41,610 bases of DNA from a virus (IMGVR_UViG_2537561977_000020); one strand, 5' to 3'; shown: positions 1-41,610, counted from the stretch's first letter. A program made the numbers and translations. The notes: generated by a model from the sequence alone, not told the origin.

Positions 1-270
<270 letters not shown>

Positions 271-475
271 TTACCGTTAAATCATTTTAAAATCAGTAAG
301 TTGTATCGAGTTTGTATGCTTTACTGTCATTAACTTACTGTATGTTGATCCAGTGTATTTAACCTTGATAAACTCAGTCCAGCAACACAAAACCGCAACA
401 CATTGCATTTTGTCCCGTAGAAAAGACTTGTATGTGTGAGCTTGTTTTCTGCGCCTACGCAGATAAGGATTGAGA

Positions 476-1873
476 ATGCCGCGCACTGTAACACATAATC
501 CGGATAGCCCCAATAATGACGATGTTTTAGCCGCATCTGAAAAATGGGACGCCTGTAAACCCCCCTATACCAGCGCACACATGAAAATCTGTGTTGCTGC
601 CGCCAAAATCATCCTCGCTGCTTCCGGCGTGGCTCGCCGTTCCAAATACGAAAAAGAGAACTATCTCCGTATCGATTTCAGCAAAGCCGGTAAGGTTACA
701 TTTTACGCCGAGTTTCCAAAAAAGATGGGCCTCAAAGGTAAAAAGCTCGGCGAGTGGCCGGAGCTCGCTATCCAGCTGGCGCGCGAAAAAGCACTAGGTA
801 TGGCTGACGGTGGACTGCGGGCAGAGTCCGTACATGCAGCGCTGGAAATGTACCGGGATGACCTCAAAGCCAAAGTAGCCCGGCAGAAGCTGAGCCCGGA
901 CAGTTTCACAACCTACGGGGTGCGTATCGACCGGATTAAAGCAACGTTCGGCGAGCGTGAGGTGTTCAGCGACGTAACATACAATCGGCTGGTGGAAGTG
1001 CTGGACGAGTGGATCGCCACTCGCTCGAACAATAACGCCCTGGAGTTGTTTGCCGAGCTCCGTCGGTTCTGGAAGTTCTGCGCACCTACTCTTTGCAACG
1101 GCCGCAATGTTGCCGCCAGTCTGCCAGATGATTATGTTTCCTCCCGCGTACAGAAACCTACCCCCACACGGCTTTTTACCGATATTGAATCAATCGCCCG
1201 ACTCTGGCTCAATGTTGCTGCCTGCACCTCTGTACACCAGAAGAATGCTGTTCGCTTCATGATCATCACTGGTGTTCGTCCGATTAATGTCCATAACCTG
1301 CGCTGGGACTACGTTTACGAGGAGGCTGGTGAAATTGTTTATCCGGAAGGGGTTATCGGCATGCGAGGGGCTATGAAAACACAAAAGGCTTTCCGCCTGC
1401 CAATAACGCCGGAGATCCGGCGGATTATCGACGAGCAGAAAGCATGGCGTGATTCAGTTCCTGAGTGCAACAGGGATTATGTATTTTTGCAGCCGCGTGA
1501 TCCAATGCAGCCATTTTCAAAACGATCACTGGATAAGCTGGTGAAAACATACAGCCCGGACGGGGCTGTAAAAGGAATAAAACATGATGGGACTGTTAAA
1601 GGGAAAGACGGTGCATTTAATACGATGTGCCGTAAATTCCTTAAGAGCAATGTTATTGCCTTGATGAAGGAAAGAGGCTATTCCCGCTCAGACCGAAGGG
1701 AAATCAGCCTCCTTTGCCTTCACCACTCCAGTAAGTCAGATGACCCGATGGCAGAACATTACGACTTTTCTGATGAGATTTTACAGGAAGAGATTGCGTT
1801 GAAGCGCGAAGCTTTCGAGGCTCACGAGCGGAGCATACTTGCGCAGGTGGCATTGCTACGGCGGCGAGGTTAA
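476..1873 (+). CDS. int: phage tyrosine integrase
   Basis: ATG 476 preceded by AAGGA; C-terminal catalytic region with conserved Arg (ITGVRPINVHNLRWDY) and H..Y tail (LCLHHSSKSDDPMAEHYDF); sits at host/prophage junction. Track ORF begins at TTG 470. Confidence 0.75.
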   Translation: MPRTVTHNPDSPNNDDVLAASEKWDACKPPYTSAHMKICVAAAKIILAASGVARRSKYEKENYLRIDFSKAGKVTFYAEFPKKMGLKGKKLGEWPELAIQLAREKALGMADGGLRAESVHAALEMYRDDLKAKVARQKLSPDSFTTYGVRIDRIKATFGEREVFSDVTYNRLVEVLDEWIATRSNNNALELFAELRRFWKFCAPTLCNGRNVAASLPDDYVSSRVQKPTPTRLFTDIESIARLWLNVAACTSVHQKNAVRFMIITGVRPINVHNLRWDYVYEEAGEIVYPEGVIGMRGAMKTQKAFRLPITPEIRRIIDEQKAWRDSVPECNRDYVFLQPRDPMQPFSKRSLDKLVKTYSPDGAVKGIKHDGTVKGKDGAFNTMCRKFLKSNVIALMKERGYSRSDRREISLLCLHHSSKSDDPMAEHYDFSDEILQEEIALKREAFEAHERSILAQVALLRRRG

Positions 1874-2070
1874 TACTGGCTGCGACACTTTTGAATAAAA
1901 GCGTCGACATTTCGGCGCTCATAACGAACTACTTTTGCACTGAAACGAATTGGAGCCAGGATAGCCCGATGACGATGCTTAATATTCCACTCACATAGCG
2001 TTTTCTGTGTAATACCTAACTTTTGGCATACTTCATCCGGGGTGAGTAAATCGTCGGGTTTCTCGCTCAT
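1870..2070 (-). CDS. xis: excisionase / AlpA-like HTH DNA-binding protein
   Basis: 66-aa ORF, HTH-like LLTPDEVCQKLGITQKTLCEW, adjacent to int. Confidence 0.5.
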   Translation of the reverse strand: MSEKPDDLLTPDEVCQKLGITQKTLCEWNIKHRHRAILAPIRFSAKVVRYERRNVDAFIQKCRSQY

Positions 2071-3461
2071 GCTATACCTCTCTTTTTCATGGCATCGAGC
2101 AGGATGTCCTGCACTGTTCGTTTTGAGTTGCGCCGCTCCATCACCATTTCGTCCATAGTGTCGGCGGCGATAATGTGGTGAATGAACACCGGACGATTGT
2201 GTCCGGCCTGTATCTGTCTGGTTGGGCCGATACGTTCAATAATTTGCTGATATTGCTCCAGGTCCCACCAGTGTGAGAAAAATACCAGTATATATCCGCC
2301 GTCCTGCATGTTCAGACCGTGGCCCGCGCTGGCTGGGTGTGCAAAGAGAACAGGAATCTTTCCGGAATTCCAGTCACGTAGTGTCTGTGGATCCTGGTCG
2401 AGGTGACGACCGCGAGGAAATGCTTTAAGCAAGCGTTCAAGATCGTGTTTCCAGTGATAAGCAACCAGCACAGGTGCGCCAGCTGCTTCGGTCAGTATGC
2501 TGTCCAGCGCCTGTAGTTTGGTGTCATGCAGTTCTGACCAACTTCCGGCGTCGTCTGTGTATACTGCGCCACTGGCGATTTGCAGACACTTCAGTGTCTT
2601 TGCCGCGGCGTTCGGTGCTTCGATGCCTTCGCCATTCAGCTCGAGGAACATTTCCTTTTCCATTTCACGATACTGCTGACGGGCCTTCGGCGGCATATCC
2701 ACGCGGATTACGTTATGGATGGGGGCTTTGATATCGAACCAGTCGGCCGCATCCAGCGAGAGGGTCACATCGGCTAATGCTCGCTGTATTTCAGCCTGTG
2801 AGTGAGCAAACGGCTCCAGTTTGGTCCAGCTCTGCCCTGGAAACTGTATCGAGTTGAACCAGCGTGAGGTAAACGCGCCGTAAGTGCGTCCGAGACGTTG
2901 CCCCTGGTCCACAAACCACGCTTGTCCCCACAAATCTACCAGGCCGTTCGGTGCTGGCGTACCGGTGAGATTTATCCAGCGCCGGACATACTTATGCGCC
3001 ACTTTGCCCAGCGCCGCCGCGCGCTTACCACCACCTCGCAGCCGGAAGGATTTTAGCCGGGTGCTTTCATCCGGAATGACAGTACCGAACGGCCATCGTT
3101 CTCCCAATTCTTCAACCAGCCAGACAAGGTTATCGTAGTTGATGGTGAACACGCTTGCGTTGCTGTTCGCCAGCGCCGTAGAGCGCGCTTTGGCATTACC
3201 AACAATCGGCTGTACCTCGATATTGCGCAGATGCTCCCATTTCAGTGCTTCATCCGGCCATGTGCTTGCTGCAACGCGTAGCGGCGCGAGGACCAGTGCG
3301 GGGCGTGTTTCTGCCCCTGCCATAAAGAGATCTTCCAGCGTAGTGAGCGTTGCCACGGTTTTACCCATTCCCATCCCTGCCCAGATGTTGCCGCGCAGGG
3401 TCTCGATTTGATGATTGATGATGAGATCTTGGTAGGGGCGGGGGGTGAAAATTTGTCCCAT
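2067..3461 (-). CDS. SNF2/DEAD-DEAH family helicase
   Basis: Walker A GMGMGKT, DExx-like VIPDESTRLK, C-terminal helicase motifs; 464 aa. Confidence 0.7.
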   Translation of the reverse strand: MGQIFTPRPYQDLIINHQIETLRGNIWAGMGMGKTVATLTTLEDLFMAGAETRPALVLAPLRVAASTWPDEALKWEHLRNIEVQPIVGNAKARSTALANSNASVFTINYDNLVWLVEELGERWPFGTVIPDESTRLKSFRLRGGGKRAAALGKVAHKYVRRWINLTGTPAPNGLVDLWGQAWFVDQGQRLGRTYGAFTSRWFNSIQFPGQSWTKLEPFAHSQAEIQRALADVTLSLDAADWFDIKAPIHNVIRVDMPPKARQQYREMEKEMFLELNGEGIEAPNAAAKTLKCLQIASGAVYTDDAGSWSELHDTKLQALDSILTEAAGAPVLVAYHWKHDLERLLKAFPRGRHLDQDPQTLRDWNSGKIPVLFAHPASAGHGLNMQDGGYILVFFSHWWDLEQYQQIIERIGPTRQIQAGHNRPVFIHHIIAADTMDEMVMERRNSKRTVQDILLDAMKKRGIA

Positions 3462-3505
3462 AGTATTTTAGCCAGTAGGGCGCGGGGTAATCCCGCGCAA
3501 TAATG

Positions 3506-4255
3506 TCAGATCAGATCGGTGTAGTAGGTGAAGTTGCCAAACTGCGGATGTGTCCAGCGCTTGCGGTTACCTTTCGGCGGTGTCGATTCGTTTAACAGCT
3601 TTTGAGCTGCTTGTTCGATCGCTGGGAGGTTAACGAGCAATCCCCGAACACCGGTGTCTGAACGTACCGGTATACTGGCGAAGCCGATCAATTTCCGGCA
3701 TGTTGAATCAGATAAACCTGTTTTCCATGCTGCTTTGCTGACGGGGACATATTCACCTTCAACATGAGGTAAATTCGCTGGTGCTGCGGGTTGAGAATAG
3801 CCGGTTGCGTCCAGACAAGCTTTCATCGTTGCTTCTGCAACGACTCGAGCAAGTTGGACGATGCCGTCGTTGATCTGAATTTTGGGTGTGGAAGGATGGG
3901 TAACAAGCGGTTGTACTTTACCTGTTTCCAGCTCACGCCAGCGCTTAACTACTTTATACCGGTCGTGGGCGCTATAACCAGTTACAAGCGTTGTGGAAAG
4001 GTCCTGATCGAGTAGTATTTCATCAATGACTTCGCGACCATTATAGATCTTCCTTTTGACTAAAAAGTCTTTATTTTCATGATGGTACATTTCTGTACTA
4101 TGAAAACCCAACTGCTCAAGAAGTGCTTTAATATCGCGCACGACTATTTTATGTTCTTTGCTGGTAAGTTCTGCAATCTCGCGACTGCTCATCATCGGTT
4201 GCTTACCAGTGCCTGCTAGTGTTAAAGTTCTTTCGGACATTGAAGTGTTCTCCAT
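3506..4255 (-). CDS. Rha-family phage regulatory protein (antirepressor-like)
   Basis: N-terminal MMSSREIAELTSKEHKIVVRDIK resembles Phage_pRha domain. Confidence 0.6.
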   Translation of the reverse strand: MENTSMSERTLTLAGTGKQPMMSSREIAELTSKEHKIVVRDIKALLEQLGFHSTEMYHHENKDFLVKRKIYNGREVIDEILLDQDLSTTLVTGYSAHDRYKVVKRWRELETGKVQPLVTHPSTPKIQINDGIVQLARVVAEATMKACLDATGYSQPAAPANLPHVEGEYVPVSKAAWKTGLSDSTCRKLIGFASIPVRSDTGVRGLLVNLPAIEQAAQKLLNESTPPKGNRKRWTHPQFGNFTYYTDLI

Positions 4256-4300
4256 TCAGTAAAAGATGCGCTGGTAGCTGCAACTATCAGCGCGTTTTGT

Positions 4301-4477
4301 TTATTCATCCCACGGCTTGTTTGCAGCTTCCCTTGCGGCCTGCTGCGCAAAATAAATCAATTCAAAAGCTAACTGCTCTCCTTTTTCCAGCGAACTGAGA
4401 AGTCTTGCTGTTTCCAGCATGTCCGCGATATACCCGAAAATATCTGCCTGATGTAACTGCGTGATCTGAATAGCCAT
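4301..4477 (-). CDS. small hypothetical protein (58 aa from internal ATG)
   Basis: Track ORF 4301..4549 starts inside the operator array; internal start MAIQITQLHQ at 4477 is more plausible; no recognised family. Confidence 0.3.
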   Translation of the reverse strand: MAIQITQLHQADIFGYIADMLETARLLSSLEKGEQLAFELIYFAQQAAREAANKPWDE

Positions 4478-4493
4478 AGCGTTAACCTCGATA

Positions 4494-4557
4494 GAACCAC
4501 GGTGGTTCATTTTTAGTAAACCACCGTGGTTCATTGATGTCAACACCACCGTGGTGC
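4494..4557. promoter_or_regulatory. three near-palindromic operator sites between divergent genes
   Basis: GAACCACgGTGGTTC (4494-4508), AAACCACcGTGGTTC (4518-4532), ACACCACcGTGGTGC (4543-4557); centres 24-25 bp apart. Confidence 0.65.
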
Positions 4558-4591
4558 ATAATTTGGTGATTGAGTTTATGAGGTGTTTGCT

Positions 4592-4936
4592 ATGAGTCGT
4601 GAAGATGCACAGATGAAGATCCGTTTACCTGCGGAGCTGAAAGCGCAGTTAGAAAAAGCAGCTCTGGAAAATAAGCGGTCTATGAATGCGGAAGTACTCC
4701 ATCGTCTCAAAGAAAGCTTTAATGTTTTAGTTCACATAACATATAAAGATTCCGAGGGGGAGTTATCAGATAGTAATACCTGGAAGCGTTTTTTGGAATC
4801 ATCTGAACATGGTGATGAATATAAAAAAGGCTTTGTTAAGCTTGTCAAAGAAAAATATAAACTTGATAAGGAAAATGAGAGGTTATATAGCTTAATTATA
4901 AGCTATTTGAACCCCACAAAGAGTGAAGATGATTAG
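4592..4936 (+). CDS. Arc/Mnt-type ribbon-helix-helix repressor
   Basis: N-terminus KIRLPAELKAQLEKAALENKRSMNAEVLHRLKESF resembles Arc/Mnt RHH fold; ATG 4592 with GAGGTG upstream (track lists GTG 4583). Confidence 0.6.
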   Translation: MSREDAQMKIRLPAELKAQLEKAALENKRSMNAEVLHRLKESFNVLVHITYKDSEGELSDSNTWKRFLESSEHGDEYKKGFVKLVKEKYKLDKENERLYSLIISYLNPTKSEDD

Positions 4937-5066
4937 TTTGTGTTTGTAAGTCTGAATAATATTTCTGCATTTACTGAACGCATATTTTTCTTTGCTGTTT
5001 TCTTTAACTCCTCCGCTAATGCGCGGGGGACCCGTAATTTAAACTGTAAGTGCTCATCTGATTTTT

Positions 5067-5336
5067 TCACAATATTCCCTCCAGATTTTTGCTATCCAGC
5101 ACCACTACGGTAAAGCCCAGTTTTCGCAGACGTTCATGTTCGCGCAATTGGTCAGGCCGTGGTGGCTTGCCGGGAGATTTACATTCAACGAAAACGATAC
5201 GACCACCTGGTAGCAGGACAATGCGATCCGGTACCGAGCGGTGACCGGGAGATACAAACTTAAAGGCCACTCCGCCAGCTTTTTTCACTTCAGCGACGAG
5301 GTGCTTTTCGATAAGGCTTTCACGTTCATAGGCCAT
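5067..5336 (-). CDS. VRR-NUC domain nuclease
   Basis: Motif VFVECKSPGKPPRPDQ typical of VRR-NUC; probable start MAYERE at 5336. Confidence 0.55.
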   Translation of the reverse strand: MAYERESLIEKHLVAEVKKAGGVAFKFVSPGHRSVPDRIVLLPGGRIVFVECKSPGKPPRPDQLREHERLRKLGFTVVVLDSKNLEGIL

Positions 5337-5625
5337 CTGAATCCCACTCTTCAAAAAGCACATTCAATTCCAGTTTCTCTGCCAATGCGTTTTCTGCACG
5401 TGCGCCGGCAGAGTACTCCCACTCTTTGAGCATATAAATCGTATCGGCACAGCGAAGCATTGCGAGGCAGATGTCCATATACTGAGCCTGTGTCAAACCA
5501 TTGGGTAAAGTTGCGGGGTTAAGCACAACGTATCCCTTGTCCGTTAGCCTCTTTGCTGCGGAATGAAAGGCCGGGCGGTTAAATTGTTCGTAACCGCTCA
5601 TAGGCCCGGCAACGTAAACGATCAT
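5326..5625 (-). CDS. DUF4406-like protein (nucleoside deoxyribosyltransferase-like fold)
   Basis: MIVYVAGPMSGYEQFNRPAF...NPA pattern recalled for DUF4406. Confidence 0.45.
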   Translation of the reverse strand: MIVYVAGPMSGYEQFNRPAFHSAAKRLTDKGYVVLNPATLPNGLTQAQYMDICLAMLRCADTIYMLKEWEYSAGARAENALAEKLELNVLFEEWDSDGL

Positions 5626-5837
5626 TCTTCGACCGCCTTACGCTTTTCACGCATATTCTGCATCAGGCAAAAATCAGATCTGCGTTCACTCCATTCCTGA
5701 TTCAGTTCGTGATGTGATTCGCGGTTGGCTTTTGCCCAGGCCTTCGCTGCCCGGTCATATTCGCCGGACTGCTCAAGGCGCAAGGCCTCCCTCGCAGCCC
5801 GGTAATAAAGTGGGCTGTCCCGATATTTAAATGACAT
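5622..5837 (-). CDS. small hypothetical protein, possibly ANR-family-like regulator
   Basis: 71 aa, helical, resembles small prophage ANR proteins from memory; weak. Confidence 0.3.
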   Translation of the reverse strand: MSFKYRDSPLYYRAAREALRLEQSGEYDRAAKAWAKANRESHHELNQEWSERRSDFCLMQNMREKRKAVEE

Positions 5838-5853
5838 AGCTTTCGAGTCCTGT

Positions 5854-5878
5854 AAAAAGCCCCTGACTGAGCAGGGGC
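5854..5878 (-). terminator. intrinsic terminator after antirepressor cassette 1
   Basis: Minus-strand hairpin GCCCCUG-CUCAGU-CAGGGGC then U5; near-identical copy at 10090..10114. Confidence 0.6.
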
Positions 5879-5889
5879 GAATTGAAGGA

Positions 5890-6654
5890 TTAACGGGGTA
5901 ACTCTGGTGGAATATATCTGCCGATGCGGTCTTCTATGGTCGGCAGAATGCACATGCTGTCGTTAAAGCGGTCATGCAGTTTGTAGACCAGTTTCGAATC
6001 CATTTTTTCGAGAGCAGGCATTAACTGCGCTCGCCAGATTTCATTAATACGTCGGAAGTTATGACAGACGGCGCGGAGATTGTTGATGAACATTTCCTTT
6101 TCTGCGTCACTGATTCCGGTCTGTGCTTTCTGAATGCATTTCGTGCTGCCATTCCGGTAGAAGCGTTCCTGGGCAGCGACAGCCTCATCCACGGATGGAT
6201 AACACCCTACGTAAACGCTTTTCTCTCCGTTCCATGCGTAGGCTCTGTACGGGTTGTATTTGCTCTGGTGATGGTAAACCATCTTCGGCAGGCACTCCCT
6301 GTGCGGCGCCAGTATCGTGGAGGACTGCTGGTGCAGTTTGCGTTCGCATTCGATGAAGTATCGGCGTATCTGGCGACCTTTTTCGTTACGCTCGACCATC
6401 GCCAGTTCTTTGGCTGTATCGAGGGTGAGGTGGTAGTCCTTACAAAGAACATTTTTACGCTTTCCAGTTTTGGAAAGCGTTACGATATAATCCTGATTTT
6501 CAACGAATTTATAGTCTGCAATTCGTGATGTAATCCATGCTGCAAACACTTTCCCTACCCCAAGGAATGCGTGCAGATCGCGAGCATTGCAGAGCAGGGT
6601 GATTTCGTTGGCGATAGCGCCGTTGAAAACGGGGATGAGTTGAGCTGCCATCAC
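5890..6654 (-). CDS. antirepressor (AntA-like N-domain + KilA-C-like C-domain)
   Basis: N-terminal IPVFNGAIANEITLLCNARDLHAFLGVGKVFAAWITSRI; C-terminal ~145 aa nearly identical to ORF 10126..10899. Confidence 0.6.
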   Translation of the reverse strand: MMAAQLIPVFNGAIANEITLLCNARDLHAFLGVGKVFAAWITSRIADYKFVENQDYIVTLSKTGKRKNVLCKDYHLTLDTAKELAMVERNEKGRQIRRYFIECERKLHQQSSTILAPHRECLPKMVYHHQSKYNPYRAYAWNGEKSVYVGCYPSVDEAVAAQERFYRNGSTKCIQKAQTGISDAEKEMFINNLRAVCHNFRRINEIWRAQLMPALEKMDSKLVYKLHDRFNDSMCILPTIEDRIGRYIPPELPR

Positions 6655-6941
6655 AGTTACCTCTAACGGTGAAATTCACCGCCACCACTGAGTTGCAAAT
6701 CTCATATGGGTGGCGAACTGACGAGGTTTGCAATACCGGCGTTAGAGGAAACCGGCGCGCCGAAGCGCCCCCGCCAGCCCGCCATAATGCGAACGTGGCA
6801 AAGCTTGCGACAATAAAAAAGACGCTGGCGCGTCTGGTGTCGCCCCTAACAATTCCGGGTTGCAAATCCCGATCTCCATTTGGGAGATTCGGTGAGCATA
6901 AACCGGAAGGGGGTGATGAGTCAATATCGGGGTAGCAGGGC

Positions 6942-7022
6942 GGTCGGGTACTTGAACACCGCAGCAAGTCGGCCCGTATCCTTAGCCTTTCGGCTGTTTT
7001 TCGGTATACGCGCTACCCGACC
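6942..7022 (-). promoter_or_regulatory. structured leader element (long-range stem enclosing GNRA-type hairpin)
   Basis: Inverted repeat GGTCGGGTA (6942-6950) / TACCCGACC (7014-7022) enclosing 63 nt with AGCC-GAAA-GGCU hairpin; homologous element with compensatory changes at 10938..11016. Confidence 0.45.
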
Positions 7023-7106
7023 ATATCTGAAAATGGACATAAAAAATCCGCATGACTGACGGGCGCGGTTTCCGCTTGCTGTGGTGTGTTCAGCACCATG
7101 AAGCGG

Positions 7107-7136
7107 AATATACCTATTGGTCATCGCGGATGTCAA
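7107..7136 (-). promoter_or_regulatory. sigma70-like promoter of antirepressor cassette 1
   Basis: Minus strand TTGACA (7136-7131), 18-bp spacer, TATATT (7112-7107); conserved copy at 11121..11150. Confidence 0.55.
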
Positions 7137-10059
7137 TCTTTCCGGTATCTGTAAGATTCGAATCCTCCGGCGTTTAGTGGAATGCTCGTGGCCCAGTCAG
7201 GAACGGTTGCCAGTAACTGGCTGACATGTTCTGCTGAGTAATCGGGTGAGTCAGGGGCCTCACTTATAATTTCATCGTGTACCGTCAGCACAATGCTGTA
7301 ACCGGCATCTTCGATAAGCGGCATGTTTCCGGCCAGAACGTCGCGGGCGGCCGCCTGGGTGACGTTCTCCACCAGCTTTCCGCCGTAGGTTTTGAGTCGT
7401 TGCCATTTACGCGAATAAGAGTTAACACCCATATAGGTGATATTCCCTTTTTCGATAACCGGAGACGGGTAGCATACAGCGCGTCCGGATGGTAGCTGTA
7501 TGCGCAGCCACGCGCCATCGCGGCGGATTTTAAGATAACCGCAATACAATGTTTTTTGCGGTGTGGCGATTGCAGTGCGGACGGTGCGCTCCAGTTCGTA
7601 CCAGAAATCGCAGGTCGCCGGGTGCGCCCTGCGCCAGAGACGTTTAAGTGAGTCGCAGGCGATAAATACCCGTTCAGAAAGGCCGTAGGTTGACTTACGT
7701 TTAACCGATTCGTAGTACCAGCTTTTCGCCTCGCGGATAACATCGCGGGGAATGTTTGGCAGTGCGGCGTTCGCCAGCTCGTCGAGATCGAGACTGTAAA
7801 CCAGTGCAAAAGTGATGAAGGCCGACACACCACCACCGTACCCGCAGTTGTGAACGATTAAATGTCCTGAGTCGGTTTTAATCGTGAATCTGTTTCGAGG
7901 CCCCGCATGTGCAATGTCGTAAACATCGCTCCAGCTCGTCGATACGTTTTTGCAGGTCTGCGATTTTTCTTCTGTTGCGGTTATTGTCTGCTTTGGAGAC
8001 GAACTGGATATTACCCGGTTCGTAGCCTTTGTTATTGTCGATGCGATCCATTTCCAACTTTGGGTCATTAAACCCTTTGATTTCCCTGACGTGTAGCAAA
8101 AAAGCTCTTTTATCTTCCTGCCATAGCTGACAAACGTAGATCCCCCGACCGCCGTAGTTGTGAAACAACCTGTTGGTGGGTTTATGGCAACGGCTGATTG
8201 CGGCAGACAATCGGTTAAGTAGCCTGCGACGGGTTTCGTCATCTGCAATAGCATCCGCATAGCATAAGAATTTTTTACGATACTCGTTATGCTTTTTCTT
8301 TGCGCAAATGTTACATCGGGTACTTTTTCCTTTAAGGAGATTGCTGATTGTTGCGGTGTGAGGCATTGCACCACATTTGCATTTGACAAGTATCCTTCGG
8401 TCTTTTCCGGGTACTTTTTCCAGTTCTTTGATAACGGTAAGTTCTCCGAAGCAAGTTCCAGGCTTTGGTGAAGCGTATTTTTGTTTAAAGCGATAAGGTT
8501 TGCCAGCTTCCATCCAGTAGGGGTTAGCACCTGGTGATCCGGGGTCATTTTTGCTCCGTCCAGTGATATTAAGGCTTTGTACCCCCTGTAAATCAGTCCT
8601 TCGTGTTTTACCCATTCTTCTCCGTCCCATAACAAATCCGCGCCCGAAATACTAACAAGCGGCTTATAGCCTTTATCGGTGAGCACTAAAGTATCCGGAG
8701 CTATGCAAGCCAATTCCAGCACTTTACCTATCTGGCGCTGGTCTTTGGTGACGCGCTCAACTTCAATTCCGTAAGCTTTTGCATACGCCAGTTTATATAA
8801 GTCCGGACCCGCTCCGGCGTCGTACTCTCTGAATGCATTCAGTTTCCATTCTTCTCCCGCCAGCCATGCCAGCATACGGCCTTCAATGTTCGACAAGTCA
8901 CTTACCACCAGTTTTTACCTGTTGGCGCGATAATGCAGCCACGTAACGCTGAACTGGTTAGTTCCATGATATTGTCAAACAGCAGGTCTGCACATCCGGC
9001 TTTCAGTGCTTCGATGCCTTCGTCTATTTGTTCCTGTTTTAGTGAAGGGCGGGGAAGATTCTGGGGCTGGAATAGCCGTCCGGCCCAGCGCCCGGTACGT
9101 GACGCCCCGCAGAACTGTAGCGTACCGCGTAAGCGCCCGTCGTGGCTTACGCCTTTCATCAGTGCCTTGTATTTACTGGTGCTGGTAGTACTGGCTTGCT
9201 GGCGGATAGCCAGCAGTTCTTTCACGGCAGATGGTAAATCGGGGTCGGCTATACGACGTTCCAGGGTACTGCGTTGCATGTCTGGTAGCTCCACACCGTA
9301 GGATTCAACGATGTGCTTAATCAACGCGTCCCGTTGTGTGGCTGCCTGCACTTCGCCATCAGTCATTTCCTGTGTACGCTTTGCCAGGCGCTTTTGCTCC
9401 TGGTCTACCGCTTCGATCGCAGCGCGCGCGAGTTGAATGTCCATGCAGACGCCCCGGTCGTTGATCTGCTGATCACGATGCCAGAGCGCCAGTTCTGTCC
9501 CCTGATAATTCCACTTCGGCAGACGTTTATAGACTTCGCGCATTGCCTCGATATCCAGCCCGGCGTAAGCAACAAAGCGCCGCCATTCTTCCGGGTGGGT
9601 TTTACTGGTGGCCCGACGCAGTTTGCTGTTTTTCGGGCGTGGCTTACAGAACAGCTGGATCAGCGCTTTACCTTCTTTGTCCTTCGCTTTGTCTTGCGGG
9701 ACGCCGAGTATTTCGCAGAGTTCCCCCAGAGACCCCGGGAGGCCGTGCGCCAGCGCCTGCACCATTGTGTCGCGCCAACGTTCGACTGGCGGTGCCAGTC
9801 GCGGCATTGCATAACGCAGGACGGTGCGGTCGAAGTGAGAGTTATGAAAATAAAGCAGGGTCTCAGGGGCTGCGATTGCTTCGTATAAGCCGTGTGGAAT
9901 ACCACCACCGGCAGTGATATCCCACACGTTTACGGGCCCGTCGTTGATAGCCCATGCGAACAGCATCACTTCAACGCCTTCGGCATACGCATGGGTACCG
10001 TTCGTAATAGGGATTTCGCAATAGGTTTCCAGGTCGCCCCATAGAATGTTTTCAGACAA
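7133..10059 (-). CDS. family A DNA polymerase (3'-5' exo + pol), frame-broken and intein-containing
   Basis: Exo motifs [33 protein letters not shown]; pol motifs [26 protein letters not shown] (motif A), [10 protein letters not shown]|CGYGGG (motif B split), LTVHDEI (motif C). Two track ORFs (8902..10059, 7133..8908) joined by -1 shift at T5 run 8912-8916. TTG start 10059 with GGAGGA upstream. Confidence 0.7.
7847..8707 (-). mobile_element. intein inserted in DNA polymerase motif B
   Basis: Begins Cys after KVLELA (CIAPDTLVL...), block B TPDHQVLT, ends ...HLIVHN followed by +1 Cys (CGYGGG); 287 codons. Confidence 0.6.
7878..8630 (-). CDS. HNH homing endonuclease ORF nested in the intein, different frame from Hint blocks
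   Basis: [12 protein letters not shown]...[28 protein letters not shown] plus Cys-rich N-region (CKCG...RCNIC); recognisable domain from about 8513 (MEAGKPYRF); frame is -1 relative to intein splicing blocks. Confidence 0.55.
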   Translation of the reverse strand: MGRRRMGKTRRTDLQGVQSLNITGRSKNDPGSPGANPYWMEAGKPYRFKQKYASPKPGTCFGELTVIKELEKVPGKDRRILVKCKCGAMPHTATISNLLKGKSTRCNICAKKKHNEYRKKFLCYADAIADDETRRRLLNRLSAAISRCHKPTNRLFHNYGGRGIYVCQLWQEDKRAFLLHVREIKGFNDPKLEMDRIDNNKGYEPGNIQFVSKADNNRNRRKIADLQKRIDELERCLRHCTCGASKQIHD

Positions 10060-10089
10060 GACAGGGTCCTCCGTGGACTAAACGGTGAC

Positions 10090-10114
10090 AAAAAGCCCCT
10101 GGCTGAGCAGGGGC
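10090..10114 (-). terminator. intrinsic terminator after antirepressor cassette 2
   Basis: Minus-strand hairpin GCCCCUG-CUCAGCC-AGGGGC then U5; paralogous to 5854..5878. Confidence 0.6.
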
Positions 10115-10125
10115 GGATTGAATGA

Positions 10126-10899
10126 TTAACGAGGTAAAGTGGGTGGAATATATCTGCCGATGCGGTCTTCTATGGTCGGCAGAGCACACATGCTGTCGCT
10201 GAAGCGATCATGCAACTGGTAAACCAGTTTCGAATCCATTTTTTCGAGGGCAGGCATTAACTGCGAGCGCCAGATTTCATTGATGCGCCGGAAGTTATGA
10301 CAGATGGCGCGGAGATTGTTGATGAACATTTCCTTCTCTGCGTCATTGATTGCTGTCTGCACTTTCTGAATACGCTTTGTGCTGCCGTTCCGGTAAAAGT
10401 CCTTCTGCGCAGCGACAGCCTCATCCACGGTTGGATAGCACCCGACGTAAACGTTCTTCTCTCCGTTCCATGCGTAGGCTCTGTACGGGTTGTATTTGCT
10501 ACTGTGGTGGTAAACCATTTTCGGCAGACACTCCCTGTGCGGCGCCAGTACCGTGGAGGACTGCGGAATAGCGGTTTCTTTCTCTATAAGATCAAGCACC
10601 CAACGGCGAAATTCTTTTGCTACTGGCGTTGTTGCGAACATCGCTACCAGGTGAGCACCGCGTAGAGAGAAAATGCGGTTATTCATTTGGACGGAGCCGG
10701 TTTTCCTAACGACCGTCAATTTGACGGTCGTTGTCATTTCAACTGAAAACTCATCCCGATTACGGTCATAAATACGAGCGACTGAGTCCGTTCGTGAGTA
10801 TTCCAGCGCGGTCGCCAGAGTGGCAGCGGTGAACCAAGATTTGCCGTTATGTTCGATCGTTTCGAGAATGTGGGATTTGAATACGAGTTGGGTACTCAT
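10126..10899 (-). CDS. Bro-N/KilA-C type antirepressor-like protein
   Basis: Probable start MSTQLVFKSH at 10899 (track ORF extends to 11064 through the leader); Bro-N-like N-domain; C-terminal domain paralogous to 5890..6654. Confidence 0.55.
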   Translation of the reverse strand: MSTQLVFKSHILETIEHNGKSWFTAATLATALEYSRTDSVARIYDRNRDEFSVEMTTTVKLTVVRKTGSVQMNNRIFSLRGAHLVAMFATTPVAKEFRRWVLDLIEKETAIPQSSTVLAPHRECLPKMVYHHSSKYNPYRAYAWNGEKNVYVGCYPTVDEAVAAQKDFYRNGSTKRIQKVQTAINDAEKEMFINNLRAICHNFRRINEIWRSQLMPALEKMDSKLVYQLHDRFSDSMCALPTIEDRIGRYIPPTLPR

Positions 10900-10937
10900 G
10901 GTTTTATGCCCTAGTAGATATTTTGAATTTACCCTTT

Positions 10938-11016
10938 TTGAGAGGGTGGTCGGGCGCTCAAAACCGCTACTAGTCGGCGGGCGTATTTCCCTTCGGAAGG
11001 GTGTTGTATTAGCCGC
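10938..11016 (-). promoter_or_regulatory. structured leader element, cassette 2
   Basis: GGTCGGGCG (10938-10946) / CGCCCGACC (11008-11016) enclosing 61 nt with CCCUUCGGAAGGG hairpin; arms covary with cassette 1. Confidence 0.45.
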
Positions 11017-11120
11017 ACGCCCGACCATTGAATTCTCAATATCATGGACATAAAAAATCCGCATGACTGACGGGCGCGGTTTCCGCTAGTAGAAAAGGTG
11101 TTTTGAGCACCATGAAGCGG

Positions 11121-11150
11121 AATATACCCATTGGTTATCGCGGATGTCAA
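11121..11150 (-). promoter_or_regulatory. sigma70-like promoter of antirepressor cassette 2
   Basis: Minus strand TTGACA (11150-11145), 18-bp spacer, TATATT (11126-11121). Confidence 0.55.
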
Positions 11151-11184
11151 TGTATGCTTTTGCAAAAGGTTGTCATCCCCTTTG

Positions 11185-11210
11185 CAAAAACACCCGGCGT
11201 GTAACCGGGC
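11185..11210 (-). terminator. intrinsic terminator after SSB gene
   Basis: Minus-strand hairpin CCCGG-UUACACG-CCGGG then UGUUUUUG. Confidence 0.5.
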
Positions 11211-11225
11211 GTCTATGAAGAAGGG

Positions 11226-11773
11226 TTAAATTAGTGCTTCAGCATCAGCACTTTCGCTGATATCGTCGAAATCGTCAGCGCTTGCCACTCCGCCGCCAGC
11301 GAATGCATCGCCGTCTCGCAGGAACTGGACTCCGCCGAGTGAGGCATTAATGCGTTTACCGAAATTATTGTCCTGTGCCCAGATATCGATAACGGCGTTT
11401 ACATAGCACCCTGCATAGGGACGTCCATCAGCCTGAATTAGTGGCGAACGATCGCGATCAAGAACAGCTGGGCGCGCTTTGTTAGCAGCGTTCAGGAAGA
11501 AATTGCCGGGAAAGCCTTCATACTCTGCTTTTTCATCACCATCATGCAGGCACAGATTGAGTTTTTCTCCAGCTGGTTATAAATGGACTCCAACTTCTCC
11601 CCCCATTTTTCCTTCGCTACCTGCTTCATAGCTTTACGGATTTCTTCCAGTTGTGGGTGTTTGGGAGACATTAAAAATACTGCGGAGAAACGCGGATCGC
11701 CTTCGCCGTTTACAGTTTTAGCTTCAAACAGAGCAGGAAAAGCTAATCTCACGTTATTTAATTTAATCTTCAT
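11226..11773 (-). CDS. DUF2815-type phage single-strand DNA-binding protein, frame-broken
   Basis: N-terminus MKIKLNNVRLAFPALFEAK; continues in -1 frame after T5 run 11562-11566 as LCLHDGDEKAEYEGFPGNFF...ending 11226; track shows only 11492..11773. Confidence 0.6.
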
Positions 11774-12285
11774 TTCAAAACTCCTATAAATTCTATGGAT
11801 TCTTTTTCCGCTGCTTTACGCGCAATTACAGCTTCCGCTACGGAATTAAATAGACCTAAATGTTTTTCTTTGCCGTGCAGCTTTATATAAGCTCTCCACT
11901 TATTACGGTGACGGCAAACCCCAACGGCACCGCTTTTATTATCAGAGCGTAAGGATTGGTTAATGTTATTTTCGGTAGAGGTTACAAGTCGTAGATTAGA
12001 AAGGGTGTAATTGCTCCGATTTTTGTCTATGTGATCTACCTCTAATCCCGAGGGGATACTACCGTTATGCATAACCCAGACGATGCGATGTAACAACATT
12101 TTCCGACCGTTTACACTTACGTGATAATACCCGTCCGGCCTTATATGTCCCGCTTGCTTATCTGCATATTTAGCATTCCAGGACAAATAGTCTCGCCGGG
12201 TTTTAAAATGGGTGAGCGGACGATATTTCCATATTAAAACGCCATTGTGATACCGGAAGCATTCATTTAAATATTCTTGATCCAA
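11770..12285 (-). CDS. HNH homing endonuclease (HNH + AP2-like DNA-binding domain)
   Basis: EVDHIDKNRSNYTLSNLRLVTSTEN and SGAVGVCRHRNKWRAYIKLHGKEKHLGLF. Confidence 0.65.
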   Translation of the reverse strand: MDQEYLNECFRYHNGVLIWKYRPLTHFKTRRDYLSWNAKYADKQAGHIRPDGYYHVSVNGRKMLLHRIVWVMHNGSIPSGLEVDHIDKNRSNYTLSNLRLVTSTENNINQSLRSDNKSGAVGVCRHRNKWRAYIKLHGKEKHLGLFNSVAEAVIARKAAEKESIEFIGVLK

Positions 12286-12299
12286 ATAACCTCCTTAAA

Positions 12300-13601
12300 T
12301 CAGATGAGGTCTGCGGTTAGCGTATCGTCGGATACGTCGTCGAAATCATTTACAGGGTTGATATTGAGTGCGGGGTGTGGGTCTGACTCGGGAACGACGG
12401 TGGGTTTACCATCAGCTCGTGTTATCAGTGCCTCGACTTTTGACCAACGGCGCGGACTGGCCTTTTTGATAAGTTTTTCGGCTTTTGTGGGACTAATAAG
12501 TTTAAAGTCGAATACTTCTTCAGTTTTGTACCTGAACTGGTCCTTCAGAAGTGCGCGAGCTGCCTCTTCATCACTCCAGGCCCGGTTACCTTGTTTTCCT
12601 GTTACCAGTTTAAACCCCGGTACCGGATGTCCGGCATTGAGTTCATTGTGAACCCGGTCCCGTACTGCCTTTAGCCAGGATTCAATAAAGTCGGCCTGAC
12701 TATAGATCTCCGCAAGCTGCTCAATGGTTAACAGAGGTACACGTGCGCTGGCATTGGTGATTATTTCGCTGACAGGCTTTGTCAGATCTTCAAAATCGCT
12801 GGCCGCTGTTTGTAAATGCTGCATTTTCTGGGCAGTGCAAATAGCTTTTGCTTTACAGAAGCGGCACTGTTTTTCTCCAGGTATGAAGTTTTCCAGCGGT
12901 AGTGTCTCAATGCCTTCGCATTCAGCAATATTGAGAACAAGGATCGCACTGGTTGCGGCCTCCAGCGCCCGTTCACCGAAAGACTGAAGTTCCTGTACGG
13001 TTAACGACCATTCTGAAACGTGGTTGAGCCTTGGCTGGTGAATAAATAATCTTACAGTTTCAAAGTCATACAGCATGCTGAATTGTTCAAGCGCACCCAG
13101 AGCATATAGTTGTAGTTGCTCATTTTGTTCTGCATCAATGCGGACGCCTTTGCCATATTTCAGGTCGTGGATTTGTAATTCGTTACCAGCGATGATTATG
13201 CCGTCGGCAGTTCCGAAAGATTCTTCCACCCCCGTTATATGTGAGAAATCAACACGTTGTTCAACCAATAGTTCATTATTCTGTGCAAGAGTCCAGACCG
13301 TATCAACATACCGGCCAACGGCTTCGACCATTTCATCATCCACCTGTGGGCCAGATGTATCATCAGGATTTTCGCGAAGGGGGTATGAGCCGAGAAACAT
13401 AGAAACATTGCATCCGGCGTAGTGTTCCGGGTGGCTTTGCCTGTTTCGTAGAACTTTTTCAGCAAGTGCGTGCGCTGCAGTGCCCTCGATTGCAAAAGTT
13501 GTTTCTTTATCCGGTTGTGTGGCCTCCAGCGCCAGACTACCCGCACACCTTAGCCAACGATGTGCAGATGATGGTGATAATCGTGCATGAACATCAGGCA
13601 T
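12300..13601 (-). CDS. DUF2800-type PD-(D/E)XK nuclease
   Basis: N-terminal [16 protein letters not shown] and C-terminal Cys cluster [10 protein letters not shown], recalled for DUF2800 proteins that accompany DUF2815 and PolA in phage replication modules. Confidence 0.6.
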
Positions 13602-14112
13602 TCATGACCTCCTGAATGTGTTTTCGCCGCGCAGCCGCTGCGAGTTGTTTGGTGGGGAAATGACCGAGAGATTTGAATTTGCCGTTTACTCGTCCGTAGG
13701 CCTGCCACGGTTTTTTCTTACCTTCGCTGAACCGAACGCCAACCACTCCAGATTTATTTTTTCTGGTGTGAGAGTTAGCCCTGTTTTGTGAAAGAGAGGC
13801 CCAGCGAAGATTTACCGCCCGGTTGTCATCTCGACGACCGTTAATGTGGTCAACTTCAGGGGCAGATCCGGGAATAAATGCTGCGGCAACGAGACGGTGT
13901 ATTTTGACGGTTACCTTTTTACCCGCTTTCCATAAGTCGGTGATTAGATATCCGTCTGTGTCATAGCGTGGTTTTAGTGACTTACCTTTAATGGGATAGG
14001 TGCAGCCAGAACCTTTGTTTAATACAGTTCTGTCGAGGCTTCTCAGGTTGCCAGCGTCTGAAATCTGGTAAATGCCTTCAAAGCCTGAAATATCCTTCCA
14101 GGCTTCCGGCAT
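13594..14112 (-). CDS. HNH homing endonuclease (NUMOD4 + HNH + AP2-like)
   Basis: [79 protein letters not shown]. Confidence 0.65.
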
Positions 14113-14114
14113 GA

Positions 14115-15017
14115 TTAACCCTCCAGTGCTTTTTCAGCCAGGGTGATTACTTCAGCGAGATTTTCATCCGTTACTTCACCAAGTTTCCTGGCTCCCTGTT
14201 TTTCCAGAATTGCAATAGCTTCTGCCCGGTAGCCCCCTTTTGCTAACTGGAGGATCAACCCTTCAGCTTGTTTGCGTAGTGCCGCGAAATCAATTGTATG
14301 GTCATCTTTGGCGTCATTATTCTGGCTGGAATTTGCTGCGTCTCTGCGTGCAAATTCTTCCTGCAGCTGAAGGTACTCAACACGGTTGATCTCGATATGG
14401 CCTTTTTTCAGCATCTCGTTCAACTTGCGTAAGGTGTGGAGTTCACTGGCTGCTGTGCCGGATACATTTTTGACGTAAAACGGCCCCGTGCGTTCTCCAT
14501 CTTTGTTACTGGCCTTTTTCGGTTTAACTTCATCACGCCCATCCGCAGGTGCATCAAGTAGCTGCTCGGCAAAAGCACGTCGCTCGCCGATGGTTGGCAG
14601 GTCGTCCCAGAACTTAAGGATGTTACGGGACAGGTCCAGGAGAGCAGGTTTAAGCAGCGCCCTGGCTCGTTTGACGCCCTGTAATGCGCTGTCGAGAGCA
14701 TCAATCTGAACTACTCGTTTATCGCCTTCAGCATCACGGTAGGCAACAGCACGTTGCAGCATGTCTTCTGTGATAGGGGTGGCTACCGGGTAGAAACCAG
14801 CCAGTGCGATAACGTCGCTGAACTCCAGATCATCCAGTGTCATTGCCGCTGACATGTTTTCAGCTTCAGTTGCTGTATCCCGACATTCCTGCACTCGTGA
14901 AATCGTGTCAGGATGCATAACAATACCTGATGCCATTGTGCGGATAAGACGTTCAAGCAGCGCATTATGTTGTGCCAGAAGTTGATTATTAAGTTCTAGA
15001 CTGGTTTCTAAACTCAT
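14115..15017 (-). CDS. hypothetical protein (300 aa)
   Basis: Long ORF tightly packed in operon; no family recognised. Confidence 0.4.
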   Translation of the reverse strand: MSLETSLELNNQLLAQHNALLERLIRTMASGIVMHPDTISRVQECRDTATEAENMSAAMTLDDLEFSDVIALAGFYPVATPITEDMLQRAVAYRDAEGDKRVVQIDALDSALQGVKRARALLKPALLDLSRNILKFWDDLPTIGERRAFAEQLLDAPADGRDEVKPKKASNKDGERTGPFYVKNVSGTAASELHTLRKLNEMLKKGHIEINRVEYLQLQEEFARRDAANSSQNNDAKDDHTIDFAALRKQAEGLILQLAKGGYRAEAIAILEKQGARKLGEVTDENLAEVITLAEKALEG

Positions 15018-15196
15018 ACTGTGGTCCTCGCTACAAGGAGAATGAAAGTGATGATCAGACCGAGCGCAGTGGCAACGGCCAGACCGGTCATCAAATCGAA
15101 GTTTTTACGGCGATAACGGAGAACATCGCGCCCCGTCAGTCGATGGAGGTATTCAGGTTTCATCGGTTGTATTCCTTTTTTCATATCGGGGAGCAC
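15014..15196 (-). CDS. small hypothetical membrane protein
   Basis: 60-aa ORF with hydrophobic C-terminal segment LAVATALGLIITFILLV; first ORF after PL-side terminator. Confidence 0.3.
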   Translation of the reverse strand: MLPDMKKGIQPMKPEYLHRLTGRDVLRYRRKNFDLMTGLAVATALGLIITFILLVARTTV

Positions 15197-15222
15197 GCTG
15201 TTGCGAGTGCGCTTTCAGACAT

Positions 15223-15248
15223 AAAAAAGCCCGTCACTTGCGGCGGGC
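15223..15248 (-). terminator. intrinsic terminator (tL-like) upstream of early-left genes
   Basis: Minus-strand hairpin GCCCG-CCGCAAGUGA-CGGGC then U6. Confidence 0.5.
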
Positions 15249-15322
15249 AAAGACTACACACAGCAATTACATGGATATCATCGAGTGCCTGCTTTTAACC
15301 ACATCAGGCGAGGTGGTTCTCC

Positions 15323-15370
15323 TTGTACCCCTACAGTGAGAAATCGTCTAATATCTCTTCACCCCTACAG
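15323..15370 (+). promoter_or_regulatory. putative promoter with direct-repeat sites upstream of ORF 15388
   Basis: TTGTAC (15323-28), 18 bp, TCTAAT (15347-52); exact 10-mer ACCCCTACAG at 15327-15336 and 15361-15370; inverted repeat around RBS. Confidence 0.35.
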
Positions 15371-15387
15371 TTTGAGAGAGATTAGAT

Positions 15388-15957
15388 ATGTCTGAAGAAA
15401 AAGGAATTCTTTCCCGGATAACTGAATCGTTATCCGGCGTGGGAGGAGCAATTAAAGGCGCGGTTGGAGCAGCAAGAGAGATTCAGAATCTGACTGTCGA
15501 CTATGCAGTTAAAGAGAAGACGCACACCTTACTCGATAAGTTAATGGATGTTCAGATGCAGCAAATGTCGCTTCAGGAGCTGCTGATTGCGGCTAAGGAG
15601 AAAATTGTTGAACTGGAAAATGAGAAAGTAAAGCAAGAGAACTGGGCCGCTGAAGCGGCGAGCTATGAACTTTACCAGCCTATGCGGGGTACTCTGGTCT
15701 ATCGCAGCAAGCTTTCTGCAGATGCTGACCAATCTCCGGTTTATATTTGTCCCAATTGCTACGAGCAAAAGAGAAAATCTATATTGCAAGCGGAAGGTCT
15801 GGTTACTAAGCCAGGCCTTGAGCGAGCCGTTAATATGGTTTGTTCGCACTGTAGGGCTTCCTATCTGTTCAACCGAAATGCTTTAGAGGCCCGACTGCCT
15901 TCTGAAGATGAAAATCCGGGGAAGGCAATCACGGATTACGATCCTTACAACCAGTAA
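15388..15957 (+). CDS. hypothetical protein with Gly-rich N-terminus, coiled coil and C-terminal zinc ribbon
   Basis: 189 aa; CPNC...CSHC Cys pairs; ATG 15388 with GAGAGAG upstream; convergent with PL transcription. Confidence 0.5.
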   Translation: MSEEKGILSRITESLSGVGGAIKGAVGAAREIQNLTVDYAVKEKTHTLLDKLMDVQMQQMSLQELLIAAKEKIVELENEKVKQENWAAEAASYELYQPMRGTLVYRSKLSADADQSPVYICPNCYEQKRKSILQAEGLVTKPGLERAVNMVCSHCRASYLFNRNALEARLPSEDENPGKAITDYDPYNQ

Positions 15958-16171
15958 TTTCTTTAAGCATGGGTACCCTTCCGGCCACCCAGAGTTAAAG
16001 GAACTAAGCGCCCCATCGTCGGGGCGTTTCAACTTGCGTGACTTATCAGTTCGTCGCGGTGTTGTCCTCTACGCTTACCGTACGCATACGGACTCGGCGC
16101 TTACCTCGATCCCATCGGGTGCCATTTCATTTTGCCAGGAGTACTGCGGCTTACCTGTCACGCGGTTCAGT

Positions 16172-16184
16172 TTGTTAAAGAGCG
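16172..16184 (-). promoter_or_regulatory. boxA-like antitermination element downstream of PL-like promoter
   Basis: Minus strand CGCUCUUUAACAA, matching rrn/lambdoid boxA consensus GCTCTTTAACAA. Confidence 0.5.
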
Positions 16185-16201
16185 ATTACTTATTGCGATT
16201 A

Positions 16202-16236
16202 AAAATACAAGCAAACCTGTGAATGCGTCAACAGGT
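16202..16236 (-). promoter_or_regulatory. PL-like early-left promoter with operator-like sites
   Basis: Minus strand TTGACG (16231-16226), 18 bp, TATTTT (16207-16202); operator-like TACAAGCAAACCTGTG (16206-16221) and ACCTGT/ACAGGT inverted repeat flanking -35. Confidence 0.45.
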
Positions 16237-16292
16237 ATTTTGGTAATAAAATGCATTATTAACCTAATTACTTGTTTTTACGGGTAATAAAA

Positions 16293-16312
16293 AAGAGGGC
16301 CTAAGCCCTCTT
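16293..16312. terminator. bidirectional intrinsic terminator downstream of cI
   Basis: AAGAGGGC-CTAA-GCCCTCTT hairpin flanked by A6 on one side and TTTGTTT on the other. Confidence 0.6.
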
Positions 16313-16333
16313 TGTTTAGTAGTCAGGATGCGA

Positions 16334-16963
16334 TTATCTTTTTCTGCGGAATATGCGATGTTCTACCATTGTCCCTATGATCTTAATTGGTTTTTCCCAG
16401 GAGCGACAAATAGGGTAATCACTATTCAATGGAACAAGTTCAAAGTCTTCCTCACCTTTAGCGCCAATCCCTACCGGGCGGTATTTTTTGAACGTTGCTT
16501 CGTGGCTACCGTTACATGCCGCAACGAATTCACCAGGAGTAGGGTATACGTCAGTGTCAATTATAACGATGTCCCCCTCTTTAAATTCAGGTTCCATTGA
16601 ATCCCCACGTATACGTAGCGCAAATGAACTTTCTGATAGCTCAGCCGTGGTGAGAATGTATTCGAAATCACCTTCTTCACGAAGTAGCTCAGCGCTTGTG
16701 AAAGCCCCGGCTTGTACGTAGCTTAGAACAGGCACCCTTCGAGCTCCGTAGTTGAAATCTGTAACAACATCGCCCCCAAGAAGTAGCCATTTAGGATCGC
16801 ATTCAAGAGCTGACGCTAAAGCAAGAAGATTGCGTGGTTTAAGTGTTTTCCCATTCTCTATAGCTTCAATCGACTGCTGGCTAATGCCCGCTCGTTTCGC
16901 AACTTCGACCTGAGTTAAGTTTAGTTCTGTTCTGCGTTTTTTAGCTCGGTTGGCAAGATTCAT
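16334..16963 (-). CDS. cI: CI-type repressor (HTH + S24 LexA-like peptidase domain)
   Basis: HTH LNLTQVEVAKRAGISQQSIEAIENG; S24 motif RIRGDSMEP; start MNLANRAKK at 16963 with AAGGAG RBS. Confidence 0.8.
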   Translation of the reverse strand: MNLANRAKKRRTELNLTQVEVAKRAGISQQSIEAIENGKTLKPRNLLALASALECDPKWLLLGGDVVTDFNYGARRVPVLSYVQAGAFTSAELLREEGDFEYILTTAELSESSFALRIRGDSMEPEFKEGDIVIIDTDVYPTPGEFVAACNGSHEATFKKYRPVGIGAKGEEDFELVPLNSDYPICRSWEKPIKIIGTMVEHRIFRRKR

Positions 16964-16990
16964 GTTGACTCCTTTTCTGTCATTGATGAT

Positions 16991-17051
16991 TACAGATACT
17001 TCTGTATTTGACAAACAAGGTTGCCTGTGAGGTAATTACAAGTAAACCTGT
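16991..17051. promoter_or_regulatory. OR-like operator/promoter region between cI and cro
   Basis: Palindrome TACAGAtactTCTGTA (16991-17006), TACAAGTAAACCTGTA (17036-17051), TTGACA (17008-17013) with 17-bp spacer to GGTAAT. Confidence 0.5.
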
Positions 17052-17070
17052 AATAATGAGGGCTTACTCA

Positions 17071-17295
17071 ATGACCAGTTCTACCCTTGCTTCACGTATA
17101 AAGGAGCGCCGCAAAGCCTTAGGTATAACCCAAACTTCATTGGCTGAAAGTGTTGGCATGCGCCAGCAGTCTGTTCAATACCTTGAGTCCGGACGCGCCA
17201 CCCGTACCGGTTTCATCCTTGAATTGGCAAAAGTTCTGAAATGCGATCCTGACTGGCTATTAAACGGCGAAAATTCAGAGCAGCAAAAGGTGTAA
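17071..17295 (+). CDS. cro: Cro-like HTH (XRE family) regulator
   Basis: HTH LGITQTSLAESVGMRQQSVQYLESG; divergent from cI; start ATG 17071 chosen downstream of predicted promoter (track ORF from 17008). Confidence 0.6.
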   Translation: MTSSTLASRIKERRKALGITQTSLAESVGMRQQSVQYLESGRATRTGFILELAKVLKCDPDWLLNGENSEQQKV

Positions 17296-17298
17296 CCC

Positions 17299-19445
17299 AT
17301 GTCTGATAACAAACCATGGGGAGCTACGCCCGATGAGTGGTTCCACTTCGATCTGGTGTTGGGGATGACAGACAGGCTTTTACCTGTGGTGTCCAATCCC
17401 TGTGCAGAACTGTCGCCTAATAGCAAGCTTTCTCATAATTTTGGCAAAACTCCCTGTCGCTACAATGGCCAACGTAAGGTTGTTGGTATCCCCGACTGGG
17501 CTAACTATGTTGTTACGGAAAACGATTTTGCCCGGTGGTCGAACGAACCCGATTACGGTATTTGCGTTCGTACTGGCGACGGGGTGGTGGCTCTGGACTG
17601 CGATATCAATGACGCCGGGATGCAGGAGATCGTACGCAATATTATCCTGTCATGCCTGGGGGAACTTCCGCCACGTCGCTGGCGGGCTGACAGTCATAAA
17701 TGCCTGTACCTGATTGCTGTTGATGGCGACTACCGTAAACGTGGTCACCGCCTGGAAGGCGAAAATAAACAAATAGAGCTGCTCGCTAAGGGCCAGCAGT
17801 TTGTGGCTTGTGGTACCCATCCGGCAGGCGAACGTATTCAGTGGGACTGCGGTTTGCCCGGCGAACCTCTGAAAATTACATCTGAACAGCTCGAAAGCCT
17901 GTGGCAGCGCCTGGCGGATAACTTACCCGTGAAAGACAGCTATACCGCAGGTGCGGGACGTCAGCGTGACCTTTCCTGTGTCGATCCTTCCGCGACAGAT
18001 GATGTCGCCGACTGGCTTGACGCGAACGGGTGGACTCTGTCGGTCAGCTCTGATGGTTCCCGCAATCTGAAACCGTTTCGGGATGAGTCAGAATACAGCA
18101 ACGGTTGCAGCGAAACATCCATTAAGTATTTCCCAAAAGGGACGGGGGGATTTGAACAGGGACATTTTAAAAGCATGCACAACACCGATGCGGGGCTTAC
18201 TGATGCCGACTGGCTGGAAGGCTACGGCTATACGCAATCTCTGTTCGAAGATCTCACGGTGGCTGAAGATGGCGATAAGCCTGAATTTACCGATATTAAT
18301 ACAGATATGACAGCCCATTTTCTGGAACGCTTTATCTACGTCATCGAGGGTGACCAGGTATGTGATCTTAGCCGACCGCCATATCAGTGCATGATGGATA
18401 TGAAGTCGTTCAAAAACCTGATGGCGCCTTACCAGTTCCCGCCAGAAGGGAAAGGGCAACCAGTCCCCGCAACCAAACGGTGGATAGAGCACCGGCATAA
18501 GAAGATTGCTGAGACGACAGGCTATAAGCCCGGTGCGGGACGTATTATCGAGCGTTTCGACGGGCGGTTTGAAATAAACGAATTTTATATGCCTGAGCAT
18601 CCACGTACAGCGGATACAAGTAAGGTGTCCACGTTCCTTAATCATATGGCGTATCTGGTACCTGATGCCTGGCAGCGCGAGTTTTTCATCGCCCGTCTGG
18701 GATGGATGGTTCAGCGTCCGGAGCGTCGATGCCCGATTTCTATTCTGCATGTGGCTACCGCACATGGTACGGGCAGAGGATGGGTCAGCCAGTTAATGGA
18801 GCGCGTGCTCGGCCCGTGGAACTGTGCTCGTACTCGCATGAAGATCCTGTGCGATAACCAGTTCCATGACTATCTGTACAATACGCTTCTATGCACCATT
18901 GACGAGGTGCGCGAAAACGATAAGCGGTATGAGGTGAACGATAAGATCCGTGACGTGCTGACAGAACCACGGTTTGAAGTGAACCGCAAATATGGCAGCA
19001 AAAAACGATGGATATATACACCGGCTTTCTGTTCTACACCAACCACTTTGATGCGCTGGCGCTGCCAGAGGAAGACCGACGTATAGCTGTGCTGGGGGGC
19101 CCTGACTTCGCCGCAACTGAAGAGCATTACGCCAGCCTGTACGGTGCGCTAAGCGACAGCGACTTTATCGCCCAGGTGTACTGGTATCTGATGGGCGTTG
19201 ACCTGTCTCGCTTTAACTGGCAGCGCGCCCCCGAGACGAAAGAACGCCTTCTGATGATTGAAAGCAATAAGAGCGATGTGGAGGCTGCTCTTACTGAAAT
19301 CCTGGATAATCCGCCTGTACCAGCAATGACTTATCAACAAATTGTTAACGCAATACTGGCAGAAGCAGGAATGGATGTAGAAATTAACCAGAAGCACATA
19401 ACAAAGCTATTGCGAGAAAAACAAAAAGGCAGCCAACAGATTTAG
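17299..19445 (+). CDS. prim-pol type DNA primase with D5-like C-terminal region, frame-broken
   Basis: Prim-pol motifs VVALDCDIND and ELLAKGQQFVACGTHP; track ORFs 17299..19086 and 19008..19445 joined by -1 shift at A6 run 19000-19005. Confidence 0.55.
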
Positions 19446-19564
19446 TAAAAATTGACGGAATGGGTTATCGCTTCTGGATACTTGCAAAAAATTGCGACTT
19501 CAATAATGAGGAATTGCGCGAAATATATAAAACTTGCGAAATTTTGCAATCTGGATTGTAAAAA

Positions 19565-19825
19565 GGTAACAGTAAGGTAACAGTAAAACGACTAACTGTT
19601 ACCTTGAAAATATCAATAAATTCACATGGATAACTAAAAAGGTAACAGGTAACAGTAGTATTTAGTTTATATACGCGAGACTTTATATTATACGTACTAT
19701 ACCTGCGCATACGTATATAGAACTAAAAGTAACTGTTACCTGTTACCCAAAACGGGGTTAAGCCTTATGTGGCGCTCCCTACAGGAGGTAACAGTTAGCT
19801 ATTTATCTGTTACCTTACTGTTACT
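19565..19825. repeat. iteron array flanking AT-rich core (putative replication origin or regulator-binding array)
   Basis: GGTAACAG at 19565, 19576, 19641, 19648, 19787; inverted CTGTTACC at 19596, 19733, 19740, 19807 (+ partial 19819); AT-rich core 19660-19725 with ATACGTAT palindrome. Confidence 0.55.
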
Positions 19826-19876
19826 TCAACAATAAACTTGCAGAAAACTGCAAATAGCTAAGTGGAGTAAACAAAC

Positions 19877-20296
19877 GTGCAAAAAATACAAGTTTCAAAA
19901 ATGATAGAAAATGAAACAGCGGAACCGGGAGAAGCATCCACGGCCATACGTTCAGTGGAAGCCGAGACAACCCGAAGGTTTTGGGTCGTAGAGCCCATTA
20001 TTGACAGGGACCAGACTCCTGCAGGTGAGGTTTTTTGGTTTCGCAGGGTGATTGCCTGGGCTGTTGTTCTTGAGCAACTGGAGGGTTTCTCACCGGTTTC
20101 TGCGGTACGTCCGCTTGCTCTGGATAGCGATCTGGGTCAATTGGAGGTTTCCCACGGCAACGTTGTTGAGCTGGAAGATATTCCAAAGGGCGCGACACAC
20201 ACCTCCCCGGAGAAAATAGCATCTCGCAAACTGCCTGATGGGTTAGAGATGTCGTTAGACCTTGCGGTAAACGAGTTCTTCTTCCCTGTTGGGTGA
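19877..20296 (+). CDS. hypothetical protein
   Basis: 139-aa ORF (GTG 19877; alternative ATG 19901); no family recognised. Confidence 0.35.
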   Translation: MQKIQVSKMIENETAEPGEASTAIRSVEAETTRRFWVVEPIIDRDQTPAGEVFWFRRVIAWAVVLEQLEGFSPVSAVRPLALDSDLGQLEVSHGNVVELEDIPKGATHTSPEKIASRKLPDGLEMSLDLAVNEFFFPVG

Positions 20297-20344
20297 TAAT
20301 CTTAGAAAAGTTTTTCCGTAACAAAACGTAGAGAGCAGATAACT

Positions 20345-20767
20345 ATGCGCAGAGATATGCAACTTGTTCTGGAGCGGTGGGGGCGATGGGCCGCGAGCGA
20401 GGAATACTGTTCAATGGTTGACTGGCCTTCGATGTCGGTGATTCCTCAACGCGTAACCGCCAGTGGCAAACCCGGTTGCTCCGACGAGGACGGAGCCGCA
20501 ATTGACACCTGCATCGCCCACATGAGCATGGTGTGTCCGCATGACGACTTGCTGGTTCTTGGCCTACGTTTCATCGGCGGCTTTTCTACGCGCTCAATCG
20601 CTGAATCTGTGAATCGTAGCCACCTTAGCGTCAGAACATCGCTTAGAGCGTCAGAGGCATTTCTTGAGGGAGCGCTGGTGCTCCAGGGAATTCGACTGGA
20701 TATGGACCCTGAAGTTGCTTTACCTGAAAAGGTTGTGTGCGCACAAAAACATGTGCTATGGTTGTAG
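20345..20767 (+). CDS. Q: late-gene antiterminator Q-like protein
   Basis: N-terminal QLVLERWGRWAA and C-terminal GIRLDMD resemble recalled small Q-family antiterminators; located just before terminators and lysis genes. Confidence 0.5.
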   Translation: MRRDMQLVLERWGRWAASEEYCSMVDWPSMSVIPQRVTASGKPGCSDEDGAAIDTCIAHMSMVCPHDDLLVLGLRFIGGFSTRSIAESVNRSHLSVRTSLRASEAFLEGALVLQGIRLDMDPEVALPEKVVCAQKHVLWL

Positions 20768-20796
20768 CATCTAGAATTGTATTCTACGTTCTGAAA

Positions 20797-20823
20797 GGCT
20801 CCGCTAACCCCGGAGCCTTTTTT
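20797..20823 (+). terminator. intrinsic terminator downstream of Q
   Basis: GGCTCCG-CTAACCC-CGGAGCC hairpin followed by T6. Confidence 0.65.
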
Positions 20824-21052
20824 CTTACCCCATTCTGGGGAAAAGTTAATAAAACAGGGTTTTCGTCGTGAAAAAACGCTATGCAGTTTTTGCCCTTTTT
20901 TATGCACCTTTTATTCACTCGAATTTCGCCATTCTGGACCACTTAAGTTGATTAAATAGGCCTTTCATCGCAAATCTATTGCGAGCGGTGATCGTGTGGT
21001 TCCTATAACGTACATTATGTTAAATAACCTCCTTTTTTAACAAATTTAACAA

Positions 21053-21075
21053 GGTTCGCTATGGCGAACTTTTTT
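21053..21075 (+). terminator. tR'-like intrinsic terminator upstream of lysis genes
   Basis: GTTCGC-TATG-GCGAAC hairpin followed by T7. Confidence 0.6.
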
Positions 21076-21177
21076 TGTATTCAGGGCCCACCGAAGGACG
21101 GCTCATAACCCAATCCTACGGGTGTATACGCAGGGCCCGCCTTTCAACAACACCCCGTAATGGCGGAGGTGGGAAGT

Positions 21178-21519
21178 ATGAAAATGCACAATGCTCCTCA
21201 TTCCTGGCCTGACTTACTGGAACTCTTACAAAGTTGGTGGCGTGGAGATACGCCGCTGGGCGCAGTGATTATGTCGATTGTTATGGCTGGTTTGCGCATC
21301 GCCTATTTTGGCGGTGGTGGTGGCTGGAAGCGAAAAACGCTCGAGATTTTGCTATGTGGCGCTCTGACGCTGACTTTTGCATCCGCTCTTGAGTATGTCG
21401 GATGGCCTAAATCACTTTCTGTTGCCATTGGTGGTGGCGTTGGGCTGATCGGTGTCGATGCTATTCGTGGGGCTGCAATGCGAGTAATCGGTAACAAGTT
21501 TGGTAGCTCGAAGGAGTAA
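21178..21519 (+). CDS. holin (class I-like, dual-start motif)
   Basis: Met-Lys-Met dual start after GGAGG; three hydrophobic segments; first gene of lysis cassette (track ORF from 21160). Confidence 0.6.
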   Translation: MKMHNAPHSWPDLLELLQSWWRGDTPLGAVIMSIVMAGLRIAYFGGGGGWKRKTLEILLCGALTLTFASALEYVGWPKSLSVAIGGGVGLIGVDAIRGAAMRVIGNKFGSSKE

Positions 21520-21522
21520 TTT

Positions 21523-21999
21523 ATGCAGGTACTAAATTCCCAGCGTAAAGCTTTCCTGGATATGGTTGCATGGTCAGAAGGAACGGATAACGGGCGACAA
21601 CCGACACGTAACCACGGTTATGATGTTATTGTCGGTGGTGAACTGTTTACTGATTACTCCGATCACCCTCGCAAACTTGTCACGCTAAACCCCAAACTCA
21701 AATCAACAGCAGCCGGACGTTACCAGCTTCTTTCCCGTTGGTGGGATGCCTACCGTAAGCAGCTTGGCCTGAAAGACTTCTCTCCCAAAAGTCAGAACGC
21801 TGTGGCATTGCAACAGATTAAAGAGCGTGGCGCTTTGCCGATGATTGATCGCGGTGATATCCGTCAGGCAATCGACCGTTGCAGCAATATCTGGGCTTCA
21901 TTGCCGGGTGCTGGTTACGGTCAGTATGAACATAAAATCGGTGATCTGATTGCCCGGTTTAAAGAGGCTGGTGGGGTGGTAAATGAAGCTGACTTATAA
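21523..21999 (+). CDS. R: endolysin, lambda R-type lytic transglycosylase
   Basis: Near-identical over most of its length to recalled lambda R (QRKAFLDMVAWSEGTDNGRQ...HGYDVIVGGELFTDYSDHPRKLVTLNPKLKS...). Confidence 0.85.
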   Translation: MQVLNSQRKAFLDMVAWSEGTDNGRQPTRNHGYDVIVGGELFTDYSDHPRKLVTLNPKLKSTAAGRYQLLSRWWDAYRKQLGLKDFSPKSQNAVALQQIKERGALPMIDRGDIRQAIDRCSNIWASLPGAGYGQYEHKIGDLIARFKEAGGVVNEADL

Positions 22000-22507
22000 G
22001 ATTGTCATCGCGGCACTTTTCTTCTCTGCCTTTGGGGCGCTCGTCTGGTCTGCAAACCATTACCACAGCAAGTATCAGGCAGAAAAGTTGCGGGCTGATA
22101 AAGCGGAAGGTGAAGCTGAATATCAAGGGAAAGTGATAGCTAATCAGGCATTAAACTTCAATCGTTTTAACCAGATAGCAGAAAACGCAAGCCGATTAAA
22201 TTCTCTGGTCGACATCGGTCACGAGAAGACAGTCATCAAATACCGTGAGGTTTTGCTCCGTGAAAAGAACTGTGATTTCCCTGTTCCTGTTGATATTGCT
22301 GTCGGGTTGCTCAACTACGCGAACCGTTTACGCGCCAGCGCATTGCACTCCGATTCCGGGGACATTGACTCAGCCGGTGATCGTGCCACTACCACCAGAA
22401 CGTTGACATATTGCCAGGCTGTTCTGTGGATTAACCCACTGTTGGCAGCCATCGAGAAGGCGAATAACCAGTTGGCTGGTGTCCGACAAATAGAACAGTC
22501 CCGGTAA
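21983..22507 (+). CDS. Rz: Rz-like i-spanin
   Basis: N-terminal TM (IVIAALFFSAFGALVW), coiled-coil periplasmic domain, directly after endolysin. Confidence 0.6.
   Translation: MKLTYKIVIAALFFSAFGALVWSANHYHSKYQAEKLRADKAEGEAEYQGKVIANQALNFNRFNQIAENASRLNSLVDIGHEKTVIKYREVLLREKNCDFPVPVDIAVGLLNYANRLRASALHSDSGDIDSAGDRATTTRTLTYCQAVLWINPLLAAIEKANNQLAGVRQIEQSR
22260..22406 (+). CDS. Rz1: Rz1-like o-spanin lipoprotein embedded in Rz (+1 frame)
   Basis: VKRTVISLFLLILLSGC lipobox then Pro-rich tail (PIPGTLTQPVIVPLPP); below the 60-aa track cutoff, translated manually. Confidence 0.55.
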   Translation: MKRTVISLFLLILLSGCSTTRTVYAPAHCTPIPGTLTQPVIVPLPPER

Positions 22508-22568
22508 TAGCATTACAGAAGCTCTTCCTGGAGGGGCTTCGATAATGACCTGATAACTGGAAAATAAA

Positions 22569-23141
22569 ATGACTAAGAAGCTGAAAGCAAAACACGAGGT
22601 GTTTTGTCGCGAGTTTCTTGTCGATCTGAATGCTACACAAGCAGCTATTCGCGCAGGCTACGCCTCCAGGCGAGCACATGTTACGGGGGCTGAACTATAC
22701 GGTAAACCTGAGATACGCGCCCGTATTAACGAGCTAAAGCAGGAGCGTATTGATCAACTGGGCATTGATGCGAATTATGTGCTGATGCGACTGGTTGAGA
22801 TCGACAGGCTCGATGTGGCTGACATCCTGGAGGACGATTTAAGTATTAAGCCTCTGTCTGCGTGGCCGGAATCGTGGCGTCGGTACCTGAGTGGATTTAA
22901 CCTCGCTGAAATGTTTGAGGGGCGAGGAGATGACAGAGAAATGGTCGGGATCCTTAAAAAGATTAAGTGGCCTGATAAGGTTAAAAACCTTGAGTTGCTT
23001 GGGCGTCATGTTTCTGTTCAGGCGTTTAAAGACAACGTCAAAAATGAAGTGACTGGCGCTGACGGAGGACCAGTCAGAACAGAAATTACCAAATTAACGC
23101 CTGAGCAGGCCGCAGAGGTGTATAGAAAAATGATGGGCTAA
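22569..23141 (+). CDS. terminase small subunit
   Basis: N-terminal [24 protein letters not shown] typical of Terminase_2-type small subunits; precedes large subunit. Confidence 0.6.
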
Positions 23142-23143
23142 GT

Positions 23144-24763
23144 ATGCCGTTACCATTCCCCTTCGATTTTAAACATCCTGATTACCAGATGGTTTTTGAA
23201 TGGCGGATGGAACGCCTACAGCGCATTCGCCAGAATCCTGAAATATTGCCTGCACTAAAACAGTTTTACCGTACCAACCCGGCTCAGTTCATTATCGACT
23301 GGGGCATGACAACGGACCCGCGTAATATTGATTATGGCCTGCCGGTGACCATTCCGTTTTTACTCTTCCCTAAGCAGGAGGAGTGGATCCACTGGATTAT
23401 GGAACGCTGGAGCAATCGGGAGAATGGTATTACCGAAAAATCCCGTGAAATGGGGCTCAGTTGGACCGCGATCGGACTGGCCTGCTCGCTTTGTCTCTTC
23501 AACAAAGAAATGGTTATCGGTTTCGGCTCCCGTAAAGAGGAATACGTCGACAGCACCGGTGACCCGAAAGCATTGTTCTGGAAGGCGCGCAAGTTCGTGG
23601 AAACACTACCTGTAGAGTTTCGCGGTTCGTGGAGCGAGAAGAAGCACGCGCCATATATGCGTGTTGAGTTTCCTGAAACTGGTGCCGTTATCAAAGGCGA
23701 GGCTGGCGATAATATCGGTCGTGGTGACCGTACGACCCTTTATTTTGTGGATGAGGCTGCTTTTCTCCAGCGACCATTACTTATTGATGCCGCGCTTTCT
23801 CAGACAACCCGATGTCGTATCGATCTCTCATCGGTTAACGGCATGAACAACCCCTTCGCACAGAAGCGGCACAGTGGAAAAATCCCGGTGTTTACGTTTC
23901 ACTGGCGTAGCGATCCGCGTAAAGACGATGAGTGGTATCACAAGGAGTGCGAGAAAATTGATAACCCAGTCATCGTTGCCCAGGAACTGGATCTTAATTA
24001 CCAGGCATCAGCAGAAGGCATCCTGATCCCCTCAGAATGGGTACAGGCTGCGGTTGATGCACATATCAGACTGGGCATTCAGCCCGGCGGCCAACGGCTT
24101 GGTGCAATGGATGTCGCCGACGAAGGGCGGGATAAAAACGCCTGTTCGCTCCGTTATGGCATCCTGCTGAATGACGTACAGGAGTGGTCAGGTAAGGGGA
24201 GTGACATCTATGACTCTGTGGTTAAGGTTTTTGGTCTGTGCGATGACTTTGGTGCCGATGAGTTTCGCTTTGATGAGGACGGATTGGGTGCTGGCGTTCG
24301 TGGTGATGCGCGCGCTATCAACGAACTGCGTGAAGCGGAGGGCATCTGTCAAATCACCGCCACTCCATTCCGGGGCAGCGGGAGCGTGTTTCATCCTGAA
24401 AATGAAGCTGTTCCCGGTGATAATGGTAAACCGGCTCGTCTGAATAAGGACTTTTTTGTCAATGCCAAAGCCCAGGGGTGGTGGCATCTTCGCAAATTAT
24501 TCCGCAATACATTTCGTGCACTACAGGGTATGGAGTATGACCCGGATGAGATTATTTCCATCAGCAGCACAATGGAGAATAAAGACCGGCTGTTGATGGA
24601 GCTGTCACAACCTACCTGGTCAAAAAATGCCACCGGAAAAATTCTTGTGGATAAGCAACCTGACGGAACGAAATCTCCAAACCTGGCTGATTCTGTGATG
24701 ATTGCTTATGCCCCGATGGAAATGCCCATCGTAATTTCTGATGACTTTATGGAGTGGATCTGA
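23144..24763 (+). CDS. terminase large subunit
   Basis: 539 aa between TerS and portal; nuclease-like acidic motifs; position and size. Confidence 0.6.
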
Positions 24764-26304
24764 TGTGGCCGTTTAAACGAAAAGAACCGTCAGCGCCGGC
24801 GGTACCGGACAAACAACCTGAACCACAGCCACCGGAAATTAACGATGAGGTGATCGCTTCCGTCCGGCAGAAACCACGGAGGGAGTTTGTTCGCTATGAG
24901 CCACCACCGGGCGTTATCCCGGCACCGGTTCGCGACGCTGTGCTGGCAATGGATGCAACACCGTATGACACCCTGAACAGTCATTATCCTGATTTTGTTT
25001 ATGGTGGTTTCCCGGGCTATCCGTATCTGGCACTTCAGGCGCAGTTACCGGAGTACCGGCGTATGGTCAGTGTGCTTGCCGAGGAGATGACCCGTAAGTG
25101 GATAAAGGTTAAGGCGGTCGGAGAAGGGGACGACAGCCACGCGTCACGCATAGCGCAGCTTACTGACGCACTGGAGCACTATAACGTACAGGACGTTTTC
25201 AGACTGGCGATTGAGCACGACGGCTTTTTCGGGCGAGGGCAGATTTATATTGATGTGCGTTCGCCATCGGGTATATCTGCCTGGACTGACCCGGCGGAGC
25301 TGGGATCCGGACTGTTTATTTCCGACAAAAAAATCCCGAAAGGTTCCCTGCTGGGGCTTCGTGTTATTGAACCCGTCTGGACGTATCCGGGTATATATAA
25401 CGCGGATAATCCGCTGAGTGATGATTTTTACCGTCCGTCCGAATGGTACGTAATGGGAAAAACGGTTCACGCCAGCCGCATGATTGATCTGATCTCCCGT
25501 CCGGTTCCGGACATGCTGAAGCCGGCCTACAACTTTGGCGGCCTGTCACTGGTTCAGATTGCTGAGCCTTATGTTGATAACTGGCTGCGAACACGCGACA
25601 GCGTGGGCGATATGCTGCATTCGTTTTCGCTGAGCGGGATTAAGACGGATATGACACAGGTATTAAGTGGTAAAAGGGACCCGAATTACGCAAAACGCGC
25701 GGAGTTGTTTAACCGTACCCGTGATAACCGCGGGCTGCTGATGCTGGACAAGACGAACGAAGAGTTTTTCCAGTTCAACACTCCCCTGAGCGGCCTCGAC
25801 ACCCTTCAGGCGCAGGCACAGGAACACATGTTCTTTGTCAGTGCCATACCGTCCGTAAAATTCGCCGGGCTGAGCCCAACGGGACTGAATGCGTCGAGTG
25901 AGGGTGAAATCCGGGTGTTTTACGACACCATTGCTGCACTTGCCACCCGTCTTCTGAAGAAACCGCTGAAAAAGGTGCTGGATATTATCCAGTTGTCTGA
26001 GTTCGGCGATATCGATCCTGATATCACGTTTGAATTTGAACCCCTGCATGAACTGACGCGTGAGCAACTGGCGAATATCCGTAAAACTGAGGCGGAAACG
26101 GATCAGATTTATGAGAGCACCGGAGCAGTGACCAATAACGAAGTACGCGAACGGCTGGCGACTGCGCAGGACAGCCCGTACAGCGGTATTGACCTGAGCG
26201 GGGACATCGAAATTGACGACACTGAAATTGACAACACCGAAGAAAATCCGCCGCAAGGCCCGAATGCAGACCCTGAGGCGGATTTCACCCAACGCGGGGA
26301 TTGA
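24763..26304 (+). CDS. portal protein (Mu gp29-like)
   Basis: ~513 aa following TerL with ATGA overlap; acidic C-terminus. Confidence 0.55.
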
Positions 26305-27034
26305 GGCCTGGTACCGCAGACAACTGGATAATGCCGTCAGTGGGATGCACAACAGTGTACTTTACTGGCTGCGGGCTGAGTACCGTAAAACAGACCTCGC
26401 GCAGGATGCGTCCCCCGTTAACCTGATGCGTGGTGCCATGCAGCAACTTGCCAGGCGCTGGCAGAAAAATTTTGACGAAATGGCCCTGCGGCTGGCGAGG
26501 CGGTTTGCCGGTGATGTCCTGAAAAACAGCGATGCGTCACTGTACACTGCGCTCCGTGATGCCGGGTTTACGGTTCCTTTCCGTATGACAACGGAGATGA
26601 ATACCGCACTTCAGGCCAGCATCACGGAGAATGTGAACCTCATTCGCTCCATCCCGCAGCAACATCTCACCCAGGTGGAAACACTGGTCATGCAGTCTGT
26701 TGGCCGGGGACGTGACCTGAAAACGCTGACCGATGAACTGGAAAAACGTTACGGCATCACACGACGGCGCGCGGCGCTGATTGCCCGCGACCAGAACAAT
26801 AAGACAACGTCGGTAATGCAGGCCGCCAGACAGCGTTCGGTGGGTATCACTGAAGGTGTCTGGCGGCATTCCCGCGCGGGTAAAACATGGCGTCCGTCGC
26901 ATGTGAAGGCGAACGGTAAACGGTTTGACCTGCGAAAGGGGATGTTTCTGGATGGTAAGTGGGTACTGCCGGGCGAAGAAATCAACTGCCGGTGTGGCTG
27001 GGAGGCCGTTATTCCCGGACTGGAGAAAAAATGA
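26264..27034 (+). CDS. head morphogenesis protein (Mu F / SPP1 gp7-like)
   Basis: C-terminal [24 protein letters not shown]...CRCGW motif; start uncertain (track 26213). Confidence 0.55.
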
Positions 27035-28379
27035 TTATTACCGAAATGCTGGCGTTTGACCGGGCATCGGTAAGGCAGTTCGATAAAGTCGGTCGCCTCC
27101 AGATTGAGCGCAGTAATCTCAGCAAGGCGAACGTCTGCGGTTATTTCGGGTATGAAATACCGGGGGCGGAAGCGCTGGGACTCGACCCCAAAAAACTTTA
27201 TCAGCTTTACCGTGACCCCGATGAACTGCGCAAGGCAGTTTCAACCTTCAACAATATTCCCGTCCTGTGCCGACACAAACCCGATTATCCGGGCGCGCCC
27301 GCGCGCGAGTACCGGGTGGGGACGACTCATGCCAACAGCGAGTTTGACGGTACCTATCTGGTTAACGGCATGTCCATCTGGGACAACTCCGCCATCGCGG
27401 GGATAGAAACGGATGAACAACGGGAAATCTCATCGTCATATGCCTATGTGGCAGATATGACGCCGGGAACCACCCCCGACGGTGAGCCGTATGACGGCGT
27501 TATGCGGAATATCGTGGGAAATCATGTGGCCCTGGTCGGCGATGGCCGGGTAGGGTCGGACTGTCTTGTTATGGACTCTCTCCCTCAGGAGCTAAAACGC
27601 ATGAAACTGAGTAAAAAGAAGTGGCGGTGCTTACCGCGCTGGGAACCTATCTTGCGCCGCGTCTGGCGCAGGATGCGGCTCCCGGGGATTTGTTACGCCT
27701 GATGGCGCAGTATAAGCGTCCGGCAGCTATCGCCAGCGCGGTAAAAACTGCTTACAGCGAACGGCTGGCACAGGATATGGATATTGAACCGGCGGAGCTG
27801 GCGCAACTGATGGAATCAGCAGAAGCCGTACCGGAGCTGGTCGGGGATGATGATACCGGGTTAACTGACGAGTCGAAGGCATTTGATACCGACAGCCCGA
27901 TGGAAAGTGTACTGGCGTTGCTGTCCGGCAAAGTTCCTGATGATGTGCTGGAAAAAATTAAATCCGCACTGTCTCCGACAACCGACGAAGCCCCCGAAAC
28001 AAAAGAGGCTGATGTGAAACCCGACGATGTGAAAGTCGATAAACCTGCGATGGATGCAGCAATCAGGCTGGCAACTGACCAGGCAACGAAACGGGCTGCT
28101 GAAAATTTCCGCGCCGTCCGTGTGGCTGAAGCTGAAGTGCGACCGCTGATTGGCGATGTGGTGGCGATGGACTGCGCCGAAGATGTTTACCGTACCGCGC
28201 TGGAACAGACGGGGATCGATATTCAGGGTATTCACCCCGGTGCGTACCGCAGCATGGTGAAGTTTGCCGTTGAGCAGAAGCAGACGGCCAAATCCTCTCC
28301 CCGTGTGGCGATGGATCAGGCCAGCGCATCGACGTTTGCGGCAGATTTCCCCGGTGCAAAACTGAAACGAGGTTACTGA
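27031..28379 (+). CDS. head protease/scaffold-like protein (Mu gpI/DUF2213-like), possibly frame-broken
   Basis: N-part [11 protein letters not shown]...[12 protein letters not shown]; acidic scaffold-like C-part begins at GTG 27621 in -1 frame; A5 run 27613-27617 at junction. Confidence 0.45.
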
Positions 28380-28380
28380 T

Positions 28381-28863
28381 ATGAATACTTTTCAGACACA
28401 CATGAACCAGTACCCGGCACCGGGTATTCCGGGGGCGTTTGCCAGTGCTAACCCTCATGCCTCGTATGTGGCGGGAGATGGCGGGCTGATTACCGGCCCT
28501 GACGGGCTGGTAATTGCCCGGTTTGCCTGGGTAACCAAAGGTGTTGCCGCTAATAAGGGGGCCGGCGCACCGGCGGGTTTTGTTCCTCGTGACGGGCAGG
28601 CTTCCATTGTGGAATGGCTGGCCGGGGACTCGAACACCATTTATCCGGGGCGTGAATGCACCCTGATGGTGTCGGGGGATTTCTGGGCGCTGACCACCAC
28701 TACTGCGACGATCGGGCAGAAAGTATTTGCCTCACTGGCCACCGGGGAGATAGCCACGGGGGCGGCTGGCACCTCGATGGCGGGGTTTGTCGAAACCTGG
28801 TTTTCCGTTGCCAGCGCTGCGGCGGCAAAAGAAGTCATTAAGATCAGTACCTGGAGCAAATAA
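28381..28863 (+). CDS. head-associated structural protein (hypothetical)
   Basis: 160-aa Gly/Ala-rich ORF between scaffold and capsid genes. Confidence 0.35.
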
Positions 28864-29893
28864 TGAATAAATTTAAACAGCATTATGCGACGGCAAGTCG
28901 CGACTACGGGATTATTCTTCCCGGAGCACAGGCTTATTTGCCGAAGGAGTACGCCGCCGATTACGGACTGGCGATGGACGCGCAGCCTGCGCTGGTCACA
29001 GCGGCTAACAGCGGTATCCCTGCGTATTTCACCAATTACGTTGAGCCAGAACTGATCCGCGTGCTGGTGACGCCGATGAAAGCCGCTCAGATTCTGGGCG
29101 AAACCAAAAAAGGTGACTGGACGACACTGTCGGCACAATTCCCGATTGCAGAATCTGACGGGGAGGTGAGTTCCTACGGGGATTACAGCAACAACGGGGT
29201 GGTAAGCGCAAATGTCAACTGGGTACCGCGCCAGAGCTATCACTTCCAGACCTTCACCGTATGGGGCGAACGTGAGCTGGAGATGTACGGCGCAGCCCGT
29301 ATTGGCTGGGCGGCAGAGCTGAACGTGGCGTCAGCACTGACGCTGAATAAGTTCCAGAATAAGTCCTATTTCTACGGTATTGCCGGACTGACGAACTACG
29401 GTTTGCTGAATGATCCGTCGTTATCTGCACCAATCACCCCGGATACCGTTGACGGTAAACTGAAGTGGGACGACAAGGACGGACAGGGCGTGTATGACGA
29501 TATCGTGAAACTCTTTAAGCAACTGGTGAAACAGACTAACGGTCATATTGAGCGTACCGACAAAATGAAACTGTGCATGTCGCCGCTGGCAGAGGTGAAC
29601 CTCACCAAAACAAACCAGTACAGGGTTAACGTGTCCGATCTGCTGGCGAAAAATTTCCCGGCGATGACCATTGAAACGGCGGTGGAATACACCTCTGACG
29701 CTGGCGAGCTGGTACAGCTTATCGCGGAGCGTCTGGGTGAACAGGATACAGGCTATTGCGCTTTCACTGAAAAAATGCGCGCCCATGCGGTAGTGGCAGA
29801 TACGTCTTCCTGGAAACAAGAAAAAATCCGCTGGTACCGTGGGGGGCGATTATTCGCCAGCCGCCGGCGTATGCACAAATGCTGGGGGTGTGA
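28863..29893 (+). CDS. major capsid protein (Mu gpT-like), frame-broken near C-terminus
   Basis: Track ORF ends in basic junk after A6 run 29821-29826; -1 frame gives ...[17 protein letters not shown] ending 4 nt before next ATG. Confidence 0.55.
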
Positions 29894-29896
29894 GTT

Positions 29897-30243
29897 ATGG
29901 CTGAAATGGTAACAGTGGGCTGCAAACTGCCGAACGGTCTGGTGCTGGAAGTGGGTCAGAAACGGGTTCAGGTGGCAGGCTGGCGGAATAACGCGGTTAA
30001 AATTGTGGGGGGCTATGGTCTGACGCAGGTCGATAAGGTGTTTTTGACGCCTGGCTGGCGGAGCACGGACAGCAACCTTATGTGAAAAATGGCGTTATTT
30101 TTGCGCAGGATAAGGCGAACAGTGCAGTCTCGCAGGCTACGGAGCAGAAAGCCGTTAAATCCGGCCTTGAACCGCTGCCGCAGAAAAATCCGGCTCCGGG
30201 CGTTAACCGCAATGATGAAGTGATGGGTAAACCTCAGGAGTAA
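29897..30243 (+). CDS. hypothetical head/neck protein, frame-broken
   Basis: Track ORF 29897..30085 continues in -1 frame after T5 run 30041-30045 to TAA 30241-30243. Confidence 0.4.
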
Positions 30244-30248
30244 ACGCT

Positions 30249-30707
30249 ATGGGTACGGTGACGTTTGACTGTCGGATGTTTGTCAGTCTGTACCCGGAGT
30301 TTTCCATGGTGACACCGGAGCTACTGACGGCGGTGTTTAACCAGGCGACCGCGTTGTACCTGGATAACACGGACGACAGTCCGGTTACCGACCTGAAGGA
30401 GCGGGAACAGCTTCTGTTCCTGCTGGTTGCGCATCTGTGCGCATTGCGGGGGCTGGGAAACGGGAGAGACGGGCAGGCTGGTCTGGTGGGGCGTATCACC
30501 AGTGCGTCGGAAGGTTCTGTATCGGTATCGGTGGATAATAGCGGCAGTAATGATGCGTCGTGGTGGTATCTCCAGACCCCCTGGGGTGCTGACTACTGGC
30601 AGGCGACAGCGCCATACCGCTCAATGCAGTATCATTCCGGGGGGGCACCTTCGCGATATCCGGGGCATTATTACCGGGGATACGGGAGGGGCGTCGATGG
30701 TAAATAA
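30249..30707 (+). CDS. DUF4054-like phage protein
   Basis: 152-aa ORF in head-tail joining region; contains a G7 run (30639-30645) so C-terminus is uncertain. Confidence 0.35.
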
Positions 30708-31280
30708 AGTCACAGGTGGCAAACAGTTCCGGCAGAAGCTGAAACAGGTTGCCGCGAACCTTTCATTGGGTAAAAACTCAAAGTGGGTTTTCTTGAGGGA
30801 GCAACTTACCCTGACGGTACGTCAGTGGCTTATATTGCCGCAGTTCAGGAGTTTGGTGGAAGAGCGGTCATACCTGCCCGTGAGCAGACGCTCCACTTTC
30901 GCTATAACGAAAAAACGGGAGAAACCGGGCACCGCTTTGTCAAAGCCGGTAAAGGGAATTTTGTTCAGGATGTGGTTATTCCTGAGCACACGGTCACCAT
31001 TCCCCCCCGTCCGTTCTTCCGTAAGATGATCGAACATAAAAGTCCCGAATGGGGCGAAAAAATGGCGACCTTATTACGGGCGAATGATTTTGATACTGCG
31101 ACCGCTCTGGTGTGTATGGGAGAACATATCAAAGGGCAGTTGCAGATGTCTGTTCGCGACTGGGAAAGTCCGCCCAACGCTGCATCCACTGCCCGGCAAA
31201 AGGGTTTTAACAACCCGCTTATTGAAACCGGACATATGATGGACAGCGTTGATTATTCTGTAGACGGGGGCAAAAAATGA
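30697..31280 (+). CDS. HK97 gp10-like head-tail joining protein, frame-broken
   Basis: ATG 30697 after GGGAGGGG; N-part [22 protein letters not shown], -1 shift at A5 run 30772-30776, then track ORF 30783..31280 ([12 protein letters not shown]...AAVQEFGG). Confidence 0.5.
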
Positions 31281-31643
31281 ACTTTCACGGTATTGTTTCC
31301 GGCGCAGTACGTCGGGTAAATCCCTTTACAGACGCGCTGGTTTATCGTTCCCGCGGGAGTACACAGCAGGCAGATTATTCCCGCGTACCTGAGTATGAAG
31401 ATCCGGTTTCCGTCAGGGTGCAAAAGCAGGCTGTCACCCAGGCTGATTTACGTCATCTTGATAATCTTAACCAGCAGGGAGTTTTTCGCCACATTGTATA
31501 CCGATGGTAACTGGTGCGGGCTTAACCGTGCCCGGCGACAGGGAGGCGATAAATTTGTTATTGGCGATGAAACGTGGCTGGTGATTGAGGTACCGGAAAT
31601 CTGGCCTGACTGGACGAGGGTTATTGTATGCCTTCAGGTGTGA
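31277..31643 (+). CDS. hypothetical tail-associated protein, frame-broken
   Basis: Track ORFs 31277..31510 and 31395..31643 differ by +1; junction at T5 run 31482-31486. Confidence 0.35.
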
Positions 31644-32154
31644 CCCTCTCCGTTACGGAAAGCGCTCTTTATCAGGCCCTCGGTGATTATCTCCGGGGGC
31701 TTTTTTCTGATGCCGGGATTGAACGAACGCAGCAGAACCAGGTCCCGATGCCTCAGGGGAATTTCATCACCATGACGGGCATTGATGTTACCGGATTATC
31801 CACTGCGGTAGTGGCATATTCTGCGCCAGCGCAGGCTGGTGAGGGCTCTCAGCATATCACCCGTACCACAAAATGGCGTTGCCAGCTTGATTTCTACGGC
31901 CCTCACGCGGCAGATAACGCGCAGGTGCTGGCTAACGCTTTTCCGGTCTGAATTTTCCGTACGGCTTTTCCGGCAGGGCGGTGGGCTGATTTCCCCGCTG
32001 TATTGCTCAGAGCCCTTTAACACCACATTCCCCAACGGTCAGCAACAGTATGAACCGCGCTGGACGCTTGATATTCAGATGCAGATTAACCCTGTGGTCA
32101 CAACTTCCCTGATGTTTTTTGACAACGTGATCACCCGGACAACGGAGGCTGATA

Positions 32155-32174
<20 letters not shown>
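31628..32174 (+). CDS. hypothetical tail-associated protein, frame-broken
   Basis: Track ORFs 31628..31951 and 31839..32174 differ by +1; junction near T4 run 31939-31942. Confidence 0.35.
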
Positions 32175-33639
<1,465 letters not shown>

Positions 33640-34086
33640 ATGTCGGGTAACAACAACACCATCACTGCGGCGGATGCCATTATCACGCTGACAGTGAATA
33701 ATCTGTATCCCTCCGGCGTACGACTTCAGGGATTTGCAACAGATAACGTTTATGGCACCGATCCACTGGTACTGGCGGAAACTGCCCGCGGTATTGACGG
33801 TAAACTGTCCGCGGGATTTGTGTACAGCAACATTATCCAGACGTTTCATATCATGCCGGATTCCCCCAGCCGGGATATTTTTGATACCTGGTCAACCACA
33901 TCCCGGGCCAGTCGGGCTGTATTCCGTTGTAACGCTGTCGTCCTGCTTCCGGCGATTGGCCGTAAATATACCTGCGTGAATGGCGTACTCAAACAATGGA
34001 AAGCGCTGCCTGATGCAGCTCGTACGTTGCAGCCAGGGCAGGCGGTTATTGAGTGGGAAACCATTACTCCGGAGGTTTTTAACTGA
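33640..34086 (+). CDS. tail tube protein
   Basis: 148-aa ORF directly after sheath and before chaperone/tape-measure genes. Confidence 0.5.
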   Translation: MSGNNNTITAADAIITLTVNNLYPSGVRLQGFATDNVYGTDPLVLAETARGIDGKLSAGFVYSNIIQTFHIMPDSPSRDIFDTWSTTSRASRAVFRCNAVVLLPAIGRKYTCVNGVLKQWKALPDAARTLQPGQAVIEWETITPEVFN

Positions 34087-34490
34087 TGGCCCGTAAAGAG
34101 AAATTTATCACTATTGAAGGTCAGGGACGGGATAAGGGCAAGGTATTTCATCTTACCGAAATGTCTGCCTCACAGGCGGAATGGTGGGCGATGCGTGCCA
34201 TTATGGCAATGGGGCGTGGTGGCGTGGAGTTACCGGATGATGTTCGTAGTCTGGGGATGGCTGCGCTTGCCCTTGAAGGGCTGAAAGCATTATCGAAAAT
34301 TCCGCCTGATGAGGCGCGTCCGTTGATGGATGAAATGATGGACTGTGTGCAGTTTGTTCCCGATCCGAAAAAACGCAGCATCCGGAGACCGCTTGTTGAA
34401 GAGGATATTGAAGAAATCATTACCCGTCTTAATCTGCGTGCGGAGGTCTTTAAGCTGCATGTGGATTTTTTCGCTACCGTCGTCAGCTAG
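34086..34490 (+). CDS. tail assembly chaperone (G-like)
   Basis: 134-aa acidic protein between tube and tape measure; slippery heptamer near 3' end. Confidence 0.5.
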   Translation: MARKEKFITIEGQGRDKGKVFHLTEMSASQAEWWAMRAIMAMGRGGVELPDDVRSLGMAALALEGLKALSKIPPDEARPLMDEMMDCVQFVPDPKKRSIRRPLVEEDIEEIITRLNLRAEVFKLHVDFFATVVS

Positions 34491-34714
34491 ATATCCCCCC
34501 GCGTTATCTCGACCCCGACAGACCGTTCGGGGTGGTGGATTACGTTAATGTTCCCCGTACCATTGCGACCGTTATCTCCTCCGGTAAGGCTTCAAAAGCT
34601 GAACTGGATTCTGTCCTTGGTGTGCAGGACTTATGGGATCTGCTGGAAATAATTCATGTGGATGCCCATAACGAACAGGTGATACAGGAGAACAGAAATG
34701 GCGCAGGTACTTGA
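34086..34714 (+). CDS. tail assembly chaperone frameshift product (GT-like, -1 frame)
   Basis: Heptamer T TTT TTC at 34466-34472; -1 frame open to TGA 34712-34714. Confidence 0.45.
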
Positions 34715-36718
34715 TGAGCTTGTTCTGTCCCTCGGGATTGATGACAGGGACTTTACTGCCGGGGAACAGGCAGTACATGCTGCCCTTAACCGGCTCACGA
34801 CGGTGATGGAAGGTGTCGCTGACACATTCAGTCAGGGACAGAAGAAAACCAGTGAATCACTGGAAAAAACCGGAAAAGATGCTGATAAAACGGCCCGTCG
34901 AATGGAAGATGCCGGGAAACGGGCGTCCCGTTTTTTTTCAGGGATCCGTAGCGAGATTCTGGCTCTTGCGGGTGTCAGTCTGACGCTGGGGGGGCTGAAG
35001 AACCTGGTAACAGGTTTTGCCCGTGATCTGAACCGTCTGTCCGTGGAATCTGATGCTTTTGGCATGAAGGCCAGAAATCTGGACGGATGGTTACGGGCTG
35101 CGCGGGCAAATAATGTTGATGAAGGGGAAATGTCTGGGGCATTTTCCCGGCTTGCAAATGCAAAAGCGGCCTTCAGAGCCGGAAGGTCCTTTGATCCTGT
35201 GTTACAGGATTTGTTTCAGGTTGCAGCCAGGGCGGGCATTAGTGTTGATTTAAATACTGACAGCACTGAAGCCATCATGCGCAAGCTGGCGGTTATTTTT
35301 CCGCGACTGACAAAGTCCGAACAAACTGCCTACGGCAACGCGCTGGGCTTCAGTTATGCCGGACAGCAGTTTCTTGGCTCCGGTCATGCGCTGAAAGATG
35401 TGGACGAATTTACTTCCCGTTCGCAGGTTACGCCGGGGCGTATAGCGCTGGCCCGTAAGCTACGAAAAGAGCTTGTTGAGCTCGATCAGACCTGGTCCGG
35501 CATCGGGATGACGATTAGCACCGCGTTGATGCCGTACGCGCTGAAGCTCAGCCACTGGCTGGAGACACTCGGTGACTGGATGCAGCAACATCCGGAGGAA
35601 GTGAACAGGTTTATCACCACATTTCTGAATGACGTTGAGTCAGTGGCCTCCCTGGCGAATAAGGCTGCCGGAGAACTGGGGGGCTGGCAGAATGTCATTA
35701 TTACGCTGATCGGGCTGAAAGTGGCGTCATGGGTGCGGGGGTTGACAAAAGCCCTCAGTGGCCCCGGAGGCCTTCTTTTTGCGATAACGGCGCTTTACCC
35801 GGTTGTTGACGGATTACTGACATCCATTGTTGGCAGGGAAAATAAGGACTGGCTGGATTCACATGGTTTTTTCTGGGCTTCAGACGGGACTTTCTTTTTC
35901 AATAAGAAAGAGATGGAGACGTATCAGACAAAACTGGATGCCGGAGAAAAGCCTGGCAACATCACCCGGGCACAATCACCCACAGTATGGCAGCAGGGCA
36001 TGCTGGATACTCAGGCTTCTCAGGCAACCGGGAGGGAAGCAGCCTTCGGTGAATCCTGGCTACAGGGTATGCGTGCGACGCAGGAAAAACTCGGTAATGC
36101 CATGCAAAACCGCCAGCGACCGACGAAGACCGGGGAAGCCCTGTTAGGCTGGCTGCAACCGAAACTGTCTCAACTGGAGGAAAAATATAACCTGCCGCCC
36201 GGACTGCTGCGCAGCGTTGCGATCACCGAATCCCGTGGTAATCAGTTTGCCGTCTCACCTGCTGGTGCGATGGGACTGTTTCAGTTCATGCCGAAGACGG
36301 CCAGTGAATTTGGTCTGAGGGGGAACGATGCCTTTGATCCCGAAAAAGCCGCTGATGCCGCCGCGAGAAAACTTGGTGGCCTGATACGTTTTTTCATGGC
36401 GATCTGGCTAAGGCTCTGGCGGCATATAACTGGGGAGAGGGAAATGTTCAGCGTAAGGGACTGGCTGCTGCTCCGGAGGAGACCCGCAACTATATTCCGC
36501 GGGTGCTGGCGAACCTGCCTTATCCGGGTGCGGCAATGGCCATACGGTCGCGCCATCCTGCGCCTGTATCGCAGTCCACCGTAACGGAAACCACGCATAT
36601 CGGGACACTGAATGTCACCACAACGTCGGACAATGTGAAGGGTATTACCGATGACGCACGTCGGCGTATCACGAATTCGGCGCTTGTGTCGGTTTATTCC
36701 AGCGGGGTAACAGGATGA
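34698..36718 (+). CDS. tail tape measure protein with C-terminal lytic transglycosylase (SLT) domain, frame-broken
   Basis: SLT motifs ITESRGNQFAVSPAGAMGLFQFMP and (after -1 shift at T6 run 36389-36394) ALAAYNWGEGNV; track ORFs 34698..36584 and 36503..36718. Confidence 0.6.
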
Positions 36719-37425
36719 GTTTTTCTTTCGATAATATTTCCCTGAATAACTTTTCGCTCAGTGAAAGTAACGTACTGAGTGCGGTTCGTGGCGGCGGTGT
36801 CCTGGGACTCATTAACAGTGTACTGGCACCGTCATTCGGTATTTATTACGCACGGAATGATCCGGCAGGTGCCCATCAGAAGGGTGGCAAACCTTTCTCC
36901 CCGGATTCTTTTGTTGTCGTTGAGGTGGGCGCGGAGGCTTCTGTTTCCACCGTCCCCGTGGAGCAGGGGGCTTATACCACCTTTAATAAAATCCAGAGAT
37001 CGCCGGAACTGCATGTGACTTTCACTGTAGAGGGGTGGACGGCCTTTTCCGGATCCGTCCCGAACCTGACAAATTTTTCCACCACCTCGCGGACGAATGT
37101 GCTGGAAACGCTTGAAAGGATGCGTACCACGGCAGGACTCTACGATATTGAGACGCCGGACAAGACATGGACATCCTGCGACCTTGTGAAATATGACTAC
37201 CGAATGCGAAGTAATAATGGTCCGACCTTACTGACGGTTACTGCGGTATTTCAGACCGTAATGAATACAGGAGAGGTGTCAGTGGGAAGTACGGATAAGT
37301 CGTCTCCCACGGACAACGATAAAGCAAAAGGGGCCGCATCGGTTAAAACGCAGCCAGTTACGGCGTCGGTGACACAACCGTCAGACGCTGACAGACGAAG
37401 CGCCACGAACAGGGGGATCACCTGA
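36715..37425 (+). CDS. tail/baseplate protein (hypothetical)
   Basis: 236-aa ORF after tape measure; position only. Confidence 0.35.
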
Positions 37426-37727
37426 TGCTGGAAATTGTTTTATCTCCCGTTAAAGCCCAGCAGTTTACGGTGACACTGGGCGCTCAGGTCTGCACCATTC
37501 GCCTGAATCAGCGTACTACGGGGATGTATATCGATATCATTGTTAATGGTGAACCGTGCCTGTATGGCGTGCTGTGTCTGAATAATAACCGGATTGTCCG
37601 GTACGGATACCTGCCGTTTCAGGGGGACCTGTTTTTTACCGACACGGAGGGGAATAGTGACCCTGACTGGCGGGGGCTCGGATCCCGGTACCGGCTCTAC
37701 TGGCTGTTACCTGAGGAACTGATATGA
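37425..37727 (+). CDS. tail/baseplate protein (hypothetical)
   Basis: 100-aa ORF with start/stop overlaps in tail operon. Confidence 0.35.
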
Positions 37728-38593
37728 GCTACAGACAACGTAAAATAACGGTGGAGTTCACTCTTTCAGACGGACGAACGTTTGGTAATGGCCAGGGCAA
37801 TATGCTGACCATTACCGACGCAAGCTGTTTTGCCAGTATTGGCGTATATGGAGGGGTGGCTGGTACACAAATCACGCTGTATATCTGGGGAATGTCACCG
37901 GCGCATATGACGAATTTAAGCTGGCGCGGTGTGTGGCGACAGGAGCAGAGTACCGCAAATAAAATGCGGCTGTGGGCCGACGGGCGGCTTATTTTTGAAG
38001 GTGATATTACTGATGCATACGCCGACTACAACCAGGCGCCGGATATTCCGCTCATTCTGACAGGACAGATTCATTTTAATCTGCGTAATCAGCCGGCGGC
38101 AGATTTCAGCGCAAAGGGCGATGTTGCGGTTGCAGATATTATCCGTGCGCTGGCGTCAACTGTCGGGCTTGGATTTGAAAACCAGGGGGTCAGCCGCAGT
38201 CTGTCTGACCCGCATTTTTCCGGTAATGTTGTACAACAAATGCTGGATGTCGCTTCAGCCGCCGATATTAACATTGATCTGGGGAATGTGGAGAAAGTCA
38301 CCATCTGGCCGAAAGGGCAGAACCGGAATATTCCGCCGGTACTGATTTCGCCGGATCACGGACTGACTGGCTATCCGGTTTACACCATGACCGGACTCAG
38401 CGCCACCACGATATTCTGCCCCGATCTCTTTACTGGCAGGCCAGCGCATCTGGAATCGTCACTGCCTGATATGACGGGCGATTATACGATCACAGGGGTG
38501 ATACACACCATTACTTCGCGAACCGTGGGCGGTCCGTGGAGTTCCAACTGTACCATGATGAGGGCTGAAGAAAATGGCACAACCACTCAGTAA
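37724..38593 (+). CDS. baseplate/tail hub-like protein (hypothetical)
   Basis: 289-aa ORF upstream of V-like spike gene. Confidence 0.35.
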
Positions 38594-39251
38594 CCCGACA
38601 GACGTGAACAGCGAAATCAATGCACAGGACTTTATGCTGCGGCAGTTTCTCGGACGTCATGCGTTTATCACTCTGGGACGGGTGGTAGCCGTGGAAGAGG
38701 AATTTATTGAGGCCCGACCGATGGTAATGGGCGTTGCAGCAGACGGTTCCCCGGTTGAACATGAGGTGATTTATAACATTCCCGTATGGCGACTACAGGG
38801 GGGCGGTAATGCGGTGATTATGCCGCCACATGTGGGGGATATCGGTTTTCTTGCCATCTGCGATCGGGATATCAGTGCGGTAAAAGCCACGCGTCAGGCT
38901 GCGATGCCGGGATCAAAGCGTACCCATAATTATGCTGATGCCATCTGGCTGGGTGGCGTGCTCAACGGTGATCCCGTCCAGTTTGTGGTATTTGATGACA
39001 ACCAGATACGGATTGTATCTCCCTGGAAAGTGGAGATATCTGCGCCTGAGGGTGTGATTAATGCGCCGAAAAGCTTCACCGTTAACTCACCACAAATTGC
39101 GCTGAACGGCGATACCGCCGTCAGTAAGGGGCTTAACGTTACCGGGCAGTCCAGGCTTTCCGGCGGTTCGAACATCGGGGGTATTGATTTTGGAAACCAC
39201 GTTCACGGCGGCGTTGAGTCCGGCGGCTCAACCACGCAGGGACCCCGGTAA
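38574..39251 (+). CDS. baseplate assembly protein V-like (spike)
   Basis: 225 aa, Gly-rich C-terminus GGIDFGNHVHGGVESGG; position before W/J-like genes. Confidence 0.45.
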   Translation: MAQPLSNPTDVNSEINAQDFMLRQFLGRHAFITLGRVVAVEEEFIEARPMVMGVAADGSPVEHEVIYNIPVWRLQGGGNAVIMPPHVGDIGFLAICDRDISAVKATRQAAMPGSKRTHNYADAIWLGGVLNGDPVQFVVFDDNQIRIVSPWKVEISAPEGVINAPKSFTVNSPQIALNGDTAVSKGLNVTGQSRLSGGSNIGGIDFGNHVHGGVESGGSTTQGPR

Positions 39252-39263
39252 ACAGGAGAAAAC

Positions 39264-39620
39264 ATGCAGTCACGATCACTTCTTCTTGACACCGGGACAT
39301 GGGATATCCTGCTTGATGATACCGGAAATCTTGCCATTACTGATAATCCCCATGCGGTAGCTCAGGATGTGGCGTGTGCGTGCAGTACTTTTCTGGGGGA
39401 GTGCTGGTACGACTCAACGGCTGGCATACCTTACTGGCCACGCATCCTCGGACACTGGCCCGGCACACAACTGGTGAATGCCACTCTGCAACAGGAAGCA
39501 CTTAAACTGCCGACCGTGAGCGCCGCTGTCTGCCAGGTCACAGCTGATCAAACCCGGACAGTAACAGGTGTGCTGCGTATTACAGATACCAATAATGACA
39601 TTTTTACGGTATTGCTATGA
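39264..39620 (+). CDS. baseplate protein W / gp25-like
   Basis: 118 aa, between V-like and J-like genes. Confidence 0.4.
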   Translation: MQSRSLLLDTGTWDILLDDTGNLAITDNPHAVAQDVACACSTFLGECWYDSTAGIPYWPRILGHWPGTQLVNATLQQEALKLPTVSAAVCQVTADQTRTVTGVLRITDTNNDIFTVLL

Positions 39621-40858
39621 GTGAAAATAAATCTTTTTCTACCGCAGTGCCCGCTGTACAGATTTCGGATCGCGGGCTGAATGTGCCGGATGAAGCGGAT
39701 ATTCTGAGCGGCAGGCTTGCTGATTTTTCGGCGGCGCTGGGCGGGGCCATGAGTACCAGTCTGAGCAGTCCGCAGGGACAACTTGCATCCAGCGAAAGCG
39801 CCATTATTGCGGATAAAAACGACCAGTTGCTGTATATCGTTAACCAGATCAACCCTGACTTTTCCAGTGGTCGCTTTCAGGATGCAATAGGCAGGATTTA
39901 TTTCCTGGAGCGCCGTGGGGCCACAGGTACGACAGTAACAGCGACCTGTACCGGGCTGGTTGGCACGCTGATCCCGGCGGGCAGTATGGCGCAGGATGAG
40001 GCCGGTTATAAGTATGTCAGTCAGTCAGACGTCACTATCGGCGCATCAGGGCAGGTTGATGCGGTATTTCTGAATTTGTCCACCGGCCCCGTCGGCTGTC
40101 CTGTGGGGACGCTGAATAAAATTTATAAGGCAATACCTGGCTGGTCAGGTGTCACTAACGCCCGTGCCGGTGTGCCGGGCAGCGATGAGGAAACCCGTGC
40201 GGACTTTGAAAACCGCCGACGTAATTCAGTTGCCCGTAATGCCCGGAATATTCTGGAAGCCATCCGGGGTGAAATACTCTCCACGGTGGAAAACGTGGTG
40301 GATGTTTACGTCACCCATAATCCGAAAAAAACAGAACAAAAAGCCGGAGTCAGTCAGTATCCATTAACACCCGGTTCGCTTTATGTTGGCGTGTACGGCG
40401 GCAGCCCGGCAGATATCGCGGCGGCCATCTGGCGTAAGGCTCCGCCGGGTATTGATATGAATGGCAACACAACGTTCACTGTTGCAGATAAGGAGTACGA
40501 TCCGCCGTATCCTGAATACGTGATCAGCTGGCAGACACTCAAACCCGTCAGTCTGCATGTCAGTGTGACGCTGAAAAAAAGTGACTACCTGCCTTCAGAT
40601 ATTACCCGACAGGTACAGCAATCCGTGCTGGACGCATTTAATGGTACAGATGGTGGTCTGCGGGCAAGAGTTGCCTCTGTTGTCTCTGCCGGGCGCTACT
40701 ATGCCGGCATTTACAAAACCGATCCGGAACATATTGATATTCTGGGCCTTACTGTGAGCCGTGACGGTTCGTCATGGACAACGGCTGTCACTTTCGGGAT
40801 AGATGAGATTCCGGTTCTGGATGTGTCGGATATCAGTGTGAAACTCCAGGAGGCATAA
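39617..40858 (+). CDS. baseplate J-like protein
   Basis: 413 aa following W-like gene; size and position. Confidence 0.45.
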   Translation: MSENKSFSTAVPAVQISDRGLNVPDEADILSGRLADFSAALGGAMSTSLSSPQGQLASSESAIIADKNDQLLYIVNQINPDFSSGRFQDAIGRIYFLERRGATGTTVTATCTGLVGTLIPAGSMAQDEAGYKYVSQSDVTIGASGQVDAVFLNLSTGPVGCPVGTLNKIYKAIPGWSGVTNARAGVPGSDEETRADFENRRRNSVARNARNILEAIRGEILSTVENVVDVYVTHNPKKTEQKAGVSQYPLTPGSLYVGVYGGSPADIAAAIWRKAPPGIDMNGNTTFTVADKEYDPPYPEYVISWQTLKPVSLHVSVTLKKSDYLPSDITRQVQQSVLDAFNGTDGGLRARVASVVSAGRYYAGIYKTDPEHIDILGLTVSRDGSSWTTAVTFGIDEIPVLDVSDISVKLQEA

Positions 40859-40859
40859 C

Positions 40860-41465
40860 GTGCAGAATGTGGCTGCCACTGTGCTTGCGCAGTATGCTGC
40901 CAGCCCCCGACTCAATGCCCTCATTAACAGCTTTAACGCAGCGCTTTCCCCCGACAGTTTTATCAGTGATTTTTATGGTCTTATCTGGAACATCGATACC
41001 GCAGAAAAGTATGGTCTTGATGTCTGGGGAAAGATTGTGGGTGTCAGTCGCCGGCTGACGGTAAAGGACGATTTTAATTACCTGGGCTTCAGCGAGTCCA
41101 GGATGGACACCCCGGTAATGGATGATCCCTGTCCGTTTAATCAGGCACCGTTTTACAACGGAAAATCGGATACCCGGACTGTTGACCTGTCTGATGCTGT
41201 ATACCGGCGGCTGATACTGATGAAAGCCATGTCGAACATTACTGACTGTTCCGTTCCGGATATTAACCGGATGCTGAGATTTATGTTCGGAAAAAAACGC
41301 CGGGCTTATGTTCTGAATAATGGTGGATTGAGGATGAGTTACATCTTTGAGTCCGCGCTCTCGTTGGCAGAACTGGCGATTATCCAGTCGTCGGGTGCAC
41401 TGCCATCCCCGCCGGGTGTTTATGTTTCAGTAGTTTTAAAGGAGTCCCGTAATGAAGGCCAGTGA
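40860..41465 (+). CDS. tail protein (Mu gp48 / DUF2313-like)
   Basis: 201 aa after J-like gene and before tail fibre start. Confidence 0.4.
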
Positions 41466-41610
41466 TAAACCCCGCCAGCTGGCGGTCCCCTTTGCGAGTA
41501 CCGGAGATAAAAACCGTATCCCGGACAAGGCGACACAGCAGACCAGAGAGAGCGGTAATGCTGCGTATGATTCAGGTTTTCCTCCGGTGACCATGACAGC
41601 GGTCTCAGCG
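41453..41610 (+). CDS. tail fibre protein, N-terminal fragment (runs off window)
   Basis: ATG 41453 overlapping previous stop; [24 protein letters not shown]...GFPP resembles side-tail-fibre N-termini. Confidence 0.35.

Follow-up and report, generated by a model that had tools for sequence, protein, structure and literature searches.

A predicted programmed -1 ribosomal frameshift joining two open reading frames of the tail assembly chaperone locus in an enterobacterial prophage family

The sequence analysed here, a stretch of 41,610 nucleotides (IMGVR_UViG_2537561977_000020) that we call the window throughout, contains from position 22958 on a late region that is 99.6% identical to a prophage located beside yebY in E. 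coli FDAARGOS_943. To the left of this region, 23 kb (1-22957) do not align with the early part of the FDAARGOS_943 prophage, and the prophage of the window is therefore a mosaic. Other E. coli copies of this prophage are interrupted by IS600, IS66 or IS421 at various points. The local gene order is sheath (DUF3383), tube, chaperone, an open reading frame in the -1 frame and a lytic tape measure, and the prophage belongs to the contractile-tailed type (Table 1). Two of these genes are damaged in the window. The sheath gene carries single-base indels at 32517 and 33065, and the tape-measure ORF is truncated at 36584; the RefSeq tape-measure CDS is intact with 2022 nt.

Table 1. Features of the chaperone locus and its neighbours. 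Positions refer to the window; products of a -1 shift are predictions.
Feature	Position	Strand	Remarks
Tail sheath gene (DUF3383)	32155..33639	+	Three ORFs in the window; RefSeq WP_001122282.1 intact, 1485 nt
Tail tube gene, 148 aa	33640..34086	+	PF22764 E217_Gp32, E = 1.8e-17
Tail assembly chaperone ORF (G), 134 aa; assignment supported by label and synteny	34086..34490	+	phrog_1932; RefSeq WP_000101350.1 'hypothetical protein'
Slippery heptamer T_TTT_TTC	34466..34472	+	Proposed site of tandem -1 slippage, two tRNA-Phe
Zero-frame stop UAG, terminates G	34488..34490	+	Five codons past the heptamer
-1 extension (T), 80 codons + TGA	34472..34714	+	Readable only after the shift; phrog_3976 match
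Tape measure, 673 aa, C-terminal lytic transglycosylase	34698..36718	+	phrog_2013/2276/9570; PF01464 SLT
Predicted tryptic peptides			Junction LHVDFFR; -1 extension QLDIPPR, YLDPDRPFGVVDYVNVPR

The protein encoded directly upstream of the chaperone is related to gp32 of phage E217, which cryo-EM has identified as the tail tube protein (PMC10329688). RefSeq names the protein encoded at 33640-34086 'phage tail fiber protein' and the PF22764 entry bears the title 'Tail fiber protein gp32'; set against the cryo-EM tube, the tail-fiber name appears to be a propagated misnomer. The stop codon of the tube gene overlaps the chaperone start in the sequence TGATG, and a Shine-Dalgarno motif (GGAGG) is found 12 nt upstream of this ATG. 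The chaperone ORF, here termed G, matches the PHROG family annotated as 'tail assembly chaperone' with E = 3.2e-59 over residues 1-131 of 134. The extension in the -1 frame, termed T, is matched by phrog_3976, a family of unknown function (E = 4.5e-31), and phrog_18181 gives a single alignment that spans the proposed G/T junction (E = 5e-8). In Pfam and NCBIfam neither G nor the fusion GT has any family at E <= 1, and because such models are absent RefSeq lists two separate hypothetical proteins at the locus. The second of these is a protein of 60 aa (WP_000228829.1, 34532-34714) with GTG as start codon. The tape-measure gene that follows has its own Shine-Dalgarno motif (AGGAG) 8 nt upstream of the ATG. 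An AF2 model of the chaperone (pLDDT 78.5) has no counterpart in the PDB. Among predicted structures, annotated chaperones of unrelated phages are only weakly similar to it. Taken from the PHROG label and the synteny, a role of the 134-aa protein as tail assembly chaperone is supported.

Close to the 3' end of G the sequence reads TTTTTTC. The initial annotation had pointed out this heptamer, and its position as well as an X_XXY_YYZ phase are confirmed: counted from the ATG, base 34466 is the third base of the GAT codon for D127, and T_TTT_TTC lies over D127-F128-F129. Five sense codons (15 nt) separate the heptamer from the UAG, and the distance of 18 nt to the stop given earlier is correct if one counts to the end of the stop codon at 34490. 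The -1 frame is closed up to 34453 and open from 34454 to the TGA at 34712-34714. Reading after a slip would comprise 80 codons, of which 74 follow the zero-frame stop; the earlier estimate of about 75 open codons thus stands, as does the statement that the -1 frame stops just inside the tape-measure start (it ends 17 nt into the ORF that begins with ATG 34698). Over 37 nt both frames are open, and T_TTT_TTC is the sole slippery tetramer or heptamer within this overlap. The predicted products are G with 134 aa and 15.2 kDa and GT with 209 aa and 23.7 kDa, the junction of the latter reading ...LHVDFF|RYRRQLDIPP... Heptamers of this kind are not rare. The long ORFs of the window hold 48 canonical in-phase heptamers in 16,524 codons (0.0029 per codon), and about 0.035 would be expected by chance in the overlap zone of roughly 12 codons. 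Judged without comparative data, the lone heptamer at 34466 is only mildly unusual and no more than suggestive, and these frequencies are what speaks for a chance occurrence, in which the T run would just encode Asp-Phe-Phe and the open -1 frame would be fortuitous.

A T run in a sequence such as this one calls for caution. The initial annotation had warned of many apparent homopolymer errors elsewhere in the window, and comparison with RefSeq NZ_CP065615.1 bears this out: 11 single-base indels occur in 18.6 kb (22961, 27612, 29818, 29839, 30040, 30771, 31482, 31933, 32517, 33065 and 36388), seven of which alter the length of runs of three to seven identical bases, and the sheath, DUF2213 and tape-measure genes are among the late genes that they break up. 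Substitutions between window and RefSeq are mostly transitions and resemble natural variation. The indels may be sequencing errors or genuine decay of this prophage copy. One of them is instructive. At 36388-36395 the window has T6 where RefSeq has T7, which truncates the tape-measure ORF and creates a spurious in-phase TTTTTTC with a -1 extension of 44 codons; in all E. coli references this is one continuous gene of 2022 nt. The other in-phase heptamers with a long -1 extension that we considered (27187/27190 and 36389) are by-products of the indels at 27612 and 36388 and were rejected. A comparable error at 34466, with a true run of T7 and a single long ORF, is thus conceivable in a window that contains gene-breaking homopolymer indels. 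Against it, the T6 run at 34466 shows no indel relative to RefSeq, and seven complete E. coli chromosomes, with adjoining genes intact, match a region of 1161 nt around the heptamer at 100% identity; an eighth is 99.8% identical. T6 followed by C, once T7, recurs at the same position in 79 of 80 relatives and in 51 distinct sequences, and the best 120 protein homologues all end at about 134 aa. On these sequence comparisons an error in the T run is effectively refuted. The site can be told apart from the errors around it, as the initial annotation had demanded, by its identity in independent complete genomes and its retention in dozens of diverged relatives.

These relatives were sought at the protein level because a megablast search of the region against the phage collection gave no match. 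The set of close relatives consists of 80 IMG/VR loci with 100% to 59% amino acid identity to the window chaperone. In 79 of them T_TTT_TTY starts exactly 22 nt before the stop, in the form T_TTT_TTC with one T_TTT_TTT. The latter stems from locus L078, in which a T7 run is followed by A and still fits X_XXY_YYZ. In these 79 loci the -1 extension continues for 68-74 codons past the stop, against a +1 frame that is short and erratic; loci that deviate are clear indel variants. In one locus (L062) the chaperone is truncated at 33 aa and in three others (L002, L028 and L081) the T extension is truncated. Such broken versions of G or T in a few viral contigs may come from decaying prophages or from assembly errors. 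Codon usage within the heptamer is nearly frozen. Among the 51 distinct nucleotide sequences D127 is GAT in all, F128 is TTT in all and F129 is TTC in 50 with a single TTT, while other invariant columns mix their codons (Asp 38:13 and 42:9, Phe 24:27). Only four of 45 columns that are invariant in amino acid and degenerate in code are frozen to this degree, three of these four being those of the heptamer. All 51 distinct sequences have TAG as zero-frame stop, and the motif L-H-x-D-F is conserved to more than 90%. Conservation is poor in the last five residues of G and better in the overlapping -1 reading R-R-x-L-D. Because it is conserved across relatives, the heptamer is far beyond chance. 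A fortuitous heptamer is difficult to reconcile with three consecutive invariant codons next to Asp and Phe columns that vary freely, or with a -1 ORF of 74 codons that is conserved as protein across genera, and the comparative data already refute this explanation.

The extension itself evolves as a protein in the -1 frame, and this is evident upstream of any annotated start. Pairwise differences at codon positions 1, 2 and 3 are 0.22, 0.13 and 0.48 in the extension core and 0.27, 0.26 and 0.49 in the linker upstream of GTG 34532, a stretch of 20 codons that likewise evolves as -1-frame protein. Directly after the zero-frame stop the residues LDIPP are invariant in 48 sequences and their codons vary synonymously. 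By these patterns of codon change the extension is a -1-frame protein from directly past the zero-frame stop. In ten sequences a TGA in the -1 frame abuts the heptamer, and a shift would therefore be confined to the heptamer and the five codons that follow.

One may ask if the extension is made from a gene of its own, as a 60-aa protein starting at GTG 34532, with the heptamer being irrelevant. This is what RefSeq/PGAP annotates (WP_000228829.1), and phage records likewise list a separate small ORF. Yet GTG 34532 has no Shine-Dalgarno motif, unlike the chaperone and tape-measure starts with their GGAGG and AGGAG, and its column is occupied by a non-start Leu codon (CTN) in 26 of the 48 sequences and by Val GTA or GTC in four more. 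No start-codon column in the extension is conserved among the 48 sequences. In 13 of them the first 30 extension codons contain no ATG, GTG or TTG at all, and among candidate extension starts an SD-like motif is found only in Pantoea PA-1. The protein-like evolution of the codons upstream of the GTG and the invariant LDIPP also speak against two independent genes, as do the frozen synonymous sites of the heptamer and an in-frame G-T fusion in a Ralstonia phage described below. We therefore regard separate initiation of the extension as very improbable.

More distant chaperones, with 59-35% identity to that of the window, are present in cultured phages of Pantoea, Pseudomonas, Edwardsiella, Acinetobacter, Burkholderia, Aeromonas and Acetobacter. 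In these phages the genes are ordered alike and the -1 extension is homologous, its core being approximately NVPxTIAxVxSxxxATLxELxTVYGxxDLxxLLEI, and across eight host genera the extension is conserved at the protein level. The order from tube to tape-measure gene is held in the eight distant phage records that we inspected, one per host genus, and seven of these have an in-phase heptamer. It is TTTTTTC in the Pantoea and Pseudomonas phages, TTTTTTA in those of Edwardsiella and Acinetobacter and GGGTTTT in those of Burkholderia and Aeromonas; Acetobacter phage phiAO1 has GGGTTTT and TTTTTTA, which overlap and are both in phase. All these heptamers sit at a conserved H-x-D/G-F-F/L motif and are followed by a homologous T domain. 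The spacing of 22 nt between heptamer and stop is also seen in the Pantoea, Pseudomonas, Edwardsiella and Acinetobacter phages, that is in four of the eight distant records; elsewhere it amounts to 61 nt (Burkholderia), 91-94 nt (Acetobacter) or 112 nt (BcepB1A). With a query spanning the junction, nearly all phages are matched by tblastn in two pieces. None of the eight distant records has a joined CDS; a small separate hypothetical ORF is annotated instead. In BcepB1A (AY616033.2) the annotators went further: gp15 is E, a 'pre-tape measure frameshift protein', and E' is annotated from exactly the in-phase TTTTTTC.

The variety of heptamers bears on how a shift in frame could arise. RNA polymerase might slip on the T6 run and add one U, with a fraction of mRNAs then encoding GT; a single extra T does place the extension in frame, T runs are prone to slippage, and L078 has T7. 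Efficient slippage of bacterial RNA polymerase is, however, documented on runs of about nine A or T (PMC5009743), and the run here has six. Moreover, relatives use GGGTTTT with no more than four to five T, always in X_XXY_YYZ phase. Codon phase constrains a ribosome but is of no consequence to RNA polymerase. That the nucleotides change and the phase is kept argues for slippage of the ribosome and against slippage of RNA polymerase, and we consider a transcriptional origin of GT highly unlikely.

Two branches depart from the common layout. The record without a heptamer is Klebsiella phage RCIP0114 (OR532908.1, ~1935-1977), which has the two-frame layout with the sequence GCT TTT GTA and thus a T_TTT tetramer only. 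KP12, KpnBHU6 and ST15-VIM1phi2.1 belong to the same Klebsiella branch. A shift in this branch would need slippage in the P site only or some other mechanism. The second case, recovered by tblastn, is Ralstonia phage RS-CA1 (PP316169.1), where positions 297-857 form a continuous G-T ORF of 186 aa. Its alignment covers residues 6-195 of the predicted fusion (E = 1e-10), and an in-phase heptamer is absent. The ORF is followed by a separate G-only paralogue of 135 aa (854-1261), annotated as 'tail protein'. Judging from this gene arrangement, RS-CA1 appears to make both chaperone forms from two genes and without a frameshift. The fusion together with the G-only gene provides independent evidence that T acts as an extension at the C-terminus of G, with both forms being wanted. 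Among the best 120 matches in a database of 5.8 billion proteins there is no naturally fused homologue of about 205 aa; all 120 are G-only proteins of about 134 aa. The two-frame arrangement is therefore maintained and has not collapsed into one ORF.

At the level of sequence the locus has every feature of the G/GT class, namely the gene position, a -1 overlap without initiation signals, an in-phase heptamer and conservation. The claim that it carries the conserved frameshift of tail assembly chaperones is supported by synteny, the phrog_1932 match, the heptamer, the synonymous constraint on it and the conservation of the -1 protein. We thus predict a programmed -1 ribosomal frameshift of the lambda G/GT and P2 E/E+E' type, and put its probability at roughly 90%. 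Ribosomes would initiate at ATG 34086 and translate the chaperone, and most of them would move through the heptamer unshifted and terminate five codons later at UAG 34488-34490, which yields the 134-aa G. A minority would slip back by one base with one tRNA-Phe on UUU in the P site and another on UUC in the A site. Both tRNAs would re-pair with UUU, and reading in the -1 frame would continue from CGC at 34472 to UGA 34712-34714 to yield the 209-aa GT. By analogy with lambda and P2, G might coat the tape measure encoded just downstream and the T domain might recruit the tube protein encoded just upstream. The efficiency of the slip would then fix the ratio of G to GT, which by the same analogy would be required for correct tail assembly, and, as in lambda, neither form would be expected to end up in the virion. 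The layout of the sequence, its conservation, the coding signal of the extension, the lack of initiation signals and the in-frame fusion homologue are observed, and from these and the known systems we infer the slip itself, its efficiency and the chaperone activities.

How the heptamer might reach a useful efficiency deserves a closer look. Single-sequence folds of the RNA downstream of the heptamer were no better than shuffles (z = -0.38 and -0.21), and RNAalifold of 14 relatives gave a consensus structure of -0.6 kcal/mol and no conserved structure. The only stable hairpin begins about 38 nt downstream, which is too distant, and is unconserved. An SD-like motif upstream, GGAGG at 34442-34446 and 19 nt from the heptamer, was rejected as a stimulator as well; it reads GAAGT in relatives of 60% identity. 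U_UU.U_UU.C belongs to the motif class H_HH.U_UU.Y, which is efficient in E. coli (PMC4066793). In published reporter data UUUUUUC shifts at 0.12% without a stimulator, and the level rises to 0.9% if the IS911 stimulator is present and to 7.6% if the IS3 pseudoknot is; the P2 site UUUUUUG has the same 0.12% in the stimulator-free reporter. The efficiency of the P2 type is described as two to three fold that of lambda (Atkins review). The 0.12% of the heptamer alone, the conserved L-H-x-D-F and the fixed spacing of 22 nt to TAG have led us to consider that the family reaches useful frameshifting on U_UUU_UUC without known cis stimulators, by means of an undescribed stimulator. This is a speculative proposal and unlikely to hold. 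Candidates could be the near-invariant nascent peptide K-L-H-V-D-F-F or the UAG five codons downstream, and the fixed UAG might act via a termination pause or via ribosome queuing.

The frameshift in tail chaperone genes is a conserved phenomenon and has been known since 1993-2004 (reviewed in PMC5009743). What is proposed here is hence a known mechanism; the site in this prophage family is unannotated in RefSeq, and in the distant relative BcepB1A it is annotated. In the passages of Sharma et al. (2014) that deal with T_TTT_TTC clusters (yegX, ybcH, yddA) the window family is not among them, and the prophage tail chaperone cluster shown in these passages has A_AAA_AAG. Our search of the literature for frameshifting in Obolenskvirus and related genera returned only an analogous analysis of a different family, and a similar comparative argument was indeed published recently for that myovirus family, Pakpunavirus. 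Current understanding is left unchanged, and the value of the finding is mainly practical. For want of Pfam and NCBIfam models, the chaperone pair is annotated as two unrelated hypothetical proteins throughout this family, which is widespread among enterobacterial prophages and myophages of Acinetobacter, Aeromonas, Edwardsiella, Burkholderia, Pseudomonas and Pantoea. Annotating a joined CDS, with ribosomal slippage placed at the D-F-F heptamer, would set hundreds of records right. The locus also serves as a worked example of how programmed recoding can be separated from homopolymer errors in a noisy assembly; the spurious site at 36388 fails every comparative test. The near-universal G/GT rule gains one more independent lineage, and RS-CA1 offers a natural two-gene variant that is useful to study why the ratio matters.

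Among the characterized systems P2 E/E+E' is similar in many respects. Both phages have contractile tails, and in both two overlapping ORFs lie between the tube and tape-measure genes. The heptamers are T-rich (T TTT TTG in P2, T TTT TTC in the window), the extension has no start of its own and reaches as far as the tape-measure start, and a downstream stimulatory structure is absent in either case (for P2, PMC3091744). The P2 frameshift (Christie et al. 2002, as summarised in PMC3091744) takes place on T TTT TTG without a downstream structure. The proteins differ. G and GT of the window have no detectable similarity to any Pfam TAC family at E <= 1, P2 gpE included, and they are longer (G 134 aa, in P2 91 aa; GT 209 aa, in P2 142 aa). 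Furthermore, the event in P2 is experimentally proven, whereas that of the window is predicted from sequence. With lambda the locus shares the gene position, the placement of a -1 shift close to the 3' end of G and a two-product logic. Lambda is a siphovirus, in contrast, and sequence homology to the window was not detected. The lambda slip site is G GGA AAG and is read by tRNA-Lys, while that of the window is U-rich and would be read by tRNA-Phe. The lambda G/GT system has been studied extensively (Levin et al. 1993; Xu et al. 2004, 2013, 2014; reviewed in PMC5009743); in lambda the tape measure is bound by G and the tube or major tail protein by T, with the ratio of the two forms being important (Atkins review).

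Closer in sequence is BcepB1A, whose T domain is homologous (34% identity, E = 1e-9) and whose T_TTT_TTC likewise falls on the FF dipeptide. The synteny of a sheath-like gp17, gp16, E/E' and tape measure is alike, and the frameshift was recorded by the annotators. The G part of BcepB1A is too diverged for a tblastn alignment, its heptamer is found 112 nt ahead of the zero-frame stop as compared to 22 nt in the window, and BcepB1A is a virulent soil phage as opposed to an enterobacterial prophage. RS-CA1, finally, has homologous G and T domains and encodes both a G-only and a G-T product. It differs in using no frameshift, with a single 186-aa GT ORF followed by a duplicated G-only gene. Pairs of tail assembly chaperones that do without frameshifting have been proposed for T4-like phages (Vladimirov et al. 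2022, cited in PMC12846349). The separate GT and G genes of RS-CA1 are consistent with a need for both forms of the chaperone.
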